The translations under genes and the position numbers were made by a program. From Eledone cirrhosa (Eukaryota), in NCBI GenBank assembly GCA_964016885.1, contig OZ024743.1, forward strand, positions 122,946,001 through 123,010,000: a stretch of 64,000 nt of DNA, in the 5' to 3' direction. Under the pieces are notes generated by a model. The model searched no databases, had not been told where the DNA came from, and was given only the letters and a program-made list of their open reading frames with translations. This document shows positions 1 to 64,000 of this stretch, piece by piece (within the stretch, counting starts at the first letter, position 1; each line of letters opens with the position of its first letter).

Positions 1-770
1 CTACATAATGAATACCGGCTACGCAATTGATCTTGTTGTTTAAGGAAGTCTGCGAATAGTGTTTTAAAAAATTATTTGTTAACTCACATGATGTGAAATG
101 GAAGGGTAGTAGTATCCACATGAAGATTAACAACCGAAAATGAAAATAATTATGTCGTTTGATTTTACGATTGAAAGAAAATAATTGTCGCAAATTAGAA
201 TTTTTATTTGTTAATGAAGTGTGTATGTGTGGTTAGAAATCCGGCACGTGGTTAAATTGATTTAAAGTTTAATTATTCATTTGATGTGAGTGTGTGCTTG
301 TATGTGTTTGCAAATAAATAAATCAGTTTGAAGACTCACATTTAGAATAAACGAAATTGTACGTTAATGTGGCTAATCTTTTTGTTGTTTAGTCTGTAAA
401 GTGTATGAGTGAGAGAGTAAAACGGACAGTATCACTATCAACATGAACAATGTAAAATGAAAAGAATAGTTGTTTCAGCTTGGAAAGAGAAAGTAGCAGA
501 AAGTATGAAGTTGTAAAGATTTTGAAGGGTAATGGAAAGAAATTAGCAGTTGAAATGAGAGAGATATATAGTAAAATATTGAGTTTTATCGATTTTGTTT
601 GTAATTGTGGGTGAAATTGAAAAGAATATATGTGCCATGACCCAATTGAAGCTATTTCGAATACTGAATTGTAAATTTAAATTGAAGAAATTCTATATCG
701 TAGATTTCTATAACAAAGATATGTGACCATACACTGAGCTTTATAGATTATGGTATAAACCCCCCCCCCC

Positions 771-841
<71 letters not shown>

Positions 842-1085
842 ATACTTTGGGAGGGTCATGTTGCCAATAAGAAACACACGATTTCAGATAAAGAATCTTG
901 CTAAACAAATTCAGAAACGAAATATATATATATGTATATATGTGTATGTGTGTAAAATCTAATGTGGATTATACATTTACCAGCGGGCTTACTGATATTT
1001 TCATGCAGTAATTCAAAATTGGTTCACGCTGTTTATTCAATCACATTTCTAAAATATATTTATAAAAATATTTCTAAACCATATG

Positions 1086-1142
1086 TATTCTATATATATT
1101 CAAGGGTACCAAAACTTTGGTGCGCTCTCATCAGATAAAATA
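1086..1142 (-). ncRNA. Degenerate minimal hammerhead ribozyme in the pLTR of the Penelope-like element
   Basis: Minus strand reads tattttat-CTGATGA-gagcgcacca aagttt tggtaccctt-GAA-tatat-atagaata. Stems I and II pair, but the GAAA/stem III segment is shortened relative to the 15330 and 60179 relatives. Confidence 0.6.
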
Positions 1143-2349
1143 CAAAGTTTGTGTTATAAATATTGACATATCAAGGAAGGAGATCTTAACGGTTCAAGTT
1201 TTTCCTGGATAGTAAAAGGAAAGAGGTGACAGAGAGGAAAAGTCAAATATTTCAAATTATTAAGATGAATATGCAAATGAGGTTGAGGTATAGGGCTGAA
1301 AAAAAACATTATTTTTAGACGCTAGATAGATTTAAATAATTATTAGGATATATAAATATGTATGTGTAGGAAGAAGAAAAAGAAAGAAAGAAAAGCTTGT
1401 ATTTACGGGAATTTAAAAAGAATTAACAGTTTGTAGGAATGGTGGAATATGACTCCAGAATTAAAAAAAAATATTTAGCTATATTATGAGTTATAATATT
1501 ATATATATAATTAATTAGATTATATGAAGAATTATGGTTGTAAGTGCATTTTATCTTATTATATTGCAACAGTTGTAAGTATATAAATATCTATATAGAT
1601 TAATAAGTGTGCAAGTATAAGTATTATTGATGATTTTATAGAAATAAATCACACGTATTAATTGTTTACATTCCTAATATGAGCTACGAAGGATGTTGAT
1701 TTTACATTTTACATAAATATTTAAGAAAAAGACGTAGTTAAAATTGTAAGAGAAGAAGAATTTGTAGATTCAAATATTTTCATCCAACATTGAAAATGTT
1801 TTCAGAACATTGTTAATTTAGCGAAATTATATAATTTATCATACAAGTTATCATGTCTATGTGTGCTCAATTGTAAAGGAAAAGATAACTCCAATATTAT
1901 TTGCTAACCATTAAATTTGATGAATGATTTTCTTAGAAAGTATGTAGAGAAAATTATATATTATTTTGTGTGAGATTATAAGGTATTTTATATTATATGT
2001 TTTTCAAGGATCAGAATTTCTATTACATATTATCTACGTCGAAAGATGTGTGAAAAGTTTGAAAATTAAAGAGAGGAAAAATGTATTATTAGATAAGTCA
2101 AGAGTATTAGATAAGTCAAGAGGATATCTTTCAGAATGTCAATTAAAGAATATCAATCTAAATCTAAAAAATAGATTAACAAGAGTATCATTAGGAAAAG
2201 AATATCAAATGGTAAAAATACTAAATTTAAGAAGGAAGATCATATTAAAAATTTACATTTTTTTAAAGAAAATCTCAGCAAATAATAGATAATAGAATCA
2301 TTTTAAAGGTGTATAAGATGTAGTTAAATGTAATGAATATCATAGATTA

Positions 2350-3612
2350 AAAATACTTCGGAAAGTGGATTTTTGGCGATGTATGGAAGAAGTAAATAAT
2401 TCTATTTTTAAATTAATAGAGTTTTGACAGTTAATTATATTAACAAATGTCCTCGATACACAAATGACAGATTCTTGAGAAAGTCATATTTCGGTATGCA
2501 GGTGCTTTCGAAATCGTTCCCCAAGATATTGAATAGTCTATATTGTTGTCCTTTAAATTCCCAATTAGATGTGAGAGTGAAGTGGAAGATTTTTATCGGA
2601 CCTATTAAATGTATGTTTGTGGTTGTACCAACCTTCTTTGAATTTTGTAGAAGTGGCACCTATATAGTTAAATATTTTGTCTCTAGTTTTAACTGTGCAT
2701 TTATAAATTAAGTTTTTGTCTAAGCAATTATTTTGTACAGGGCAGTTTGATTCAATTCTACAGTTACATTTTCTGGAGTTGTTACTAGGAACGGTACTAT
2801 TATTATGAATATTGTTAATTGAAATATTATTATTGCTAGCTTGGTTTGTTTGGTTAGGGTTTAGATTTAAGTTTCTATTATTAATTCTATTTATATGTTG
2901 TGCTATTTTCATAGTAGTAGAGTAGGATAGTTTTATAGTGTGTCTGTTAAAAATAGAGTTGTATCTGTGGGTTTTAGGAAAATACTTATCTAGTGCTTTG
3001 AAAAATAGCTTTGCTAAAGGTGTTTTAACGCCTAATGAGAATGGGGGAGAGTTCCAAATAATATTTCTAGTTCTAGTATTTAAGTTGAATTGTTTATTAT
3101 TATTATAATGAATTCTAGGATGATTTATCATGTTATTGTTATCTAAGTAATTAATTTTATTCGTGTATCCTGCTCTATATAAAGCCTCATTGTAATATTC
3201 TGCCCTATCATCAAAAATATTTTTTATTAGTAGAGATGCGTGAAATCCGTTGCTGGACGCTATTGACAATAGTATTTTTTTATATTTCTAGGATGATTAG
3301 AATTAAAACTTACGTAATTTAGATGTTTATTAATTTTATGGAATAATATAGACCTGAGCTAAGGTTTAAGGTTACATCTAAGAAGTTAACGATTTTATAA
3401 TTATTCTCGATTTCTAAATTAAGGTTGTAGTTGTTGAAAAACTATATTATAGATTTCTTTTTCCTATTAATTTCACTATTGCTATGGTTTTCAATTAAAA
3501 GTAACATATCGTCGCGATATAAACCTCCGGCCATCTCTGGCATTTTTCTATGCAGTACATTATTAATAAATAATCCAACGAGGTCTGTTACTTGCGCCGA
3601 GTCAGATGATCC
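2350..3612 (-). pseudogene. PLE reverse transcriptase/GIY-YIG ORF remnant
   Basis: YRDD RT catalytic motif at ~3505-3520; IY...YIG motif at ~2655-2705; in-frame TAG at ~3443; frameshifts near 3335 and 2590. Confidence 0.9.
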
Positions 3613-3618
3613 TTTTTA

Positions 3619-3664
<46 letters not shown>

Positions 3665-3667
<3 letters not shown>

Positions 3668-3931
3668 TTGTCTCCCGGTATTCGCGGGGGCTACGTTCCT
3701 AGAGCACCCACGGAGAGCAAAAATGCTTATAAACGTCAAAATATAACGTAAAATGAAGCACGAGAGAGCGTTTTATGCGAAGGGATGTCCGATAGGCAGG
3801 GAAATACGGTGTATTGTTATTAATAATTTAGCATTAAGAACATATATATTGCCATGACAAAGGCCATTAAAAAATCGCCGAAGATATTTGCAATTCAGCG
3901 AATAACCTGGACCGCAAATGCCGGGGGTGCA

Positions 3932-3934
<3 letters not shown>
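3665..3934. mobile_element. Tc1/mariner-superfamily (pogo/Tigger-like) MITE
   Basis: Imperfect ~23-bp TIRs: cagttgtctcccggtattcgcgg versus the reverse complement of the right end, cagtgcacccccggcatttgcgg. It sits within (TA)n, consistent with a TA target, and has no ORF. Confidence 0.75.
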
Positions 3935-3967
<33 letters not shown>

Positions 3968-4129
3968 TTAAGGATTCTATTTATGGTTATGTATATACTA
4001 AAACCTTTTATAGTTATATATATTTTAAACCCTAAATAGTGAGACAGTAATTTATTACTACCTTATTACCAGTAAGATAAATAGCTCAATGTAATAACAT
4101 CAGTTGTTCTACAGAGCAGTTAATATGTA

Positions 4130-4230
<101 letters not shown>

Positions 4231-4256
4231 CATACATATATATGCATACATACACA

Positions 4257-4293
<37 letters not shown>

Positions 4294-4295
<2 letters not shown>

Positions 4296-4572
4296 CGAAG
4301 GAAATGTGGTAAGGAACCAGATGGACCATAACGCACCAAAGTACTAAAATACTTAGGGTAGTAGAGTGGGTAATAGGAACGAGTAGGACCCCGACGGCTG
4401 AGCTCAAGCCGTTTCGACGGTTAATTCTGGACTGAGTCCAGAATTAGCCGTCGGAATGGCATGAGCTCAGCCGTCGGGGTCCTACTCGTTCCTATTACCC
4501 ACTCTACTACCCTAAGTATTTTAGTACTTTGGTGCGTTATGGTCCATCTGGTTCCTTACCACATTTCCTTCG

Positions 4573-4574
<2 letters not shown>
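4294..4574. mobile_element. 281-bp near-perfect palindrome of a short TA-inserted repeat (family A, probable PLE 3' end)
   Basis: Arms are symmetric about 4434 (ctggac-tga-gtccag) with ~4 mismatches; (TA)n on both sides. Confidence 0.9.
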
Positions 4575-4658
<84 letters not shown>

Positions 4659-4691
4659 ATGCATATATATATATGCATACATACATATATA

Positions 4692-5533
4692 TACTAGACC
4701 TGCAAAATGCGCAAGCTCTTAAGAGCCACAGAATGTTTTAATAAACCTTCAAAAGTGTGGGACTAGAGTTATTGCTCAAACATATTCTAATCATTATATA
4801 TTGTATACTCTGTGGCATCCTTTTATAAAAAACAGACTCATAACAAACTCAAGACGACACCATACTTATTTAAGCTAATGTTCAATATCTCATATTAGAT
4901 GTTTAGTAATGATTAATACGAAATGCACTTAAACCGAATTCTATATTATAAATTCACTTAAATAATTTTTTAGCAACAACTCTAGTCCCACACTTTTGAA
5001 TGTTTATTGTAACATTCTGTGGCTCTTTTGAGCTTGCGCATTTTTCAGGTTTAGTTTAATATTTTTTTAAGGCAACGCTTGTAATAACTCTAGTTAAAGA
5101 TGATATATATTAATAATAAATTATCGTTGTAATGTAATTAGATTATATAATTATTATTTTATAAATGATCTTATAAATATTATTGTAAGATGTATAAAAA
5201 TATTTTCAGACTTAACATAAAACGAACAATAATATGGACAAATATACAAGTAAATATGATACGACTAATATTATACGACGAAATACAGGAGCAAGATTAG
5301 AAAGCGAAACGATAAATAAACGTGTGGCGGATGCTTTTGATCAACAATTACTCTCATTGGTTGATTAGCCAATAAGACGATGAAATTAGCCAATAAGATG
5401 ATACATTTCAAAGGATGTTTGGCAAGGATCACCACAGCCAGCGAAACCGCTTGAATGTTTTATTCACAAGCTACGCATATATGCCAGACATGCAGACTTA
5501 AAACATTCTGTTGTTAGTCACTGCGTGTCTAAC
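4692..5533. mobile_element. Unclassified non-autonomous element with internal inverted repeat (family G), copy 1
   Basis: 4692-4780 is inverted relative to 4968-5056. The whole unit is colinear with 24357-25773, with the same ends (tactagac...gtctaaca), and is microsatellite-flanked. Confidence 0.8.
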
Positions 5534-5549
5534 AGATACATATACACAT

Positions 5550-5654
<105 letters not shown>

Positions 5655-6172
5655 TGGTTGGAACTGTATGGTCAGTTGTGGCATCCCCGTGTGTCCCAGT
5701 GTCTGTTCATTGCGACGGTCAGCGAATAGACGACTCGCAATATATGATCGTTCAAGCTGATCATCTAGTTTCTCTCAGTTCAAAGACCAACCTGCGTGGT
5801 GAAAAACCACATCCTACACGAGGTACTTCTTATGTGGCTATCATAGTCTAGTCTAGCAGAATAGGTGGGATTTAGAGCAGTAAATCTTGATAAAAATCCT
5901 GCTTGTCTCATAGTAAGGAGTAGCTCATGCGACGATCATCAATTTAGTTAGATGCCTTCAGCTTCCTAAATCCTGTGTCTTCGTAGATGACGGACTATTA
6001 ATTCGAAAATGGATTGGCACAACTGTCCCATTTATCAGAGAAATCTACGAATATGCAGGTGTGGAGAGCCGCATATGCTCTAGGAATTAGAAAAAGCAAA
6101 ATAAATGCTTCACCTTCGAAAGTTTCAAGAAGAGAATACACACACACACATACACACATATATATGTATATG

Positions 6173-6293
<121 letters not shown>

Positions 6294-6944
6294 TGTTATA
6301 CTTTGGGAGGGTCAGAAACGAAATATATATATATATATATATATATAAATATATTTATTTATTTATTAAAATAACAGAAAATAACTCCTTATCGAGCCCT
6401 CTATGAATTTTAGTCTTCAAATTTATTATTATTACTATATATTATATATATATATATATTATATATAAGCTGACATACAAATTATTAGGATTAATGGATT
6501 CAATAAGGTAAGGTAGAGCATAATTTAAATTTAAGATTATATGCTGTTTTCTTTCTCTTTTCACTTTTTCACAGATTACTACACTGCATATTAATAGGAA
6601 TGGTCACATTTCTGACAAAATACGAGTATCATAAATATAAGAATAAATCAATATTTATTTAGGTTCTGAATTCAAATTTTGTCAGAATTGATTCGTGGAT
6701 TGAAATATCTCCCCGAAATACACATGAGTCGGACTACTTTCACGGTAAGAAATATTTATCATCTTTGTAGTCTTCGCTTGTCCTATTAGTAGTGAGAGTA
6801 GTAGCTATTGACAAGCGAGTTAAACGACTTGAACCGGTTAGATAATCTTGTAGCTTAACGTGTATAGGATAGTTTTCATTGTTCATGAAAATATGCCACG
6901 TATAGATGTGCTATTGTTTATACGTTTGCATGTTTGTGCGTGTT

Positions 6945-7080
<136 letters not shown>

Positions 7081-7855
7081 AGTGTGTATGGGTGTTGCGC
7101 GGTAAAGTGTCCACATGGAAGTTTGATATCACAGCAGTGTATGATAGAAAGACAAAAGTGTTAAGATTGCCTTTGGACCAAATACTATACGTGTGAAAAA
7201 AAAAATTTAAAATATGTAATGTGGCATGCATGCAATTGAACAGTATTCCAAGTGGCTTGTTTAAAGTAACTTGATCATGGCCAGAAGCTTTGCAACTGTT
7301 GTCATTTGGTAAAGTCATCCATTTATGTTACGAAAGTGTCATTATTTATTTTTAAACAGTGATTTAGGAATTTAGGACGGAATATCGAAATTGCATATAT
7401 TAGCACGCACAGACAGACGTCTGCTGATTATAATGCTTCTTGTGAATGTCTGGAGTTAAGCGAGGTAAATTTTAGACAGGAAAATATATAATAAAAAACA
7501 TACAGTAAGTGTAGAAGAGGAAACGTTGACTGTTGTTTGAAATTGGCCAGAGGATTAACCCCATTTGTTAAAATTTTTTTATGGAAACGTTATCTTTTTA
7601 CGTATCAATGTGGATCAGTAACAGAAAATTACTGTAGAATTGCCGGGAACTAATGGTGCAAGTGAAAACAATTCAGAAAAATTAATATGCAAAAATCCCC
7701 GTAAAAAACTATACATATAACAATTTATAACAAAAGGTGGAATGGGTATTTATATTTGAATTCAAAGCTTAGCCGAACTATATATATATATATATATATC
7801 CAGGGAGTGTAGCGTGAAGTTACTGACTAGAGTTTCACCTAGGTGAGTATATATA

Positions 7856-7894
<39 letters not shown>

Positions 7895-7967
7895 ATTTTT
7901 ATCTAAAGACATTTTTTCCAATTCCAAATCTATCTATCGTCCGAAACGGCATAGCATATTGTTAATA

Positions 7968-8124
7968 TGTTATCCCTGAAATATATATAATGAAATAAAT
8001 ATGGTTTTATAAATATAGTTTCCATTTATTTAATATTGTAAATATACTCCGAATATTTGTCGAGTGCTTTTATATCAGTTATAAATATTTACTAGTTGTA
8101 ACACAACAATTTAAATATAACTTT

Positions 8125-8127
<3 letters not shown>
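7968..8127 (+). mobile_element. 3' end of family B pLTR-like repeat (only the 3' half of the hammerhead retained)
   Basis: tatccctGAAAtatatataatgaaataaatatggttttataaatatagtttcc... is colinear with 15368-15525 and ends in (TA)n. Confidence 0.8.
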
Positions 8128-8200
<73 letters not shown>

Positions 8201-9310
8201 TTGTGTGTGTGTGAGAGAGCGAGAGCGAGAGAGGCCTTAAATGTGTGCATGTATCATAGAAAAGACAGTAATTAATGTTATGTTTAGTTTAATAGTGCCA
8301 CACTTGCTTGGCACATTATATATGCATATAGATAGATATATGCATATTAAGGAGATGGACTTTAGATGAAACTTACACTGGATAGAATACTAATGTTACA
8401 GACATTTCTGAAATGACGGTTACCTAGTCTGAAGGATTAAATGAAATGTATCTCGTAGGTTAAAGTGTTTCTTTTGCTGTTTAGTCAATATCTACTCTAA
8501 TTGAAAGCACATATTAAAGGTACTCTAATTATGGTACCCGGTCTTTAAATCTGATTATGTTATGTAATATGTCCTTTTTATCCCTCTTTATGGCAGCAGA
8601 ATGTGATTTAAAGGATATTTAGCTGCTTCTTCGAAAAGTTTACGTCACCACGTCGACGAGTCCTCATTGTTCCTTGAATAGTGTTCTTCATTGAACTAAA
8701 CTGAACTCATAACCAACACGCTAACTCAGGCTCTAACTGACTCGGATATTTCATCACATTTTAAAAAGTTCATCCTTTATATTTAAATCTCACATTGTCA
8801 ACAAGATTACAAAAAGAAAAAAAAAAGGTGCGGTTTATATAGCTATTGAATTCTTTTCGACTAGTCATAACTGCAAATAGGTGTCAGTGTTGTTGGTATG
8901 TGTCCAGAAAAATTAACAGGAACATTTCAATAAATGACATATTTATGTTGTTATTTCGTTGTTTCATTTAAATTATTATCTAAAACGTGACGTTGTTTTC
9001 ACATATTTGTAATGCAATTATATTAATTGTATTGTCATTGCATACATGTGCATACGTATAATGCTATTATATAAATTGTGTTATCATTGTGTACAAGTCA
9101 TGTTAATAAGCGAATTAAAATATTTCTTTAATTATTTAAACTATTATTTGTGGTATTTAAATTAAATGTGGCATTTTCCCCCATTAACTGTTTTTCCTAT
9201 CGAAAAGTACGAATATTTCCATGTGATTCTCATTGTTTATAACTACTCTTGAAAATAGAAATATTTCAGCAACGCCTTACAATGTAGTTGGGCGATACTT
9301 TGAATATGAG

Positions 9311-9460
9311 GAAGCAGCTATGGATAAATGGTTAAGAAATTCACTTCGCAATCACGAGATCCTGATTTCGATTCACACTGCGTCTGTTTAATGTAGCTTC
9401 AGATCGACCAAAGATTTTTGAGTGAAATTCGATGGTCAGAAATTGTGCTGAAGCCAATCG
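9311..9460 (+). mobile_element. Decayed tRNA-derived SINE (second family)
   Basis: tggttaagaaattcacttcgcaatcacgag...ttcgattc is a degenerate A/B-box head, similar to 42660-42815. Confidence 0.45.
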
Positions 9461-9788
9461 CACTGATTCGGCTCTGGAACGGCATCAAAGGTACACCTAT
9501 ATTGAGAATTCTAGGACACTTATATGCTGATGCAAGAGTCGAGCCTTCAATCAATGGACACCGACAGAGCAATCATAATTTAAAATATGTATTTGACGCA
9601 GTGAATGTTTCATTCTTGTATATATATACAGTACTATGTGGTGGATAGCACTTAAGCGTGTACTGTTATTCTACATAAATGTAGACATTTTTAACATGCA
9701 AATGTTTAAACATAGGATGGATTCAACGCGTCCTTTCATTTATATACACTTACGTATGCGTACAGACATATACATACACACACACGAA

Positions 9789-9854
<66 letters not shown>

Positions 9855-9868
9855 TAGATACATAGATA

Positions 9869-10026
9869 TATGAAAATAGTCAGGATCTAACTGTCGGATC
9901 TAGCTGTCGAAACGACCGGAGTTCAGCCGTCGGAGTCTTGATTCTTTTCATATTACCCACTCTACTACTCTAGTATCGAGTACACTGGTGCGTTATGGTT
10001 CACCTGGTTCCTTAACACACTTTCTT

Positions 10027-10030
<4 letters not shown>
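9869..10030 (+). mobile_element. Family A repeat with short inverted 5' arm
   Basis: gtcgaaacgaccggagttcagccgtcgg...tattacccactctactac...gttccttaacacac matches the 4294-4574 arms; atgaaaatagtcagga is inverted relative to tcttgattcttttcat. Confidence 0.85.
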
Positions 10031-10073
<43 letters not shown>

Positions 10074-10821
10074 CACACACAGATATTTTATTTATTATGT
10101 ATTATTTGTTCCTCAGTGACCTTTCTCAATCACGTCAACTATATCAGAGTTGATCTGATGTCATTATCACGAGAGCCGTGAATGAGAGTAGAAAAAAAAA
10201 CCACAAAATAAAAATAAGATGTAATGTTGTCTGAGAGGTGTGATTTTATTCTGATTACAGGAACAGTTAGCTTTGAATTATCTAGAATAATATAGAAACT
10301 AATTGAAAGAATTATGTTTGACATTTCAATCTAACTTTATTTATGTTTGTTTACGTTTTCTTTATATTAATATGATTTTGCATCCTACGTGCGTGTCTAT
10401 GGCCACGTCTGTGTTTATGTTTACCGTGGTCTAAAATTTCGTGTTTTTTATGTTGCGATGCCTTATGTAAACAGAGTATTGAAGAAACAACGGTATGAAG
10501 TAAGTATATAGATAAATAACAAAAGCAGCAGCACCAAGTGGTTTAATTCTCTAGTGTTTTGTTTGCGGGTAGAACAAATCAGCTGCCATAGAAATGCCTG
10601 ACTATCTGTCGGGTCGTCTGCCTGCCTGTCCATCTGCTTGTCTGTCAGTCTGTATGTCTGTGTGTCTGTATAATTGTATGTATATATGTATGTGTATATG
10701 TATGTGTATATGTATATGTATGAAAAAAAAATTGTCTGTCGACTTTCGTCAAATTGGACCGAGGAAACAATGTTTCCGTCGGTTTATCCAATTGCTACTG
10801 CTATCTATCGGTCGCAACTGC

Positions 10822-10941
10822 AGGAGCAACGTGAAATAAACTGTCTTGCTCAAGGACATAACGCATCGCCCGCTCCAGGAACCGAACTGACAACATCATG
10901 ATTGTTAATCTAGTTCTCTAACCAATCAGCCACACGCCTTC
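10822..10941 (-). mobile_element. tRNA-derived SINE head plus conserved central domain (third family)
   Basis: Minus strand: ggcgtgTGGCTGATTGGtt (A box)...GTTCGGTTCC (B box)...tgtccttgagcaagacagtttatttcacgttgctcc. Confidence 0.65.
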
Positions 10942-11009
10942 ACTAAAGGTATGGATATGTATGTATATATATATATATGTATGTATGTATGTATGTATAT
11001 ATATATGTC

Positions 11010-11420
11010 GGGAGAGATGACCCCTTAGCCTTTGTCAAGGCAGAATTCTAGGAGAAGGAAACCTCTGATATAACACCTGCAACCCTGATGGTATCCAATG
11101 ATGTTGACTTGTTCTTCTTTTTGGTAAATATCATCTTGGTTAAGAGAGTGGGACTGGCTTTGTGCAGTGCCTTTGCTCACTATAAAAGCTTCACGGCACA
11201 GGCATTGCTTTATATCTGGAGATCTCTCTGCACTTGTCGTCACATGGTACCATGGGCCCAACACTATGTGTCAATAATTGTCACAAGTGTAGTCTTTGTA
11301 CCAGAGTTTTCAAGTCGCTGGCTGGACTAAAAAGTCACACTCGTTCAGCGCATCAGTAGGGGTTCTCCTACATGGATATAAAGTAGTGGCCGTACTCGAA
11401 AACGAGTTGGCAGCCACCAT
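11010..11420 (+). repeat. Old interspersed repeat, related to 59700-60045 (-)
   Basis: Shared colinear blocks ggagat..cccct...ttctag.a.gga.aa.ctctg.t.taa...ccaatgatgttgac.t...cttctt...gtt.agagagtg.g in both loci, in opposite orientation. Confidence 0.6.
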
Positions 11421-12594
11421 ATATATATGTATGTATGAGTCTGTGTTTGTGTGTGTCTATGTCTCAGTGTGTTTGTACCGACATACTAATTTTCCTTTTG
11501 TATAATTGCTTTTGATGTTACTTAGTTCCAAGTTTCAGGAGATCTGAGATCAGATATTCCGTCCGTGACAAACATGTCTACTTATTCAATGTATCCTTCC
11601 TTAAGATAATCTCAGTATAAACGTTGTTTCAGTATCTGTGGTACTTTATTTACTTACTGTTAGCTTCCGTTCCAAACTAATGAAATCTATATTTCAGTAT
11701 AAATACCCAAATGTACGAAGAGCTCAGTCTTGAAATATACCAAGTCTCCAGTGATGTGTACAACTGTTGCAATTGTTGACATTGTTTATTATTTAACACC
11801 AAGCTACTTACGTAACCACCCGTACATGCAAGAATACATACATATATATATACATATATATATACATACGTACATATATACATACTTAAATACATGCAGG
11901 CATACATACGTACATACATACATACATTCTTACATACATGCATACATACATGATGGCTGCCCCTCGTATCGAGTATGGCCATTGCACGATATACCATAAT
12001 TAAAAATTATTAATTAATTCCATGGTGCAATGCCTGTGCGTGAAGATATTTTTAAAGTGAGGACATATATATATACATGCGTATATACATATTTACACAC
12101 TTTTGGATGGCCGTTGATTCTTATGAGTTCTTCCGCATACATACATACATATATACATACATACATACATACATACATACATACATGATAACTGCCACTT
12201 CTTTACAGAAGAGGGACAACTCTTCAACGTTGTGCTGAACGGCAATGAGACCAAAAATGACTCCGCAAACCTGCCCCGCTGCTCCGAGATGTCACGAACG
12301 TAACTTCCGCCTTATGCTCTCTCATGTGCCGCTTGAGTCAAGCAGCAGATCTACTGGCTTTGTTGCAAATCTGACACAAATACTCCACAAGGATTTCAGG
12401 GAAGACACCACTATAATTGGCCCCAGACTGCTGATTGCAATGAGCTCTTAAATGACTAGCAGGCCCAGGACGAGAAAGAAAAACAATATCCGAGCTATTA
12501 ATAATATAAATTCAAGAGCGAATGACATATATAAGAATATATCAAACAATACACAGGAGATAATTCGCAGACATATGTAAGTCCTTGGTTTCAA

Positions 12595-12918
12595 TTGTTG
12601 CCGTGCGTGACTGGGGCTTTGAACTGGTTGACCACCCTTCATAGTCTCCTGAGTTGTCCCTATCTGACTATCAACTGTTCCTCATCATGAAAAAATACTT
12701 TGCTGGGCAGCTGTATTACAGTGATGATGACGTCATATTTGCTGTTGATGACGTTTTTGACCAGCATGATAGAAGCGTCTTCCCCAAATGGATCCGAGCA
12801 CCTCAACGCCGAAGGAGGACGTGTGTACACCGCAAGGAGTACTATGTTGAAAAATAAACCTCATTTGGTCACATTCTAAGAAAGCATCCTGGTCAGCCCA
12901 TGAAGTTTACAACCGACC

Positions 12919-12923
<5 letters not shown>
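12595..12923 (+). mobile_element. Mariner transposase C-terminal remnant plus right TIR
   Basis: Translates GFELVDHPS*SPELSLSDYQLF..MKK...G..YYSDDDVI.AV...CV..K.YYVEK*, a decayed HPPYSPDLAPSDY motif and typical mariner C-terminus. It is followed by a TIR-like ...ccgaccctca and TA. Confidence 0.85.
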
Positions 12924-12959
<36 letters not shown>

Positions 12960-13027
12960 AAAAAGAGATGAAATCGAAAATGCAACTGAAGTCTTATTTT
13001 TAAAAAAATTTATATATTTATTTGGTT

Positions 13028-13065
13028 CCTTTACCGGTTTCGCAGTTCTTCTGCTTTTCAAAAGG
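13028..13065 (-). ncRNA. Inverted identical copy of the U3-A8 minimal hammerhead
   Basis: Exact reverse complement of 13119-13156. Confidence 0.75.
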
Positions 13066-13118
13066 TGAGTTGAGATGGAGGGTCTGTGGTTTTTCTTCAG
13101 ACCCTCCATCTCAACTCA

Positions 13119-13156
13119 CCTTTTGAAAAGCAGAAGAACTGCGAAACCGGTAAAGG
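13119..13156 (+). ncRNA. Minimal type I hammerhead ribozyme, U3-A8 core variant
   Basis: cctt-TTGAAAA-gcag aagaa ctgc-GAAA-ccgg-TA-aagg. Stem I is cctt/aagg, stem II is gcag/ctgc, stem III is the palindrome ACCGGT, and the cleavage triplet is GUA. Confidence 0.75.
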
Positions 13157-13287
13157 AACCAAATAAATATATAAATTTAAAAAAAAAATAAGACTCCAGT
13201 TGCATTTTCGATTTCATCTCTTTTTCTTTATACTTTCACTCGTGTAGGACACCTCGGTTATTTTTCATTTTGTAAAAAACACCTCAC

Positions 13288-13338
<51 letters not shown>

Positions 13339-13728
13339 CACACACACAAACATACATAATATATGTAATTACGAGGTAAATACGCTTTACGGTGAATCTT
13401 AAACCGTTTAGATGTCATATCTATCTAGACTATATATATATAAGGGGTGGTGTAATTGTTTTTATGGTATGTATGCTTGTGTGTGTATGCATGCTTTTAT
13501 GTAGGGAAATAGATATGGAGTGTTTATGCACAAAGGTACATAGGTTCAGCCAAACATTATATGTTAAAACGTTGATGATTGCTTAGCTCAGTGGATTAGG
13601 GCACTCACCACAATTTGACAGGCATGGAACTTGATATTTCATAGCGGCTGCTGCCCACCTTTTGTGTCTCTAGAGATATTTTGTCCAACTTTCTAATATA
13701 CTATATATATATATATATATATATGTAT

Positions 13729-13776
<48 letters not shown>

Positions 13777-15211
13777 ACACATATATATATATATTCACCT
13801 CACCTCCGCTATTATATATGGGTAAAAAATAATCATTCTAAATTTTATGATATAGAGTATTTGTGTGCGATTCCCGAGTACTTCTTTATAATCAAAATAT
13901 AGCAAAACTGACTCATACACACGTTCGTGCATGTGGAAATATGCAGTACATATTCATGTATTTGATTGAGTAGCATTCACACGCGCTTACGCAAAACACA
14001 CACATTACCATCAACCCATTTATTTGTTATATTTTTATTTCAAATTTACTATAATGGTAATTGGTTCATAATCACCATGTTTAGTTAATCAAACTAAAAG
14101 AACTGTTTGTTTTTTTAGAGAGTAGATATATATATAATAAGATAACATATATATATATAATAAGATAACATATTCAAAGAGAGGTTTTGTTTACTGGCTG
14201 TCCATTTCTCGTGATTAATCTATATGTTTACGTTCTATTTTATTTCTCTCTAAGAGCAGAGATTGATTTGTAAAGATCTCTTGTTATAAGTTAACATATT
14301 TCCCATCCTTTTCTCTCTGCTTTAGTATTCCAAGCAGCTTGTGCTTATTTCATGAAGTTATTTTTAGTTATGTGTGTTTCATGTATTGATATTATATCAT
14401 CACATTTTATGGGTCAGTAATGTATGGTATATATATATATATCCAGTTTTTCTCATATGTTATAAGCCAATATGGCCAAGGTATTATGGATTAACATCAA
14501 GAGGTTTATGTCATAAGGTCATCTACTATGTATGCATTTCTATTTCAAAACATAGCATTTATATCTGCTATTTGGCTGAAATGTTATTTGACAATATCCT
14601 TTACTGAAAGGATTATTTTTTATCGTATGCATACTTAGTGGAAAATCCTTTCCTGTCCAATATTTTCGTTAAACACGTAGGCATATCTTTATTGAACAGG
14701 CATAGGACTCTTGGCAGTTTACATATTCGGTAGATTGATTAAATATTGTCTTGCTGGCTTCTGGTCCAGTACTCCAAATTTTTTAAAGCTGGAGCCTTTC
14801 CTAATTAATAAAGATTTTTACAAGTATCAAAATATATTGATTAGTTTGTTTTGTATTGTTGGTGTATTGGTTTTTGCCTGTGGAAGGCATCTACTTTACT
14901 TAAGACTACATGAAGTAATATTCTTTATATTTTTCTCTTGTTCTCATCATTATTGTATCCAAATATAATATAGCTTATTGATTTTCCTTTATCCAAATAT
15001 AAATGTTCAGTTTATTGATCTTCCTTTCTATTTTTTCAAAATGGATGGTGACAGTAGAATCCGATGATGACTGTTTACGTCGGCAAATAGTAGTACAAAA
15101 TGTTCAAACAGTGGAATTAATGTTTATGCCATAAAGAAGAAGAGAAGTTCAACGTCGGCATAGGAATGTCTATTTTTTCAACCCTTCATAAATAATTATG
15201 CTAGTTATATA

Positions 15212-15250
<39 letters not shown>

Positions 15251-15253
<3 letters not shown>

Positions 15254-15521
15254 AACCAGTAAGACCCCGACAGCTGAGCTCAAGCCGTTTCGACGGCTAA
15301 TTCTGTATTTGTAAAACTGTTATATATTGTATTTTGTCTGATGAAGGCATACCATGATTTAACTTGGTATCCTTGAAATATATATAATGAAATAAATATG
15401 GTTTTATAAATATAGTTTCCATTTATTAATATTGTATATCTACTCCAAATATTTGTCGAGTGCTTTATATCAGTTATAATAATATTTGCTTGTTGTATCC
15501 CAACAATTTAAATTGAACTTT

Positions 15522-15525
<4 letters not shown>
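15251..15525 (+). mobile_element. Chimera of an inverted family A fragment (15251-15306) joined to a family B 3' end (15307-15525)
   Basis: Family A antisense sequence is joined without a TA spacer to the hammerhead-containing family B tail; the unit is flanked by (TA)n. Confidence 0.8.
15330..15394 (+). ncRNA. Minimal type I hammerhead ribozyme (family B)
   Basis: tattttgt-CTGATGA-aggcatacca tgatttaact tggtatcctt-GAAA-tatata-TA-atgaaata. It has an 8-bp stem I, a ~9-bp stem II and a palindromic AT stem III. Confidence 0.85.
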
Positions 15526-15575
<50 letters not shown>

Positions 15576-15577
<2 letters not shown>

Positions 15578-15763
15578 AGTAAGTAAGACCCCGACGGCTG
15601 AGCTCAAGCCGTTTCGACGGCTAATTCTGTACTGAATTAGCCGTCGAAACGGCTTGAGCTCAGCCGTCGGGGTCTTACTTACTCCTATTACCCACTCTAC
15701 TACCCTAATTATTGAGTACTTTGGTGCGTATGGTCCACCTGGTTCCTTACCACTTTTCCCTCG
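15576..15763 (+). mobile_element. Family A repeat with ~52-bp fold-back arm
   Basis: Symmetric about aattc-tgtact-gaatt (~15631); TA-flanked. Confidence 0.88.
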
Positions 15764-15859
<96 letters not shown>

Positions 15860-16714
15860 GAGAGAGAGATGTAAGTGGGTGTACGTTGAGATGCGTGGCG
15901 TGTATAGGACGTGTAGAGGAATGAAGGAATTAGCATAAAGGATAAAATAAAATAACAACACGAGAGAGAGTTACCTTGGGAGAGATTTAATTGTCCCTAT
16001 ATATTTCGGATTCACATCCATCAACTGGGGGTTTTTTCCGGAGTGGGGGAAAGGTTGCCTGTCGGAAAGGTGCGAAACGCGTCCTCCGCTGTTCGTTGTT
16101 TTGAACATCTGAGGTATTCAGCAGAGCACACGTGCGCGTGAAATGGGGTCGGTCGGGCAGAGGTCAGAGGCCGAAGTAGTTCTTTCAATTGTGGGAGTGG
16201 GGTGGCGCTAGCTGTCAGTCCATTCTCTGCCTGTTTGTTAAATGTTACTGTGTGTGTGTGTGCGTGTGTTGTTGTCTCGCTTGAGTGTGTGTGTGTGTGT
16301 GCGTGTGTTGTTGCCTTGTTCCTCTGTATTGGCAGTGTAGTATGTTCGTATGGTGGAATGCTACTGTGTGTGTGTGTGTGTGTGTGTTGTTGTCTCACTT
16401 GTGTGTGTGTGTGTGCGTGTGTTGCTGCATCGTTTGTTAACTTAACTTAAACCAGCCTCCTCATTTTCACTTCTCTCGTATCGATTGTTTATTTGAGGTC
16501 CTAGGCGTTTGATAAAAAGTGGTTCCTTGATACGTAACGTACCGACGTTTCTTTCAGATTTACCCATTTGCATCGTCGAGGCTTCCAAATGACTTAAAGA
16601 AATTTACCTTATTATTCCACAATGCTTCAAGCAAACTTCAATACTCTCTTATATATATGTATATATATATATATATATAATTGAAATTAAAACATAATAC
16701 ATTTTGAATATATG

Positions 16715-16755
<41 letters not shown>

Positions 16756-16776
16756 AAAAATGAGGTAAATATCTCT

Positions 16777-17313
16777 GAGTACTAAGTACCCATAGAGATA
16801 TATAGGGTGTCTATAATAATATAATTGTTGTTCTATGGTACTAATTTGAGATACCAGAACTATAAAAATTGATGAGCAGAACAAACAAACATTAAACAAT
16901 CTTTTAAATAAATTAAAAAATGATTTAAATATCTACCTGTTCATAATGCTATTACCGGCGGTTTCCTTTTACAAAAGATTAGAAATTTAGAGAATTTCTA
17001 ACGGAAAGTAAATTTCATCAGATAGCTATTTCCATCCTATAGGACTTAAGTCCCACGGTCTGCAAATATAATGCCAACTACCAGCTCGTATGAGTTATGG
17101 CCGTTAAAGTGACCCACACATGAACCGGCCGCTAGTGAAAGCGGGAATATTACAGACGTGTTGATGGCTTTGCTGCTAAAAAAATAGCAGTAAGCAACAA
17201 CGAATTTTTTCTCTACATTGATTGGAGAATATGAACAGGTAGATATTTAAATCATTTTTTAATTTATTTAAAGGATTGTTTAATGTTTGTTTGTTCTGCT
17301 CATCAATTTTTAT
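16777..17313 (-). mobile_element. Family D pLTR-like element with inverted terminal copy
   Basis: 16861-16945 is inverted relative to 17230-17313. It contains the hammerhead at 16948-17026 and is TA-flanked. Confidence 0.8.
16948..17026 (-). ncRNA. Type I hammerhead ribozyme with long stem II (family D)
   Basis: gctat-CTGATGA-aatttac...ttagaaatt ctcta aatttctaa...gtaaaag-GAAA-ccg c cgg-TA-atagc. Stem I is gctat/atagc; the base of stem II is mismatched. Confidence 0.75.
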
Positions 17314-18419
17314 ATATATTTATATATATATATTATATATATTCAACGTATTACGTTTAATTTCAATGTTGATATCATGTGTACATGATAACTATTTGAG
17401 TATCGTTAACTTCTATCAATGTGCAAAGGAAATGAAGTAACAGCAACAACATAACTTTGTAGAGCCTCAGAGAAGATGTACCACAATAGAATTATTTTCG
17501 AATCATTGATTAACTAGCTTCAAAAATGTAGTTCAATATATATATATAGCGTTTCACTCACATTTTATGGTACGTGGATATATTTCACTAGCTTATGTAG
17601 GGTTCTGATTGTCCTAATTCAAACGGAAATTTGAAGACACTAATGATATCTATTCATTTTAGTGCCCATTCCGAAGAACAGCGATATAAGTGGAAGTATG
17701 CTTTCTTTCACAGTATATGTATCATAGAGCTAAGGAATCGGTTATTAATTTTAAAGTGAGCCGTCTCTACTTCGTGGAAGCTGTCAACAGTTAGACAACT
17801 AAATGCAGCATTGCTAACAGAACTGTTAACCACAAAGCTTCGCATAATGTATTTGAACAAGAAATTGGTTATTAATTATATTAACTCGTATATACAAATA
17901 ATATCTTCCGAAGCTTACAGAGAACTTTGGTCAACAGCTTACCACTTTTTCAAAATATCATGATGTTGTCATGTTATCATACGTTTATGCTTGACAATTC
18001 TTTTTACTATCGTCTATACGCATACATAATGCTGAATTATTACTTCTTCGTGTTACATCATATATTTCGTCTAGGGAAAAAGAAGCATTAGTTAAATCTT
18101 TGAATGAATATAAATCTCTCCTTTTCCTTCTCATTCACTCTCCCTCTCACACTCTATGTATTTGATAAAGACTTATATGTGTTTCTCGACATAAATTGCT
18201 ATAATGCTGTCGTAATATAATTGATAACGGACTCTACAGTAGGAAACAAATTGTGAATCCGTTCATGGAAGGCCAGATGGGAGTTGCAACGCCCATATAT
18301 CTTAACGAAAGTTAATGGAGGCATATTCAAAATGAAAATTTATAAGGAGAGGGGAGAGAGAGCGGATCACGAACTCAGTTTATCAGGTTCTCTTTTAAAG
18401 TAATTAATCGGAAGAACCT

Positions 18420-19000
18420 ACTCTGTCTCTTCCATATAGTGTTTTATGTTTAGTTTGAACGCCTATAGTTGATATTTGACAGGAAAAAATGGGTAAGACT
18501 GGAATACTCGAAGCCTGTAGTTTGTGGAAGAATGATATGTCATAATCTTTAGCTTGCGTTTTGAGAATTGAGATACAGTAGGAATGGCAAAAGAGCAGAC
18601 ATCTGCAATGTGTGCTTAGGACAGAGGTGGTTTGCGAATTGGTTGATCATGCGAGCAGAAGTTGTATTAGTGGTAGAACAAGTAGAGAGAAGAAACAATG
18701 CCTGTGTACTGAATATTATAGCATGTTAGCCAGTTCGTCTTTATAAAGAAAGGCAACTATTATTCTTCGAGATGCGGTTTGGAGTGTGGCCGTATGTAGC
18801 GTTAGTTTAATCTTAGATATACGAGTAGAACGACTGCCATGTGATGGTACATATGAGTATCGTAGAGAATCAGCTATTGATCACAGTTTAAACATTGTCT
18901 GAATGTATAATTTATGCAGTTTGATCTCGTTATATTTGTGAGGCCACTTTAAGAGATTAGTATAGTTTGTGAGACATTTGTAGTGATTTGTAAATTTTAG
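18420..19000 (-). mobile_element. Highly decayed L2/CR1-group LINE ORF2 C-terminus
   Basis: Broken minus-strand frames give ...YDISFFHK...FPVKYQL*AFKLNIK, resembling the SFF.RT..LWN.LP...FP..YNL..FK end of CR1/L2-group RTs, with many lesions. Confidence 0.45.
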
Positions 19001-19235
19001 CTCCTTTCTAATGGGTAGAAAAGAATGAAGATAAAAACTAAATTTTCGCGATGTCAGACCTTAATGAGCAGATATCTGGTGCCTACTTTCCCTCGTCCAA
19101 TGGAATATTTTATTTGAATTTCTAAGGTATTATTTATAGCAGTCAACTGTGGTTACAGTTACTTTTCTGCGTCTGGGATTACCCAATTTTCTAAACGAAT
19201 TTCAAATTACGCAGCTCTCCGATAATTTATAAAGA

Positions 19236-19305
<70 letters not shown>

Positions 19306-19372
19306 ATACTTCTACATACAGAGCGTAAACAATGAAATTATAAGGGGGTAATCTATATTTAGGATATTATAT

Positions 19373-19416
<44 letters not shown>

Positions 19417-19909
19417 TATATATATTATATATATATGTGTACGTATGTATATATACATATATATATATAAGATCCAAAATATAGATGAGCTACTTATAAT
19501 TTCATTGTTTACGCTCTGCATGCAGGAAATGCAAGTCTCCCGAGCAATTTAATTAATAAAGCCAGGAAAATGAGTCTACGGGAAATTAAATAGAATAATA
19601 TTGCAGCACAAATTAGGTCACGTATTAAAGACTATGTTGCATAAAAACCATCACTTTGCTTAGCAAAGTTTTAAAGGAATACTTTATTAACGTTGTAGAA
19701 AGAGGTTGATAATAATGGAATGAAAGTAGAGATAATATTTTCGGGTGCATTCTTTTGCATAACATTATTCATTCGCACACAAGGATTATCGAATTTGTAA
19801 ATATCACACCTTAGATTAAATAGGAATATATATATATGTAATCTGAGTTTTTCGAATATTAATAATAACATTAGATTCGTTTGCATATATTTTCACTAGC
19901 TCTGACAGT

Positions 19910-19989
19910 TTGGCAGGTGAACAGTGAGCTGTACTGATGAAGGGTGATACCCAGAAACATTAGTGTCTGCGGTTCTGTTCGCATGCCAA
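19910..19989 (+). ncRNA. Solitary full-size type I hammerhead ribozyme candidate
   Basis: ttggca-g-gt-gaacag-tg-agctgta-CTGATGA-a gggt gat accc a-GAAAC a ttag t GTC-tgcggtt-ctgttc-gc-a-tgccaa. The core is complete with a GUC triplet, a 3-bp stem III and a ~21-bp bulged stem I. There is an A-A mismatch at the base of stem II. Confidence 0.8.
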
Positions 19990-20939
19990 CACAAGAGCAA
20001 GAATGAAGTGTTCATTCTACTGACATGGCTATAAAATTGAGGCTTGTTTGCAATGTTATTATTAATATTCGAAAAACTCAGATTAGATTTATTGTATTCA
20101 GCCATGTAGAGCGAAATTATCTTTTTTATATATATGTATGTATAGTTATATATAAATATTATCCAGTTACAAATATGAAATTAGCTCGATGTAAAATAAC
20201 AAGTAAAATACAGAGCCGAAATAGAATGTAAATGACAATCAAAGAGTGTTTAGACTTCCAAACATTTAATCACTGACGATTGTGTCATCCTAACACAAGG
20301 TCGGTTTCATCGGAGTTGATAACAAAAGTGAAACACAAATATAAGTTCAAAACTTTGTCACAAGACCATTAGGAGGATACATAGTATGGGAGGCTAGATA
20401 AGCATAAGTATCAACATTTATATAAGGTAACAGAGGTGGAAAAATCATATGAAGAATAAGAGCAGATAAATGCAATAAAAATTAGGAGCAGATAAAAGCA
20501 ATAAAATAAAAAAAAATTAAAAAACATGCTGTTATACAGATAAATTAAGTACAGTGAAAAGCATATATCATAAGTAGTTAAGAAAGTTAATAAAATTAAT
20601 AAGAGAAGGCATGCAATTCAAATATAAATTTTAAAATACATCAGCAAAAATTAATTTTAAAAAATATATTTAAAAATACATTGTTTAAAAGTTTAGATGT
20701 TCGTGTAGCATGGTCAGGGATTACAGATAGGTGCAAGACTACATAATTCAGTCATAATAATAATTATTTTTCAAAACGTCCAAAGGAGCTAATGTAATGT
20801 TGAGTAAATAAATACAATCATCAAAGTAAAAAAACCCAATATAGGTGGAAGTATTATCAATTAGGCACTCAAGACACATCATCCACATAGTTGAATAGAG
20901 GGGACATAGTCATATGCCTATCTACTGTCTATCTACTTA

Positions 20940-21026
<87 letters not shown>

Positions 21027-21387
21027 ACCTAATTTGCGAGCAGTAGTCCTGTAGATTGAGAACCATGAATCTTAAATATGTAAGGCTATCAGAGATATAA
21101 TCGAGATTGTAAATACTTGCGATAGTAAACGACCAGCAGCATTACAATTATTATATTCTAGTTTAAATAATAAATTGATATCTATAATCAGTAGTAAAAT
21201 TAGATAACATATTGAAATATATACTGGGGTCAATTTGATCCACTAAAACACTTTGTACACCCCCTAAAAAGATATAAGTAGAAGAAAAAATAGAATATGT
21301 ACGTCAGTCTATGTATGTTTTTAAACATGTGTATGTTCTTAAGCACACGCGCGAGTCTCTTTCCGCTTGTCTTTAAAAATGTATATA

Positions 21388-21505
<118 letters not shown>

Positions 21506-22444
21506 AGCATATACGAGACAACTTTAATTTGGTTGATTAATGTGTGTAAAACAATCTATTTCGAGACTATATTTGACCGGGACATCGCAGTATTAATCTT
21601 TAAACTTATCCATATGCCACGAAGTAAAATTGTTCGCAATTTTCAAAATAAGGAATTCCCTGTCAGGGATTAGTTGTGAATAGCTCTCAAATTATTATTT
21701 CGCTATTATATATAATAATACATTTACAGAAATAATCTATCCACTTCAACATAGAGTGAGAATGTACTATAGGGAAGTCATTAATTTGAAACTAAGTCTA
21801 TAGTAAATCAAACAAGTGTGCTTCTACAATGTTCTATTGCATCGTTGTTGAACTGGGAACAATCAGTCTCCGTTCACATGAGATATGAACGACTACCAGC
21901 AACACCAATTATTATACTCTTCTAGTGTGAATGACACATATTGATATCTATACCATTTCCAAATAATACAGTGCAACGCCATAAGTTTGAGCGTGTGTAT
22001 ATATATATACATATATATATGAATGTGATTGTGTTTAGATATTCGTGTTTGGGGTATAAATATGTAAGTATATATGTATATATGTATATATGTATATATG
22101 TGTTTGTCTGTATAACTCATCATCACAAAACTCATTTTTTCGATGCGTAAAATCTTAAAAGCAACGATAAATCATATGATAGAGTTAATTGGTTGAGGAA
22201 ATGATTTATTCCTCTGGTACATCAGAACTATTCATTGTCAAAGAGAAGCAACAGCCATTGCGATTAATTAACTGATAATGACATTATAAACGCTAACAAT
22301 ACACCAAGGAATATTCAGCACGATGTGAACAAAACCAAGATGCACCGGCTTCATTGGATACACATAACTAATGTTAGTATATTTTGCATATATACATTTA
22401 TACATATATATAATACTAATATTAGTCACGTATATTTAATGAGG

Positions 22445-22482
<38 letters not shown>

Positions 22483-22483
<1 letters not shown>

Positions 22484-22607
22484 AACAAAGAGGGTGTGGT
22501 AAGATACCAGGTGGACCATAACGCACCAGAATACTCAATGGTTAGGGTAGTAGAGTGGGTAACAGGACCCCGGCGACTGAGCTCCGGCCGTTTCGACAGC
22601 TAGATCC
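22483..22607 (-). mobile_element. Family A repeat, single arm
   Basis: Matches the family A consensus (caggtggaccataacgcacca...ctccggccgtttcgacagctagatcc) next to (TA)n. Confidence 0.85.
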
Positions 22608-24071
22608 AAACTAAGCTACCAGTGTGCTAGTGGCTCTTTGCATATATATATATATATATATATATGACTGTGTGTGTGTGTGATTGTGTATATATATGTG
22701 TGTGTGTAATTATGTGTAGGTGTGTGTGTGTGTGTGTAATAGTGAAACCATGTCGTCAGGTACGGTGGTTTATGGAGTTATCGCTATACATCACTTACCT
22801 CCAATATCTTTCTTTCTCTTTCTCTTTCTAGCCTCTTGGAGCTCTAATCTTTACCGTTTTTACCATCCACACTTAAAGTAATTTGCCACCACATTGTATG
22901 AGATTAAAGTCACTCTTAATGTTCTTAAATTAAGTATTTGTGGCGTCATTGCGTCTCACCAACTCTCACTTACACTTTACGGCCATACATATACTTACAT
23001 TTCTTTATACATCCATACACGCATATACTACTTGTCTACATAAATATTGTGTCGTCAAGTATGAAATTTGTAGAAATTTGCCGAAATAAACCCCATTTCT
23101 ACAAATGACAAACTTGACAACCTAATATATACATTCATATACATAAATGCATAAAGGCCATAAGTACAAATATAATGTAGTAGTGGTATTATTTCATTTA
23201 GTGAGATGCACTTGGATGGTGAGAGAAATTGAGAGAATAATGCAATGCTGTCACAAACTACCACGTATTCCTAATCTTACTCCTTTTAATCCTTCATTGT
23301 TTACATCGAATTCTCACTTTTACTCACCAACCTCTATTCTTTCTTCTTACCTACTCTGCTACACATAATGCTCATACTCCACCACTCTTACTTTCATATT
23401 TACTTCTCACTCACTTTCCTTTTTCCCATTCTATATCCCCCAGTCGAAATTTGTCTACCCCATCCCTCTGTCTATCTGCCTCTCTCTCACTCTCTGTTAT
23501 TAATAATTACTCTTTTGCTCCTTATGTTTCTCTCACTCCCATTCTCACGATCAATCTATCATTTTTATTTTTCTCCTGTATTTTATGCTGTCAAAACACA
23601 AACATAACATAAACATAAATAGCTTACCATGAAACTTTTGCAATTTTCATTTCGGGTATGATCATGCCACTTGATGAGGCTTTAGCACAATACATTGGAA
23701 TGACGTCAAAATACGGAACACCTTAATCTTTTATTAAAATGACATGCCGTCCATCGTGTCGAGAAATAAAAATAAACTAGCAATTAATTTCGCTACTTGA
23801 AAATATGGATACCAGAATCTTTTTTGAAACTGTGCAGGACTTATTTTATTCCATGGAATTTCAAATCGTACTACTGATTTAAGATTATATTCTCATCATA
23901 TTATAAGACAAGTGATAACATTGATGAAATTGTATAAGCGAATCTTCCAAACCCATTTAAATACATGTAACATTCACCCTTGCAACTACAGCTATCCAAT
24001 CTCTACTCTCTCACACAAGTTTACCGCGGCATCTTGGGAAAGTGTCTTCCTTCATAGACTCTGGTTATGCA

Positions 24072-24128
<57 letters not shown>

Positions 24129-24356
24129 AGTCGATATGATATTATCGCTACTGTTGAACAGTTATGTAGAGGGCATAGTCAAAATGATTGCGGGTGCTTC
24201 TATGAAATTCTTGTACTCACATCGTTTGACGTCACATGAAATGTGGATGAGCTATGGTTTAACTAGCATCTAGTTTCCAGAGAAAAAAGTACTCAATTCC
24301 GAATCAGAGTTTCAATATTCATTTTATTAAAGCTAAATAGTGAGTCTTACATATGT

Positions 24357-26110
<1,754 letters not shown>

Positions 26111-26118
<8 letters not shown>

Positions 26119-26345
26119 TAAAATAACAGATTAAGGTTTAAGCAAAGAATCGCTGCTTTCACCCTTAACGGGATCTTCTGAAAGTTTCAGAAGATCCCAT
26201 TAAGGGTGAAAGCAGCGATTCTTTGCTTAAACTTTAATCTGTTATTTTAATAAATATTTGCTCTACGGTTCTTTTATATTTGATATATATTTATCCTTAT
26301 CGAGCTCTCTTTGGATTTTAGTCTTCAAATTTATTATTATTACTA
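26111..26345 (+). mobile_element. Family F TA-inserted repeat with ~70-bp fold-back arm
   Basis: Symmetric about cttctg-aaagttt-cagaag (~26184). Its 3' tail tccttatcgagc...ttttagtcttcaaatttattattattac recurs at 6387-6436. Confidence 0.85.
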
Positions 26346-29217
26346 TATATATATAAGTAAAACACAAAAATCGAAAACAGTAACAAAGAGTGCAGTACGA
26401 ACAGTGTTGGTATTAGGTTCACGCTTGAGAGTGAGGGGTGGGGGACGACGTTTCGGAAAGGTGGGAAGGAAAAGAGTTCCGAGGGTGTGAGGAGGAGTGG
26501 TGGAAAAGCATTAAAAGGAAGGGAAAAAAATGAAAACAAGTGGTGGAAGTGTGTGAGGCATATATATATATATATATATATATGTGTATATATGTATGTA
26601 TATATATATATGTATTAATAATATATATATAAACAGATGCACACACATACACATACATATATATGTGTGTGTGTGCGGTGGGGGGTGGTGCTTAACGTGG
26701 GCACCTTTATGCTAATGATGTAGTTATTTTGTAAACGCTGTTGGTGTTGTGCTACAATACTCACAACTGGTCATATATAGAAAAACGCCCACCGAGACTA
26801 AGAGGTATAAAACTAATATATTTCTATTGATTTTCTACATAGTGATATTTATTTCTGTTAAACTTTTAAAATTCAGAAAATTAATTTTTAATAAGAATGA
26901 TTCTTTTAAGTTAACGCTTCTTGTGCTCTCCTTAACACATTATTGACAAAACTGATTATTTAGAATATGATATTTATGCATGAGATATTGAAAGAATTAA
27001 ATTAATACATCTTTTATAAATGAGTATAGGAGCTTATCTAAAATAGTCCATAATAATCATTTATGTTCACCAGCAGTTTGTACGCTTATAGTATTATTTA
27101 TATTTTTATATCTTGAAAATGGTATTCTCAATTCATCATTTTTCCTATTTATCTTATTAAATATCTTCATGAATCGTGCATTGTATTTTAGATAAATCTT
27201 CCCTTGGGTACGACGCCATCAATTACTGCTAATAACCGTGAATATTATAGATTATAATTCCAATATCTAGGTTTCATGATAATCAGAAATAGTAGTTTTA
27301 AGGGTGATAGGCCTTTTTTTTAACAAGCAGACGATCTATATCTCTTGAAAAAGAACATAATAATCTAAATGTTAAAAGCATCGTATTTTAATATCGAATC
27401 AATAGTGACAGTATTACAAATATTCAAACACCATAAAAATGTCCAGGCAATATCTCTTGAACTAGGTACATAAAAGACCAAAATATACCTATATATAATG
27501 CCTAAGAAAATCGATATATATTAAGCTGTTCTGAAATTATGCAACACACGACTTGCAAAATCCAATTGACCTTATCTGAAGGAGTATTCAACCATTCATA
27601 ATTGATAAATGATGTTTTGGTGAAACATGTATGATGTCAATACTGGGAGACATATTATCAAGATAATACTGGGTTACAGCCTGTCCATTGTAATGTACGG
27701 ATGTATTTTGACAGGTCATGTACAGTGTATCATTGATGCTTTAATACATTCTATATGAGAATATATGTCAAGTATAGTGTCAAGTATAAATTTATTGTTA
27801 AGTACGGATTACTATGGAAATCACTAGCGTCAAAACATTAATCTGAAATAGAAATATGAGCTTCTTCAAAATTTACGTTGACTAATTAGGGATTTGCTAA
27901 GAAATAATTTAAAGCATAATTAATATAGTGATTTTATTCAAAGGCATGAAATCAAAATATCTTAGAAAGAATTATTTGTCTTCCACTAACACTACATGGA
28001 TAGATTTATCGCAAGGTGGTATTCAATTGATCATTTACAACAATTCGTTGATTATGGACTCATTCCTTACTGAAGTGTTAGGCTATATGGGAGCGTGTCA
28101 CCTCTGTTAGTCTGTCAGACACTGGAGTTGTTGGTAAGCACAATGCCTATACTGGTCGGGCAGATTAATAACCAAAATGATTCAAGATATGACCAACACA
28201 GCTATTTTGAAACATCTACGACTATATATGCTAATACGTAATTTTCCGTTTTCAATATGTAGGTAAAATATGAAAGAAATGTGGCTGCTATTTCTAGCAC
28301 GTGGAAACTGTATGTAAAAACTCCATCTGGCCAGCTTATAAGCATTCTGAGTCAGCAATTTTGTTTATGTATTTTGAGTGAACCTTAATGAGAAAGTCAT
28401 GTTAAAATAATGTTACACTCGTGGTTTATAGGTTGCCATGTTAAGGTCTTTATAGAATGATTCGAAGAAAGTCGTAGCGCGTATCAATTCACAAGTATAT
28501 TATTGACAGTAGGATGAACTCATGATATTTCGATCGGAATTATTTATTAACGTACTGTCATGTTTCCCACAAAGATAAACAAAGATGATAATAAAAATAT
28601 GAAATAATCATCAGTAAAGGAAACCACCGGGAAAGAGTTATTTATTACAAAGGCATCAGTGATTGGATCGTTTCTTCTGTAACACAGAACATCTAACGAA
28701 TGTAAAATTGCTTCATTTTTATACATTAACACATCCATTGATGTTAACCATTATTTAAGGCTAGGCAAATTGCATCTAACATATACAAATACGTATTCAT
28801 TCATATGTATTGATTTGTGTGTACGTGTACGTGGGAGTGACAAAAGGAAAGATTGTGTGTGTGTGTGGGGGGGGGGGGGGGGTGTAAAGAACTATGATTA
28901 CACATATACGTGAATGATTGTGTCAGAGAGTATGTGTGCGTGTGTCTATGTGTATGTGTGTGTGTGAATGTGTGTGCGTGTGTGCCTAATTGATTTTATG
29001 ATTGCAGTAATCTATATGTATGTAACATTTTAGCACGTCAATCGTTCCAGCATGTCAGAATATGTACGAAATTCAAATTTGTGTATGCACACACACACAC
29101 ACACACACAGAGGCAAACACACCCCACGCACACGTACACACACATAGTCACATACATACACAATTAATGCTTGTTTTATAGGTTTGTAAGATAAACAACC
29201 TGAACACAACACGCGCG

Positions 29218-29334
<117 letters not shown>

Positions 29335-29390
29335 ATATATATATGTATACATATATATATATTATACATTTATATATATGTGTGTATATC

Positions 29391-29428
<38 letters not shown>

Positions 29429-29788
29429 GAACTGTGAGTGTGTGTGTGTGCGTGAAAAAATGTATTATATAAATATAAATGTGATGAGTATATAAATGTA
29501 TTACACATATATATTCTGATTAATGTCGTAATATGAGATGAGAATACTTATCTTAATATGTATGTGAGAATATTAAATCTTATATATAATATAGAGAAAA
29601 TACCTCCCAAAGAATGAGGAAGTTGATAGTCGATTAAACACATCCCAGTACTTGAATAGTAGTTTTCTTGATATATACTGGTAAAATATAAGGCAAATAT
29701 TGACCTCCATTATATCTGATTTTCAGAATGTGAAGAAACAAAAGAAATACCACAAATCAAATTGTGCTATATGTGTTATATATATGTG

Positions 29789-29869
<81 letters not shown>

Positions 29870-30841
29870 GGAGAAGAGAGACGGTTTTATGTATGCATCT
29901 TCGGTTTATTACAGAATTCTGTTATACGTATGTCGAAGACGTCAGAGTGGTTGCATAATAACCTTCTGGTTTGTTCTCCCTACTTACCATCCCTAGAATG
30001 CCACCAACAATACAGCCTCCCGCTACATATATACCCTCTATAATATCAATCCCAACCAAATAACTTCTCCACGAGAATGTAAACACAACCCTAATCCAGG
30101 AGCATATCAAAAACAAAAACATCGCAAAATTAAGAGAACACGGCAGAAGGTCATTATGCAACAACTCTGACGTCTTCGAAATATATATGATAGAAATATG
30201 TAATAAACAGAAGATGTACACATAAAACCGTCTCTCTTAATAATTGTTTCTACTTTTGGAACAAGGCTAGCAATTATCCCAGGGTATTACTGATACTTTA
30301 TTTAATCGACCCCCGTAAGGATGAAAGGCAAAGTTAACCGCGCGGGATTTGAACTCAGACCATAAAGGGCAGTAACTCTTTTTCTGCAAAGCATGGCGTC
30401 CGACCCTCTACCGATACTGCCAATCCACCGCCTTTATTAATAATTGTTTCTACTTTAGGCACAAGGCCAGCAAATTACCCAGTGCATTACTGGTACTTTA
30501 TTTTATCGACCCCGTAAGGATGAAAGGCAAAGTCAACCTCGGCGGGATTTGAACTCAGATCGTAAAGGGACGTAACTATGCTGGAAAGCATGGCGTCCGA
30601 CCTTCTACCGATACTGCCAATCCACTATAATATTGAAACTCCAGTTGATACCTCATCGATAATATTCTAAGGAATACAAATCGTAGAATGTTTTACATCT
30701 GTTTACAAAAAAAGTCGGTCGATTATCTGCTCAACCAACTTTCCTAAATTAATATAAATAATATAAATATATATATATAATATATATATATAATATAAAT
30801 ATATATATATATACATACACACATATATATGTATATAATTG

Positions 30842-30915
<74 letters not shown>

Positions 30916-31110
30916 CAATTTAGGAAAGTTGGTTGATCAGATAATCGACCGACTTTTTTTTGTAAACAGATGTAAAACATTCTACAATTTGTATTCCTTA
31001 GGATGTTATCGATGAGGTATCAACTGGAGTTTCAATATTATTAGGAGAGACGGTGTTACGTGTACATCTTCTGTTTATTACATAATTCTGCTATACGCAT
31101 TTTGAAGACG

Positions 31111-31113
<3 letters not shown>
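29870..31113. mobile_element. Nested family E structure: three partial copies in alternating orientation, with two SINEs inside one copy
   Basis: 29873-29968 (-); 30143-30750 (+, interrupted at taataat by SINEs 30240-30625); 30917-31112 (-, uninterrupted). The last two lie tail-to-tail around a (TA)n tract. Confidence 0.82.
30240..30625 (-). mobile_element. Two tandem tRNA-derived Nin/Deu-domain SINEs (30240-30432, 30441-30625)
   Basis: Minus strand: ggtggatTGGCAGTATCGG (A box)...GAGTTCAAATCC (B box)...gcctttcatccttacggggtcgataaaataaagtaccag (Nin/Deu-like core)...gaaacaatta tail. Confidence 0.9.
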
Positions 31114-31183
<70 letters not shown>

Positions 31184-31787
31184 GATAGAGAGAGAGAGAG
31201 AAAGAAAAAAATAGAGAGAGAGGGAGAGAGAGAGGGAGGGAGAGGGAGAGTGAAAGAGAGAGAGAGAGAGAGAAAACGTGAGAATGAGAAATAATATACG
31301 TCAATACTTGACTGGGGCATCTTTCATCCAACTTGAAGGGATGAAAGCCTTCCCTCAGACATTCGAACGTTTGTGTCACATGTCTATGTGATAGGCTTAT
31401 TACTCTGGAGTTTTATTTGTGTATTAACAGGTGAAACTCCAGAATAACATGACTCATCACTTAACCATAATAAGGAATAGTATTAAATTCTGCTTTAGTA
31501 TTTAGTACATTTCAGCGTCACTCAGGATGACAAGGAAGCAAGGCGGAGTCAGAAATCGAATTCAAGATTATACCATCCTGATTCTTAAACTTCAAGTATA
31601 CACATATACACGTACATATATGTATGTATATATATATATTGTAAAGAGTTAGTGCCCATTGGCTGAGCTCTTTACAATATATACGCTCTAATTTCCCAAA
31701 TATCGAGTACATAGATGATGAATGGTTTTATCAGTCTAAACTAGTAACTACCATCTATTTGTATGTATATATATATTTATATATGTA

Positions 31788-31965
31788 AAGATGAAAAGAG
31801 TCAGGACCCCGGCGGCTGAGCTCCGGCCGTTTCGATTCTCGCTGTCGAAACGGCCGGAGCTCAGCCGTCGGGGTCCGGACTCTTTTCATATTACCCACTC
31901 TACTACCCTAAGTATTGAGTACTCTGGTGAATTATTGTCCACCTGGTATCCTACCACACCTTCAC
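31788..31965 (+). mobile_element. Family A repeat with ~46-bp fold-back arm
   Basis: Symmetric about tttcga-ttctcgctg-tcgaaa (~31840). Confidence 0.88.
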
Positions 31966-31980
31966 ACACACACTCATAAT

Positions 31981-32022
<42 letters not shown>

Positions 32023-32381
32023 TAAATCTATATTTATTTATAAGGGATTGGCGATATATAGAAAAAGATAGAATATATTGACTCGCAATATGTGTATTTG
32101 TTATACATGTGTGTGGAAGCAAGTGAGCATCTGTACGTCTTCTTATCACACCCCACCCCAATAAAAATATTTACAAATTTTACATACGCTTACACTCTTT
32201 TTATACAAATCTATCTATAGAAATTTCACGCCTGTTGTGTTTATAAATGCAACAAAAACTTCTGAATGAACATATTGATTGAATAAATTGTCATTATATA
32301 AAAAGATAATAAATATTATCTTATGCACACACAAGCATGCGCGCACACGTACTTTATAATGCTGGTATATATGTATGCGGC

Positions 32382-32427
<46 letters not shown>

Positions 32428-32446
32428 CCACATAAATATAAATATA

Positions 32447-32487
<41 letters not shown>

Positions 32488-32501
32488 TTATATATATATA
32501 T

Positions 32502-32599
<98 letters not shown>

Positions 32600-32684
32600 T
32601 ATACATATATTATATACATACATATATATATATATATATTATATATACATATATATATATATATATATACATATATATAAACAC

Positions 32685-32728
<44 letters not shown>

Positions 32729-32763
32729 CATATATATATACACATATATATATATATATATTA

Positions 32764-32795
<32 letters not shown>

Positions 32796-33255
32796 CATAC
32801 ATATACTCGCGTCTTAATACATATTGCTCATGATTTTGTTTGGTAATGGAAGTTCTTTGTTCAAGCGTAAATATCATGTTTGAGTGAATGAGATATTTAG
32901 AGAGGGAGAATGTGTGTGAAATATGAGAATGATGAGAAATATATGTAATAGAAAGATACTGCCCCGCCTTTTCATATTTCATTACATCAATATGTCCCTC
33001 TCCCCCTCTCTATCTTTATCCTTCCCTCCTACTCTCTCTCTCTCTCACATATAAATCTATTCTCAACAATTTTTAACGTCTCCCTCTTACTCTTAATTTT
33101 GTGGCGTTGACAAAAATAACAACGAAAACAACAACCCTGTAGACTTGTTAATGATCACAACACCAACAGCGTTTATTTATATATATGTGTATATATATAC
33201 ATATATACAGATATACACACATATATATAAATGTATAATATATATATATGTATAC

Positions 33256-33317
<62 letters not shown>

Positions 33318-33343
33318 ACATATATATATATACATATATATAG

Positions 33344-33398
<55 letters not shown>

Positions 33399-33496
33399 AA
33401 GTCAGGACCCCGACGGCTGAGCTCCGGCCGTAGCTCAGCCTTCGGGGTCCTCACTTTCTTCCTATTAGCCACTCTACTACCATACTTTCTTTGTTA
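33399..33496 (+). mobile_element. Short family A fold-back centred on the cggccg palindrome
   Basis: aggaccccgacggctgagct-ccggccgt-agctcagccttcggggtcct. Confidence 0.8.
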
Positions 33497-33540
33497 TATG
33501 TATATATATATGTATATATGTATGTATGTATGTATATATA

Positions 33541-33603
<63 letters not shown>

Positions 33604-33605
<2 letters not shown>

Positions 33606-33802
33606 CGAAGGAAATGTGGTAAGGAACCAGGTGGACCATAACGCACCAAAGTACTCAATACTTGGGGTAGTAGAGTGGGTAATAGGAACCAGTAAGACCC
33701 CGACGGCTGAGCTCAAGCCGTTTCGACGGCTAATTCTGGACTCAGTCCAGAATTAGCCGTCGAAACGGCTTGAGCTCAGCCGTCGGGGTCTTACTGGTTC
33801 CT
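33604..33802 (-). mobile_element. Family A repeat with ~60-bp perfect fold-back arm
   Basis: Symmetric about ctggac-tca-gtccag (~33743); (TA)n on both sides. Confidence 0.9.
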
Positions 33803-33818
33803 ATATATATATGTGTGC

Positions 33819-33884
<66 letters not shown>

Positions 33885-34363
33885 CATATACATATAATAT
33901 AAGGAAATCTATATACACAGAGATATATAAATAGATATGTGTGCGTGTATGTTATTCTTATGAAATTTAAGCGTCTAACCATTTGTAAATCTATATGCGT
34001 TTTCTAAATCATACTGGGGAGGGATGAATGTGCAAATATAATTTAATTACCAACATTTCTCTCTTTTGCAGGTTACAAGATATTTCAAGTGAAATATTTT
34101 ATTGAGCAAAATTCTATTTCATGGCACATTTACTGACAGTCTCATATTTGATGGTGTTCAGCAAGCGTACTGATGCGTATAATGTGTGTACGTTAATACA
34201 TGTACCTTTCCTCTAAATGTTTATGCATATCAAGAAATACATATACATATACATGCATGGAAACCTATATATAGATGTATGTATATAATACATGTGCACA
34301 CAATACAGGCGCACGTATATCTATGTTTTTACACACACACACGCACACACGCACACACACACA

Positions 34364-34475
<112 letters not shown>

Positions 34476-35566
34476 AACGTAGATACACATATATATTAGA
34501 GTGTTTTGTTTCAATCATCTCATATCGATTGTGCCTTGAATCCATTTCACAGAAGAGCTACACAGAAAAAAATACGAGGAGATATGAATATATTTATGGG
34601 GTTGCATACTTTGGGGCTTTTTAAATTGCCAAAAGTGTGCAAGCAATTTATTTCAACACTGTTTGATTGTAGCCAGGTTGTATTTTTTGTCCGTTTTTGA
34701 CATTCCTACCGTTTATAGGTTCCGAAATGAAAAGGAAATGACCCATAAACTTATAAAGTATGTAGAAATAACTTTACATCGGTGATTTGTTTTCATTGTT
34801 CGTACAAAGAAGACGTATTTGATATCACGCTAATGAGGTAAGCTTTTCGACATTTGTTTTGGGAATTCATCAAGATAATGAGCAAACAATAAGGTTCTAA
34901 TGCAAGGTTAATTGCATTGTTGGTTAAGTGCTGGTATTGTGGGCAAGTTGTAAACACGCTGGTTTTCTTCAAGTTCCATCTGTTGTTATGGAGCTATGAA
35001 ATAATTTCCTTGCCTTTTCCTCTTCATTACCTGAACGGGTACCAGATATGTAAGAACTGGATACTCGTTAAAAAAAATTGATTGATTTTTCTTTTCATCT
35101 TTCACTGAGAATAAGAAAATGGAAATCGACAAGGCCATTTGGGTGCTTGAGAGACAGCTCGAGGGGCAGGTACCTCAAACTCGAATTCCATTTGTGTTTA
35201 TCTCTACCATCACATCGAACTCGGGGAGACAATTTCAGTTGCCGTAAAAAAGCATTAGGATGACTGACAAAGCAATTCCAAAGAATGAGATTTGGAAAGG
35301 TGGCCCCGAGGAAAATTTATGACATGGAAAAGCCAGAATGTTCTTCAACAAAAGGATGTCTCACCTGAAGACAAATCTTTCCTTCAGACACAGCGGGAAG
35401 ATCGGATATCTTCCTTTCTGGCTTGTGTTGATACGGAACATTAAAAAAGAAAAGAAGATTCATGATATGAAAATAGGAAAGAGAAAGCAGGATGAAGTCA
35501 AGAAAATGTCCGATAAAGTAGCTCTTGAGAGTACGTCATCCAGCACACTTATTAAAGATGATTATG

Positions 35567-35750
35567 GGATTGGCATTATTGGTAGAGTGTCGGATGCCAT
35601 GCTTTGGCGCATAGAGTTACGGCCCTTGCCATTCTGAGTTCAAATCCCGCCGAGGTTAACTTTGCCTTTCATCCTTACGGGGTCGATAAAATAAAGTACC
35701 AGTAATACACTGAGTATGTGCTGGCCTTGTGCCTAACGTAGAAACAATTA
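35567..35750 (+). mobile_element. tRNA-derived Nin/Deu-domain SINE
   Basis: A/B boxes, core and tail as in the other copies; possible attatg TSD. Confidence 0.9.
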
Positions 35751-37081
35751 TGATGATGAAATCTTCAGATCAGCACTGCCCCGAAAATCACCGCGAATAA
35801 GAATTCTTATATCGCAATTGCGGAGAGTCTTGTTTATGATGTGTCTGAACTCTCGGTTTCCCCCTCAGCTGTTTATCGAGCAAGAACCAGCCGCCGTGAG
35901 AAGATGGCTCAAGAAATCGAGTTATACGCTATCCCACCTGAAGACAGATCCTGCTAGTCTTCCACTAGGATGGAGAATTATTACCATCGGCTTCCCAATT
36001 CAACACACTGGAATGTTGGATTGTAGTTTTAAATACAGGGAAATAAAAGGGGGAGCTTTTATGTGTTCAAATCGCAGAAGTTGTTTTAAATGAAATTTAA
36101 GGACTCAAAATTGAGGACAGAATAATTGGTATGCCCTTCAACACTACCGCCAGTAACACCAGCATGCACCAAGGAGCTAATATAAAAATTGCAGTAACTC
36201 TGAAAAAATACCTTTTGTGGAACTCTTACCGCCATCACACTCATGAACTGAATTTGAAGAAAGTCTTGGATATCTTTTTTACCATCATTTAAAATTGTGG
36301 TCATTTAAAATTGTGGTCTCGCTATCACAATTTTCAAAACGTTTCTGGATGATGATGAGCCCATGGAAGATGTTTATAAGCAAAAGAGGGATAAGTTGGT
36401 GGAATAGCAAAAATGTACTGCTTTCTGGAAATCAAGCCCAAGAAGTTCACAAAGCTCTTCTTTCTCTATCTTACGGTTGGCCATCTCCCGGTCCCGGGAG
36501 CTTACTGCTAGGCTCATTGGATGACTAAGGCCGTATGTGATTAATATAGCTCTGTTCAAAGAACAACTTAAGCTTACAACATGTGAGACAAGAGACCTAG
36601 AACAATTCGTTTCCGGGTTATAAACATATTCATAAAACCTGTTCTTTTCTTTAGCCCCAAACTTATTGTGTATTTAGAACTATCTGTTTCTCAGCAATTT
36701 CATCAATTCGAACACGGGCGTAATCGACATGAGATAATAGCTTGCAAAATGGAACGCCCTAATATACATATATTTATACGTATATATATTATAGTTAGCA
36801 AATTGATAGAGTCGTTAGAGGCGTCGGATACAATGTTGTAGTATTCCTTCTGGCTCCGGTTTCAAAAATGTATAGCTTTCTTTATCAATAAATATACTAC
36901 CTGTTATGTACTGGATTTATGTTTTTATCCCCCCCCCCCTCCCCCCTCTCTCTCTCTCTCTCTCTCCCTCTCTCTCTCTCTCTCCACATTTCTTTTGTCT
37001 TTGTATGTAAGTGTGTATGCATGTTTAAATTAACATGTCTATCCATGTCTATATGTTTGAATTTGCCTGTGTATAGATAAT

Positions 37082-37186
37082 ATAACATTGAGTTATTGGT
37101 CGTCATTTTTTGGTGAATGATTTCTGTAGACACGCACAAACGATTGACAGACATTTGGTAGAATGGTAGGTGGTTAGATAGATAAG

Positions 37187-37243
<57 letters not shown>

Positions 37244-37315
37244 ATCTGTCAATCGTTTGTGTGTGTCTACAGAAATCCTTCACAAAAAAAATGACGACCA
37301 ATAACTCAATGTTAT
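37082..37315. repeat. ~70-bp inverted repeat flanking a (TA)n tract
   Basis: 37082-37151 is the reverse complement of 37245-37315 with a few mismatches. Confidence 0.85.
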
Positions 37316-37371
37316 CTTATCTATATATATAATATAAATATATATATATATATATACATACATACTTATAC

Positions 37372-37454
<83 letters not shown>

Positions 37455-37547
37455 TATGTATAAGTATGTATATATATATATATTTATATTATATATATAT
37501 ATATATATATAATATATATTTATCTCTCTCTCTATATATAATATATA

Positions 37548-37597
<50 letters not shown>

Positions 37598-37605
37598 TAG
37601 ATAGG

Positions 37606-37647
<42 letters not shown>

Positions 37648-40600
37648 CTAAAATAAATTTGTAAGCATTCCTGTTTGGAATTGGAAAGGTAATGTAAAAT
37701 GTGTATTTGTAGACAGTATTACAAAATTAGTATTTTAAATAAACGTCAAATATATAGTTCGTGTTTCCCGTTATTTTTTAAAACCACATTTTACTTCTGG
37801 TGATAAATGATTAAAGTTATGCTTTTAGTGAATGAATTTGTAGATATATGAGATTGTGTGTGTGTGTGTGTGTGTATGTGTGTGTGTATATATGTGTGAT
37901 TTAGCATGTTTGTTAAATGTGTGCTTATAAAAGAACATGCGTTTGCATATGTATCAATAATATAGCTTTCAAATGTTGGCTTTCCGTGCGGCAGAATTGT
38001 CCAGCTGTCCAAGGCAGTGGGAGATAATGCAAAGAAACAATGGGTATATTTTTGTACCTGTTTATGAATAAACACATGTAACCATTAGTGTGAGATGTGA
38101 AATATGCTTATGAAGTAGGACACAAAACACACACACACACACACATACATACATATACATATATGAATTCGCATACATAAACACAAACATCAAAGATACA
38201 TACATACATTCATACATACATATATACATACATGCATGCATACATACATTCATACATACATATACACCTACATATATACATACATATATACATATATGGA
38301 TGGATACATGACTATCTGACTGCGTGAGCGCATATTTTAGATACGGTATGCTGTTTCATGCAATGTTAACACACCAATGTTTAATATAAATGTATTGTTT
38401 AAGCTCGAGTTTTTTAATGTTATGTTAGAGGATATTTCAATGAAAAAATGTTCCTCTGTGCAATACGTTTGTATGCCGCAGTCATTTAAGCGCTACTTGT
38501 TCTTTCAATATATTGTCTAGGCGTTGCCCGTTTAAATGTGCACACTGATGTCAATTTTCTTCGATTTTAAGGGAAAACAATATGGTTTTTTTATTGGATC
38601 ATTATTATTTTCAATCATTTTGTTTCTCAGAATTCATTTCAATTCCTCAAGACGAATGATAATTTCCAACATTATAAAATCCACAAGAATATAGGATTAA
38701 ATATAATAAAACAAGTGGTCTTTTTAATGTCTTTAAAGTAAAAGTTGACGCTAAAACACACTCACATACCTGTGTATCTGTGTTCTTATTGGACACAAAA
38801 ATGTAATGAATGTTTTATTATCACTACTACTGAGTTAATGTCTTTTTACCTTAACAACTACCATAACTGAGTGACCTCGCTTCACTAAAACAGATAAAAA
38901 TGTTTTGTGTGATTTCAGTACAGAAATATGACACTGATCTTGTATCTCACCTGAATTTAATATTTATTTCTAACTCTCACGTTTAGAGGTCTAGTATTTT
39001 CTACTATAGCATTTCTGGGGGGACTTTTGCTTTAAATGTGATTTTTAAAGAGTCTTGTGCATAATATAAATAGTTTCTGTCTCGATAAATTTGTGCTATG
39101 AAGGAAACTGCTTGAATTGGTAAAATTCTTTATTTTTTAATCTTCGACGACTGTGGATGATAGAATCAATAGGAGGACGAATACAATGCCTGGCGATATT
39201 TAGCTATCTCCTTTTTACATTTTAAATACAGCTAGGCGAGACCTTGCTTTTCATCTTTTTGGCGTCGATAAAGAAATGAACCCGAGAGAGATTCAATCAA
39301 GGTCTTCAATTCCCACCATGTGTACCTCTTGACTATACCAGAAATGCTTACATTTTAAACGTGGGTGGTAACGGAAAAATGCCAGAATAAAACTTTTACG
39401 GTACTTAATTTCACGACAATAGGTTCTGAGTTCAAATCCCATGAGCATGGCCAATTAGAGGAGGGCCTAGCTGGTACTTTGTTCCGGGGCTAAAGAGCTT
39501 AAGAAGGCTCCACAGCAACCATGCAACATCCATTTTGAGAAAATTCTTTGCTTACTTCGGGCCCCAAAGGGGTCTTGTACGACCTAGCAAAATTTCTCTT
39601 GGAGGGCTTGCTCGTGAGGTTTTATTTTATCTTTCATCTTTTTCTTTGCAGTATTGATAAATAATAGGTAATATTGTTCGGGTGGTTTCGATCAACTACA
39701 CAACCTTTCAAACAGTTCAAACCCCACCATGGTCAACTTTTCCTATTATCCTTTAGGGTCAGCGTTATAAAGTATCAGTTCAGAGCGGTGGATTAGCGGA
39801 TTTTTCATAGAGTTTAGTGAGATACCTTATGGTGTGTGTTTCGGTATTTTTCTTTCTGGGTTCTTTGGGTGGTGGACTTCAACAATCAACCTGTTTAACT
39901 CAGTCACCAGTTAATTAGAGTGCCTTTAGCAGAGATTACTCTTTTGCAGACATTTGGTCTTCTGTATGATAAAAACTGCCTTCCTTTCTTTCCCTAAAAT
40001 ATTAGTGGGGAGTAGATCATGGACAGTCATTTCCTTTCCTAACTAAAACGATAAAAATTAAAAGATCAGCTTTACTTTACGAATCCTAAACTCAGTAAAA
40101 TAAGCATATGTTTTAAATTTGTTGATTCCCTTACAGAATTAACCTTTTGAAAAGAAATTCCCCAAACCTTATTATCTGCTTAAATTACTGTTTTAATTTT
40201 GTATACGATTAAATCTTCCCTGAAATATTTCAATGCAGAGAACATGGAAAACTTGTTGATGTTGTTGATAGATTATGTCACCGAAACCAAGTATACAGAG
40301 AAATAAATCTCTCGAGCTTTCAACTGGTGTTTTATATGTATTCAGGCGTCCGTGAGTTATGAGTAAATGTTGCAACACAATACTCTCGTATAACTCAAGA
40401 AAAAAAAGTAGATACTTATAACTATTCACATTGGTTTTATGGAAAACTAGCATTGTAGAATGTCATGAAAGAGGCGACTAAGTCTATTTTAAAAAGATAC
40501 TTAGGCATATATGAGGGGGGGGGGTATCTGCGTGCTTTTGTGTGTTTTTATATGTATATATGTGTGTGTGATACATATGTATATATATATGAATATATAT

Positions 40601-41836
40601 GTGTGTTGATCGTCTAGTTTCTTGAAACCTTTGGTAACGGAATAATTATAGTGTGTTGTTTATTATGTAATATTATACACACACACACATAGATATATAT
40701 ATGTATGTATATGTGTGTGTTTGTATATGTGTGTGTGCGCGTGGAGAGAGAAAGAGAATGTGCAAAAGAGAAGGAGAGGTAGAATAGAAGCGAGTGGAAA
40801 AGAGGGACACACACATCGGTAGAGGTAGACTGTTGTGGTGAAAATAAAGAAACAGTATCAGAAGTATAAGAATAGTCTACTTGATATAACTACCTCTAGA
40901 AAAGTGGGGAGTAAATACATGAATACATATGCATGTGTGTACGTTTATGTGCGCGTGTGCGCGCGTGCGTGTGTAAAAAGGTAAACGAAACAGACCGTTC
41001 TCTTTAGCTTCAATCGCACGTCTAGTCTTTTATTATGTTTGTTTACCTAGGGAATATATTTATGAACAGCCATCTTTTCAGAATGTTACTTGTTATCATA
41101 TGTACAGTTAATGCTTCCACTTGTCGCTAACTGAAGTATTCAGAAATCCATAGACATACAAACAATTTTGTTGACTTATCAAATAAGGGAGGAATAAAAA
41201 AGAAACATAGAACAACAACAACAACAAAAAAAAATAATAAAACGGAATGAAAACAAACGCGCAGCTGCCGTTGCCAATGTATATATGATTTCCTGAATAA
41301 TCTAACAGATATCTCTTTCAGTTAAATATATTTCACACATGCTCGCTTGGTTAACCGATTATCTTTTATGGTTTCTTTTTTTTTTTTTTTTTTTTTTTTT
41401 GTTATTGTTTCTTCCTTTTTTAACATGCTTTTGATTATTTTTGAATATGGAGTCGAAATATTACTTTTAATTCAAAGGAGAGTTCACCGTTGGTCAGGTT
41501 ATTGAGGTTCTCATCATATATACAACCTTTAACCATATGCCTTGGCAACGACTTCAGAGGAAGAAAGAATTTTCTAATTTTAGAGTATCTATTTGCGTGT
41601 GAAAATTTAAAAACTTTGCAGTCGTAAAAATGATGTTTGTTATTGTTGTAGTTACAGTTGTTGCTGCTGCTGTTGCTAATTGGGATAAAAGAGGAAATGG
41701 AAGGCCAGAAGACTTGATAAAATCTACATAACTAATAGAAAGTTCGAGAATTTTACGGGAATATAGAAACAGAAAGTACCAAATGTTAAATTTCTGAAAT
41801 ATTATTAAAAGATAAGGCTTCTCTTCCACCACCTCT

Positions 41837-41837
<1 letters not shown>

Positions 41838-41876
<39 letters not shown>

Positions 41877-41919
41877 GCTTCTGCTGCTGCTACTACTACT
41901 ACTACTACTACAGCTGCTG

Positions 41920-41961
<42 letters not shown>

Positions 41962-41992
41962 ATAATAATAATAATAATAATACTAATACTAA
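41838..41992. repeat. Compound trinucleotide microsatellite (CTA)n/(CTG)n/(TAA)n
   Basis: Directly visible. Confidence 0.95.
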
Positions 41993-42155
41993 CTTTGGCA
42001 CACTGGCAGAAATGTTCGATTCCGTTTCATAGTTAAGCGTAACAGTAGAACACGTGAAATGTCAAGCAGAAATATGTTTGTGCCGAGCACAATTCCACAT
42101 ATTACGTAATAGGGCTCAGTCCATTATATAAACACTCAATATTTAATTGATAATA

Positions 42156-42338
42156 GCGGTGGATTGGCAGTATCGGTGGAGGGTCGGACGCCATGCTTTC
42201 CAGCATAGTTACGTCCCTTTACGATCTGAGTTCAAATCCCGCCGAGGTTGACTTTGCCTTTCATCCTTATGGGGTCGATAAAATAAAGTACCAGTAATGT
42301 ACTGAGTAATTGCTGGCCTTGTGCCAAAAGTAGAAACA
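42156..42338 (+). mobile_element. Full-length SINE with 18-bp target-site duplication
   Basis: aatatttaattgataata occurs at 42138-42155 and 42339-42356. Confidence 0.93.
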
Positions 42339-42816
42339 AATATTTAATTGATAATATTTTATGAATGAGTAAATGTTGGCAAAGCTCGCCACGATTTCAA
42401 CTATGAACGTAGAGAGATGTAAATTTTATAGGAATAAGCACTGGGATTGATTTAATCAACGTTAAACTTCCCACTAAATATGCTGGCCTTGTGCTTAAAT
42501 TAGAAGCCAATAGGGGAATAAATATCTTATACATGATGTTGTTAGGGTAAATTATAGTTTTTCGTAGAATAGAATCATTTCAAATGCCATAAGGATAGAT
42601 ACATTTTTATTATATTAGATGAAGAAATGAATGTGACTGTGTCGTTTGGCTGTATATGGTAGGCGTAGACATCTTTGAGTAGTTAAGAAGTTGGTTTTGC
42701 AGCCACACGATGGATTCAATGTTCGATTCTGCTGCGTGGCATATTGGGCAAGTGACATGCACTAATACCTTAAAGGAAAAATTCGGAATACGAAATTTTT
42801 ACAGAAGACCTTTCAG

Positions 42817-42856
<40 letters not shown>

Positions 42857-43561
42857 TCAATCCGTTATTAATTTTCCGGTTGCGGGTAGGTATCAATCAA
42901 CAAATACTTGTGTAAACCGATTGAGCAGTCGACGTGGTATATGACATCACGTTGGTGTGTGCACGACAGTATCGGTGTAGTAATGAATTGGAAAGGATTC
43001 ATCTCATTCTATTTATTATGTAATCACTTTTATACTTTATATATATATATATATATCAAGAACAAAACGAGGTTTCACAATAACGTCTTTATTGATAATG
43101 CACAGTTACAACCGTTTTACAAATGGGTCGCTTAGGATCCATATAGATGCTATAGAACCGACTCCAGCTCGATCTTTTAACCAAACTTGTTAATGAAGCA
43201 AAACCAAAATCTCATCTGACTGTATCCCGTTCCAAACGATGTACACACACTCATATATGGGTATTGACCAATCACTACCCACACCGAGAGACATACTCCC
43301 AACCATACACACAAGCTGGGATGCTTGCATACGCGCTCACTTATGGCCATATATACAACATCTAGTGGAATTTATACAATATACCACCAGCATTGTATAG
43401 GCCCGTACTTGTTCTTCTGGCAATCAGAAATGCCTGACATAATATAAACTTAAACTCCATCTGTCCCTTTAACTCTATCGAACATAGTCCTCGTTTAAAT
43501 AAGAGAAGATGTGAACAAGTTTAATACTAGCGTTATTCCCCTACCAGGGAATGGCATTCAA

Positions 43562-43753
43562 ATAATTGCTTCTACTTTTGGCACAAAGCCAGCAATTATG
43601 CCAATGTATTACTGGTACTTTATTTTATCGACCCCATAAGGAGGAAAGGTAATGTTAACCCCGGCGGGATTTGAACTCAGAACGTAAAGGAATGTAACTC
43701 TATGCTGCGAAGCAAGGTGTCCGACGCTCTACCGATTCTGCCAATCCACCGCC
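43562..43753 (-). mobile_element. Full-length SINE
   Basis: Family consensus; ttcaaata repeated on both flanks. Confidence 0.9.
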
Positions 43754-44614
43754 GTTTCAAATATTCAGTGATATAAGTGCTGTATTTTAGCTGTGAAAGT
43801 TACTCTAAATTTTGTTGGATTCAATTTTCTTTTAATGCTTTCTTGAATGTCTGAAATATGAGTAAAACGTCAATGGGGGATATGGACATGGGCCGATATG
43901 TATGTAGCCGCTTGCTAGAACGATCCTGATTAATGCGTTATCAAGAGTTCACATTCCCTACAGAGTTTTAGCATTAAATTAAACAATCTTCAGCCAACAT
44001 ACTCCCAGTTTCACAACTATGTATGTACAGCTACTGTTGCAATTTCCAATCATCACGAGCACAGCTAATCTCGCAGCGGTACTCTGGGATTAAGATATGA
44101 ACATTTTCAAACTAAAGCTATACATAATCATTGCATACACACACTCACACTCACACATATACAAACACACACACCCATACACACAAACGCACTCACGCAC
44201 ACACACACACTCACACTCATATTACATTCATTCACACACACACACCCTCTACATACACACACACACACTGACCAAGAAATAAAATTCAAACACCAACGAA
44301 AATACACACACATCATATAAATACTCTCGTATCTCTTCTCCACTCACAAAACTAGTTAAGTAAAGGCGCACACCAATAGTATTATACCAACATGAACATA
44401 AGCACACACATTGCATACACATATGAACCACACATACTTACGAGGAACAGGCGCATCACCGTTATATACCAAACACATAATATACACGTTCACACGCATT
44501 ATCAACAAGTACAACCACTGCCACATGCACTTACTACACTTATTTACTTATCTGAACACTGCTACAGTGCTCAGATACTTATGAAATATATACTACAGAT
44601 CTATCACCACTGTC

Positions 44615-44664
<50 letters not shown>

Positions 44665-45014
44665 AAAACATGTACATATATATGCACATGAACACACTTG
44701 CACGCACAAATGCATATACATAATCCCTCTTCCTATTCACTCTCCTTCCACTGAACACTAAACTAGGTCAACCCCTAACTTCCTGCCAATTCGTTGCTAT
44801 GTAACTCTTCCGTTCACGTGTGGCGATCCGTCTCAACGTTATTCCTTATTCCTTCCTATTTCTACACTGGTCCTTGCTTCTTTCTTTATCTCCTGAAGAA
44901 TGATGCTGACCGAAACGTCATCAATGATATAATCCCCACTTTTGGGCGTCAAACTAATAACATCCCGTCTTGCTATGTTTTTTTTTGTTCACTAAAATAG
45001 TGGCATAGTCGTTA

Positions 45015-45204
45015 TAATTGTTTCTACTTTTGGCACAAAGCCAGCAATTACCCCAGTGCATTACTGGTACTTTATTTTATCGACCCCGTAAGCATGAAAG
45101 GGAAAGTTAACCTCGGCGGGATTTGAACTCATATCGTGAAGGGACGTAATTCTATGCTGCAAAGCATGGCGTCCGACCCTCTACCGATACTGCCAATCCA
45201 CCGC
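45015..45204 (-). mobile_element. Full-length SINE, followed by a decayed plus-strand copy at ~45215-45335
   Basis: Family consensus. Confidence 0.9.
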
Positions 45205-45774
45205 TGCCAGTTAGAATGCGCTGCAGTAGTTATTCTGACACTATGCTTTGAGTTCAAATCCCACCTAGAACATCTTTGCTTTTTGTCCTTCGAGGTCGGT
45301 AAATAAAGTACCAGTTCGATACTGGTGTCGATTCTTGAGTATGCTCCAATCTATAGAGGGGATGGGATCCACCACTTATGTAACGGGAGCACCACTACAC
45401 CCTACAACTCAGTCAGGTTCATGCTATGACAGAAATGCGTGTGTGCGAGTGCGTCTGTGTGTGTGCGAGTGCGTCTGTGTGTGTGTGTGTGTATGCAACA
45501 ATATATATGAGTATGTGTGTTTGTGTGCGTGAGAACATGTGTGTATGTTTGTATGTGCGAGTTCCGTATGTCAGTCAGAGAGATATAAAATAGATGAGTC
45601 GATAATACAACCATATAAAGAAAGAATGTTTCAAGCTGAAAGATTATTTTATAGTCCACAGCAAGGACATGTGTTGGTAGATATTAATGTTGTTTACTAG
45701 ATTCTGGGGAGATTAATATTTCAGGAATGAATACACCTGTTAGGTTATTCGAAACGTTCGTCAATGAATTAACT

Positions 45775-46653
45775 AATTGAGGCACAATACCAACTATTTT
45801 GGAGGATGGGAAAGTCTATTAAATCGACCCCAGTGCGTTACTGCTAATTCATTTTATTGACCCCCAGCCCCTCGGGATAAAAAGTGAAGCTAACCTTGGC
45901 GGGATTTGAACTGAAAATGTAGAGTGACGTAACTATATGCCGCAAAGCAAGTTGTCCGATGCTTTAACGATACTGCTAATTCACCGCACTTTAATAATTG
46001 TTTCTACTTTTGGCACAAGGCCAGCAATTAACCAGTGCATTACTGGTACTTTGTTTTATCAACCCCGTAAGGATGAAAGGCAAAGTTAACCTCGGCGGGA
46101 TTTGAACTGAGACCATAAAGGGCCGTAACTCTTTGCTGCAAAGCATGGCGTCCGACCCTCTACCGATACTGCCAAACCGCACTTTAATAATTGTTTCTAA
46201 TTTAGGCACAAATACAGCAATTTTGGAGAAGGGCTAAAGTCGCTTAAATGGACCCTAGTGCGATACTGGTACTTTATTTCATCGACCCCGTAAGGACGAA
46301 AAGCTAAGTTAACCTTGATGGGATTTGAAATTGGAAAGTAAAGGGCCATAACTATATGCCGCAAAGCATATTTTTCGACGCTTTAAAGATACTGCCTATT
46401 CACCGCACTTTTAATAAGAATCTACTTTTGGCACAAGGCCAGCAATTATACCAGTGCATTACTGGTACTTTATTTTATCGACCCCGTAAGGATGAAAGGC
46501 AAAGTTAACCTCGGCTGAATTTGAATTCAAGCAGTAAAGGACCGTAACTCTATGCTGCAAAGCATGCCGTCCGACCCTCTACCGATACTGCCATTCCACC
46601 GCACTTTTAATAATTGTTTCTACTTCAGGCACAAGGCCAGTGGCCGCACTTTT
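45775..46653 (-). mobile_element. Head-to-tail tandem array of four SINEs plus one internally deleted mini-copy
   Basis: Units are ~45775-45992, 45993-46185, 46186-46412, 46413-46608 and 46609-46653; every junction reads ccgcacttt(t)aataa. Confidence 0.9.
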
Positions 46654-47389
46654 AATAATAATAATGAATATACATTCTCTCAAACATCTTAAACTAAAAC
46701 ACCTACATGCGGGTGCGTATGTAAATGAATATATACATCATTAGTCACATTTCTAGACGCGCACATTTACACGTGTATACGTGCAGTTACTTGTACATTT
46801 AAGCGAAGAATTCCGATCATACATCTTGAACTTATGGTGACCTCAACCAACCTATTAGGAGATAGAGTGAGACATGACAAACATTTTAAAACAAAAAAGT
46901 GGAACATCAGGCTTTGAATAATTTCAAATACCGCTGAGCATCAGCATTCGACATTATAAACACTACATACAACGTGTACTCGTCTGTGTTGCTACTTTCG
47001 AATTCCAATGTTTATCTATTGAGAAAAACAAGCATATACACACGCGTACACGTACACACCTACGTCCACATATGACACATATACATACATACACTCTTCA
47101 TATGCAGCTGCATCCACATATATGCACCCCTCATACCATATACATACATATATACACACGTACGCACACCCGCAGGCTCAGACCTACACATGTAGACGCT
47201 ATATTATCTCCCAAGATCTATTAGATCTGGAGATGAACGTGTTCGAAACAAATTCATAGAGTTGTAAACTAATATGTAAGTGTGTGGGAGAGTGTGTATG
47301 TATGTGAGTGAGTCACACACACACTTTCACATACACCCCACATGGGCATGCCTCTAATTTTATATACATATATATATATATAGTGAAGG

Positions 47390-47454
<65 letters not shown>

Positions 47455-48521
47455 CATACATACATGCATACATACATGTTGGTTCTAGCTATCTACCTAT
47501 CTGTCCATCTTTCTATCTTTTCATCTAACTTATCTGGATCGTCAGTCATTCTAAGTGCCAATAATATGATTTACATCTTCAGAATTAAATCTCATATCGA
47601 AAACATGGACATTTGTGTAGTATTATAATAAAAATAACGCATGTAAATATACCCAGGGGAGCAATTGGCGACTAATATGCATCAAGTGTGGGAAATAGTT
47701 TTGAGTATAAATAAATAGATAGGATGAAAAGCTAAACTTCCACACTGAATAGTAAAACTAATGTAGCGCAAGGCTAATGTTAAGAATTCTACGAGTTGTA
47801 CCGTCAGTTTTGTTACCGAGAGGGTTTATTGCTTTTAATCATCAACGTGACTATGTGGGATTATTGCTTTTTGTCATTAATTTTACACAACTGAATACAC
47901 TAAATCGGTTCATTAGTATTCAATATTATACACCATTGTAATGATATCAAATCAGTCAATTAACTGGTCCTATATTCTTTCAGTGGTTTCTAAAATATAA
48001 CTTAGAAACCTATAATATTTATGGCATATTAAGCGAGTCAAATATCGAGCCTCTACGTGATTGTTACATCTGCTAAATTGAATCTCCCTTAACTTATATT
48101 CTTATATATGTCATGGTAAAGAAGACATACATTAGATTATTAGTGGTCAGGAGTTCGCCATAGATCTACTCACTCATGGATCAACCCGGACGTAATCAGA
48201 CAAGCCAAGAATGTATGATGGCATCAATACGGATAACTGTATTCCTTCTATAAAATTGGTCTCCTATTTCGTCAAACCATCACATTAAGGAGAACGTTCA
48301 TTTTTACTAATAAGTTAATTACAAGCCAATGGTTGGTTAGTTTATGTTATGCAAGGTTGGAGTAGTTTATTTATGAACATATACAAACTATTTACATTAC
48401 ACATATACTATTCTATTTTAATAACGAATCGTACGTCAAATGCACAAAGGGTAAGCATCTAAAAGTATATATGTATGATTGTATGCATGTATGAGTGTAT
48501 ATATATATATATGTGTGTGTA

Positions 48522-48576
<55 letters not shown>

Positions 48577-48781
48577 CATACATGCATACATATATATATA
48601 TGTGTGTGTGTATATATGTGAGTGTGTGTGGGTGAATCTGTATATACATATTTACATATATGTATGAACACACATATTTACATATATGTATGAACGCATA
48701 TTTTTTTAAGGAATATATATATATTGATACACGATATATATATACATATATATATACGATATATATATAGAGAGAGATATA

Positions 48782-48815
<34 letters not shown>

Positions 48816-49361
48816 ATATTGATATACGATATATATATATATATTTGTGTGTGTGTGCGAGTATAAAGCAGATAAAATCATGAAGTACATGCTGTGCACA
48901 TTTGCATATACGAATTTCTTTTTTGTTTGTTTGTCAAATGCAGATTATATTCCGCATACGAATGGGTGAAATACTATGGGAAATTTGGATATAGAATCCA
49001 ATAGTGTTGTATATCTATAGGGTCATCAGCTAGTCAGTTCAGATTTGGCCTTCGACACCCAGAGACATAGCAATGATTTTTATCTAAGCTATCGTGAAGA
49101 TCTCTTGTAAGACGAGAAGATTGGATGGAGATAATGACTAAATCGCTAAAAAATGCAATATATACGAATCTTCGCACTTATGGTATGAGGAAAAATATTG
49201 TGTTTTTTATTGGATAAACCGACATAGCTGGCTATCTTCTTGTGTTTTGTCCATGGATTAGTCTATAGATATGTTCAGTTACCTAGTTGCATATGAAACT
49301 ATGTACACTTATGTGCATATACGTATGTATATATATTTAGATATACACATATATATGTGTA

Positions 49362-49421
<60 letters not shown>

Positions 49422-50715
49422 CATATATATATGTATATATAAATATATATAAATATACATACATACATATATGCATATATAAGTGTGTGTATGTGTATAA
49501 ATATATATATATATACACGCACAAACACACACACACACATATATTTATATATAAACGTACATACACATGTACACACAACAACCGATTCACATACACGCAC
49601 ATATAAACACATACATACATACATACATGCATACATACATACATACATACATACAAGATTTGCAAAACATTCTTGCGATTCAAGGGATGACAATTTCTTT
49701 TCTTTTACAACCTTGCCACCAGGAAGGTGGCCGGTCAAAAAAAAAATATACTCGAAATTAAGAGAAAGAGAAAACATACATACATATATTTATTCACAAA
49801 TGCAATAACATCTCGTTATATATATATGTATGCGTCTGTCCTCTCCCAAGCTTATCCTTTGTATGGCAGTGAGTCATAGGTCGTGGTTCGGTTGATCACT
49901 TCGTGTTACTGTTGAATTGAATGTTGCTATCGGCGAAACGAATGATCTGGCCGTGGCATAATTGTCTGTACCATTTAGTTGGTTTTCAGAATGTCATTGT
50001 TCGTAGAAGAGTCGTCACAGTTCGTAGCCAATGGCATTGTGGCTGTTTTAATACAAACTGACATTTGTTTGTTTATGTTGGTTAGTCGCTCTGCTCTCAC
50101 TACGCACAAACATATGACAGAAATGCAATGCAACGAATGCTTGCGTGTCATATATTTTACTGTGCACCCTAAATATGTTATGGTTTAAGTATACTGTTGT
50201 TATTATGGTGGTTGATTGAGTGTGATATTGTGTGACAGTCACGTAATGTTACATCCTAGCTGCCCTCTAAGCATCTTCTACGTCTGCCTGGCAGGACTGA
50301 CGAAATAAGCAAATATATGCGTGCTTCGCGTACCAAACCAAGATGCTCCACACATTTTCTAGTTTTGTAGCTGAACCAGGGCCCCACAAGGGAAGAGGGC
50401 ATAATTGAGAAAATAACACTTACATATATTTATAAAACAATATTATTAAAAAGGCACTGTATACATATTACGAAGAATACTCTCAATACAATAGGAATAA
50501 CAACACAAAAAACAACACTGTACTTACCCAAATCACACGTAAAGCGGTGACGACATGCAATAAAAATAAGACTAATAATAAAAGTATTATTATAGTTATT
50601 ATTTGAAACTTCCTTTGTATTCTGGTTCTTTCTCAAATCATGCTGAGTGTCAACCTGACACCTGATATAATAATAATTATTATTATTATTTCTACTTATT
50701 TATAATAATAATAAT

Positions 50716-51056
50716 AATTGTTTCTACTTTTGGCACAAGGCCAGCAATTACCCATACATTACTGGTACTTTATTTTATGGACCCCGTATGGATGAAAGGC
50801 AAAGTTAACCTCGGCGGGATTTGAACTCAGATCGTAAAGGGACGTAATAATAATGATATTAATAATTGTTTCTACTTTAGGCACAAGGCCAGCAATTTGA
50901 AGGTGAGGGGAAAATGGATTAAATCAACCCTAGTGAATTACAGGTAGGGATGAATGGCAGAGCTAAAGGAAAGTCGAAGAACCCAGAATGTAAAGGGCCG
51001 TAACTCTAAGCTGCAAAGCATAGTGTCCGACTCTTTGCCGATACTGCCAATCCACC
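50716..51056 (-). mobile_element. Two SINE copies (50716-50846 5'-truncated; 50864-51056) in a (TAA)n tract
   Basis: Family consensus; tails embedded in aataat repeats. Confidence 0.85.
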
Positions 51057-51083
51057 AAACTTTAAAGACAGGCATGACAGAGC

Positions 51084-51730
51084 TAAACAGGCATGACAGA
51101 GCTGCACAATACATAAATTGGATAATGTGTAAGCATTTTGACCTGCCCCATCAAAAGAATTGGTGGGAGCATCAACCACCTCCCATACTTGAAAAAGATC
51201 ACATCTCAATCTTGTGGAACTTTAGCATCCAAACAGACCGAAAAATAGATACAAATAGACCTGATATAATATTGAAAGACTTTAAAAAGAGGGTATGCCT
51301 GCTAATTGATATGTCCGTTCCAATAGACAAGAATGTATCTATAAACACATTTGAAAAATTGAGCAAGTATAAGGACCTGGAGATAGAAATTTGAAAAATG
51401 TGGAAATTGAGAACTAAAACAATACCAGTGGTTGTAGGCGCCCTAGGAATGATACCTAAGGGGTCTAATGATTACTTATCGCAAATCCCAGGAAACCCGC
51501 GTATAGGAGAAATACAAAAGATAGTACTAATGGGAACTGCCCATATACTAAGGAAGATCCTGTCAATATAAGTACATCACAAGTCTAAACACCTAAAAAT
51601 GCATGTGTGTGTATGTATGTTCTTTCTTGAACATGGCGGACCTTGTTGTCTCTTGAGGTCACTGGTTGTGACTTGGTGATAACTCGTATGAACATAAAGC
51701 AAGATAAATGCGACTGTAATAATAATAATA
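51084..51730 (+). mobile_element. R4/Dong-clade non-LTR retrotransposon 3' end (restriction-like endonuclease domain + 3' UTR), copy 1
   Basis: RHD..AQYINW.MCK...WWEHQP...ILWNFSIQTDRKI..NRPDII..D......LIDMSVP.D......EKLSKYKDL..EI*KMW......PVVVGALG...IQKIVLMGTAHILRK (PD-D-K RLE). One in-frame TGA at 51392; stop at ~51570; (TAA)n tail. Confidence 0.88.
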
Positions 51731-51826
51731 ATTGTTTCTACTTTAGGCACAAGGCCAGCAATTACCCAGTGCATTACTGGTACTTTATTTTATCGACCTC
51801 GTAAGGATGAAAGGCAAAGTCAACCT
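51729..51826 (-). mobile_element. SINE 3' half
   Basis: Family consensus, (TAA)n on both sides. Confidence 0.85.
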
Positions 51827-51840
51827 ATAATAATAATAAT

Positions 51841-52580
51841 GTACATACTGACAGGACCATAAAAGCAAATAGACCTGACATCATTGTAAAAGATCAACAT
51901 ACCAAGGTCTGTTTGTTGATAGATATGAGCATTCCATGTGATCACAATTTCGCGGCAAAAGAATTTGACAAGCTACGAAAATATAAAGATCTGCTTATTG
52001 AAATTGAGAAAATGTGGCACCTCAAGGCCGTTACAATACCAGTGATTGTGGGAGGACTGGGAATGATCAAGAAAGGAACAGAACAATATTTGAGAATGAT
52101 TCCTGGTTTACTCTCTCTGCACGAGGTGCAAAAAATTGTTTTGACTGGTACTGCACACGTATTGAGAAGAGCACTATCTCTGTAAGATTGATATCCCTCC
52201 TTGTATTTACATATGCATATGCACATGTGTATATATATATACTGTTTTTTTCTTCTTCTTATAATCCATGTGCTGTATTAACTGGCTTACCAATGCACAC
52301 TGTGAATTTATTTGCCCTAGGTGTCAGGAAGACACTCAGAAATAATAATTGTTTCTACTTTTGGCACAAGGCCAGCAATTACCCAGTACATTACTGGTAC
52401 TTTATTTTATCGACCCCGTAAGGATGAAAGGCAAAGTTAACCTCGGCGGGATTTGAACTCAGATCATAGAGGGAGGTAACTCTATGCTTCAAAGCATGGC
52501 GTCCGACCCTCTACCGATACTGCCAATCCACCGCCTCAGAAACAATAATGAAAGAAAATAAAAATGATAATAATAATAAT
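51841..52580 (+). mobile_element. R4/Dong-clade 3' end, copy 2 (different subfamily)
   Basis: HTDRTIKANRPDIIVKD....CLLIDMSIPCD....KEFDKL.KYKDL.IEIEKMW.L..VTIPVIVGGLG...VQKIVLTGTAHVLRRALSL* is open to 52185. It starts and ends in (TAA)n, and the 3' UTR is interrupted by a SINE. Confidence 0.88.
52347..52535 (-). mobile_element. Full-length SINE with ~15-bp TSD
   Basis: ctcagaaa(t/c)aataat occurs at 52335-52349 and 52535-52549. Confidence 0.92.
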
Positions 52581-53548
52581 AAGTAAAATGATAATGATGA
52601 TGATGATGTTGATTTCAATCTAGGTACAAGGCCAGTAAATGGATGGGAGAAGGAAGTCAATAAACTGTAAATATCTTATACCACATGAAACCACATTAGC
52701 ATAACACTTGAAAATTTTGAAACAACTCAATGACAGCATCTCATCAAATATTACTACAACATTTCACAATGATTTCTTTACTTCTAAAGATACTATAAAC
52801 ATTTTGATTAACAAACTCGTTTTTATATATGTTCTGCTAAATCATTATAGTATATTGAGAGTTAAATCGATCCCAGTATTGGACAAGCACGTAATTTTAC
52901 GGTGGCTGGGAGGATGAAAGACAAAGTTAGCCATTGTTGGATTTGGATTCAAAAGGTAGAGATCTGCAACGAAATGCTGCCAAGCATTTTTATCAGATGT
53001 CCTAGCGATTCTATCAAATAATAATTGGATATTCAACACAACTGGAATCTAATAACTGCCACATTGAACACACCCTGACCTTAATCCAGAACTGATGTTT
53101 GGAATCAAAGACCCGAATTACCTTTAGAAATTAATCTGTAGGTTTGTTTCATTGTGAACTGTTTGGTTTTACTTCTGAATTGCTTTATCTTCTCTGGGGT
53201 TTATGTACAGGTTTGTGAAGCATTCATTAGTAAATTACGTGTGATACCCTAGCGTGTGAACATATTAATAAAAGTAATTAACATAAAGTAAGTAGTTTTG
53301 TGAGATGTATGATCAGAAAAAATCTGATAAGATATATAATGCAAAATTGGAATTATACATAGGTGAAATTCGAATACTGTAATTGAAGAATTTTACAATT
53401 ATTATCATTTTTTATTTATTATTTATAAACATTTATTATTTATAAACATAAATTCATATTCATAAGATGAAGCGGTGAAGGTTTCGAACGTTAATAAACT
53501 CATGTACTTAGGAATTGTATTGATCTAAATCCTGCATGAAGAACTAAT

Positions 53549-53635
53549 GAAGAAATATGAAACCTCCCTAATAAAAATGATCAACTTTGAGCACAATTGT
53601 GTTTTCAATTCAATGTATTTGAACGAAAGTTTGTT

Positions 53636-53734
<99 letters not shown>

Positions 53735-53822
53735 GAACAAACTTTCTTTCAAATACATTGAATTGAAAACACAATTGTGCTCAAAGTTGATCATTTTTAT
53801 TAAGGAGGTTTCATATTTCTTC
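53549..53822. repeat. ~92-bp inverted repeat flanking (CA)n(TA)n
   Basis: 53549-53641 is the reverse complement of 53730-53822 with ~2 mismatches; also visible as mirrored peptide text in ORFs 53525- and 53547+. Confidence 0.9.
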
Positions 53823-54472
53823 TTAAGCCGATTGTGCATTGTGCATTGTTGCATAATATATGCAGACAGATGGTGCAGTGCACCTTACTGCTGCATTAGT
53901 GCGGCAGAAACTCGAGTCCGAGAACCTTATAGGCACCCGTTTTACGTGTGCTGTGTTGAGGCAAATAACTATGTGTATACTCTGGTAATGTATCTTACAT
54001 TGCCCATTGAGTGCACTGAGATACAACCGGTACTGGCATTGATAAATATGCTGGGTCCGTCAACCCTTATTATTATATATATATATATATATTTGGGTGT
54101 GGGTGCTGGTGGGTGCGTGTGTGTGTTAAGTGTATGTATGTATGTGTGCGTGTATGTATATATATATATATATATGCACACACACGCACACACGCACACA
54201 CACACAAACACACACACACACATGTATATATATGTTTCTGAAGAAGATGGTCGATCAAACAGGCATTTCGAGACTAGAAATAGGTAGTAATATAACCACT
54301 ATCAAGCTAGTTGATACATCGATCTTCCACGATCAATCGACCCCTCTGAAACGATCGTACAACAATGAACTAATTAACTACCTATCTCTGACTTCTGTCT
54401 TGTTTTCATTGTTCTGTATACGAACACACGCACACACTCACACACACATACATATACACACACATATATATA

Positions 54473-54543
<71 letters not shown>

Positions 54544-56119
54544 TTGTGAATACTTCTCACACTGTGTGATTGAGTGTGTATGTGTGTGTATATGTATGCT
54601 GTGTGTTGATGAATACATATATAAATATTGAACCTGGGCCGTTGCTTTTAAAATACAATTAAAAACAATATGAATTCCTTGAAATATTCATTCAGTTACT
54701 TCGTGCTTGTCGTTGTGTTCATGTCTATTATAAGTTTGTGGATCTAAATGCGTATATACATACATACACACAAACACACGCATATTTGGGTGTGTGCGTG
54801 TGTATGTGTGTGCATTTGTGTGGGTGTGGGTAGTGGTGGTCGTGGTGGTGGTGGTGGTGGTGTGCTTGTCCATATATGCGCTCTATTTATCTGTCTATTA
54901 AACTATATGTGTTTGACGCGTTGTTGTGTCTGTGACAGCTGGTCAAACTATGGCAGCAGTACCATTTGACAGCTATAGCTGAATATGAAAGACGGGTTAG
55001 ACAGCTACAACATTCTATAAAGATCTTATCAAAGATAACTCAGCAAGATTGTTCATCACAATCACCAGGAACTCCACAGGGCTATTAGCTGCCGTTTATT
55101 TTGTTAGGTTTCATGTGTACATTTGTCAGCTTTGCGATTTATATTTCTCTTAGAATGTGTGTTTGTATAGCTATATATGTCAGTATGTATTTGAGAAAAC
55201 TTTAGAAACCTTGTAATTTTGTCTATGATTATTTTTTATTTACTGCATCCACGAATGCCACACAAATCGTCGAATCTGAGGCACTGATTCTACATAAACC
55301 TTTTGATCTACACATATTTTGGTTCTCTTTCGTCACAGCACTCGGGTCACGCGTGTATTCAATGAACTAAATATAAGTACTCTGAACACCATATGGTAAT
55401 ATATCTTGAAATATCTCTAAATAATTAGTGAAGCGTGGCGAATAATTTCATCTTCATCCCCATGCAAGTTCCATTCATGCTGTGTAGTGTAAATAGAGGC
55501 CAAATCAGTGGCAGCATATCCAAACGCCTTCTTGAAAACATAAATGTTCTATGATTCTATAATAATGAGATTCTTCAATAACAACCTCCAGTGCGAAGTC
55601 GCCACCATATTGTACATCTTTCGGTACTAAAATTTAGGGATCCAAATTATTTGTGTACTATTCGAAAGAATATTTTTTCACCGCAAATGTTTCTAATCCT
55701 AATCCGATAATAGTATGTCATATTTTATATTTCTTTTCTGTGTTTCCACAAATTCCCGGTTTTCCACAAATTCGCAGCAAAGCCAAATATAGACCCTCGA
55801 ATTTCCGCTAGCAAAAGTGAGAATAAACGATATTGCTTTTGAAATTATAGTAATATTAGCCAGAAAAAGAAAACTTTTTACTACATTCTAATTCCAAGCA
55901 TTCGTCAATTTCGTATATCTTATATATAAATGAAAGTTCTTGATTCTGTGTGTTCACCTAAAACTCAGAAATTAGTGAATGGATACCCACACAATTACGT
56001 ATATATATTCACTACATCATGGGATTATTAATGGTAACAATTGTTTACCTTTACAATGTAAGCAATCCATTTAAAATCAATTCTACCAATTTCCGTATGC
56101 ATATCAAACACCCCGGATA

Positions 56120-57265
56120 TGCCTTCTGAGATTCCAACATACTACATCTGAATGAAACGAATTGCAAGAGCTGGAATCGAAAGAAACAAGGTCATTTAGT
56201 TGAAGATCAAGAAGTCAAGGCACGTGATGCTATTGGGAGTGTTTATTATGTCCACCCCAACAGCAGAGAGTGGTTTTATCTACGACTACTTCTGTATACC
56301 GTTAGAGGGCCAATGTTATATCAAAATCTCGTGTACTATAGAGGAAGGCTGTGCGCAAAATACCAAGAAGCATGTAAACAACATGGACTCCTGCACGACA
56401 ATGGACATCGGAATAAGACCCTACAAGAAGCAGCAGTCAATTGATTAGTCAGTCAAATAAGACAGTTGTTTGCTATTATGATCGCAGCATATGGAATTTA
56501 CGAAGCTCGTCTACTGTGGAAGGAGTACTAAAATAATATATAGGAAAACTATTTACAATTATCCCGAAGACTTCATGACAAAATGTATATGGAATATTCC
56601 CCAGGATTTATAATCAAACTCTCTCTCTCTCTCTGCGACCGAGCCCCATCGAGTTCAGGCAACAAATAGCATATTAGCTAACTGTAGGATGCCAGAGTCA
56701 GATGAGAAAATCGAGGTAGCGCAAGACATTTTTCAGGAAACAAACTTGCATAAATTTCTGGATGAATATGAACATCGATTAGTGGATGACAAGAAATATA
56801 CCGACCACAACATCATGGAAGACATTGAAAATGCCTGGGGAGTAATCTTTTTACCGTTGCTCTGGTTGGCACTTGTAAGACATTCCCGGATAAACCTTCT
56901 ACTTACAAACGTTCGCCAAAGCAACATATTGCCGTTGCTATAGCTTCAAGTGGTATTGGAACAATAATTCTGGATGGAGGAAACACTGCATATTCCATAT
57001 TTAAGCTGCCCATAGATCTCACACGGCATGAACAATATTTATGCAACACCAAAAAGAACTCACCCAAAGCCAAGCTTCTTCAATCATAAAAAATGGTAAG
57101 TTGGGAGGAAGGCACCATGAGCAATAAACGAGTAGTTGAATCCTTGGACCGGATAATAAAGAATCTGAAAGACAATGGTTCTCGCTTGTGATTTCTGTCA
57201 AACTCTGCCTGTAATTCCTCGAGTAAACCGAGCTGATCAGATCAGTGCCTGCTTGAAAACATATT
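56120..57265 (+). mobile_element. Decayed Helitron RepHel (PIF1-like helicase region)
   Basis: Broken frames give EIPTYYI*N....SWNRKKQG, IGSVYYVHPNSREWFYLRLLLYTVRGP, QIRQLFAIMI, IAVAIASSGIGTIILDGGNTAYSIFKLPIDL and DFCQTLPVIPRVNRADQISACLK, all typical Helitron helicase blocks. Confidence 0.88.
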
Positions 57266-59029
57266 ATTGCGACCTTCCTTTAACAAAAATAAAATCATTT
57301 TTTGTTCTTTGTTTTGAGTAGAAAATTTCATAAATTCAAGACACCTAAGTATGTGTCAGTACCACCCAGTGATCCGGGTAAGAAGAAATAGCTACCTTCT
57401 TAACCCATCTACCACACACTGTCTACCTTCAAGAATTATGTGTATACTGGTCTGTATATCCTCTCAAGCACAACATATTCCCTTTCCCACCCTCTTTTCC
57501 TTTTCATCACTTCATCCACTTATATCCTCATCTTTTGTTTGTCACTTTAAGCCCAGCACAACAAATTGTTTATGTAGGTTAGTTTCACCCAATTCCTTTA
57601 ACTATTACAAGCTTTTCTGGTTTTAGAGTATTTTAGGCTTTTGTCTTTCGATATTTCTTTTGGGTTCTATTAAAAAAGTTATTTCCAAATTCCAGTTTTG
57701 ACCCTAAACATGAACCTAAAACATCTATTCTATTAATATTATCATACACACGCAAACGCAAACACAGGCACGCGTACGCACACACACATACACAAATATA
57801 CATACGCACACACAGACACACATATGTATATATAATTGTATACCTATGTGGTCTTCACCAAAATAACATTTATGTCTACAACGTTATTCTTAGATATATA
57901 GAAATGCATGCACGAAATTATGCTCGTATATGAGGTTAAAAATGTATAAAGAACGCAGTATGAATTCGCTCTATAACTTGATTAAACTTGAAGCTAATTG
58001 TGCTATATAAATATTTTCATATATTTATAACAGGTCCCATTTCTCTTCCTGTAAGAATAACTATTATTTTCATAGACACCCGTTGATTCACTTCATATAC
58101 TTCTATAACGTCACTGGAATTTACGGTAAGTCTATATACTCTAATATCTCCTTAAAAGGAGATATGTGGGTGTATATATACATAAAATTCATATCACACA
58201 TTAAATACAGATCACATTAAATACACATCACTCTTATGACTACGAAATGTATCACAGCTAAAGAATTAATTATATTTATGAAAACACATTTAAAAGTAAT
58301 ACATGGTCTCCATTAGTAGATTCGGGGTCAAGTGTGGTCATGTGTATTGATGTGACATGCTTCCCCGTCTAATTTTGGATACTAATATAGTTTCCGTCTT
58401 ATATGCATTCTCATTTAACTAGCAGTATAATATTAGTAATTTAGGTATAACTACAGACATTATAAACGAAAGTATATAGTAATGAGGTTTTCTGATACTT
58501 AGTAAATAAAGTTACTAACTCAAATTCTTTTCTTTGCTTAGTTTAAATTTAAACTTAAAGAGAATTGGATGCATTATGAAAAACTATACATGAATACATA
58601 GACCAAATTACATCTGTCCCATACCTCGATATACGATGTCTGTGTTAATGTATTTCAAGTGCTACTTTTCTGAGCCAAACATCTCTAGAGTTCATTTTTC
58701 CTTACTTTCTGGGCGTGCATAAAATGACCTTTTTCGCAGATGGAAATTTTTAAGACAGTTAACACTACTAACTTGCTTTCAGACACAAAGCATCAAAACG
58801 ATATTATCCAATGTTCTTGTATAGAGTGGGATTTGGAGGATGATTTGACTGTTAGTTCTAGAAGCTTGAGGGGTTACACAGAGGCTCCTACATCAGATAG
58901 TTTGTATATGTATTTATGTACTTGTACTATGTACGGCGTATTTGGCTATCCGTCGTAATATATGTGTGTACATATCTATAAGTGATCACTAGTACAGCAT
59001 ATCATGTTTCTAATATTATTACTATAGCT

Positions 59030-59168
59030 GTTGTTGTTTCTTCTTCTTCTTCTTCTTCTTCTTCTTTATTATTATTACTATTACTTTTATTATTATTATT
59101 ATTATTATTGTTGTTGTTGTTGTTGTTGTTGTTATTATTATTATCTTTATTATTGTTATCGTCATTTT

Positions 59169-59215
<47 letters not shown>

Positions 59216-59270
59216 GTACTACTACTACTACTACTACTACTACTATTACTATTACTACTACTACTACTAC
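59030..59270. repeat. Compound trinucleotide microsatellite (TTC)n(TTA)n(TTG)n(CTA)n
   Basis: Directly visible; source of the poly-L/poly-V ORF artefacts. Confidence 0.95.
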
Positions 59271-60046
59271 TTCCAAAAGAAAAAAAGTCCGATCAGGTTA
59301 AATTCGTAACCATGGAAACCACACGTAAAATTAGTTCATCACTAAGATACAATCCAGAATTGGCATAAAAACAAATTAAAATCCCTCGACCAGTTCTGAT
59401 TCGAGAAATATATTGAAAAAAAAAATGACTCATACAAAAACATTCTTATTATCATTGTTGCTGGTGTTGTTTATCTATGTATACTTATCTCTATTTTGGG
59501 TAGATCATTGAAGCTCCTTTGCTAAAGACCATACTAACGTTTATGAAGCTGAAATTGTAGAAAATAAGCTACAGAACCGATGCTACTGGAGCTGAGATTC
59601 TTGGACACTGCGTAATAAACAAAATAAATGAATCAAGTACCATCAACACGGGGCTTTGCTGTTGATTACACACATACATAATGGCGGTACGTCAGTTTCT
59701 TGAGTTGCCAGCCCTTGACATTTTTCTCATATATGGGTGGAACAAACATGACTTTTTAACCCTGACTCTGACTTAAATTCCTTTCTGCGTATGCTGCAGC
59801 TAAAGAAAAGGCCATGCTTACGCAACACACGTTTAGATCAAAAGATACCTGTGCTTGAAGCTGTTTTAAATGAAGAAGGATCTTGCATTGGACCAACCAC
59901 ACCACACTCTCTGAACAATGGTGACAGGTATCTAATAAGAAGTATAGGTCAACATCATTGGCTGTCATCGAGCCGTGTCTTTTACACCAGAGTTTTCCTT
60001 CTAGAATGATATCCTAACAAGAACGAGGGGATTCTATCTCCCCACG

Positions 60047-60097
<51 letters not shown>

Positions 60098-60178
60098 ACA
60101 CACACACATATATTTATATATATATATATATATAATAATAGTAATAAATGGAAAATATATCACTATAGCATCATAATT

Positions 60179-60238
60179 TATTTCGTTATATATATTTCAG
60201 GGATACTAAGTTATAGTATGCCTTCTTCAGACAAAATA
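60179..60238 (-). ncRNA. Minimal type I hammerhead ribozyme (family B relative)
   Basis: tattttgt-CTGAAGA-aggcatacta taact tagtatccct-GAAA-tatata-TA-acgaaata; compensatory changes relative to 15330-15394. Confidence 0.85.
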
Positions 60239-60904
60239 CAATATTAGATGTATACAAATGTGACATACTCATAAAATGATCGCATGCAATCAATTTAAAC
60301 TGTGTCGTGTGCAGCGAGGAAGGTTGAATCAGTAGTCATATGAAAACAGAAATGTTGCGCCGTATCTTTGGGAAGAAGCCTGAGGGTCATTTCTAAAGTA
60401 GCGTCAATGACTTACTAGGGCTTCGTAGTCAGCTGATAGTGTTCACATATACCACACATGCTCTATCTCCGCCTTTACATAGCAGTGAACCTTTGCTCCA
60501 TTCGTTGTTGAGAGGTATCAACGTTATGAAGATACTGTTGTCCATCATAGCCCTCGACAGCGTACAGTCTTCCTCCAAGGAAGCACACCTCATTACGCCC
60601 CTGGTGGTGTTCGTTAGGGCAACAATCGTTCAATGATTTGTTCGGAGGTCACACCTTTCGGTAAAATAAATCAAATCTACAACAGGTAGGGTTTGAGTTG
60701 CTAGCTCCTAGGTCCCCTTCAGCATACAAGAAGCCATTACAGGTACTGACGTGGTCGTACGGGCAGTCCACATGTTTGTGTACTAGACTGATTTGAGGTA
60801 GGAACTACCATCTCACTGTCCAATAGCATACAGTTCCAAGAACCGCAACTCCTACATTACTACGAGGTGTACTAGGGGTGACGGGGTCGTCTATCAGTAT
60901 CTGA

Positions 60905-61497
60905 AATTCTGAGTTCAAACCCCTCTGAGGGTAACTTAATCATTCAACTTTACGCGGTCGATAAAAAAAAGCCCAGTAATGTATTGAGACCGATTTAATC
61001 AACTTCCCCTACATTTCAAATTATTGGCCTTGTTTCTGAAGAAGATATTATTATTATTATTATCATTATTATCATTATTAGCGCGGTGGATTGGCAGTCG
61101 GTAGCGTGTTGGACACCATGCTTTGCAGCATAGAATTACGGCCCTTTATATTCTGAGTTCAAATACCACCGTGGTTAGATTTTCCTTTCATCCTTACGGG
61201 GTCGATAAACTAAAATACCAGTCACGCACTGAGGTCGATTTAATCAGCTTTCTCCCTGCCCCAAATTTGCTGGCCTTGTGCCAAAAGTAGAAACAATTAT
61301 TATAATTGGGGGTTTGGCAGTATCGATAGAGCGTCGGACAACATGATTAGGGACATATGGTTACGACTCTTTTCGTTCTGAATTCAAATCCTGTAAAGAT
61401 TAGCTTTACCTTTCTTTCATCCTTACGGATTCACTCGGGGAGATTTAATCGATTTTCTTCTCCCAAAATGGTTGACCTTGTCCCTAAACCAGACACC
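60905..61497 (+). mobile_element. Cluster of three SINEs (decayed ~60905-61045, clear 61081-61300, decayed ~61310-61497)
   Basis: Family A/B boxes and core separated by (ATT)n. Confidence 0.8.
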
Positions 61498-62365
61498 ATT
61501 ATTGTTATTAGTGTAAAACTATGAACATCGATCATGACAATGAAAGTTCGTAATCATACCGTTGATAAATGTAATTGGATGTCTGTCAATTTCATGATTA
61601 TCTAAGTTATTAAGTCGTGCATTAATATTACACATTAAATAATCAACAATGAATTGTTTATAATACTCTAGCCTGGTGCAACGTATCATTTATTTAGTCC
61701 ATACTTCTGAAATATCATTAGTAATTATAATGTACATTTCTCCACCGATCAGGTTGAATAATGTTTCAATCTGATCTATTGAATATCCTTGTCGTCGTAT
61801 TTTAGTTTGTGAATATACAAAGTCTATAATGAATACTTGTTGTTGGTGGCGAGCAACTACATAAATAAATATCCATTGGTAGTGAGGGGATGTTAGATAT
61901 ACGCAAAATTGGTTTCGTGTGAGATGAAGGTAATCAATTGAACTAATGATGCATGTACATATTTTAGCATCGGGATAAAAGAAGCAAACTCAAACCTATG
62001 AATTCAGAAACAAGAAAAATAAAAATATTACAAAGCATTTATTCTAACGCTTTATTGTCTAGTGCTTCGACAATCTCCTCTAGATAAAGAAGTTATAACT
62101 AAGTGTATTATATCTACTGCATATCTGGAGTAGCTAACAACACACACTAGTGATCACAAGTAGAATATAAACACATAAGCACACACAGCCTCAAACATGA
62201 CACATGAGCACATACTAAACAGAATAACAGAATATAAATATATATACGCACACTAACGAATGCGCAAACCGAGACAGGAATAAATAAATAAGACAAGAAT
62301 AAATAAATAAATAAAAGAGAATAAGAAAACATTACAGGAATACAACGGGAGGAAACATAGAACCA

Positions 62366-62407
62366 TCACTGATGGTGTCATACATGAGTGTGACGAAAGA
62401 ACTCTGA
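62366..62407 (+). ncRNA. Degenerate minimal hammerhead-like motif
   Basis: tca-CTGATGG-t-gtcatac atga gtgtgac-GAAA-gaac-TC-tga; A9 is substituted and stem I is only 3 bp. Confidence 0.45.
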
Positions 62408-63281
62408 GAAACTACATTTTTTTTACTTACATTTAGTAACTGTTGGTCAATCAATGACAAACATTGATTGCCAGCTGAATTACGTATTTATAGTATTATA
62501 AAAATATACCGAAGCGAAAACCAAACCAAACTCAGTGTTTTACTATATTTTTCTGTAAATGTTATAACAACATGTTATGTCCTTATGGATAAACGAATAC
62601 ACTGCAACAGTGTAATAATATAATCGAAACAAACGGCAATAACCACACGTAACGGAACAACAATCTTTTAAGAAGCAACAATCAATCCAACACGCTAACA
62701 CGAACTGTGAACTTGAACTCCCAGCTTTGACTATCAACACACGAACTGTGAAACTAGTACCAACTTTTCCACATACTTAGGCCACTACTATTTATATGTA
62801 GTGGTCCAGCCCATTCTCGCCAAGGATGGGGGTGGGGGGCATCGTACTCGCCCACAACACAACATAACCCTCTCCAAATATAACAATATATGTTTCAACA
62901 TTAGATTTCATATTAAAAACCTTTAAAAACAAATGCCTCTGTCACAGCAGTAACTAACAATTAAACGTATTGTGTCGACTAGTGATTACAGGAGCAGGAT
63001 CTACATAGAAATGATTGGAACATGTCCACCACTTTCATAATTTGGCTTTAGAGACACGATCACTGCTATCTGAATAGTCTTTATTTTCAAAAAGGTACGA
63101 TTGCCTGATATTATTGGAGTTATCTACTGTTATCTACTGTTTTTTTTTTGTTTTGCTTTTTAATTTTATACACAATTAGAAGGAAACTTTCCCTACTAAT
63201 TCCAACAATCTCAGTAAATCAAATGTTTTCAACCATGTATATTACATGAGACATTTCTGTCTTGTATCCACCAGAGTTTAC

Positions 63282-63389
63282 CTTTAGGTGCGAATAGAGA
63301 TTGCAGCAGCATACATTCACAGTACAAATACCACAATTTTAAAACTTTTTTGGAATTCCGATTTCTGCCACGTAATAAATCATCATTAT
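63282..63389 (-). other. Candidate 108-nt phase 1-1 internal exon of an unidentified gene
   Basis: ctctttgttttacag acceptor and aag/gtaaac donor, with an open frame [35 protein letters not shown]; no recognisable homology. Confidence 0.3.
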
Positions 63390-63500
63390 CTGTAAAACAA
63401 AGAGTCTGAGTTGGCAGTATGTACAGTACCTATTACTAGTAGGTCGGTGGTATATTTCTGTCACTATGGTGTAATTTGACTTCCCCCTTTCTTCTCTATC

Positions 63501-63623
<123 letters not shown>

Positions 63624-63624
63624 G

Positions 63625-63754
<130 letters not shown>

Positions 63755-63782
63755 TATACACATATACATATATATATGCGCG

Positions 63783-63820
<38 letters not shown>

Positions 63821-63864
63821 TATACATATATATATGCGCGTATATATATATACATACATATATA

Positions 63865-63922
<58 letters not shown>

Positions 63923-64000
63923 CATATATATACATATATATAAATATACATATATATACATATATACATATATATATACATATATATATATATATGCGTG

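Follow-up and report, generated by a model that had tools for sequence, protein, structure and literature searches.

The sequence at positions 19910-19989 (+) of a 64,000-nt stretch of Eledone cirrhosa DNA (the window) reads as a type I hammerhead ribozyme, and the locus raises the question of whether this is a lone ribozyme kept by its host or a piece of a mobile element whose RNA cuts itself. An initial annotation had described it as solitary, outside any Penelope context, and either a retrozyme-type monomer or a domesticated intronic ribozyme. We found that it is part of one 5'-truncated copy of a ~440-base genome repeat, here called family A. The reading we favor, with a probability of about 0.7, is that family A is a non-LTR retrozyme based on a tandem ~440-bp unit, which likely cuts its own RNA and is likely inserted by Penelope-like enzymes.

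The ribozyme core is complete, as the initial annotation had stated (CUGAUGA, GAAAC and GUC): CUGAUGA lies at 19934-19940, GAAA at 19954-19957, and GUC ends at 19967. Hammerhead rules place the cleavage site 3' of GUC (19967..19968, +), as had been predicted, and the 5' ends of sibling copies cluster just 3' of this site. The conserved positions C3-A9, G12-A15, U16 and H17 are present in the window copy and intact in 65 of 89 sampled copies. The annotated stem II (GGGU/ACCC), 3-bp stem III and ~21-bp stem I (21 bp in total in the window copy) were all seen in the sequence, and helix II opens with A10.1·A11.1 (19941..19953, +), being closed at its base by A19941·A19953. What changed is the layout of stem I: rather than 7 bp and a UG bulge, we find that a 6-bp helix I (19928-19933 with 19968-19973) and a 3x1 internal loop (19925-19927 opposite U19974), followed by the outer stem I, fits better, since 7 of 12 representatives have U·U in place of the seventh 'pair'; 6 bp is the canonical helix I size given in PMC4209133. 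Across these representatives, drawn from family A and two further families, B and C, pairing at helix I positions 1-6 holds in 70 of 72 cells, each position showing two to five pair types, and U1.7 and the closing G-C are invariant; judged by sequence comparison, helices I and II covary among the three families, and the covariation test supports all three helices, I-III. None of 200 shuffles folded as well as the hammerhead strand (z -3.4).

The A·A mismatch at the base of helix II, which the initial annotation had thought might reduce activity, is not damage to this copy but the family state: at 10.1-11.1, family A has A·A in 82 of 89 copies (unbiased sample), family B has U·U in 54 of 55, and the single family C copy has G-C. 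A paired 10.1-11.1 is expected of type I hammerheads, and family A is mispaired there. The position is described as the most conserved pair after 15.1-16.1, with only U·U reported as tolerated (PMC3088659), and since a U·U mismatch is known there in active natural hammerheads, we regard A·A as marking a variant. A fixed A·A was not described in the parts of the hammerhead literature examined. Rfam gave 0 matches at gathering score in the window, and a permissive search around the motif (E up to 10) brought up no hammerhead, so a covariance-model search, one of the checks proposed for the window copy, returned nothing.

Stem III had been set against the palindromic form of Penelope-like elements (PLEs), and here the annotation was half right: the 3-bp hairpin exists, yet the segment is also self-complementary (19957..19966, +) and can pair with a second hammerhead, the predicted 10-bp duplex having an energy of -8.8 kcal/mol vs +1.7 kcal/mol for the hairpin. 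The ribozyme may therefore act as a dimer. Self-complementarity is retained in 73 of 89 copies; by chance, 36 of 256 tetraloops would show it. It is absent in 2 of 3 older family A copies and recurs as a palindromic stem III in families B and C. The predicted lowest-energy fold of the monomer sequesters the core (-34.2 vs -27.5 kcal/mol), which makes a slow monomer likely, and the circular unit has a predicted fold of -154.9 vs -98 ± 5 kcal/mol for 30 shuffles. Once seven common variant sites are set aside, all of which fall outside the core, helix II and stem III, the core carries 26 changes vs 42 expected from base-matched sites, a weak effect (P 0.013).

BLAST to a real monomer showed that the element in the window comprises unit 182-442 in forward orientation and unit 356-416 inverted. 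The forward part is a 5'-truncated retrozyme monomer (19883..20125, +; unit 182-442 of 442; 91% to the monomer of locus L014) with a short internal deletion near 20051, as seen by alignment with siblings. The inverted copy of the 3' part of the unit (19824..19885, -; 92%) lacks a tail, as in a Penelope-type 5' inversion. The locus had been said to have neither a fold-back nor an immediate (TA)n flank; it has both, with arms at 19832-19872 and 20052-20092 that are 95% complementary, and a short TA run adjoining each end of the element. A tail of 28-33 nt (20093..20125, +), absent from the inverted end, precedes the 3' TA run. Because the copy begins at unit 182, the octamer (unit 140) and the PSE-like site (unit 156) are lost, and a TATA-like box (19886..19890, +), whose function is predicted, is the sole promoter element remaining; in full units the predicted transcription start would correspond to 19913..19915 (+), 56-58 nt 3' of the PSE-like site, the spacing found in host U1/U2 genes. 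Without its promoter, the window copy could be transcribed only by read-through from outside, and it is an ordinary copy, probably inert. Reverse copying of it went past the cut site and stopped 84 nt beyond. At unit position 375 (window about 20058), 9 examined loci of 89 (L101, L105, L111, L120, L121, L126, L134, L146 and L158) hold a ~190-bp tRNA-like SINE, which has 24 BLAST matches within the window; as the extent of 5' truncation differs among them and their target duplications range over 0-18 bp, we read them as independent insertions at an ATT-repeat hot spot.

Whether the ribozyme is solitary depends on the scale. The window holds one family A copy only (BLAST over 64 kb), as had been claimed, yet a search of the assembly (3.0 Gb, 1,796 contigs) found the 34-nt core, A·A included, 1,104 times without any difference, and 0 times for the reversed control; flanking 24-mers occurred 1,174 and 2,225 times. 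An initial DNA search had returned 1,301 candidates, 40 of which were scored. We sampled family A by anchoring on the upstream 24-mer, the first 100 matches listed on contig 1 giving 90 loci, of which 1 overlapping locus was left out; 4 of 93 anchors (<75% identity) were also left out, giving 89 copies. The exact core is present in 26 of these 89, from which we estimate about 3,800 family A copies in the genome. A chance motif is ruled out by the exact core copies against the empty control, and a degenerate single copy was rejected as well.

These numbers also bear on the suggestion that the ribozyme is a domesticated intronic one like amniote HH9/HH10. The window copy does have an intact core and only 3 differences from the column majority (median 6), and the family C copy resembles Rfam HH9; however, 10 of 89 siblings are equally close to the majority, near-identical copies exceed 1,000 and probably run into the thousands, and the window copy is truncated, promoterless, partly inverted and internally deleted. 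We therefore find domestication extremely improbable.

The other suggestion, a retrozyme-type monomer, held. Non-LTR retrozymes are described as non-coding tandem units of 150-450 bp with a GC content under 45-50% and a type I hammerhead each (PMC7229834; 10.64898/2026.07.22.740005). The family A unit is non-coding, with a tandem period of 425-442 bp and a GC content of 0.39, and sampled loci hold one (77), two (8) or no (4) same-strand hammerheads (n = 89), while locus L005 has three in tandem; as far as sequence can define it, family A is an animal non-LTR retrozyme. It also belongs to a class distinct from the other hammerheads of the window, as proposed, differing from the minimal pLTR-type Penelope hammerheads with TATATATA stem III at 15338 (+) and 60230 (-). 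We found no paper on family A in the literature searched; Repbase, Dfam or paper supplements may list it.

A loose pattern for the superfamily gave 28,473 matches (control 0), and the first 100 matches listed were 10 type A, 89 type B and 1 type C. Family B, first met in locus L079, has a period of 420-502 bp and is homologous to family A across the unit (alignment score 74 vs 2 ± 13 for 200 shuffles). Its loci (L079, L181-L230) form arrays of up to 7 units with U·U at 10.1-11.1, and one family B copy lies just past the window end (L390:3543-3964). The one family C copy seen (L211:4473-4544, -) has the canonical G10.1-C11.1 and aligns to the full Rfam HH9 model with a score of 37.8 bits (E 2e-6), which falls short of the gathering score of 52; for families A and B, no HH9 match was obtained at E up to 1. 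Separately, contigs of a second organism contained a 238-nt piece with 1 difference from L014:1331-1624 and a more divergent hammerhead variant, which may reflect a relative or contamination.

Contrary to the view that this ribozyme lies outside a Penelope context, family A has a Penelope-type insertion anatomy. Craig et al. (PMC8557442) describe as PLE marks 5' truncation, partial tandems, an inverted 5' copy, a one-sided tail and microsatellite targets. In our sample, an inverted segment was present in 57 of 89 loci and a head-to-tail unit junction in 36 of 89; 3' ends fell at unit 400-420 in 50 loci, at 430 or more in 29 and elsewhere in 10; and TA runs adjoined the 3' end in 74 of 89 and the 5' end in 57 of 89, against a background of 13%. 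Among inverted loci with both ends classifiable (n = 39), the ~30-nt tail was found at one end only in 36, at neither in 3 and at both in 0. A Penelope-like element is thus very probably the mobilizing partner. That partner is inferred, not found, since the PLE-like loci show no convincing similarity to the unit: 30 PLE loci gave no BLAST match and 5 longer loci short weak matches only, with no convincing pLTR homologue of the unit among these loci, all of one PLE family. PLE protein fragments occur in some flanks of the unit, no shared junction being seen, and no RT plus GIY-YIG ORF of the kind that an autonomous PLE would have was attached to the repeat; the unit joins itself, and we do not class it as an autonomous PLE.

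PLE-like sequences are abundant in this genome, an ORF remnant in the window itself (2568-3287, -) having 65,075 first-look candidates. Besides pLTRs that carry minimal hammerheads and include an inverted 5' copy, the longer copies show YxDD, a Cys-rich linker and a GIY-YIG-like motif. As these ORFs, which we take to be 'Neptune-like', had no match in Pfam or PDB, their PLE label rests on motifs and pLTR anatomy. In the PLE pLTR, a reverse octamer lies ~125 nt upstream of the element's own hammerhead in L386 (5229-5359) and L387; L388 has it with a single mismatch. This hints that the promoter logic may be related. In addition, window 19885-19909 and L387:3196-3220 share a 25-nt antisense match (84%, E 0.044), and an exact match of 15 nt falls inside the endonuclease-coding part of L386; this is probably chance.

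The same anatomy could be read as the unit being a solo pLTR of an unsampled autonomous Penelope-like element, given that every insertion mark is Penelope-type and that in Xenopus 24 of 57 retrozyme families are reported to be related to known elements, 21/22 of them PLEs (Li et al., 10.64898/2026.07.22.740005); the weak antisense match to the PLE ORF points the same way. Against this, the unit is joined to itself head to tail in the 36 loci mentioned above, and the sampled pLTRs (one family) carry a different, minimal hammerhead, with no BLAST match to the unit in 30 loci. We consider a solo pLTR quite improbable.

If family A RNA is cut before it is copied, the cut should be visible in where copies end. 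For this purpose, we anchored loci by the 24-mer downstream of the cut (the first 100 of 2,225 matches listed; 5 overlaps left out), which yielded 84 loci. Among 97 distinct 5' ends, 21 (19 once two fold-back artefacts are discounted) fell at +1..+9 from the cut, compared with 2 at -8..0 before it and 20 at +10..+45, and a scan test reached a +1..+9 peak of this size in 0 of 20,000 simulations. With another reference monomer, 21 of 89 clean 5' ends lay after the cut, 3 of them artefacts. Of the copies that reach the cut site, 21 of 71 stop there and about three quarters run past. The peak was not reproduced in a long-biased set from other contigs, which placed 0 of 54 ends at unit 267-275, with 2 at 266 and 2 at 276 (13 informative ends), and in family B the test gave no clear peak, with few loci and long arrays as a confounder. 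The step at +1 is what run-off from cut RNA would leave; had copying stalled at stem I, the ends should lie near +22. Because the 5' ends of copies cluster at the cut site, family A RNA likely cut itself in the cell.

An alternative is that the hammerhead is dead, A·A having killed its activity and the family having spread as a passive passenger. The strong conservation of 10.1-11.1, where nothing beyond U·U is reported as tolerated (PMC3088659), would fit this, as would the missing Rfam match and the core sequestered in the predicted fold; however, the number of 5' ends rises abruptly right at the cut site, the core has changed less than expected, and no common variant site falls in the core, helix II or stem III. 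A dead hammerhead is therefore very improbable, and we return to a self-cutting retrozyme.

Next, we examined how such an RNA might be transcribed. The octamer ATGCAAAT lies upstream of the ribozyme in families A, B and C and is also present in 3 of 6 distinct host U6 promoters (one with a mismatch) at -76 to -78; its distance to the TATA box is 46-48 nt in three host U6 promoters and 42-45 nt in 5 of 5 repeat representatives. In each of the 8 distinct host U1/U2 promoters, TCAG stands at -56 to -58 and is followed 25-28 nt later by a TATA-like box. A first promoter test, with ungapped U1/U2 and U6 matrices anchored at the start, did not succeed. A two-block matrix built post hoc recovered each host promoter in leave-one-out analysis (11.7-24.2) and, likewise post hoc, gave a top site 55 nt before GGCAG in the A monomer (16.5; 0 of 150 shuffles) and a score of 21.0 in an older A copy (2 of 150); it was not significant for B1 (21 of 150), B2 (38 of 150) or C (130 of 150). 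Neither a 3' box in the unit nor T-run avoidance before the unit end was significant. An architecture of PSE plus TATA/PSEB is described in PMC8406779. We consider it reasonably likely that full units are transcribed from an internal promoter of the snRNA type. As further observations, unit 74-172, which is missing from the window copy, holds a 33-bp sequence repeated three times, with words resembling the octamer and the PSE in every repeat; host U1, U2 and U6 genes lie in tandem arrays (L231-L294), the U6 promoter of L237 being interrupted by the tRNA-like SINE mentioned above; and U1/U2 genes share a 3' box-like word.

In the life cycle that we propose, the octamer, PSE-like site and TATA of full units would start RNA at the 5' edge of stem I. 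Tandem read-through would let two hammerheads meet; pairing between their stems III would aid the cut, and the A·A of helix II would slow it. Cleavage in such read-through RNA is probable, while we give dimer dependence even odds. The cut would remove a ~53-nt leader and free a unit-length RNA, and we lean slightly toward partial ligation of the cut monomers to circles. A Penelope RT/GIY-YIG protein would then begin copying at unit 409-442 in (TA)n targets, running off at the cut site on linear cut RNA and running on over circles or uncut multimers to produce partial tandems. Against this cycle stands the finding that two same-strand hammerheads are present in only 8 of the 89 insertions.

The same family and Penelope partner might also manage without circles, copying linear templates that are either the cut single-unit 3' product or mostly uncut read-through multimers. 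Such templates would suit the fixed 3' ends near the T-run at unit 434-442, the large share of copies that pass the cut site, and the slow ribozyme suggested by the mismatch and the competing fold. Uncut RNA started at the promoter should, however, leave 5' ends at the predicted start, where we found no cluster (1 end at unit 213-221); the T-run avoidance that this view would draw on is not significant, and circles have been shown for coral, mussel and axolotl retrozymes (PMC7229834). We judge a cycle without circles unlikely. Seven of 100 anchored 5' ends lie at unit 196-205 (window 19897-19906), 10-18 nt before the predicted start.

Similar to the animal non-LTR retrozymes described so far, family A has units of a few hundred bp with one type I hammerhead each, thousands of copies, mostly monomers, and PLEs alongside; it differs in fixing A·A at the base of helix II, and no pLTR homologue was found for it. 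Penelope marks and cut-site 5' ends, both measured here, were not found reported elsewhere in the literature consulted. Activity among predicted retrozymes varies, 8 of 9 from Xenopus being inactive in vitro according to Li et al. (10.64898/2026.07.22.740005), and the axolotl HHR_Amex2 monomer cleaves 22% in an hour, the dimer doing better (PMC7229834). HHR_Amex2 shares with family A a mismatch at the base of helix II (its U·U being the family B state) and dimer-assisted cleavage, predicted in our case, and newt satellite 2, reported to use an snRNA promoter (cited in PMC2220036), shares the promoter type predicted for family A. In comparison with these two, family A has a longer unit, a 10-nt self-complementary stem III, A·A, and dispersed, truncated copies in (TA)n. 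With EN+ PLEs it has in common 5' truncation, partial tandems, an inverted 5' copy, a one-sided tail of 30-40 bp and microsatellite targets (PMC8557442), as well as a hammerhead with palindromic helix III (PMC4209133). Unlike PLEs, it has no ORF, and its hammerhead has canonical helix I and II sizes and an internal loop in place of the minimal form; the PLE hammerheads of this genome are minimal and unrelated to it in sequence. Rfam Hammerhead_HH9 (RF02275) is matched over the full model by the family C copy, whereas A, B and C are repeats and not conserved single-copy intronic motifs.

For animal retrozymes, the mobilizing enzyme, the promoter and cleavage in the cell have so far been deduced for the most part rather than observed: Cervera and de la Pena (2020, PMC7229834) name PLEs as a strong candidate for mobilizing them, and Li et al. 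(10.64898/2026.07.22.740005) speak of limited evidence on the life cycle. Family A supplies three countable genomic signals, namely Penelope tails and inversions, cut-site 5' ends and a host snRNA-like promoter, and the significance rests on this family-level evidence, not on the window copy. The 5'-end test is applicable to any retrozyme family with an assembly. Families A and B would be overlooked by descriptors that allow no mispair at 10.1-11.1, so counts of animal hammerheads may be too low. Finally, and more tentatively, for we hold it somewhat less probable than its alternative, the superfamily of about 28,000 may amount to pirated snRNA genes, combining a captured octamer-PSE-TATA promoter that would start RNA at the ribozyme, a hammerhead deliberately weakened by A·A or U·U at 10.1-11.1 and dependent on dimers, which would trim off the leader to free RNA of unit length, and Penelope reinsertion. 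If this were true, the genome would record both the in vivo cut and the mobilizing machinery, the first sequence-level proof of an animal retrozyme life cycle.
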